From positions 1-27,724 of IMG/VR virus record IMGVR_UViG_3300031672_000008: 27,724 nt of DNA; one strand, written 5' to 3'. Below, in pieces: positions 1-27,724 of the stretch. The notes beneath the pieces were generated by a model. It had not been told where the DNA came from. It did not search any database and saw only the letters and a list, made by a program, of their open reading frames with translations. This DNA comes from a virus (lineage: Duplodnaviria > Caudoviricetes). Each line of letters starts with the position of its first letter. Position 1 is the stretch's first letter. A program made the position numbers and the translations under genes.

Positions 1-1
1 C

Positions 2-250
2 GGGGCATATCTGGGGAGTTTCGGGTTTGCGACTGAACGGCAATGGCTTATTCCACGCGGTGCCAACTTTTCGGTTGAAAAGATTTTACCGGACAATCCG
101 GATGGGACGCACCGTGTCCGTCTGCTCTATCAAGGGTCTTCTTCTACTCCACTTCCAAAGATAAAAGGAACAAAGGCACACGCTACAAAAACGCCAAACC
201 GTGCCGCGCTCTATATCTGGACTCCCGATGATATCGTGTGGCATGCATAA
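2..250 (+). CDS. 3' end of a VIP2-like ADP-ribosyltransferase domain protein (starts upstream of the window)
   Basis: Frame 2 is open from base 2 to TAA 248-250: GAYLGSFGFATERQWLIPRGANFSVEKI...HRVRLLYQGSS. This aligns by eye with GAYIGSLAGQHEDEQEFLLPSNSAFRIDSL...VTHLTYLGSA in ORF 21658-24333. Not in the ORF track. Confidence 0.7.
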   Translation, partial: GAYLGSFGFATERQWLIPRGANFSVEKILPDNPDGTHRVRLLYQGSSSTPLPKIKGTKAHATKTPNRAALYIWTPDDIVWHA

Positions 251-270
251 TATACCGGAAGGATTATACG

Positions 271-420
271 GTGGTTTATCTGCTCGCGGGTGGTGCATTT
301 GTCTGGACATTGTTTATCCTTTTTCTTCTCTGGCTCTTCACACGCCGCCGCGCCAGGTTGCAGGGGAAAAAACCTGCAACCTGGCCGGTCGGTACGCCGT
401 GGTGGCGAAAGGATGCGTAA
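271..420 (+). CDS. Small single-TM membrane protein
   Basis: Hydrophobic stretch followed by RRRAR. GTG 271 follows AAGGA (track start is 238). Stop overlaps the next ATG (TAATG). Confidence 0.55.
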   Translation: MVYLLAGGAFVWTLFILFLLWLFTRRRARLQGKKPATWPVGTPWWRKDA

Positions 421-569
421 TGCAACTTATCGGGTATATTCTCTTCGGGTGTATCTGGGTGTTTATCCTGATTGTCGGGCTGTTTATGCTCTTCACAACA
501 AGAGAGGAATGGAGTAAAACGCGCATCGAACGGAGAAAAACGCAGCCGCTTAAAAACGAAGAGGCGTAA
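420..569 (+). CDS. Small single-TM membrane protein (MQLIGYILFG...)
   Basis: AAGGA RBS; ATG 420 coupled to the upstream stop; TM helix then basic tail. Confidence 0.6.
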   Translation: MQLIGYILFGCIWVFILIVGLFMLFTTREEWSKTRIERRKTQPLKNEEA

Positions 570-606
570 TCAGTTTTTTATCTGTATAATATATCAATAA
601 AAAACA

Positions 607-635
607 TTGACTTTTAACGAGAGAAATGATATACT
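607..635 (+). promoter_or_regulatory. Sigma70-type promoter
   Basis: TTGACT-17 nt-TATACT, with extended -10 TG and an upstream A tract. Confidence 0.8.
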
Positions 636-676
636 TATACTGTAGGAAGAAAGAAAAAAGAAAGCAAGAGGGAAGC

Positions 677-976
677 ATGCAGATACAGATTATCTATCCA
701 CGGACGCCGTTTACCGATGCAACGCAGGTGAGTGACAACCGATTCTCAGGTATGCCGGAAGAGTTGGTGTATGAGCCGATGGATCGGGAAGAGATTATTA
801 AGCAAGCGGTTTGGATATCGAAAGTGGTCTGGGGCGCGTCGGTCGTGGACGAAGATCAGGGAGTTCTTTGCTTGACGTATAGCGGATACATTCCGGCGTA
901 TATCAAACGAGTGCTTTCGCGGTTAGCAGTTCGTGGCGTCATTACCGTGTGGAACGAGCTGGCAGCAACACACTAA
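677..976 (+). CDS. Hypothetical protein (MQIQIIYPRT...)
   Basis: GAGGGA RBS before ATG 677; lies downstream of the 607-635 promoter. Confidence 0.7.
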   Translation: MQIQIIYPRTPFTDATQVSDNRFSGMPEELVYEPMDREEIIKQAVWISKVVWGASVVDEDQGVLCLTYSGYIPAYIKRVLSRLAVRGVITVWNELAATH

Positions 977-988
977 GCGTTTTTTAAT

Positions 989-1042
989 GTAGATACTATG
1001 TCAACGAAAAACCTTGACATAGTATCTACGGAGAGGTATACT
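989..1042 (+). promoter_or_regulatory. Sigma70-type promoter overlapped by a perfect 16-bp inverted repeat
   Basis: TTGACA (1014-1019)-17 nt-TATACT (1037-1042). GTAGATACTATGTCAA (989-1004) is the reverse complement of TTGACATAGTATCTAC (1014-1029). Confidence 0.8.
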
Positions 1043-1048
1043 GGAAGC

Positions 1049-1241
1049 ATGAAACAAACAGTGACGTACAAACTTATCTATCAGTGTGGATGCATCGGGG
1101 TGAAAAAAGGTGCGGTACGCGGTGTATTCGGAAAGCACGCAACATCCTGCGGAGCAGGAACTTCCAGTGTATCGAAAATGTGAGAAGTATTTACTGGCGC
1201 AGGAGCCAGTTGAAGAGAATAAAGAGAAATCAGGAGCATAA
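1049..1241 (+). pseudogene. Leaderless small gene apparently split by a frameshift at an A6 run
   Basis: ATG 1049 lies 6 nt after the -10. It reads MKQTVTYKLIYQCGCIGVKK; removing one A at 1103-1108 continues as VRYAVYSESTQHPAEQELPVYRKCEKY...SGA to TAA 1239-1241, just before ATG 1244. Confidence 0.45.
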
Positions 1242-1243
1242 AA

Positions 1244-1570
1244 ATGGAAAAAACATGGATGAATGCATTGCTCAATGAAAAACTCACCAGTGAAGGCGCG
1301 AAGCGGGTGCGGCACGAAATTATTGCGATGCAGCAAGGATACCGGCTTGATGCATCTGCTTATGATAGGGTTGCAGAGAATGCTGGGTCGTGTTACCAGT
1401 ATGCGGTGGATGAGGCACATCTCAGAGATTGGTTGGCTGGGTGGCAGAATCATGAGCGGAAATGGGCAAAAGCGTATTCGGAAGGATCGTGCATGCGCGA
1501 GCAATGTCTTGGACGCGCAACCATTTATGGGATGCTGCTTCGGCAACTTGATGAGGTGACAGCAGCATGA
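1244..1570 (+). CDS. Hypothetical protein
   Basis: AGGAG RBS; ATGA overlap with the next gene. Confidence 0.75.
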   Translation: MEKTWMNALLNEKLTSEGAKRVRHEIIAMQQGYRLDASAYDRVAENAGSCYQYAVDEAHLRDWLAGWQNHERKWAKAYSEGSCMREQCLGRATIYGMLLRQLDEVTAA

Positions 1571-2016
1571 GCGAACGCGAGCAGATACAACGTCGCATTT
1601 TGGAGATTGCAAGCGAGAATGGCGAATTGGCGACACGGCTGGTTCTTCAGTATATGCAGCATATGATTGATTTCGATGAAGAATTATCATACGGCGGCGC
1701 AGTTATTTATCTGCGCCTGCTAGGGAATGTCGCTCGCAGATTGCAGGAAGCACCATCTACCTGGGTATATCTTGACCGCTTTTCTGGGGCGCTGTTTGAT
1801 TATCACTATAGAGTCAATGTGGTGGACGGTGAACAATATCGTACACTTTACGAGCTTGCACGTTATCAGAACGGCATCTTCCGCAGATTCCTGCATGCGC
1901 TTGATGATTTTTATGGAGAGCAGTTTTCTGTCGTGAGTGCGCTGAACTTTTTGCAGCGGGTGCGAGATAGGGTAGGACTGCTTCAGCAAGAAATGAAGGA
2001 TAAACGGGATGAATAA
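1567..2016 (+). CDS. Hypothetical protein
   Basis: GAGGTG RBS; coupled to both neighbours. Confidence 0.75.
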   Translation: MSEREQIQRRILEIASENGELATRLVLQYMQHMIDFDEELSYGGAVIYLRLLGNVARRLQEAPSTWVYLDRFSGALFDYHYRVNVVDGEQYRTLYELARYQNGIFRRFLHALDDFYGEQFSVVSALNFLQRVRDRVGLLQQEMKDKRDE

Positions 2017-2212
2017 ACTGGTATTCTGGTTGTCTTTGACGAGTGCGATTGCATTAGTGGTTCTGAGCGTTATAGGTGCGGTGGTATCTGGCGCGAATCT
2101 TGATGACAATGATCGCGAAACCGTTCCGTTCTGGCGCAACGTGCTGCTTGCGTCACTCGTGCTGTTTGTTGTTTCAGCATTGCTGTTTGGCATTGCCGGT
2201 GCGAGTTATTAA
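2009..2212 (+). CDS. Small two-TM membrane protein
   Basis: Two hydrophobic helices separated by an acidic loop. Confidence 0.7.
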   Translation: MNKLVFWLSLTSAIALVVLSVIGAVVSGANLDDNDRETVPFWRNVLLASLVLFVVSALLFGIAGASY

Positions 2213-2225
2213 AGAGGAACAATAG

Positions 2226-2498
2226 ATGAACGAGGAAATGGTAAATCAGCCGCATTTTGCGCACGATTGTACTGCGTGCGTGTTCCTTGGCGGTTACGTG
2301 TGGAACGAGGACTACTACGATTTGTACTGGTGTATGCAGTTGGGGAAGTTTCCTACAGTGATTGCTCGTTGGAGTGATAATGGTCAAGACTATCTTTCCG
2401 GTATTCCGAGTGAGGGTACTCAGCGTACTGCGCCCTGGTATGCACCCGTTGTTGCGTATGAGCGGGCGAAAATGCGTGGGTTGCAAGTGGAGGTATAA
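2226..2498 (+). CDS. Phage hypothetical protein with HDCxxC motif
   Basis: GAGGA RBS; HDCTACVFLG...DLYWC...TVIARW...DYLSG, a possible metal-binding small protein. Confidence 0.75.
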   Translation: MNEEMVNQPHFAHDCTACVFLGGYVWNEDYYDLYWCMQLGKFPTVIARWSDNGQDYLSGIPSEGTQRTAPWYAPVVAYERAKMRGLQVEV

Positions 2499-2499
2499 A

Positions 2500-2949
2500 T
2501 TGAAGATGCGCTATGATTTTTCCGGTGAAATTGAGACAACGGTTGCCTGGTGGGTAAAACAGCTTCGTGAGCAGCCCAAAGCGGATGCTGGGAGTGTGAC
2601 GATAGAATCATTTTATGCATTTTTTACAGCAGCGCACGAACGACCTTCGGAAGCAGCTATCGGGCGTTTTGAAGTGACGCTGTACAACTGGCTCGGCTAT
2701 CTTCTTAATGCGAAGAAGCCGTGCTATGAAGAGCCGTGGGGTGATCTGATGATTGCTTCCAGGAATGCATGGACGGCGCTGAGTACGGATTATACTCTAC
2801 AAGGCGATCTGAAATCCATCGCTGAGCACACGGGGATTCCGCTCTATTGTTTCCCTATCAAGTCTTACACGAGCATCTATCCGGGCGCGGTCATTGCACG
2901 CCTGGGGTATAGCGGCAAAGAAGAAGTGATTTATCGAAAAGGAGCATAG
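2500..2949 (+). CDS. Phage hypothetical protein
   Basis: GGAGGT RBS before TTG 2500 or ATG 2506; the track start at 2362 overlaps the previous gene. Confidence 0.7.
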   Translation: MKMRYDFSGEIETTVAWWVKQLREQPKADAGSVTIESFYAFFTAAHERPSEAAIGRFEVTLYNWLGYLLNAKKPCYEEPWGDLMIASRNAWTALSTDYTLQGDLKSIAEHTGIPLYCFPIKSYTSIYPGAVIARLGYSGKEEVIYRKGA

Positions 2950-2950
2950 C

Positions 2951-3277
2951 ATGAAATATGATATTCCGTGCTGGAATAATGGACCAGATTATCATCCCCT
3001 TTCTGTGGATGAAATCGTTGAACTGCTCAAAATAGTGCAGCGGCTTAAATAGTCAGATGAGCATATTAGAGAAATCGCAAGTATTCATGTGCGTCTCTGC
3101 CAGGGTATTGCAGGTATGGAGTCCCCACGTAAAATTAACGGTCCAGTGGGTGCTGCTGATGTAATAATTAGCCGTCTCTATATTGATTTTATCTATGGGC
3201 GTATGACCGCTCCGTTTGATACGATAGAACTGTTGGCGCAGAAACTTTTCCGCGTTATGCAGTTGGAGGAAAAGTAA
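2951..3277 (+). pseudogene. Hypothetical gene interrupted by an in-frame TAG
   Basis: AAGGAG RBS and ATG 2951, 33 codons, TAG 3050-3052, then the same frame stays open to TAA 3275-3277, which overlaps the next ATG. Confidence 0.65.
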
Positions 3278-3582
3278 TGGCACAGCTTATTTTGCGGCCC
3301 ACGCGCTGGTATACCGTTGAGGAATTGCGCGAACGAGTTGACACGGCGCTTGGTGATGACGATAGTTTCACCTGCTATGAGCTGTATGGCTTTTTTAAAA
3401 GGCGTCGTCAGCTTATCTATCGCATTGCAACGACTTTTCCAAGCGATGCGCTGTTCAGCATGCTCGCTTCTGAATTGGGAGACAGCATTCTATGGGCGAA
3501 ATTTTCTGCATACTCCCCGTTTGAAGAAAAACAAACAACATTCATCTGGAGCGTGAACAAAGAATACGGAAAGTTGAAATAG
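3277..3582 (+). CDS. Hypothetical protein
   Basis: GGAGG RBS; TAATG coupling; ends in the terminator. Confidence 0.75.
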   Translation: MAQLILRPTRWYTVEELRERVDTALGDDDSFTCYELYGFFKRRRQLIYRIATTFPSDALFSMLASELGDSILWAKFSAYSPFEEKQTTFIWSVNKEYGKLK

Positions 3583-3625
3583 CCCCGGATTATGCCTATG
3601 TAATATAATCCGGGGCTATTTCAAC
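3573..3625. terminator. Perfect 21-bp inverted repeat, probable bidirectional terminator
   Basis: GTTGAAATAGCCCCGGATTAT / ATAATCCGGGGCTATTTCAAC with an 11-nt loop, between convergent genes. Confidence 0.8.
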
Positions 3626-3636
3626 AGGGTGTTCGT

Positions 3637-4413
3637 TTAGTCAACATCAAGAATATCGCCGGAATTGCCGGTGTAAGCGTTGACCCACACGCCATCGGCA
3701 GTGCCTTTATCTTTAGGATGATTCGGGCCACCGTCAACGCCGACGTAGCGGAATCCCCACTGTGGCTCGGTAAAGGTATTCGCCCCGAAGTACTGGGTTA
3801 TCCAGTCAACGTAGCCTGGGCAGTTGCCGGAACTGTTGCACTGATAATCAATGGCGGTTCCACTGTTGACAGGACCGGAAGCGGGCCACTGTGTTGGATT
3901 CGAGAGGTACAGTTGACCGGTGATAAGAAACTGTGACGAGCCGGTAAACGCTCCGACTTCATCGCCAGTAAGCAACCCACCGTTTCCGTTGATGCCGCCA
4001 GGACTCTGTTGACCCTGGATTGCCACGAAGTGATCGGTGACGTAGTTGACGATGGCGCAATACTGGTCAGGTCCAGTATTCCAGACGCGAATGGTGCGGG
4101 CGATTTTGTCGAGTGCCCAGTAGTCTCCAGCCTGTCCGGAATCGGCGTCATTGACAACGTTTTCCGACACAGAGATAAGTAAATTTCCTTTGACTGCTCC
4201 CTGTGCAGTGCAATTAAAGGAAAAAACGCTATTCGGGCTGACGCCTGATTTCGTCACGCCGTGTTGGTGTTCCAGCGTGAAAAGAGAAGTGCTGACCGTT
4301 CTTTGTGCAGCATGGGTAGCGAGTGTTCGTGGGAAGAAGGTAAAACAGATCGCTGCAATCGCAATGAAAAGTGCGATGCTTACCGTCCCCCAGGTGCGCA
4401 AACTTTTTGTCAT
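3637..4413 (-). CDS. Secreted protein with signal peptide (moron-like)
   Basis: Basic N-terminus, hydrophobic core and a THAA-type cleavage region; AAAGGA RBS; Gly/Asn/Trp-rich mature part with Cys residues. It is the only convincing minus-strand gene. Confidence 0.85.
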   Translation of the reverse strand: MTKSLRTWGTVSIALFIAIAAICFTFFPRTLATHAAQRTVSTSLFTLEHQHGVTKSGVSPNSVFSFNCTAQGAVKGNLLISVSENVVNDADSGQAGDYWALDKIARTIRVWNTGPDQYCAIVNYVTDHFVAIQGQQSPGGINGNGGLLTGDEVGAFTGSSQFLITGQLYLSNPTQWPASGPVNSGTAIDYQCNSSGNCPGYVDWITQYFGANTFTEPQWGFRYVGVDGGPNHPKDKGTADGVWVNAYTGNSGDILDVD

Positions 4414-4468
4414 GAAAATGTCCTTTCAAAACGTCTTAATAACCTCATTTTTTCATGAGATTGATGCA

Positions 4469-4477
4469 AGTATATCA
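4469..4477 (-). promoter_or_regulatory. Extended -10 promoter for the secreted-protein gene
   Basis: The minus strand reads TGATATACT about 55 nt upstream of ATG 4413. Confidence 0.55.
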
Positions 4478-4504
4478 CAGGACGCAAGAGCGTGTTGAGA
4501 ATAT

Positions 4505-4550
4505 CATATCATGGAAAAACCTTGACATTTAACGAAAAATGGTATATACT
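4505..4550 (+). promoter_or_regulatory. Sigma70-type promoter with conserved upstream block
   Basis: TTGACA (4522-4527)-17 nt-TATACT (4545-4550); 4505-4531 matches 12632-12658 at 26 of 27 nt. Confidence 0.85.
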
Positions 4551-4585
4551 TACTCTGTGATGAAAATTTTAACAGGGAGGAAAAT

Positions 4586-4915
4586 ATGAACGAAGAAATG
4601 GGAGATGCGCTCTGTCGGATACTGGCCTACGTGATGTCGGTGCATGATGAGTACGGGTTTATCCCGACGTGCCGTATGCTTGGCTATAGGTATCTGGTGA
4701 TGGCGGTGCGGTATGAAAAAAGCAATTTTTGGTTGGAAGTGGAGTCGCCGTCAAAGGACATTTCTGAGCGGTACATCTGGATGCCGATGAAACCAGAGCA
4801 TGCACCTGTGTACTTGAGATGGCTGATTGATGACCTCACCCAGAAGTTGGGTGAGGTACCGCAGGCATTTACCGATAAAGAGCAAATGGGGTCGTTCGCG
4901 CTGGAAGGGGAATAG
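4586..4915 (+). CDS. Hypothetical protein (C-terminus shared with 5345-5680)
   Basis: GGGAGG RBS; ends GEVPQAFTDKEQMGSFALEGE. Confidence 0.8.
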   Translation: MNEEMGDALCRILAYVMSVHDEYGFIPTCRMLGYRYLVMAVRYEKSNFWLEVESPSKDISERYIWMPMKPEHAPVYLRWLIDDLTQKLGEVPQAFTDKEQMGSFALEGE

Positions 4916-4918
4916 GGT

Positions 4919-5176
4919 ATGGCAACGCGGGTGGTTTGTGATGACTTTGGGACACTGGAACCTGTTTATGTCACGGCTTCAGAAGAGTGGTACGAAGCTC
5001 ACATTGTCTGCTCCCTTGATGCTGGTGGTGCAGTAGATGATTCGGTCGTGTTAAAAGTACTTATTGGTCATGGGACGATTCGGCTCCTTTTATGGCAGCC
5101 AGAAGATACTGGCGATCCGGTAGAACTCATGCTGGTAGATGATATTGCCGCGTGGAAAGCGCGGCACGAGGAGTAA
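4919..5176 (+). CDS. Hypothetical acidic protein
   Basis: AAGGGG RBS; fits the operon. Confidence 0.7.
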   Translation: MATRVVCDDFGTLEPVYVTASEEWYEAHIVCSLDAGGAVDDSVVLKVLIGHGTIRLLLWQPEDTGDPVELMLVDDIAAWKARHEE

Positions 5177-5180
5177 GGGC

Positions 5181-5348
5181 ATGCGATTTTTCTGGGTGTT
5201 TGTGTGGGGTTTGTTTCTTATCGGAGCCGTTTTCACGGTGATAAGCAATGTGTCGGGCGTCAGTTGGCTGTCAGTTTTTTTCGGATTATGCTTGCCGCTT
5301 CCGGTGGCGTGGTTTTTTCATCTTGGACGAGATGCTTATAGTAAATGA
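5181..5348 (+). CDS. Small two-TM membrane protein
   Basis: ATG 5181 after GAGGAGTAAGGG; MRFFWVFVWG... is hydrophobic. Confidence 0.65.
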   Translation: MRFFWVFVWGLFLIGAVFTVISNVSGVSWLSVFFGLCLPLPVAWFFHLGRDAYSK

Positions 5349-5680
5349 GGAAAATGATGAGTGGAAGAAGTGTGCGTGCTGCTCAGCACGCAATTATCCT
5401 GGATAATCTGGTCGCGTTATGTCGTGAGTATACTGCAACGCCGATGTTTATGGTGCTAGGTATTGCTTACGAGCTTGCCTATACGGTCGCGAACAACCAA
5501 ACACTCCAGTTGCATTGTGAGATACACGGGCGCGGTGAGCTTTCGTTTGAGTGTGACGTGTCGTATACGCGTGAGATTGTTTTCGGTATGTTTGCGCATC
5601 TTTCCAGAGCTAATGGTGGGACATTGCCGGACGAACTGAAAGACAAAGATGCATTCGGTGAGTTTGCCATTGAGGAGTGA
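5345..5680 (+). CDS. Hypothetical protein (C-terminus shared with 4586-4915)
   Basis: Ends GTLPDELKDKDAFGEFAIEE; coupled to both neighbours. Confidence 0.75.
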   Translation: MRKMMSGRSVRAAQHAIILDNLVALCREYTATPMFMVLGIAYELAYTVANNQTLQLHCEIHGRGELSFECDVSYTREIVFGMFAHLSRANGGTLPDELKDKDAFGEFAIEE

Positions 5681-5964
5681 ACATGGATATGAAAACACGG
5701 CAAACGTTGGTTGATGCGTTCAACGAACAAATTGCTGAAAGCATTAAGCAGTTTATCGCTCCGGGCGTCGTGCTTTTCGGGAAATGGTACCGGGTACTCG
5801 GCGCCTATTGTACAGACGATAAAGAATTCCCGTTTTCGATAGAAATGGAAAACCCGGATATCTTTGGAAAAGAGGAACGGATAACCGTTCTCTGTAATGT
5901 GCTTGGGCTCGTTACTCAGCAATCGGATATGAAGCGCATAGTTCGGCGAGAGCATACACGGTGA
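5677..5964 (+). CDS. Hypothetical protein
   Basis: GTGA overlap; GAGGAG RBS (ATG 5683 is an alternative start). Confidence 0.7.
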   Translation: MNMDMKTRQTLVDAFNEQIAESIKQFIAPGVVLFGKWYRVLGAYCTDDKEFPFSIEMENPDIFGKEERITVLCNVLGLVTQQSDMKRIVRREHTR

Positions 5965-6203
5965 AAGACGCGGCATTAGCGGAGGCGTTGGACTGGTATA
6001 TTGCAAACGGCGCCCGCCTCCGGCAGATAGTCCACCACGAAACAGTCTATGATGTTTTTGCGTCGCTGTATATTCGTGGCATTATCTGGATTGTTGCAAC
6101 GCTGGAAGGTGATAAGAAACCTCTTTTGTTAAAAATAAAAAACCGGGATGCATACGAGTTGATGAATCAGTTTCACCAGGAGGATAAAGAAGATGGACTC
6201 TAG
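5961..6203 (+). CDS. Hypothetical protein
   Basis: GTGA overlap with the upstream stop. Confidence 0.65.
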   Translation: MKDAALAEALDWYIANGARLRQIVHHETVYDVFASLYIRGIIWIVATLEGDKKPLLLKIKNRDAYELMNQFHQEDKEDGL

Positions 6204-6450
6204 CAGCGTATGGGTGACGGAATGCGACACGTATTATCGTTTTAACGCGGACACGTGGCAGGAGCTGGCGGTGCTTGCAGAACGATTGGAGCAAAACGGC
6301 ATCAAGCATATCGTGCAAGGCGTTGGTCACAGTCGTGAGGACAACGAAATCCGTGCGTATAAGGATCAGGGAAATACGGTGCTTGCCTGGGACAAGGAAA
6401 ACTGGTTGCTCGGCATTGTTCAGGAGTATATGGAGGAAGAAGACGAATGA
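6193..6450 (+). CDS. Hypothetical acidic protein
   Basis: GGAGGA RBS; ATGA overlap downstream. Confidence 0.7.
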   Translation: MDSSSVWVTECDTYYRFNADTWQELAVLAERLEQNGIKHIVQGVGHSREDNEIRAYKDQGNTVLAWDKENWLLGIVQEYMEEEDE

Positions 6451-6860
6451 ACAGGGCTGTGCTAACTGTCGAATCTCTTCTTGCATGGGCGAGAACAAAA
6501 AAACCAACGGAAACGATTGGGGTGAGTTCTGATGAAGAATTGTGCCCAATCGCGAACTACTTGAACGCGGTCGTTCCGCTTGATTGGAAAGGACATTGGA
6601 CAGTTGGAAGCATAGAGGCGTATCCGGTTTTAGAAGGTGGTGGGTGGATTGAAGACGCTATGCGTCTTCCAGGTATTCTGCAAGATGTCGTTTTTACCGT
6701 TGATTCGGTAGATTTGCCAGAAGATATATCAGCAGGTGAGTTTATTCGGATCGTTTTGGGTGTGTGCCGTGTGCGCGAAGCATTCGATGCCGGACGTATC
6801 GCACATACTGATTATATGGATGCATTGGAAAGGGTGCGCAAACACGATGAAAAAGCTTGA
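6447..6860 (+). CDS. Hypothetical protein, paralog 1 of 3 (LxWA-K-P...CPxAxYLN family)
   Basis: LLAWARTKKPTETIG...CPIANYLN...WTVG...ISAGEFIRIV. Confidence 0.8.
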   Translation: MNRAVLTVESLLAWARTKKPTETIGVSSDEELCPIANYLNAVVPLDWKGHWTVGSIEAYPVLEGGGWIEDAMRLPGILQDVVFTVDSVDLPEDISAGEFIRIVLGVCRVREAFDAGRIAHTDYMDALERVRKHDEKA

Positions 6861-7158
6861 CGAGATTATTGATCTGAAAGACGTTTTGCACTGGGCGAAA
6901 AGCAAACGTCCGGAAGCATTTGTTGGAGATGCGGCTTCACGGTGGAGTTGCCCTCTGGCAAATTACCTGAACGAAACGCGCAGCGACGAAGGGCGTCACT
7001 GGTCGGTTGGGTATGGTTATGCGACCAGTAACAAGGGAAAGGAAGAAGAAGCGTATTATGAGCTGGATGATACGTACCGGAGTATTATTCGCAAGGTAGA
7101 CTGGTATGATCGTCCGGTAACGGCTGCGGAGCTTATCGCTATCCTGGAGGAATCATGA
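6847..7158 (+). CDS. Hypothetical protein, paralog 2 of 3
   Basis: ATG 6847; VLHWAKSKRPEAFVG...CPLANYLNET...WSVG...VTAAELIAILE. Confidence 0.8.
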   Translation: MKKLDEIIDLKDVLHWAKSKRPEAFVGDAASRWSCPLANYLNETRSDEGRHWSVGYGYATSNKGKEEEAYYELDDTYRSIIRKVDWYDRPVTAAELIAILEES

Positions 7159-7472
7159 AACTAACAAAGAAGAGCTTGCTTGCGTGGGCAAAGCAAAAGC
7201 ATCCTGATGAGTTTGTCGGGTATGCCAATGTGTATGACCAGTGTCCACTGGCGATGTATCTGAACGAAACCGCTCCGGTGTTGAATGAGCGCTGGCTCGT
7301 GTCGTTTGCCCGCATCACACGGGTGTTTGGCACACTGCTTATCAATCAGAAGGAGATATATGAAAAGCCCACATCTCCACTTATGCGTGCCATTGTACGC
7401 GAGGTTGATAAGAAACCCGCCTGGGATACCGTGACGGCAGCCGAGTTTATTGCTATTCTGGAAGACCTGTAA
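7155..7472 (+). CDS. Hypothetical protein, paralog 3 of 3
   Basis: LLAWAKQKHPDEFVG...CPLAMYLNET...WLVS...VTAAEFIAILE; GGAGG RBS. Confidence 0.8.
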   Translation: MKLTKKSLLAWAKQKHPDEFVGYANVYDQCPLAMYLNETAPVLNERWLVSFARITRVFGTLLINQKEIYEKPTSPLMRAIVREVDKKPAWDTVTAAEFIAILEDL

Positions 7473-7486
7473 CCTTCCTATTCTGT

Positions 7487-7529
7487 GCCGGTCGTGCTAT
7501 ACTGTAAAAGAAAGCCGACCGGCTTTTTT
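7487..7529 (+). promoter_or_regulatory. Terminator-like hairpin overlapping an extended -10 element
   Basis: GCCGGTCG (7487-7494) and CGACCGGC (7516-7523) flank TGCTATACT (7495-7503) and are followed by a T run. An alternative hairpin AAAGCC-GACC-GGCTTT is possible. Confidence 0.6.
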
Positions 7530-7597
7530 ATGCAAATTCCTCACGCAAATCCCCAATTGTATTCCGTAATACCGTGTACTCTCGAAAGGGAATAGTT

Positions 7598-7882
7598 ATG
7601 TCGCTTGTTCCGCTTGATAGCAGTCATATGACTGATTCAATTATCGCCGATACGACCTATCTCCGTTCGGTTGTATCCTGGGCTCAGGCGCGTTATGAAG
7701 CATATAGTTTGATGTGTACGGCACCAGCTATGACGGCTGCCGGTATTTCGTCTGCCGATCAGGTATTCGTGAACGCTTTTATCAGCGATCTGAGCCGTTT
7801 GATTGACCTGGCGACCGGTACCGTACCAGCAAACGCAGATGTCTGGCTTTATAATATTACACAGCTGCTTGGTTTGAGTTAA
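7598..7882 (+). CDS. Hypothetical protein, first gene of the structural island
   Basis: GAAAGGGA RBS before ATG 7598. Confidence 0.7.
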   Translation: MSLVPLDSSHMTDSIIADTTYLRSVVSWAQARYEAYSLMCTAPAMTAAGISSADQVFVNAFISDLSRLIDLATGTVPANADVWLYNITQLLGLS

Positions 7883-7906
7883 AAGCCCCACGTGTAGGAG
7901 AAATAT

Positions 7907-10900
7907 ATGGCTGGGCCAGGAACAAGCACGAACGCTCAGGGCACGAACGCGCCTATGAACGATAGCGTCACGATCGCTACTGATGGAACAGCGGTCGTAC
8001 TCTGGTATGATGGCACCAACCAAAATTTTTCCTACGCTTCTTCCCCGTATACCAGTTGGACGACCACAACCCTGACCACTGGCTTTCGTTTCGCCTCGGC
8101 CGCAAACATTATGGCATCTGACAACGTACACACGGCGGCAAACCTGACATCTGGGCCACTGACGTATTTTCCTCTCACAAAATCCGGTACGTCTTACAGC
8201 ATTGGCGCAGGCACGCAGATTAGTTCAGCATCAAGTACGTATTCGCCAGGGCAAGCAGGTATCTATATCCGCGATGGGCAGAGCCGCGACTGGGTAGTGA
8301 CAAATACCAATGCGTCAACGGTTGTGCGTGCATTTTATGCAACCTCTCCGGGTACAGCCTGGACAAGCAGCCTGAGCCTGACTGCGCAAGGTGGATGCAT
8401 CGGTATGCCGGTTGCTGATATTGTCGGCAGTTATCTGGTCGTTTGTTATTTGAATTCGTCAATTGCTGGAACGTTTCGTTATGTTGATATTTCTAGCGGT
8501 ACGGTTGGTTCATGGGTAGCAGCGGCGGCAATTACGAATTGCACGGGCGACAATACCGCGACGTACTGCTTTCGCGGCAATGACAATACGAAGGGTATTC
8601 TTGCTTACAACTTTGGCGGCATTCAGGCGCAGGTATTTGATTCCACGGCGGTAAGTTGGAGTACCGTCACGACGCTTGACAGCAACGCAAACTCGCGTAA
8701 TGCCACATTGGTTTCAGCTGGTGATGACATCTACTGCTTCTGGTGCCAGTATAACGCGGCGAACAACTACGCGCTGGTCTATAAGAAGTGGACATATGCA
8801 ACTGCTACCTGGGATACGAGCGCGACGACGCTCGTTGCTTCTGGAACAAACATCAATTTCCCACAGGCCGGGTACGGCAATGGAACAATTATGGTTGCTT
8901 ATACGGTCGGAACAGCATCACCCTGGACGATCAGCGTGGCAACAATAACGCTGACAAGTACGTCAGTGCGCACAATCTCTTGTACAGCAGCATTGCAATC
9001 TACCTCTACACGTGTAATCAGCGGTGGGTTATCTTTTAATAGCGCGGCGCTTGCGTTGACTTCCGCACGTACGATCACACTCACCGGGTCGCTTTCAAGC
9101 GGAGCAGCAGCACGTACTATTCCGGCAACTGGGGCATTGCTTCAAACATCAGCACGCACGTTTGGCACAACTGGGGCTTTTCTTTCATCTGCGGCTCGCA
9201 CAATTGGCGCAAGTTGTGCGATGCTTCAGCCATCAGCGCGTACTGTTCCGGCAACCGCCGCGGTTGGTGGTGGAACAAGAACTATTCCTTCAAGTGGAGC
9301 AATCCTTGAAATAGGGGTGTGCTCTCTTTCCGCGACCGTCTCGGTATCGCAACAAGCATCACGCACGATTCCAACAACCGTTGCGCTTCTTGCGATAAAA
9401 ACGCGCACGATGGCAACAACCGTTGCTGTCCTTCTTCCGGCAGCACGTTCCGTGAGTCAAACATCCGCGCTTGGAACAACAGCAGGACGCACGATTGCAA
9501 TAACTGGGGCGATTGGGCAAACAGCGGTACGCTTGATACTAACGACCAGTGCGCTTTTGCAGGTAGGAACGCGAACCATTGGAGATACGGCGGCGCTCCT
9601 GTCAGCAGCTCATCGAACTATTCCACTTACAGGTGCGCTTCTTGCACAACGAACGATTCCGGTAAGTGCAGTAGCTTTACTCACATCTGCACGGGTTGTT
9701 TCTGCAACAGCAGCACTCTTGCAAACGCCAGTACGCACAATGACGGGAACAGGTGCGCTCCTGCAAACGTCAGTGCGCACCATTCCAGGAACTGTCGCAC
9801 TGCTGACGCAAAATCAAGCACGCACGCTTGGAGTGACGGGTGCACTGCTTCAAACGAGTGCCAGGACAATTTCCTGTACCCTATCGCTTTCATTGACGGG
9901 AAATTATACACGGACTATTCCTGGTACGGGTGCTCTGCTTCAGACAAATCAGCGGGTGATTGCTGCTACGGTGGCAGTACAGACAACGGGGTTGTCGAGA
10001 ACGGTTGGAGCAACTACGGCAATTGGCTTCACGTTCACACGGGTACTGCCATCGTCCGCAGCGATGGTGCAAACAGGAACTCGTACGCTTTCAGCAACAG
10101 CCGCGGTGCTTTTGAGGACTTCTCGAACGGCAGCAAGCTCAAGCGCACTCGTGCAAACAGGAACGCGCGCGGTATCGGAAACGGCGGCGTTGTCTGGTTC
10201 TTTTGTGCGCACGGTTTCGCTTTCAGTGACGCTTTCTGGTGGAACGCGCAGTATTCCAGCAACGATTGCTATTCTAAAAACGGCTGTGCGTCTGGTATCA
10301 GCAAATGGAGCAGTCCAACAAACTGGTTCCCGGAATATTCTTGCCTCTGTTGCTTCTCTGCAAACGGCAGTTCGCACAGTTGGAACGAGTTGTACTGCGC
10401 AAACAACGATGGCACGAACGGTTTCCGCAACAGCCGCGTTTGGAGCTGGAGCAGCACGCATGTGCCCTGCAACGGTTGCACTGTCACTTGTTGGTTTTCG
10501 TAGCATTGCGCTCACGGGGGCGTTGGATAGTTCCCTCTATCACAGTATCGGAACAAGTGTTTCGCTGGTGCAAACACAGGCACGATCTGTTGCATCAACG
10601 AGTGCATTGTTGTCTATAATGGGGCGGTCGCTTGGACTTTCGGCAGCGGTGTTGAGTACGAGTGAAAGGCAAACGGCAGCGTCTGCGGCACTGTTGCAAA
10701 CGGCAACACGCGGAGTTTCTGATGATAGTGCGCTTCTTGCAACATCATCACGAACTATTCCAGCGACGGCGCACCTGGAGACTTCCGGGTTTAATCTGCT
10801 GCGGGCGATTGCAGCAGATGCGGCATTGCAGCAAACAACACGGCGCATAGTGCTTTGCTCGGTTGTGTTGCTGTCGGCAAATGCGATGGTTCTTTTGCGG

Positions 10901-11044
10901 AGCGGAAAAGGGGATATGCGTCTGCGGAGCGGAAAAGGGGATATGCGTCTGCGGAGCGGAAAAGGGGATATGCGTCTGCGGAGCGGCTCCGCGAGTCTTC
11001 AGACGCGCAGCGGGAAAGCGGATGTACGCGCCCGCACGTCTTGA
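7907..11044 (+). CDS. Large Thr/Ala/Ser-rich probable virion fibre or adhesin: beta-rich N-terminal domain plus about 40 degenerate 15-17-aa repeats
   Basis: AGGAG RBS. The first ~350 aa contain propeller-like S/T-W-T/S motifs; from ~8969 the repeats have consensus RTIxATAALLQTxx; the C-terminus has LRSGKGDMR repeats. Confidence 0.7.
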   Translation: MAGPGTSTNAQGTNAPMNDSVTIATDGTAVVLWYDGTNQNFSYASSPYTSWTTTTLTTGFRFASAANIMASDNVHTAANLTSGPLTYFPLTKSGTSYSIGAGTQISSASSTYSPGQAGIYIRDGQSRDWVVTNTNASTVVRAFYATSPGTAWTSSLSLTAQGGCIGMPVADIVGSYLVVCYLNSSIAGTFRYVDISSGTVGSWVAAAAITNCTGDNTATYCFRGNDNTKGILAYNFGGIQAQVFDSTAVSWSTVTTLDSNANSRNATLVSAGDDIYCFWCQYNAANNYALVYKKWTYATATWDTSATTLVASGTNINFPQAGYGNGTIMVAYTVGTASPWTISVATITLTSTSVRTISCTAALQSTSTRVISGGLSFNSAALALTSARTITLTGSLSSGAAARTIPATGALLQTSARTFGTTGAFLSSAARTIGASCAMLQPSARTVPATAAVGGGTRTIPSSGAILEIGVCSLSATVSVSQQASRTIPTTVALLAIKTRTMATTVAVLLPAARSVSQTSALGTTAGRTIAITGAIGQTAVRLILTTSALLQVGTRTIGDTAALLSAAHRTIPLTGALLAQRTIPVSAVALLTSARVVSATAALLQTPVRTMTGTGALLQTSVRTIPGTVALLTQNQARTLGVTGALLQTSARTISCTLSLSLTGNYTRTIPGTGALLQTNQRVIAATVAVQTTGLSRTVGATTAIGFTFTRVLPSSAAMVQTGTRTLSATAAVLLRTSRTAASSSALVQTGTRAVSETAALSGSFVRTVSLSVTLSGGTRSIPATIAILKTAVRLVSANGAVQQTGSRNILASVASLQTAVRTVGTSCTAQTTMARTVSATAAFGAGAARMCPATVALSLVGFRSIALTGALDSSLYHSIGTSVSLVQTQARSVASTSALLSIMGRSLGLSAAVLSTSERQTAASAALLQTATRGVSDDSALLATSSRTIPATAHLETSGFNLLRAIAADAALQQTTRRIVLCSVVLLSANAMVLLRSGKGDMRLRSGKGDMRLRSGKGDMRLRSGSASLQTRSGKADVRARTS
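10896..10986 (+). repeat. 27-nt tandem repeat, 3 full copies plus 10 nt
   Basis: TGCGGAGCGGAAAAGGGGATATGCGTC x3 identical, encoding LRSGKGDMR. Confidence 0.95.
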
Positions 11045-11068
11045 TTGTTTTAGAAAGGATTTACAAAC

Positions 11069-11590
11069 ATGGGAGCATGCGTAGCACAAGCGCAAATCGG
11101 TACAGGGTCGAGCGTCACCTGGGCGAACGCCGAAACTGGCGCAAAGTTTTCACGGGAAGATTCGTTGGCTGGGACAACTCCGGTGCCGATTCCAACGGCG
11201 ACAGGAACGAACTTCTCGTGGATTAAAAATTTTGTACTGGCCGTCACGACGCTCGGTACGACAAACATTTCCAACAGGCGCATTTCCATGTCAGGTGCTG
11301 CTGCAAGTGGGCTTCAACTCTTCTGGAAAGGTGTCGCAGTAGCATCCTATGTTCAAGCAGCATCTGGCTCAATGCCGACGGCTTCTGGTACTAACGGCGC
11401 TACACCAGCTGGGTATACGCTGATGACAACTTCGCTCGTAGTGTACGATTCAGCATCCGTTTCTTCTGGCTCAACTGGGCCAAACGGCATGATGGCAGTC
11501 TGCTGCCTGGGTGTAGACTTCACCTTCGCTGGGGGGCCTGGCTCGGCTACGGCACTTCCGAGTATATCGCTCACGTATGACGAAGCCTGA
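11069..11590 (+). CDS. Probable virion structural protein (Gly/Ser/Thr-rich, ends TYDEA)
   Basis: AAAGGA RBS; beta-rich composition; lies in the structural island. Confidence 0.65.
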   Translation: MGACVAQAQIGTGSSVTWANAETGAKFSREDSLAGTTPVPIPTATGTNFSWIKNFVLAVTTLGTTNISNRRISMSGAAASGLQLFWKGVAVASYVQAASGSMPTASGTNGATPAGYTLMTTSLVVYDSASVSSGSTGPNGMMAVCCLGVDFTFAGGPGSATALPSISLTYDEA

Positions 11591-11608
11591 GCCTCTGATA
11601 AAATAGAC

Positions 11609-11846
11609 ATGTTAACAAAATAACCAGAAAAACAACGAGAATCGCAATGGAGCGTACAGCACGTCGAAATCGGGGATGCGCGGCATCTCGACGCACAAGT
11701 GTAAGCCGAGCGGACTGATGTACGTGTTTCGCTGCCACTCGGTACGATGTAAAAAGGCAAAGTACTTCCCGTACGCGGACGAAGGTTTGAAAGCCGCTCA
11801 GGCGTTTGCGGAAGCGCACTTTGCGGTAATGGAATTGTTAGAATAG
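11609..11846 (+). pseudogene. Remnant of an HNH/AP2-type homing endonuclease gene
   Basis: TGATAAAAT followed by a short ATG TTA ACA AAA TAA. A frame from 11619 reads NNQKNNENRNGAYSTSKSGMRGISTHK...KYFPYADEGLKAAQAFAE to TAG 11844-11846, resembling the NxxNR...SKSGxRGV linker and DNA-binding tail of HNH-AP2 enzymes. The HNH core is missing. Confidence 0.55.
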
Positions 11847-11875
11847 TCTAGTGATTATTAGTAGAACGGTAGGGG

Positions 11876-12244
11876 GTGTTCATGATAGACATTTCGCAGA
11901 ATCGCCAGATGGACGGCTACATCTGGCAGGCAGTGTATACCGATGAAACGGTGATTGGAGAGTATGATGTTTTGGAGGGACGTGGTTTCTCTGAGGTGGA
12001 CGTGTCGCGGGTAAAGACGCTGTTGCTGCTTGGCAATGGCGGTGCGCACGCGATAGCTGTTCCTGATGGAGCGGAGCCGGTATTCTTTCGCAGGAGACGG
12101 GCAACGCTTGAACTTTTTGACGCGAGCGACAATGCCTGGAATACGACGCACTGCATTGGTTGGCGCATGGGTAAGCAAGAAGTGTACCACTTTGTGTTTG
12201 AGGATGATTCAACGCTTGTCACCAGTGACTTTCAGGCGGTATAA
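11876..12244 (+). CDS. Phage hypothetical protein
   Basis: AGGGGG RBS (GTG 11876 or ATG 11882); WQAVYTD...PVFFRRR...HCIGW. Confidence 0.75.
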   Translation: MFMIDISQNRQMDGYIWQAVYTDETVIGEYDVLEGRGFSEVDVSRVKTLLLLGNGGAHAIAVPDGAEPVFFRRRRATLELFDASDNAWNTTHCIGWRMGKQEVYHFVFEDDSTLVTSDFQAV

Positions 12245-12246
12245 GC

Positions 12247-12588
12247 ATGACTATCATTTTTGAAGACTTTTCTCCCATTTTTGTGGGTGATACGCTTACG
12301 CCATTCGCGCCAGTTTTTCAGCAAATCAATCAGACGACAGGCAAATTGGAGCCAGTAAACCTGACCGGACTCACGATGACGATGAAGATGTCATCGGGTC
12401 CGGTCACGAAAACATGTACCGGCCCCTGGGTGACTGATGACGCCGCAAATGGTCTGGCGCACTATACCTACGAGGCAGCGGACGTCAACACGGTCGGCCT
12501 CTGGCAAATGCAAATTGCGCTTTCTGACAGCAGTGGGGACGTAGCGCACACGGATATGAAATTGCTGGAAATACAGACTCCGCTCTAA
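12247..12588 (+). CDS. BppU N-terminal-like Ig-fold structural protein
   Basis: GDTxxF...PVNLTG..MTM...DAANG...YxYxxxD..TVGxWxMQI pattern typical of BppU_N-like domains. Confidence 0.65.
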   Translation: MTIIFEDFSPIFVGDTLTPFAPVFQQINQTTGKLEPVNLTGLTMTMKMSSGPVTKTCTGPWVTDDAANGLAHYTYEAADVNTVGLWQMQIALSDSSGDVAHTDMKLLEIQTPL

Positions 12589-12589
12589 A

Positions 12590-12622
12590 ACGGTGAACGA
12601 TGTTTCTCACCGTACTTTTTCT
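12590..12622 (+). terminator. Probable intrinsic terminator
   Basis: ACGGTGA / TCACCGT stem followed by ACTTTTTCTT. Confidence 0.55.
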
Positions 12623-12631
12623 TCTCGTTTG

Positions 12632-12677
12632 CATATCATGAAAAAACCTTGACATTTAGCTAAAAAAATAGTATAAT
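12632..12677 (+). promoter_or_regulatory. Consensus sigma70-type promoter
   Basis: TTGACA (12649-12654)-17 nt-TATAAT (12672-12677); upstream block shared with 4505-4531. Confidence 0.9.
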
Positions 12678-12730
12678 AGATATGTAAGGGAAAGGTTCCC
12701 TACAAGAAACGAAATCAGGGGTAAAAAATA

Positions 12731-13051
12731 ATGGCAACATTTAATCCAGTTAAAGATGCGAATCGGCAGATTGAAAAAACTGTTGAGGATATAGATACCC
12801 GTTTATCACGCATGATTAAGGAATTGCAGAAACTGCAAAGTATTGTTGCTATGCAGCAAACCAGTCAAATTACTGGTCAACAGCTGGTGTACAGTCAGCC
12901 AGCCACGAATGTCACACGTGGGTTTTTCGCTCATGATGTGGCGGAACTTGGTACGAGTTTGAGTAGGATTGCAGCACTTGGCGACGCGCTTGAGATGTTT
13001 ACGCATCCGAACGCTCTGGTCCCTCAGATACAGAAAGAAGATATAGAATAA
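12731..13051 (+). CDS. Hypothetical helical protein
   Basis: AGGGG RBS; coiled-coil-like N-terminal half. Confidence 0.75.
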   Translation: MATFNPVKDANRQIEKTVEDIDTRLSRMIKELQKLQSIVAMQQTSQITGQQLVYSQPATNVTRGFFAHDVAELGTSLSRIAALGDALEMFTHPNALVPQIQKEDIE

Positions 13052-13335
13052 TGGCAAAATATACAAGCGCACAGGCGTTAAAACGTATTGATGATGAAAT
13101 TGTCTATCGAACTGCAACGGCTATTCAGAAAGCAGAAGAAGCGGTTGCAGCTTTGGAAAAGTTTATTGCGGAGGTGAAGCGGGGTGAGCTTGGTGGGTAT
13201 GCTACCAGTGCGTTGTTGCAGGGAAGTATCGCCAGTATGGTCACGGAAGCATCCAGTCAGGCCGGATTGACGCTTGGGTATCTGGCTGCCAACAGCGAGT
13301 ATATACTGGCGGGGGTACTTGAGGAGACAAAATGA
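13051..13335 (+). CDS. Hypothetical helical protein
   Basis: TAATG coupling. Confidence 0.75.
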   Translation: MAKYTSAQALKRIDDEIVYRTATAIQKAEEAVAALEKFIAEVKRGELGGYATSALLQGSIASMVTEASSQAGLTLGYLAANSEYILAGVLEETK

Positions 13336-13586
13336 CTATTGCCTTTACAGGAACGCGCCAACTGCATACGCAAGGTATGCTCATCGTTGCAGAAGTTCTT
13401 GACGAGGTACTTGATAGGCAGGGCGATTCCACATTCATCCTGATTGCTTTTCCTGAAGCGCCAGAACAACATCCGAGCCAGAAACGATCTGGTACCTGGA
13501 TGACGGTGCGCATGGCGTTGAAGGACGGGAAAGCTGTTGAGATATATCCACTGTGGAGGGGGAATGGGTTTTCAAGAACGGTATGA
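13332..13586 (+). CDS. Internally shortened SLOG-superfamily (YspA/DprA-like) protein
   Basis: Has the N-terminal IAFTGTR and C-terminal LIAFP...SGTWMTVRMA...GKAVEI motifs but lacks the central GGAxGxD...RN segment. Confidence 0.6.
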   Translation: MTIAFTGTRQLHTQGMLIVAEVLDEVLDRQGDSTFILIAFPEAPEQHPSQKRSGTWMTVRMALKDGKAVEIYPLWRGNGFSRTV

Positions 13587-13971
13587 AGAATCGTATATTA
13601 TGTCGGTTGAGAAGCCGTTGCTCTTGATACGAGACAGCAGCGGCGAAACGTATGAAGGGCAAACGGGCGGCGTCTGCTGCCTGCACCCGGAGGCGACCGG
13701 TTTCCTCTTCAATCTGCATCGTGCCGGGAAACTTGGTCGGCGTCTTGATGGCGAACATCACCGCAAGTGGTGTGGGTTTATTGACGGTGAAGGACTTGCT
13801 GAGATAGATCGGCACTTTGCTGAACTTGCTGTTCCGCTCATGACAACTGGTGGTTGGAGCCATGAAGGCTGGGTGAGCGTCGAGGTTGTGGAAAGCTCTG
13901 ATGATGAGTGGGGCTATCTTCAACCGTATGTCGGGCGAAGCGGCATATTGATTTGGAACAATTGCGATTAA
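13564..13971 (+). CDS. Hypothetical protein resembling DUF6210
   Basis: QTGGVCCLHPE...HEGWV...GILIWNNCD; GGAGGGG RBS before ATG 13564. The family call is from memory of the motif pattern. Confidence 0.55.
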   Translation: MGFQERYEESYIMSVEKPLLLIRDSSGETYEGQTGGVCCLHPEATGFLFNLHRAGKLGRRLDGEHHRKWCGFIDGEGLAEIDRHFAELAVPLMTTGGWSHEGWVSVEVVESSDDEWGYLQPYVGRSGILIWNNCD

Positions 13972-13982
13972 GGGAGGCAGCA

Positions 13983-14423
13983 ATGCAAAAAATGTTTTTA
14001 TCGTTTTCAAATTTGATGCACCAGCTTGTTGGCGGCACGGTGACAGAATCTGACCTTGACAGCGGGCTCTTTTACTTTGGCTGTACACGTATTGCAGCTC
14101 TTGGATTGCCTCCTGGCGCCTCGCTCTCCCTGATTGTAGCGGACAGCGCAACTAATTACGAGCAGTTTGTATCGCTTCTGGTGCATGTACTGCGCCCGGC
14201 GCTTAATCAAGCGGAACGGGAAGACCGGGTGGCCTGGCGTGCGAAAAATAGTGCGCAAACAGTTGTCCAGTTTGAAGCGCTGCTCGCAAAGAATCTGGTT
14301 CTGCCGTCTCGACAGCGCACCATTCGTGAGCAACAGGAATATGACACGGTATGTCATAGTTTTGGTGGGAATCCGAATGTTGCTGAGGCATTCGGGAATT
14401 ACCCGTTGGAGTTTGTGCTATGA
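13983..14423 (+). CDS. Hypothetical protein
   Basis: GGGAGG RBS before ATG 13983. Confidence 0.75.
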   Translation: MQKMFLSFSNLMHQLVGGTVTESDLDSGLFYFGCTRIAALGLPPGASLSLIVADSATNYEQFVSLLVHVLRPALNQAEREDRVAWRAKNSAQTVVQFEALLAKNLVLPSRQRTIREQQEYDTVCHSFGGNPNVAEAFGNYPLEFVL

Positions 14424-14590
14424 GGAAAAAAGCGTTGTCTGCTGAGCAACGAATGGATCGAAGCGTCCGGCGTATCAACCGATATGGCCTGGCTGCTCAG
14501 ATAGTGACAGGGGTTTTTGTCGTCGCGATGCTCCTCGTGGTATGCGTCATCCTCGTTGTTTTGGCACATATTCCACTCACGTGGCCGTAA
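14420..14590 (+). CDS. Small single-TM protein (56 aa, below the track cutoff)
   Basis: ATGA overlap; MRKKALSAEQRMDRSVRRINRYGLAAQIVTGVFVVAMLLVVCVILVVLAHIPLTWP. Confidence 0.7.
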   Translation: MRKKALSAEQRMDRSVRRINRYGLAAQIVTGVFVVAMLLVVCVILVVLAHIPLTWP

Positions 14591-14602
14591 GGAGGTTTTT
14601 TA

Positions 14603-14728
14603 ATGAGACAACAAGAATCGGAAAAAAAGGTACGAAGAGCGATCAGCATTTTTCTCATGATTACACTGACGGTTGCCGTACTCTGCTTGATTGCACTTCT
14701 TGCAATCAACGCTGGCATGGTACATTGA
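14603..14728 (+). CDS. Small single-TM protein (41 aa, below the track cutoff)
   Basis: AAGGAGG RBS; MRQQESEKKVRRAISIFLMITLTVAVLCLIALLAINAGMVH. Confidence 0.75.
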   Translation: MRQQESEKKVRRAISIFLMITLTVAVLCLIALLAINAGMVH

Positions 14729-14753
14729 CATCAGTAAAAAAGGATGTGATAGA

Positions 14754-15116
14754 ATGATGCAAGCTGAGATAGATGTGTGTGTCGAACTGCTTCATGATAT
14801 GCGGACGAAGTGGTACGCAACACACCCGAAAGAGTGTCCGCTACGTAAAGATCGCTTGCCCTGGCATTTCGCACTTTCCTGGTTATTGGAGTTGGAATTG
14901 TACTTGCGCTGGTATCGCCGTGGCGAAGGCGAAAACATCCTGAACCAGTTTTACGCCTGGACGGTCAGCTGGCAGAAGGAACACGAATTGCATGGGTGCG
15001 GGCATGAGCGCGATTGGGAGAGTTTGTTTCTCTCGAAGGTAGATATGATTACCGCGTGCGCACAGGAGGCAATTGATCGTGAACGATCTGCGTCCGGAAG
15101 TACAGAGGCTCATTGA
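14754..15116 (+). CDS. Hypothetical Trp-rich protein
   Basis: AAGGA RBS before ATG 14754. Confidence 0.7.
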   Translation: MMQAEIDVCVELLHDMRTKWYATHPKECPLRKDRLPWHFALSWLLELELYLRWYRRGEGENILNQFYAWTVSWQKEHELHGCGHERDWESLFLSKVDMITACAQEAIDRERSASGSTEAH

Positions 15117-15423
15117 GTATTATAGAGCCTTGCTGGATATGGCTGCCTATACGCCCATCACGGTAGAAAATCGTGAGCAAGAAGTCGGACGTATGGCGGC
15201 CTATCACTCACTTATCAACTCACTTCAGACAGGGAGAGACCCACCGGAACTGCTAGGTATGTGCAAGGCGTTTCGGGTAACGGAGGAAAATGGTGAGTGG
15301 ACGGTTGGTGAGCAGTCGGGCATATTCCAGGTCTACCAGCATGCTGGAGAGACCTTCGCATTTCTCACAGGAGAAGGAAAGGAGCAGTATGAAACGCAGT
15401 CGGAAAATGACAGCAGTCATTGA
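15073..15423 (+). CDS. Hypothetical protein
   Basis: AGGAGG RBS before TTG 15073 or GTG 15079. Confidence 0.7.
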   Translation: MIVNDLRPEVQRLIEYYRALLDMAAYTPITVENREQEVGRMAAYHSLINSLQTGRDPPELLGMCKAFRVTEENGEWTVGEQSGIFQVYQHAGETFAFLTGEGKEQYETQSENDSSH

Positions 15424-15847
15424 GGTAACATGGTTGGAGCGCGAGGACGACGAAACGCAGTGCGGCGTTCCGCAAGAGCTGCATGAGCTGACTGGTGAAC
15501 TAGTGGAAAAGATACTCTTGAAACTCGACACAGATGAAACGGAAGTTGAGACGGTCGCAATCCTTTCTTTGGAAGAGCAGACGCTCCCTTGCTCGCATCT
15601 TGTTGCGACGCGTATTCGCCAGACTGCCAGGGAATCGGGATTTTCCGCCTGGGAGTGCTTATTGTCTGATGAGCGTGTTGCTATGGTCTGCTATTTGGAC
15701 GACGCGCTGGTAGTGCAGCTTGATGGAAAGGAGATTGCCCGCGAAACCGACCTGTTTGGAACTATCTATAAGGTGTTGGATACGCAAGAAATGCTAGATT
15801 TTCTCGGTTTTGGCGTGCAAAAGTCGGTAAGCGTGCCAGCGGCCTAG
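15389..15847 (+). CDS. Hypothetical acidic protein
   Basis: AAGGAG RBS before ATG 15389. Confidence 0.7.
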   Translation: MKRSRKMTAVIEVTWLEREDDETQCGVPQELHELTGELVEKILLKLDTDETEVETVAILSLEEQTLPCSHLVATRIRQTARESGFSAWECLLSDERVAMVCYLDDALVVQLDGKEIARETDLFGTIYKVLDTQEMLDFLGFGVQKSVSVPAA

Positions 15848-15865
15848 CTTTTTCTCATAGCACTA

Positions 15866-15874
15866 TGCTATACT
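15866..15874 (+). promoter_or_regulatory. Extended -10 promoter upstream of the portal gene
   Basis: TGCTATACT; the same 9-mer occurs at 7495 and 26175; no consensus -35. Confidence 0.6.
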
Positions 15875-15884
15875 TTGCACAGAC

Positions 15885-15957
15885 AAGCGCTTTTTTCAAA
15901 TGTACAGAAACGAAAACCTTGAGTGTTCCGTTGTCTGGACAGTTGAGAAGAGCGTTT
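15885..15957 (+). promoter_or_regulatory. Long 5' leader hairpin sequestering the portal RBS
   Basis: 15885-15912 pairs with 15929-15957: 26 pairs including 3 G-U, with two A-G mismatches and one bulge. The 3' arm holds GAGAAGAG and ends at 15957, one base before ATG 15959. Confidence 0.7.
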
Positions 15958-15958
15958 C

Positions 15959-18900
15959 ATGGCAAATATATTTCAAAGCACCCGCGATTTTATGCAATCC
16001 CTCCTACCTGCACCTCTGCGCAGGAACCTTCCCACTGCCCAGAAGGATGACCCGGCATACCAAAGCTACGTGCAATTCCTCGGTCTTGGTCAGCCTATCT
16101 ACACCCCACGTGACTTTCAAGTCATGGCGAAAGAGGGTTATGAGCGTAACCCAACTGTATTTCGCGCAGTAACGCTTATCTCACAGTCATGTGCCGGCAT
16201 TCCCTGGAAGCTGTATAAAAAAGGGGATGATATGCGCAGTATAGAAGAGCATCCTTTGCTTGACTTACTGGCGCATCCGAACCAGCGCAACTCCGGCCCG
16301 GAGTTCATTGAACATATGATTTCTTACTGGATTCTCTCTGGCAACAGCTATGTCTCCGCCGTTATCCCCAACCCACGCCAGCCTCCGACTGAACTCTGGT
16401 GTTTGCGTCCTGACCGCATGCGGGTTATTCCTGGGCAGGGAACAATCTGGGGGTACGAATATAACGTTGATGGTTACAAAACGTTCTTTGATGCGGATAC
16501 GACGATGCATTTAAAGATGTTTGCTGCGACGAACGACTGGTACGGGCTTTCGCCTATTGCGGTAGCCGGTGCGCTGATTGACCAGCAGAATGAAGGATTT
16601 GACTGGAACACGGCTATCTTACAGAACGCAGGTCGTCCATCCGGGGCGTTGGTGGCATCTGGCGTGCTGGTAAACGACCAGTATGAACGATTAAAGCGAA
16701 TCTTACGTGAGCAGTATGCCGGGAAACGCAATGCCGGGAAGCCAATGTTGCTGGAAGGCGGGTTGGACTGGAAGCCGTTTTCGCTCTCTCCGCTGGAGTT
16801 AGACTGGATTGAGAGCCGCAAAATCAATATGCGCGATATCGCGGTTGCGCTCGGCGTACCGTCTGAACTGCTCGGCGATGGTGATATAAAGACCTATTGT
16901 TTGCCGTACACAATGAAAATTTACACAGAACATGGTCCGAAGATGATTGGCGAAGTTCGTCCTGGTGAACGGGTGTTTTCTCTGGAAGATGGGAAAATGA
17001 CGCTCAAGACGATTACGCGCCAATCGAAAACAGGCCGGAAACAAATTTATAAAATTACTGCCGGTGGAAAGACGCTTCGCACATCCGGGAATCACCCGTT
17101 CCTTGTGCGTCTTGCTGAAAAATCTGGCACCAAACAGATGAGTCCTTATGCGTATCGTCTGGAATACAAACACGCCGATGAATTGCAAATCGGGGATGTT
17201 GTCGTATCGGCATATGAATACCCTGATCTGGCAACGCCGTATAGTCCGCATCCCGTCACTGAAGATAGCATGGAATTGCTTGGTGCTCTTCTGGGAGATG
17301 GCTTCATTAAGGATTATGGGAACGGAAACGCGCTGGTAAGCATTGCTGGTATTGATGGCGAGGTGCGAGATACGTATGCGCGTATTGCCAAAGATTTGTT
17401 TACAAAGGTAAACGGTTCACCTATCAACCTCAAAACGTATGAGCGTGAAGTACGGTTCGTTTCAAAATCTGCTGTGACCTGGTTGCAGGATATGTGTATC
17501 GCGGGAACGGCGCAGAGCAAACGTATTCCTGGGTGGGTTTTTACACAGCCATGCCATTTACGCCTGGCATTTTTGCGCGGCCTGTTTGATACTGATGGCT
17601 CGGTTGATAAAATGGGGCATATATCATTTCACGTGAACAACGAGCAACTGGCACAGGGATGCCGTGACCTGGCGTTATCCTGCGGGCTGCAAGTATCGAA
17701 TATGCAACATAGCGACCGTATGACAAAACTTTCCGGAAAAGAAGTGGCTGTACGCAATGAACTCTGGGGCTTTTTATGTACGGTAGCGCAGCTGAATCTG
17801 GAAGTCGGTTCGCGCAACCCACTTGACCAGCAACGGCTTGAAGCGAACGCGCATCGAGTGTTCAAGGGTCGTCGCATGGCAATAAACGGGCGCAATGCCG
17901 GTATTGCTGCACCAGAACATTGTGAATATCTGTCGGTAAAAGCGATTGAAATTCAGCCACCAGAAGACGTGTATGACATTGAAGTAGAAGGGTCGCACAA
18001 CTTCTTTGCCGAGCATATCTGTGTTCACAACTCGAATTACGGCGAGGCGCGTAAGAGTTTTTACCAGGAAACTATTCTTCCGATGATGGATAGAATAGTG
18101 GCAAAACTCAATACCTGGCTAGTGCCGATGTTCGATAACACGCTGAAACTTACCTATGACAAAGAAGAAATTGAGGCGCTCCAGGAAGACCGCGATGCAT
18201 TATCGTCGCGTATGCTCGGCCAGTATGAACAAGGCGTTATCACGCTCAACGAGGTACGCAACGCGCTTGGATTGGAGCAGTTCGATGGTGGCGATATTTT
18301 AATGATTGGCCTGGCTGGAAAAGTCTATATCCCGTCCGACCAGTTAGCGGAGTACGTGGAAAAGAAACTAGAAGATTTGATGGCTCCGCCTGCGCCACAA
18401 CCGGCAGCCGCACCAGCCGGACCAACGAACTTACCGGATACAAATAAGCCAACGACCGATACAGCAGGAGCGAACGCGAACGTTGGAAAAGAAATTAGCG
18501 ACACAGGGCAAAATACTCCAACAAAACCTGCGGCGAACGCAGGTGGCGGAAATCCGGCTCAAGGAGCGCCGCCACCTGTTCAAGGACAGCCGGCACAGGC
18601 AGCACCAGCTGGTGCATCCGCACCTCTAGAAAAGATGGCGGAAGCAGCAAGCCCACGCGATGCTGCATATTTGCTGCTGCGCAAGAATTTGCATGGGTAT
18701 CTCGCACGCGAAAAACAGATTGTTCAGACAGCTGTTACGAATGCAGCTTTTCCGCAGACGGCCTATGATCGGGCAGAGATGGCGCTGAAGGCGTACCGCC
18801 AGCAGGAACTACTCCCCTTGTTGCTGCGTGTCTATCGCATCATTGGAGCGTCTGCCTTTCAGGTAACGTGCGATCAGATACTTGGCATGGCTGCAATGAA

Positions 18901-21661
18901 AACTTCTTTCTGGAACGCAGATGCGCGTGACACTGCTGCATTGTGGGCACGGAAAGTATTGCCGGAACTCACAGAAAAAGCACTTCTGTTGCTAGCTGAA
19001 GTCCTTACCATTGGCGTAAAACGTGCCGAATTATTGCCCGCCTTATGTGATCGTGTAGGGCAGCTTTATATGGAAGAATTGCCAGATGCCATGGACGAGT
19101 TGCTACAGACATACGCGACGCAAATCTATAACGCGGGTGCGCAACAAGGAGCACTTTCAACCGGTGTGGTACTTGAGAAGCGTTGGCATCTGCATGCGGC
19201 TTGCATGCAGCATACTATCTGCCGTCAGGCTGACGGTATGCTGGTAAATGTATATGACCCATATAAGTGCGGCGAAGCGAAATTTATGTACCCAGCTGAT
19301 GCTGCACAAGGGACGCCTATCTATGGATGCAGATGCTACGAGACCTATTCCTCGATTCTCCCGCGTGAGCAAAAGTATCAGCCAGAAATTTTGCGCGTAC
19401 ATATCGTCACTGTTTTTAAGCAACAGCTTGTCAGGTATAACGACAGCGAACGGCAGGCTGTCATTGCGGCTGTACGGCACGCCGCTTTGCCGCAACTGGC
19501 ATACGAGCAAGCAGCACAAGTAATAACAACGCTGCACGCACGTGAATTAAGTCCGTTGTTGATGCAGATGTATCGTGCGATTGGCACAGCTGGCGCGCTC
19601 TCGGCACGAAGTCGTGTGGCGCGCCAGCTTGTCACGGGGCAGAAGGCAGCAGCGGATTTTACCTTCTGGACGCAGCCTGTACAGTCAATGTTTCAGAAAC
19701 GCTTTTCACCGATTATGCAAATGTTGACGCAGAAAGCACTCACGCAGCTGAAAAAGGCGATTGGCATCAGCAGTGCGAAGCTAGCAACTATTGAGCAGAT
19801 AGCGGCCGCTATAGATACAGTATATATGCAGCAGTTAGATGCCTATTTAATGATGCTGGCCGAGACGGAAACGACCTTTTCCTTTAATGCTGGTGGACAG
19901 ATTGGAGCCGCCAGTTTCGCTCTACCTGTGACGAAAATGTGGATGACTATGCAGGATAGCCATGTGCGTGAGGCGCACGCGGAGGCAGAAGGCCAGGAAC
20001 GGCCTCTAGGGGAACCGTACAATGTTGATGGCGAAGAATTGATGCATCCTGGGGACGACAGTATGGGTGCAAGTTCTGGGAACACGATCAATTGCCGGTG
20101 TGTCGAAAATTATATTGTTTCTCCACCCGTGGCAAATCCCCCTTCTGTCGCTGCACCACCGGCTGAAGACTCCACGGACAACGCGGAATATGCGGCGTTG
20201 CAAGAAGCTGCTGATATGACCGATCAGGGCGTGACGACTGTGTACAATGACCTTGCACAATATGAGTCATCGGCAGCTCAATATGATGATCGTGCACCCG
20301 TTGTCCCTTCGTCCGTAAAAGACAACGGGTTGGAAATCAGTCATCATCGTGCGATGATGACTGATAGAGAGCCTGATGAAAGCAATGGGCATCAAAGCTC
20401 TTCAACACAGAAAAACGCATCTGGGCGCGTCAAGCTTAATACTATACACGATGAGCATGGTCGCTTTGGCAGTGGAGGCGGAGTTGCGAGTCTTTTTCCA
20501 ACAACATCTGGATCGGTGCATCATGATGTTGTTGGAATTGCGGCAGCATTGCGCCAGGCGGCAGTTGCTCATGAGCAACAAGTAACAGCAGCTTGTCAAC
20601 ACGCCTGCCAAGTTGCCAATCACGGTGGAAAATTACAGGGATTGGATTTTCGGTTAAAATCGCCTGATAGTTTGCAACGAAAGATTGCCACTGATGCGGC
20701 AGAAACGTTTCTTCCGCCGGAACAGGCTGCGCAAAATATTCATGATGCGCTTCGCTATACAACGGTGATTGATGGCGACGGATATCAAGCAGCTGCACAA
20801 GCGTCGCTCGATGCGCTCAAAGCGCAGGGATATCAGGTTGAACGTTTGCGCAATACCTGGGAGACGCCTGGTTACAGCGGCGTCAATGTCGCAATGAAAA
20901 CGCCGGATGGGTTCAATTTCGAGATGCAGTATCATACATCACAGAGCTTCGCAACAAAAGAAGCTGTTCATCCACTCTATGAGCAGTATCGTGTACTGCC
21001 TGTAAGTAATCCAACGGCACTGGCGCTTCAGCAACAGATGAATGCGTTGTTTGCAAGTGTGACACCACCACCTGGGGCCGGTTCTGTTCACAAACACGCT
21101 GTGATGCTTCATGAAGAAAAAACTTCTAGTGGCACAACGTATTATGGTCTGATGCTTGGCAGCTTAGATACGATTGTTACGCTGTACCGGGTTGTACGAA
21201 ATACAGATAATTTAGTAACAGCGCTTGACGGGTGTAATGCAACACATGGTTGGACAGATGCACATGGGGCGTTAATGATGCTTTCAGAGAGCCCATATGT
21301 TCGCCAGCTGACATCTGTTGAAGCACAGGAGGTTGCCGAGCGTTTCGGAGTAGAAACAAAACAAATCGTCTACCGTGCTATCCGTAATGGGCAAGAAAGT
21401 GTTGCACTCTTCCGTAGCCACATTGGTGAAGCCGTTATCGAGCAGCAGAAAACCTATGCCTTACGGAGTGATGCGGTACTGCGCACTTCTCTTACAGTGA
21501 AGGATGCACTCGTCGCTATACATATTCCGGTTTTTACGGAGCAGATGCAACAGGCCGCGCACGAAGTGGTGTTTCCTGATGGTCAGGCGTTTCTTATTCG
21601 TACCGTGACAGATAGCGGGCTTGCCGCTCCAATAGTAATTGAGCTTGAGGCGGTGTCATGA
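15959..21661 (+). CDS. HK97-type portal protein with intein, fused to two MuF-like domains, a RelA/SpoT-like synthetase and putative immunity/unknown domains
   Basis: Portal motifs (NPTVFRAV, HPLLDLLAHPN, LSGNSY, LRPDRM, YGLSPI, NAGRPSG, LLEGGLDW, LGVPSELLG, GVITLNEVR); Pro/Ala linker; MuF motifs KMWMTMQDSHVRxAH...HPGD...INCRC; synthetase motifs RLKSPDSLQRK, DALRYT, GYSGVN, FEMQYHT. Confidence 0.9.
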   Translation: MANIFQSTRDFMQSLLPAPLRRNLPTAQKDDPAYQSYVQFLGLGQPIYTPRDFQVMAKEGYERNPTVFRAVTLISQSCAGIPWKLYKKGDDMRSIEEHPLLDLLAHPNQRNSGPEFIEHMISYWILSGNSYVSAVIPNPRQPPTELWCLRPDRMRVIPGQGTIWGYEYNVDGYKTFFDADTTMHLKMFAATNDWYGLSPIAVAGALIDQQNEGFDWNTAILQNAGRPSGALVASGVLVNDQYERLKRILREQYAGKRNAGKPMLLEGGLDWKPFSLSPLELDWIESRKINMRDIAVALGVPSELLGDGDIKTYCLPYTMKIYTEHGPKMIGEVRPGERVFSLEDGKMTLKTITRQSKTGRKQIYKITAGGKTLRTSGNHPFLVRLAEKSGTKQMSPYAYRLEYKHADELQIGDVVVSAYEYPDLATPYSPHPVTEDSMELLGALLGDGFIKDYGNGNALVSIAGIDGEVRDTYARIAKDLFTKVNGSPINLKTYEREVRFVSKSAVTWLQDMCIAGTAQSKRIPGWVFTQPCHLRLAFLRGLFDTDGSVDKMGHISFHVNNEQLAQGCRDLALSCGLQVSNMQHSDRMTKLSGKEVAVRNELWGFLCTVAQLNLEVGSRNPLDQQRLEANAHRVFKGRRMAINGRNAGIAAPEHCEYLSVKAIEIQPPEDVYDIEVEGSHNFFAEHICVHNSNYGEARKSFYQETILPMMDRIVAKLNTWLVPMFDNTLKLTYDKEEIEALQEDRDALSSRMLGQYEQGVITLNEVRNALGLEQFDGGDILMIGLAGKVYIPSDQLAEYVEKKLEDLMAPPAPQPAAAPAGPTNLPDTNKPTTDTAGANANVGKEISDTGQNTPTKPAANAGGGNPAQGAPPPVQGQPAQAAPAGASAPLEKMAEAASPRDAAYLLLRKNLHGYLAREKQIVQTAVTNAAFPQTAYDRAEMALKAYRQQELLPLLLRVYRIIGASAFQVTCDQILGMAAMKTSFWNADARDTAALWARKVLPELTEKALLLLAEVLTIGVKRAELLPALCDRVGQLYMEELPDAMDELLQTYATQIYNAGAQQGALSTGVVLEKRWHLHAACMQHTICRQADGMLVNVYDPYKCGEAKFMYPADAAQGTPIYGCRCYETYSSILPREQKYQPEILRVHIVTVFKQQLVRYNDSERQAVIAAVRHAALPQLAYEQAAQVITTLHARELSPLLMQMYRAIGTAGALSARSRVARQLVTGQKAAADFTFWTQPVQSMFQKRFSPIMQMLTQKALTQLKKAIGISSAKLATIEQIAAAIDTVYMQQLDAYLMMLAETETTFSFNAGGQIGAASFALPVTKMWMTMQDSHVREAHAEAEGQERPLGEPYNVDGEELMHPGDDSMGASSGNTINCRCVENYIVSPPVANPPSVAAPPAEDSTDNAEYAALQEAADMTDQGVTTVYNDLAQYESSAAQYDDRAPVVPSSVKDNGLEISHHRAMMTDREPDESNGHQSSSTQKNASGRVKLNTIHDEHGRFGSGGGVASLFPTTSGSVHHDVVGIAAALRQAAVAHEQQVTAACQHACQVANHGGKLQGLDFRLKSPDSLQRKIATDAAETFLPPEQAAQNIHDALRYTTVIDGDGYQAAAQASLDALKAQGYQVERLRNTWETPGYSGVNVAMKTPDGFNFEMQYHTSQSFATKEAVHPLYEQYRVLPVSNPTALALQQQMNALFASVTPPPGAGSVHKHAVMLHEEKTSSGTTYYGLMLGSLDTIVTLYRVVRNTDNLVTALDGCNATHGWTDAHGALMMLSESPYVRQLTSVEAQEVAERFGVETKQIVYRAIRNGQESVALFRSHIGEAVIEQQKTYALRSDAVLRTSLTVKDALVAIHIPVFTEQMQQAAHEVVFPDGQAFLIRTVTDSGLAAPIVIELEAVS
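16898..18031 (+). mobile_element. Intein (378 aa) with LAGLIDADG homing endonuclease in the portal
   Basis: Starts CLPYTMKIYT; block B TSGNHPF; LLGALLGDG and FLRGLFDTDG motifs; ends VYDIEVEGSHNFFAEHICVHN followed by Ser. Removal restores KTY-SNY. Confidence 0.95.
20432..20476 (+). repeat. Peptide tag copy 1: KLNTIHDEHGRFGSG
   Basis: Precedes the RelA/SpoT-like domain. Confidence 0.9.
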
Positions 21662-24333
21662 TAGGCCAGTACGATGTGCAAGGTGGGCAACAGGTGTTCC
21701 TTGATCGGTATTTCGTACAGACGCAAGGAGTATTTGCTGATCGCTATAGCGCAGATGATGCGAGTATTCTAGAAGTGTACTGGTGGAATAACGCAGCGAT
21801 AGCAAAACTTTTTGCACAGAAATTCAATGATAATCACGATGAGCATGGACGTTTTGGTAGCGGTAACGGCGCTCCTGCCAGTTTACAAGAAATGAAAAAA
21901 GCCTATGCGACCTGGCAAAAAGGGTTAACGCCTGCTGAAATACGGGCTTTCCGTACGTATACGGGGAAGTCACCGGAAATGGCTAATGAGCAATTGCGTG
22001 CTGGAGGAACTATCACCGCTGCGGCACAACGGGTTATTGACCCGCTTACTTCTGCGCTTTCTAAGTCGGAAGCACCTCGTGACTTAACTGTCTATCGAGG
22101 TATGAAATTCAATTTGATGGATGGGTATAAGGCAGGGGATACATTTATTGATAAAGGTTTTCCTTCAACATCGCTCTCCTATACGCAAGCGAAAGATTTT
22201 GCGGGGACGATTGGGGCAACGATTGCAACTATTTCGGTTAGCGCCGGTCAGCAAGGCGCGTATATCGGTTCGCTCGCTGGTCAGCATGAAGATGAACAGG
22301 AATTTTTACTTCCTTCCAACAGTGCTTTTCGCATTGATTCACTTAGCGCCGATCCTATTGCTTCCTGGCGGAATGTCACCCATCTTACCTATCTTGGTTC
22401 AGCTTCATCTTTCTCATCTGGGAAAGCGTATGCCGCTCAGCAAGAGACACATACTGGCGATAGTACGCGTGCGAGTCGCGTGAAAAATGACCAACAAGGT
22501 AATGGCATTGGCACCCAAATGCTTGTAACTGAGGCAGATCAGGCGTCAGCATTAGGGGTAACAGCAATAAAAGTAGAAGCAGAAGCTGGAGAAGGATATA
22601 ACGGCTACTATACCTGGGCTCGACTTGGCTACAATGCACCAGTATCTTCTCTTGCAACATACATGCCGGATTGGGCAACAAGCGAGAAAACCCTTTCTGA
22701 CGTGATGGCTCTTCCTGCGACAGCCGACCATCCGAGCGGGGCGTCCTGGTGGAAAGACAATGGTGTAACATGGCAGGGAACGTTTGATCTGACGCCAGGT
22801 AGCCGGTCACTCCAAATTCTCCATTCCTATGCGGATGCACGTGGCATTGTGCATAAGGCACAGGGTGATGTGATGAGCCATCTTTCTGATGAGAAACAGG
22901 AAGAAATACCCTGGAGCGATGAAGACGATGCGATTGCTGAACGTGTCTGGGTTGCGCTTGCTGCGAAGTGGAATTCCGAAAAGAAATCCAAAGAGCTACC
23001 CGACCCGCAACATACTTGCTTAATGGTTGCCTTCTTCCTCGATCACGCTACGGCCGAACAGTTAGCTCTTCCTGGGTATGAAAAACCGGAAGATTTGCAC
23101 GTGACGCTGGCAATGCTCGGCGAACGCGACCAGTATTCATCCGATGATATTTTCCGACTGCGGGAAGACTTGCTGCATTTCGCGAACGAAATGGGTCCGA
23201 TCACCGGAAAGATATCGGGCATCGGACGTTTTACCAGCGTTCCTGATGGTGAGCCAACGCCAGTCTATGCATCCGTTGACTGTCCTGGACTTCCTGACTT
23301 TCGTGGTGCACTCGCAGCGATGCTGGACGATACGGATTTTACCGTAGACGAGACGCATGGGTTTACGCCGCATATAACACTTTGCTATATTGACACGAAT
23401 GCACCGATGCCGGTTGAAGACATGCCGGAACTTGCAGTAAGGTTTACGAGTTTATGGCTGGCAAGTGGTGAAGAACGCTATGAGATGCCGCTTGCACCAG
23501 AAATGAAATTTAACGACACGCACGAATCTGATGGTCGTTTCGGTTCAGGTGGCGGGAGTGCAGATATTTCATCTCGCCAGCCGTCTGCTGCGTTTCGAGC
23601 AGCCTATAAAACTGCGCAAGATAGCGCCTACCAAACGTTTGCGGCAGCACATGCTATGACTGTTGCTGCGTATCGAACAGCCGTGAATGAGCATACGCAA
23701 AAACTCCTTGCAACTGCGTCACCGATGCTAAGAATATCCCCGCAAGGGTTATCCGGTGTGCTGGAAACAGGGCATGTCATGAACGCCTTTGAACGAAACG
23801 CCACGTTGGGAAAGAGTGAAGGTGTGACGTATCTTGATCCAGTAGGCCGGGCTAAAATGGAGCAGACCTTCTTTGGCTATGATCCAGCGGCTGCAAAAGA
23901 GACGTATCCGAACTACGGGTATTTGAGCACAAGTCCAACAGGAACTATTGCGGGGAAAGAGATTGCAAGTGGACGGTATGGATCGGTGGTGCTTCAGTTA
24001 GATGACTCGGTACGGGCAACAGCAACAGTCACGGCGAATGATTCGCTGAACATTACCCATATGGGGCGTAGTCCGAATCTCCTACCAGAGCCGCTTACTC
24101 GCCCGAATGGAGATATTTTTCCAACAACGATTGACCCGTTGACGGTAAAAAGTGTAAACTCGTATCAACCCTATTTTGAATTACAATTTCATAGCGGGGT
24201 ACCGTCTTCTGCTATTAAGTCTGTCTATTTTACTTCACGTGGAAGTACCACGTATGAACGGTATCAAATAGGCGAACTGCAAGACGCACTTGCAAAGGCT
24301 GGTATACCGTATACGTTCAAGGGAGGGAAGTGA
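21658..24333 (+). CDS. Polyvalent effector protein: VIP2-type ART, GNAT, 2H phosphoesterase and DUF3626-like domain
   Basis: ART triad VYRG (R 22096), STS (22165), EQE (22294-22302); GNAT QQGNGIG and GYYTWARLGY; 2H motifs HVTL (23098) and HITL (23371); C-terminal NYGYL...RYGSVVLQL...NDSL...YFELQFHSG. ATGA overlap with the portal gene. Confidence 0.85.
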   Translation: MIGQYDVQGGQQVFLDRYFVQTQGVFADRYSADDASILEVYWWNNAAIAKLFAQKFNDNHDEHGRFGSGNGAPASLQEMKKAYATWQKGLTPAEIRAFRTYTGKSPEMANEQLRAGGTITAAAQRVIDPLTSALSKSEAPRDLTVYRGMKFNLMDGYKAGDTFIDKGFPSTSLSYTQAKDFAGTIGATIATISVSAGQQGAYIGSLAGQHEDEQEFLLPSNSAFRIDSLSADPIASWRNVTHLTYLGSASSFSSGKAYAAQQETHTGDSTRASRVKNDQQGNGIGTQMLVTEADQASALGVTAIKVEAEAGEGYNGYYTWARLGYNAPVSSLATYMPDWATSEKTLSDVMALPATADHPSGASWWKDNGVTWQGTFDLTPGSRSLQILHSYADARGIVHKAQGDVMSHLSDEKQEEIPWSDEDDAIAERVWVALAAKWNSEKKSKELPDPQHTCLMVAFFLDHATAEQLALPGYEKPEDLHVTLAMLGERDQYSSDDIFRLREDLLHFANEMGPITGKISGIGRFTSVPDGEPTPVYASVDCPGLPDFRGALAAMLDDTDFTVDETHGFTPHITLCYIDTNAPMPVEDMPELAVRFTSLWLASGEERYEMPLAPEMKFNDTHESDGRFGSGGGSADISSRQPSAAFRAAYKTAQDSAYQTFAAAHAMTVAAYRTAVNEHTQKLLATASPMLRISPQGLSGVLETGHVMNAFERNATLGKSEGVTYLDPVGRAKMEQTFFGYDPAAAKETYPNYGYLSTSPTGTIAGKEIASGRYGSVVLQLDDSVRATATVTANDSLNITHMGRSPNLLPEPLTRPNGDIFPTTIDPLTVKSVNSYQPYFELQFHSGVPSSAIKSVYFTSRGSTTYERYQIGELQDALAKAGIPYTFKGGK
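21820..21864 (+). repeat. Peptide tag copy 2: KFNDNHDEHGRFGSG
   Basis: Precedes the VIP2-type ART domain. Confidence 0.9.
23506..23550 (+). repeat. Peptide tag copy 3: KFNDTHESDGRFGSG
   Basis: Precedes the DUF3626-like domain. Confidence 0.9.
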
Positions 24334-25397
24334 TGACGGTTATTCTAGGGTATAATCCGCTTATTCCAACGCAATATTTGCTTAAGGAAGAGCCAAAACT
24401 GGTTTATTCTTCGTATGCAAAGCAGACTATCAGTCTGCCGCAAGCCAGTATTTACGATCAACAGACAGGAAAAACAAGCGACCCTGAACTACTTGATAGT
24501 ATTTTAACTGATAACGCCTGGGCACAGTATACAGGGAAACTGACGGCGGAAGACCTCCTATCGGTAAAATTCAATTGGAAACAGGAGAAGCGCTATTTGT
24601 CGCCATACCAGCAGTTTATCGCGCTCTTTTACCCTGATGAAGAAAAGTTCAATGATGTTCACGACGAGCATGGACGCTTTGGCAGCGGAGGGACTGAAGT
24701 ACAACCGCAAAGTGTGGCGATAGTACATGCCGCTCAGCTTACTGTTGATGTATTGAAAAAGGACCATGCCGATGTTTTACTTGCAGCGCAACAGGGAGCG
24801 TTTGGTAAAGGACTCAAGGCATATGTAGGCGATATGACGGGAAACCTCAGAACGGCGGCCGTTTTTCACATGCAGGGCTTTGACGGCAAACCAACTATTA
24901 TGAATACAGCAGCCTTTGATGCGTATGTAAAAGGTGGTGCGACGGAGTTAATGCGCGGGGTATCATCGGAAACCTTTGCCGAACAATTTAAGTCCGGTGC
25001 GTATTTTGCCGGCGAAGGCATTGTTGGGAATGGAACTTATACAGCCTATGGGGACGGTATGTCGGCAGTTGCTCAACGTTACGCATCGTTAGGTGCTGCT
25101 GCATATGGAGATATGGGTGCAGTTTTGCGTTTGGCACTTGCACCAGATGCAAATGTTATTTCCCTACAAGATGCGGATTCTGGATATCAGCAATGGGCCA
25201 GAGCAACGAGCATAGCGCTTGATAATGAAGAAAACCAGTCACAGCGTTCTCTTTTGAAAGGAGCCGATAACTTAGTTCACGATCAGGGTACCTGGGCTGC
25301 ATTACAAGGGTATGATGCTATTCGTGTCGAGTACAATAATTTTTATATTGTTTTAAATCGCACAGCGGTTGCTGTTGATGGAGGGCCAAAAAAATGA
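24330..25397 (+). CDS. Two-part protein: small N-terminal domain, tag, then putative ART-fold domain
   Basis: GGGAGGG RBS; overlaps the upstream stop; C-terminal ELMRGV...GIVGNGTYTA...YA...GYDAIRV...YIVLNR is an ART-like motif order. Confidence 0.65.
   Translation: MMTVILGYNPLIPTQYLLKEEPKLVYSSYAKQTISLPQASIYDQQTGKTSDPELLDSILTDNAWAQYTGKLTAEDLLSVKFNWKQEKRYLSPYQQFIALFYPDEEKFNDVHDEHGRFGSGGTEVQPQSVAIVHAAQLTVDVLKKDHADVLLAAQQGAFGKGLKAYVGDMTGNLRTAAVFHMQGFDGKPTIMNTAAFDAYVKGGATELMRGVSSETFAEQFKSGAYFAGEGIVGNGTYTAYGDGMSAVAQRYASLGAAAYGDMGAVLRLALAPDANVISLQDADSGYQQWARATSIALDNEENQSQRSLLKGADNLVHDQGTWAALQGYDAIRVEYNNFYIVLNRTAVAVDGGPKK
24645..24689 (+). repeat. Peptide tag copy 4: KFNDVHDEHGRFGSG
   Basis: Precedes the last ART-like domain. 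Confidence 0.9.
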
Positions 25398-25594
25398 TAG
25401 ATGTCGCTCTTTCACGACAATTAGCGCATGCATTGAACGTCCCTGCGTTTTTTGCACTTCCGCGTGATGAGCAGGAACGCATTCGCGCGCTATTTCAGCA
25501 TGACGATCTAGCCGGTGTATTGTCGGATGCAGGAAAACAGGCACTTACCCGGCTTTCGGCGGAAAAAGGCGGGACGAACCAGCCCGCTGTATGA
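25394..25594 (+). CDS. Small helical protein, candidate immunity protein
   Basis: GGAGG RBS; ATGA overlap directly after a toxin-like domain. Function is inferred from position only. Confidence 0.55.
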   Translation: MIDVALSRQLAHALNVPAFFALPRDEQERIRALFQHDDLAGVLSDAGKQALTRLSAEKGGTNQPAV

Positions 25595-25600
25595 TATACT
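25592..25600 (+). promoter_or_regulatory. Extended -10 promoter
   Basis: TGATATACT about 37 nt before ATG 25638; followed by the palindrome GGGATATATCCC (25610-25621). Confidence 0.5.
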
Positions 25601-25637
25601 TGATAGAGGGGGATATATCCCAGAAAAGGAGTTTTTT

Positions 25638-25955
25638 ATGCCACGCAAAACACCGCCTGCCGCGAATGTCGCGGTACCCGTGAGCCCGAATCAGCCGCCG
25701 GTTGCGCCAGGCATTCCGCCTGCAATCAATAAACCAAAACCGCCAAAAAGTCCAGTGTCACCCGCTGCTGATGGCGGCACAGCTGCACCTGTCACCGGGC
25801 CAGGAACGTCTCCGATGAAACGAAGAAAAGCGGACGTTCCACCAGCTGCCGGTGCAAAACCAAATCCATTCGCAAAAAAACCGCCATCTACTGATGAAAC
25901 TCCACCGAAAAAGCCATTTCCTGGTGCGAAACCACCATTTCAGGCAAAACGTTGA
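25638..25955 (+). CDS. Pro/Lys/Ala-rich disordered protein (105 aa)
   Basis: AAGGAG RBS before ATG 25638; KPNPFAKKPP and KKPFPGAKPPF motifs. Confidence 0.7.
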   Translation: MPRKTPPAANVAVPVSPNQPPVAPGIPPAINKPKPPKSPVSPAADGGTAAPVTGPGTSPMKRRKADVPPAAGAKPNPFAKKPPSTDETPPKKPFPGAKPPFQAKR

Positions 25956-26152
25956 TGTCGCTGGTTCTTTTCGCAGTTATTGGTGTTGTCGTGTGCCAGG
26001 CAGGTATTAGTTTGCTTCATCACGTCTGGCTTTCACACATTGAAGCACGACTTAATGACCTATTTCCCACACCTCCTGGTTATCCATTTCGACGTGGGAA
26101 AGTGACAACAGCTGCTGATATACAACGAATACGTCGTACAACGAATGAATAG
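25952..26152 (+). CDS. Small single-TM protein
   Basis: Overlaps the upstream stop; N-terminal hydrophobic helix. Confidence 0.55.
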   Translation: MMSLVLFAVIGVVVCQAGISLLHHVWLSHIEARLNDLFPTPPGYPFRRGKVTTAADIQRIRRTTNE

Positions 26153-26299
26153 GCTTGCTATTTAGCAGATCGTTTGCTATACTACTAGAAAGCGGGCCTA
26201 TTCGTTCACTCCACTTAAAACGCAATTCATCAAATGTGCATGATTTCCAAAAAGCAATGTGATGTGTTGCGTTTTTTCGTGTGCGCACGGAAGTGGAGT
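26143..26299 (+). promoter_or_regulatory. Extended -10 inside a hairpin, plus structured leader pairing with the protease RBS
   Basis: TGCTATACT at 26175-26183. 26143-26159 pairs with 26191-26207 (17 bp, 3 G-U); ACTCCACTT (26208-26216) pairs with AAGTGGAGT (26291-26299); AAAACGCAA (26217-26225) pairs with TTGCGTTTT (26267-26275). Confidence 0.7.
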
Positions 26300-26304
26300 A
26301 GCAT

Positions 26305-27724
26305 ATGCCATCCGCTGAAGTCATGGCTCCGCAGCAGAAAAGCATCCAGTTCGTTGAGTTGAAAACGTCTGATGATGAGCGGGGTATTTTTGAAGGCTAT
26401 TTAAGCGTCTATGGGAATATAGACACGTATAAAGATATTGTTGAACCCGGTGCATTTACGAAGACGATCAAGGACGCACGCGGGCGGAATGTCAAATACC
26501 TCTTCCCTCTCTTATGGCAGCATGACCCCAAAGACCCAATCGGCGGTATTATAGATATGAAAGAAACGCCAAAGGGTCTCTATATTCAGGCACAACTCGA
26601 CATCAACACTCCACACGGTGCGCAAGCCTACTCCGGCCTCAAAATGGGCTACCTCGATGGTCTCTCGTTCGGCTACGACACGATCAAGCACAAATACGAA
26701 GGAGACATTCGCCACTTACTGGAAGTCCGTATGTGGGAAGGTTCTGTTGTGACGTTTCCTGCTAACTCCGATACCCGTGTCACCGGCGTGAAAAGTGCAT
26801 GCGGCTCAACTTCATGGCCGCTTGGTGGGCGTGACGAAGCCTGGGATGGCGGCTCAGCACACGATCAGATCGTCACCTGGGCAACGAGTGGCGATACGCT
26901 CGACACCGGGAAGATGAAGTCAGTGCATTTTTATGTAGACGACAGCGCCGATACGAGTCTTGCCGGTTCGTATAAGATGCCTTTTTGCTATATTCGCGAT
27001 GGCTCTCCAGTTGCAATGCCCAAAGGGATTCAGGCGTGCGCTGGCGTCATGCAAGGTGCACGTGGCGGTGGTGATTTTGGAAGTGCTGATGGTGGAATGA
27101 AAAGCAAGATCGCCAGTTACTACCGGAAGATGGCAAAACAGTTTAATGACGACACTATCGTTGTACCGTGGGCGGCGACGAAAAAAAAGCGGAAAGAGTC
27201 TACTATGAAGAAAAAGAGTAAGAAAGACCTGGCGCTCGCTCCGGCTACCCCAATTACTCCAACACCCAGGCTTTTTACGGCTGTTCTTAATGACCGCAGC
27301 GCCTCCGACGTTCTCGATGACCTGTATGATCTCATGACGGCACTGATGACCTCTATTATGGAACAGGTGTCAGGAAGCACGGATGATGCAACATGCAAGA
27401 CAAACGTGGATACGTGTATGACACAGTTTCAATCGGCTATTGATGATTGGCTGAAAGAAGCACTTGCGGCGACAATGACTGATGATGACGGGGATGCATT
27501 CGACCTATCTATGAGCGTGTCGGATTCCCCCTCTGGCAGCGTCTCCGGCTCGGTTTCCGGCTCGGTTTCGGGTTCTGTTTCCGGCTCGGTTTCCGGCTCG
27601 GTTTCGGGTTCTGTTTCCGGGTCGGTTTCCGGGTCGGCGTCCGATTCGTCTTCGAGCGACTCGAAAGAAGCGCCTCCCCATGCGCGCAAGCGTACGCGCC
27701 TACGGCTTTCCCTGGCACATTTTT
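26305..27724 (+). CDS. HK97-family prohead protease (peptidase S78) with C-terminal extension; runs off the window
   Basis: GGAG RBS and ATG 26305; GIFEGYLSVYGNID...DIVEPGAF...LLWQHD (His 26521)...PIG...GLSFGY (Ser 26665)...EGSVVTFPAN; frame open to the window end. Missing from the ORF track because it has no stop. Confidence 0.93.
   Translation, partial: MPSAEVMAPQQKSIQFVELKTSDDERGIFEGYLSVYGNIDTYKDIVEPGAFTKTIKDARGRNVKYLFPLLWQHDPKDPIGGIIDMKETPKGLYIQAQLDINTPHGAQAYSGLKMGYLDGLSFGYDTIKHKYEGDIRHLLEVRMWEGSVVTFPANSDTRVTGVKSACGSTSWPLGGRDEAWDGGSAHDQIVTWATSGDTLDTGKMKSVHFYVDDSADTSLAGSYKMPFCYIRDGSPVAMPKGIQACAGVMQGARGGGDFGSADGGMKSKIASYYRKMAKQFNDDTIVVPWAATKKKRKESTMKKKSKKDLALAPATPITPTPRLFTAVLNDRSASDVLDDLYDLMTALMTSIMEQVSGSTDDATCKTNVDTCMTQFQSAIDDWLKEALAATMTDDDGDAFDLSMSVSDSPSGSVSGSVSGSVSGSVSGSVSGSVSGSVSGSVSGSASDSSSSDSKEAPPHARKRTRLRLSLAHF
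27532..27639 (+). repeat. 12-nt tandem repeat encoding (SGSV)x8-SGSA
   Basis: Units such as TCCGGCTCGGTT and TCGGGTTCTGTT; variation among the eight SGSV units is synonymous in the protease frame. Confidence 0.95.

Follow-up and report, generated by a model that had tools for sequence, protein, structure and literature searches.

A shared peptide behind a protease-matched residue likely marks enzyme cargo in the head operons of tailed viruses

Here we describe a short peptide, hereafter called the tag, which recurs in the head operons of viruses of bacteria and archaea, and which is real, widespread and apparently undescribed so far. As judged from sequence comparison, it is an 11-residue peptide (X-N-P-x-H-D-x-x-G-R-F) followed by a Gly/Ser linker, and it is found in more than 100 virus sequences besides the one in which it was noticed, usually directly after the residue at which the head protease of the same virus is predicted to cut. 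The tag likely marks enzymes that are released by trimming within the capsid and then taken along into the next host cell. The covariation between the residue that precedes the tag and the head protease is our strongest and most testable result. Whereas the domain content and the head context of such loci are known from MuF toxins and polyvalent proteins, the shared tag after a protease-matched residue appears to be new.

Results

Organization of the locus

The window, that is the whole stretch of DNA analysed, is a 27.7-kb virus fragment from soil sequencing runs (CheckV 8%). Its features are listed in Table 1. Four ORFs, designated A to D, are joined by start/stop overlaps (ATGA/GTGA), and a prohead protease of the S78 (HK97) type is encoded downstream, which scored above the cut-off for PF04586 (E 4.6e-30) and TIGR01543 (E 8e-34). 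We take its catalytic pair to be His73/Ser121, as derived from the spacing in HK97 and T5; Ser147 served as an alignment landmark (anchor Ser) only. The protease domain is bounded by a Lys on either side (aa 20 and aa 163). ORF A encodes, in this order, an HK97-type portal protein split by an intein, a Pro/Ala linker, two MuF domains, tag copy 1, an alarmone synthetase and two small C-terminal modules. The second MuF domain corresponds to PF04233 (Pfam, E 4e-8), and the first one was identified by its similarity to the second (E 3e-8). ORF B starts with a 54-aa leader, which is followed by tag copy 2, a VIP2 ADP-ribosyltransferase (ART), a GNAT-like domain, a 2H phosphoesterase, tag copy 3 and a DUF3626-like domain. 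Two DNA runs from which the window may derive are consistent with it throughout the cargo genes and show the ORF junctions unaltered. RNA runs cover the region patchily and as contigs, and transcription is not shown by them.

Table 1. Position of the ORFs, tag copies, domains and candidate modules in the window
Feature	Position	Strand	Size	Remarks
ORF A	15959..21661	+	1900 aa	Pfam/NCBIfam/PHROG matches and MuF self-similarity
Intein with LAGLIDADG endonuclease	16898..18031	+		inside portal (Cys314 to Asn691)
Two MuF domains	18902..20128	+		~18902-19378 and ~19652-20128
Predicted cut-site Lys and tag copy 1	20432..20476	+		inside ORF A
Small alarmone synthetase, RelA/SpoT type	20522..21091	+		aa 1522-1711 of ORF A; Apk2/SaSAS-like, catalytic motifs kept
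In-frame module after synthetase	21095..21361	+	85 aa	candidate fused immunity, by position
C-terminal tail of ORF A	21362..21658	+	99 aa	ART-remnant-like by eye only
ORF B	21658..24333	+	891 aa	
Predicted cut-site Lys and tag copy 2	21820..21864	+		ORF B
VIP2/Alt-type ADP-ribosyltransferase	21895..22362	+		PF03496 E 2.3e-22; R, S-T-S, E-x-E motifs
2H phosphoesterase, untagged	22999..23487	+		PF13563 E 3.8e-9; two H-x-T motifs
Predicted cut-site Lys and tag copy 3	23506..23550	+		ORF B; H-E variant
DUF3626-like domain	23575..24330	+		predicted SopF/DarT-kind ART fold; model pLDDT 88.5
ORF C	24330-25397	+		small N-terminal module, tag 4, ART-fold domain (predicted)
N-terminal module of ORF C	24333..24569	+	~79-80 aa	candidate immunity for DUF3626-like domain
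Predicted cut-site Lys and tag copy 4	24645..24689	+		ORF C
ORF C ART-fold domain (predicted)	24852..25379	+		diphtheria-toxin/PARP-like clade by fold
ORF D	25394..25594	+	66 aa	
S78 (HK97-type) prohead protease with scaffold-like extension	26305..27723	+		runs off contig end

An initial annotation of this DNA had reported four copies of a motif whose peptide is conserved while its codons have diverged, located between portal and protease and each followed by a different enzyme-like domain. Pattern and profile searches recovered these same four copies. A degenerate pattern built from them matched the window exactly four times and 100 shuffled sequences not once, a comparison that is circular as a test of chance because the pattern derives from the same four copies; in the whole contig, a profile made from 80 tags, the window's four included, gave no matches other than these copies (E 5e-10 to 9.5e-8). 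The divergence of the codons was also confirmed: nine of the 15 residues are invariant, more than one codon is used at eight of these nine, and DNA identity among the copies is 56-84% within the motif versus 17-38% in the 60 nt on each side, so that the flanks are unrelated. The location between portal and protease applies to three copies, but copy 1 lies inside the 1900-aa portal-intein-MuF-MuF fusion. Similarly, a distinct enzyme-like domain does follow each copy, but two enzyme-like domains of ORF B are themselves untagged. The tag has no confident fold in either of the predicted models (pLDDT 31-53).

Enzyme domains behind the tag

The alarmone synthetase of ORF A, which is not the last module of the chain, is similar to SaSAS (8vx3; E 1.6e-21) and more weakly to Tas1 (E 0.005), and it shares 40% identity over 156 aa with the MuF-fused toxin domain of a Streptococcus phage. 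As a Tas1-like RSH domain that has the catalytic motifs and is fused to MuF, it matches the arrangement called Apk2 in PMC10083569. The untagged GNAT-like domain of ORF B reached only E 0.17 in Pfam.

The DUF3626-like domain behind tag copy 3 scored only E 0.16 in Pfam, and one of its relatives reaches 7e-5. A word-index search with this region gave no match. Searches of the ESM Atlas returned unnamed clusters only, with DUF3626 and ART-PolyVal as leads. The predicted model of the DUF3626-like domain matched SopF in Foldseek (E 1.5e-6), and VIA gave Z 13.2 (rmsd 4.5, 223 aligned) against SopF and Z 9.8 against DarT. On the predicted model the domain thus has an ART fold, which would now place the DUF3626-like family (5006 representatives) among the ADP-ribosyltransferase folds. 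No Pfam family matched the domain of ORF C. Its predicted model gave a best Foldseek E of 5e-3 and VIA Z values of 5-7.4, the top rows being nearly all ARTs, and the domain is also found as the C-terminal domain of MuF-like proteins. Three of the four tagged domains would therefore have an ART fold, one as identified by sequence and two as predicted by structure. The top fold match of the ORF C domain, a chain of the cyanophage A4 pre-ejectosome, was not counted as support: its Z is only 7.4, and 'ribosyl' is absent from the main text of the corresponding paper.

Candidate immunity modules

The locus had also been proposed to consist of interchangeable cassettes of tag, toxin and immunity, and the immunity part of this proposal fared differently from module to module. 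It is supported for the N-terminus of ORF C, which is homologous to small genes located after two DUF3626-like relatives (hhalign E 6e-4, equalled in 0 of 100 shuffles); homology together with gene order makes it the candidate partner of the DUF3626-like domain. For ORF D, which may confer immunity to the ORF C domain, the evidence is weak (hhalign E 0.054, 3 of 100 shuffles). The 85-aa module after the synthetase sits where relatives have a Tis1-like small gene, but its hhalign comparison was not significant (16 of 100 shuffles were equally good) and a BLAST search with it gave no match; neither method supports a Tis1 identity. The 99-aa tail of ORF A matched PHROG 2843, a family of unknown function, with E 0.032. 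No Aph1-like HD hydrolase was found at the locus.

The tag in other viruses

A strict pattern without the Lys matched at least 151 viral and at least 133 genome stretches, and the totals are estimated at about 340 and 270, respectively. Some of the genome matches are due to chance and lie in unrelated genes or short frames. A gene for portal, protease, MuF or terminase was present nearby on the same strand in 53 of the 64 flanked viral contigs, and in none was such a gene found on the opposite strand only; linkage was scored with limited profiles of our own, and the MuF profile may miss some cases. The linkage to head or packaging genes suggested for the window is thus borne out. The searches and the tabulation of downstream domains agreed less well with the idea that effectors follow the tag, as effector families were not recovered for most segments. 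Among 150 segments sampled from the 195 located after tags, a Pfam family was detected in 42: VIP2 ART in seven, ART-PolyVal in five, zeta toxin in four, and topoisomerase IB and LPD3 in two each. The remaining ones match single nucleases and peptidases, and seven segments lead into head proteins. The label 'effector' is therefore supported for a minority of the segments, since 108 of the 150 have no Pfam family and seven are head proteins.

The tag appears to be modular, given that only 14 of the best 150 DUF3626-like proteins carry it (the window's own protein and the profile members included). The closest relative that we found is a 327-kb virus with a portal 60% identical to that of the window. 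Its portal-MuF protein has no synthetase, and the same domain types are present as separate genes behind the tag or a sister tag. This different array indicates that the cassettes are exchangeable, in agreement with the initial annotation. Archaeal viruses are among the carriers (L237, L202), and many tags starting with F are found in phages and prophages of the Firmicutes type.

None of 80 tags matched a Pfam family at E ≤ 10, and none matched PDB chains, queries of 21 residues being weak. The tag strings had no match in the papers searched, although the motif may occur in the supplementary alignments published by Iyer et al. in 2017. A tblastn search with a 47-aa stretch containing the tag against cultured phages gave no match, and this search thus identified no cultured carrier with virion data.

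The residue before the tag follows the head protease

When K was left out of the pattern, it still preceded the tag in 29 of the 29 copies listed (24 without two duplicate loci). Among the unique viral matches listed, Lys is present before the tag in 109 of 158, whereas at ten other offsets it averages 10.6, and in other phages the position is taken by R, D, N, E, A, L or H. Within a contig the residue is mostly the same: of 26 contigs with several copies, 23 have a single residue throughout, where 10.2 would be expected (p ≤ 5e-5).

We aligned 61 prohead proteases from tag loci, of which four were dropped (two truncated, one frameshifted and one with the anchor off the motif). Our own alignments were used because the S78 family of Pfam, when scanned against 50 contigs, detected only eight proteases and missed divergent ones. 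The residue preceding the tag was compared with the three residues at +15 to +17 from the E-x-S-x-V-x-x-P anchor in the protease of the same locus, a segment that includes Lys163 in the protease of the window and lies at the end of the protease domain. It should be noted that this segment was fixed with the data in view, that loci with residues other than K were deliberately enriched, and that the test covers proteases other than those of the XkdF and ClpP types. The residue matches the protease-end segment in 43 of the 57 contigs. Weighted by lineage, 11.2 of 16 lineages match versus 3.05 after shuffling (p ≤ 1e-5), and with a looser lineage cut 6.4 of 10 match versus 2.0 (p 1.7e-4); 18 other three-residue segments of the protease score 0.6-5.1. 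The match is specific to the protease-end segment and persists when the contigs are collapsed into sets of 10-28 lineages. The preceding residue differs by protease class, being K, R or H with S78, D or N with DUF2213, N or L with Mu-like proteases, and A or E with others, and residue and protease change together within lineages, namely between N and L in Mu-like and between K and H in S78 proteases. A phage with a ClpP-type protease (L364) has N at both its tags and before the protease domain.

Some of the 14 contigs that do not match miss by an offset common to a family (H at +19, N at +20), and plain mismatches between tag residue and protease end are found in L221, L033 and L295. Of 131 held-out metagenome loci, three provided a new protease that could be used; one of these matched at +15-17 and two at +15-21, which is not significant, and one of the matches is a near-duplicate; inspection by eye added two further matches (one at +16 and one at a strand end) and one miss. 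In addition, close relatives have a Lys at the delta-domain junction of the capsid protein (L500, L501). Two studied proteases offer a parallel: that of HK97 cuts between K103 and S104 (PMC10275583), and that of SPN3US cleaves off its C-terminal propeptide at the motif which it recognizes in its substrates (PMC10052503). Taken together, these comparisons argue that the S78 protease very probably cuts after the Lys before the tag; the same cut would be made at either end of the protease domain and, in close relatives, at the delta junction of the capsid protein.

Cleavage after Lys by the head protease, which had been proposed at the outset, is thus well supported by comparison, as the residue tracks the end of the phage's own protease domain. 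The cut site and the tag had been regarded as one unit, and this view needs to be modified: the Lys would represent the protease code of this phage, which is swapped for other residues elsewhere, whereas the tag itself stays the same. As it is unchanged across phages with S78, DUF2213, Mu-like and ClpP proteases, the tag is unlikely to be a determinant for the protease.

Discussion

A model and its alternatives

The reading that we favour, with a probability of roughly 0.55 for the chain as a whole, is that the head protease frees tagged enzymes and that the tag acts after cleavage as a handle for retention and ejection. Within the prohead, cleavage after Lys would divide the head polyproteins into separate enzymes, each starting with the tag. 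The cargo of ORF A would enter the prohead through its fusion to portal and MuF, and that of ORFs B and C by means of their leaders, and the small modules after the toxins would protect the producing cell and then be cut away; we consider these two steps, taken jointly, quite probable. The freed N-terminal tag would next bind a partner common to unrelated viruses, most simply DNA, and thereby keep the freed enzymes in the head until they are ejected with the genome. This is the weakest step, to which we give about even odds. DNA is the simplest partner because the tag is common to very different viruses, including archaeal ones; plain binding to DNA is not favoured by the mean net charge of the tag, which is -0.1 over 156 copies and hence not positive. 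Once injected, the ARTs, the alarmone synthetase and the 2H phosphoesterase may take over the host or blunt its defences, as knowledge of these families suggests.

According to another explanation the cut site is as proposed, but the tag is a packaging signal that docks on the scaffold, the inner face of the capsid, the portal or MuF. No portal, MuF or protease was detected in the ORF for 154 of 222 tags, and such proteins need an address; the first tag lies within 40 aa of the ORF start in 58 of 151 cases, and HK97-fold heads all share one architecture. On the other hand, portal, MuF or protease is present in the same ORF for the other 68 of the 222 tags, and cargo already fused to portal or MuF carries the tag nevertheless, which is why we read it as a handle for retention and ejection. 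The tag is also constant across unrelated portals, capsids and proteases, and MuF was detected in only 13 of the 25 loci having both portal and protease, with a profile that may miss some. Moreover, the predicted cut leaves the tag on the cargo, while in T4 the targeting sequence is a propeptide that is removed (PMC9026906). The packaging role that had been considered alongside ejection is thus disfavoured, and we regard this explanation as unlikely.

The tag could instead act in the infected cell, either as an N-degron with N-terminal Phe, Tyr or Leu that limits the life of the toxin or by docking on a conserved host protein. These three residues are recognized as N-degrons by ClpS, and one of them is the first residue of the tag in all four window copies and in 91 of the 158 viral matches listed. 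However, A, G, E, M or S is in first place in 60 of the same 158, and the tags with F that occur in Firmicutes-type phages and prophages would serve hosts that mostly have no ClpS. Also, the conserved H-D-x-x-G-R-F would not be needed for a degron, and a role in the infected cell seems improbable. We consider it equally improbable that the tag has no binding partner and is a shared linker that exposes the cut site and offers homology for the shuffling of cassettes. Its position at cassette borders, the abundance of G, S, A or T (61%) in the next 12 residues and the repeated cassettes of portal end plus tag in L182, L209 and L240 would fit such a role, but the codons diverge while the residues persist, which is the opposite of selection for DNA homology, and conservation of N, H, D, G, R and F between viruses of bacteria and archaea, or between phages with S78 and with ClpP proteases, would not be expected of a linker.

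Finally, it is very improbable that the protease does not cut here at all and that the preceding residue reflects lineage history or a self-cleavage at Asn-Pro: kinship can align such labels, the held-out test is too small to exclude it, and N-P-x-H resembles the NPTH motif at which FlhB cleaves itself between Asn and Pro, but the match with the protease end survives the collapse of lineages and is accompanied by the N/L and K/H co-changes, and Pro follows Asn in none of the four window copies.

The favoured reading, in which the tag is a handle on protease-freed enzymes, can be extended to a more tentative one, which at present we hold to be rather doubtful. The tag would then represent a cargo standard of the tailed viruses of bacteria and archaea that is independent of the type of protease: each virus would combine its own cut residue with the tag, any domain located behind this unit would be released as the head matures and leave together with the genome, the freed peptide would grip the DNA, the preceding residue would read out the specificity of the head protease, and at least four sister tags would occupy the same slot.

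By which route MuF toxins and polyvalent proteins leave the capsid through so narrow a portal, and if delivery takes place at all, is described as an open question in PMC10083569. In this respect, the tag provides exact predicted cut positions and new N-termini. It also offers a sequence handle for listing the head cargo of uncultured phages, and the residue before it a way to predict the specificity of head proteases that have not been studied.

Relation to known systems

The locus resembles three systems. MuF polymorphic toxins (Jamet et al. 2017, PMC5576092), including the MuF-Apk2/Tis1/Aph1 system (Ahmad et al. 2023, PMC10083569), have MuF beside the portal and a toxin fused to it, which here is the Apk2-like synthetase, followed by small candidate immunity modules, and their loading into heads has been proposed. 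In the window, PF04233 is likewise fused to the portal and the toxin domain is C-terminal to MuF. The differences are that MuF is here portal-fused and doubled, that the cassettes are in tandem, that two ORFs lack MuF, and that each cassette starts with the shared tag after a predicted protease site; the terms 'motif' and 'cleav' are absent from the main text of Jamet et al. (PMC5576092).

Phage polyvalent proteins (Iyer et al. 2017, PMC5512222; Iyer et al. 2022, PMC9503650) combine disparate enzymes, such as ART, 2H, RelA/SpoT and GNAT domains, in one chain that can be fused to portal or MuF; packaging and injection have been predicted for them, and fused assemblin-like peptidases have been proposed as their processors. 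ORF B, with its ART, GNAT-like, 2H and DUF3626-like domains in a single chain flanked by portal and protease, fits this pattern in its domain content. Zincin MPTases are stressed as processors in those papers, the portions of which compared here give neither cut sites nor a shared tag nor a link between site and protease class.

The third group comprises IPI-III and Alt of T4, which are cut by gp21 (PMC9026906), and the ejection proteins of SPN3US and phiKZ (PMC10052503). There, head cargo that includes an ART is trimmed at the protease's own motif and then ejected. As far as these sources describe it, the conserved signal of T4, the capsid-targeting sequence (CTS), is the removed N-terminal propeptide and is limited to one phage group. 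The conserved part is here retained, often internal, repeated and common to unrelated proteases, and the four window tags, all internal in their ORFs and C-terminal to the predicted cut, are not signals of the CTS type.

One further peptide should be mentioned, DUF7211 (PF23847). Its sequence is unrelated to that of the tag and its Pfam line gives no function, but it is likewise a short conserved peptide and occupies the same slot, behind a His that is the predicted cut residue, in phages in which the tag occurs as well.

Sister peptides and unusual carriers of the tag

The slot occupied by the main tag, the 11-residue peptide X-N-P-x-H-D-x-x-G-R-F that follows the predicted prohead-protease cut residue (Lys in the window), is also used by at least four sister peptides, each found on contigs that also carry the main tag and following whichever predicted cut residue precedes that tag there (Table). 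The prohead protease itself is often fused to the tag and its cargo (18 of the 222 tags surveyed), and a single protein of 4059 aa (L366:7685-19861) contains five tags, each preceded by Asn, together with 2H, zeta, papain-like, KptA and MuF domains. The tag was also found on contigs from archaeal assemblies, assigned to Nitrososphaera (L237), Methanotrichaceae (L202) and Methanomicrobiales (L251); on the Nitrososphaera contig, the tag is preceded by Glu, which is the residue at the end of that contig's own protease.

Five alphaproteobacterial head clusters (L080, L161, L182, L209 and L240), which resemble gene transfer agents, contain a portal C-terminus followed by Lys, the tag and a toxin. 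With its repeated spare cassettes, this arrangement resembles a polymorphic toxin locus.

Table. Features of the window and of other contigs
Feature	Location	Strand	Remark
Thr/Ala-rich repeat protein	window 7907-11044		1045 aa
Intein with LAGLIDADG homing endonuclease	window 16898-18031	+	within portal gene
Pro-rich ORF	window 25638-25955		105 aa; precedes protease
Tag and cargo fused to prohead protease	L312, L320, L337, L364, L368, L412
Sister peptide, D-x-x-Q-P-R type	L303, L306, L082, L331
Sister peptide, G-G-x-G-S-G type	L081, L204, L431
Sister peptide, DUF7211	L302, L323, L352
Sister peptide, H-x-x-G-x-H-D-Q type	L505, L058, L398

Predicted ART-like folds among the cargo

The DUF3626-like family, represented in the window at 23575-24330, comprises 5006 representatives, with up to six copies in one protein, and is predicted to adopt an ART fold most similar to those of SopF and DarT. 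In fold comparison, the domain of ORF C, a tagged cargo gene (window 24852-25379), matched best to 9k3a_B (Z 7.4), which belongs to the pre-ejectosome of cyanophage A4, and this chain may itself hold an unreported ART-like domain.

Other features of the window

A run of seven A residues lies at the overlap of ORF C and the 66-aa ORF D (window 25387-25397); -1 frameshifting might occur there, which would join the toxin and the candidate immunity protein in one chain. Since a 1-nt length variant occurs at window 25632 in one DNA run, the ATG at 25638 is favored over the GTG at 25515 as the start of the Pro-rich ORF. The scaffold-like tail of the protease contains 12-nt tandem repeats (window 27508-27663) encoding Gly-Ser-Val-Ser, and a similar Ser-rich tract is present in the relative L500. 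No match to the Thr/Ala-rich protein, which has short tandem repeats at its end, was found in Pfam, NCBIfam or PHROG. Most of the portal intein stretch is absent from the 327-kb virus, the closest relative found.
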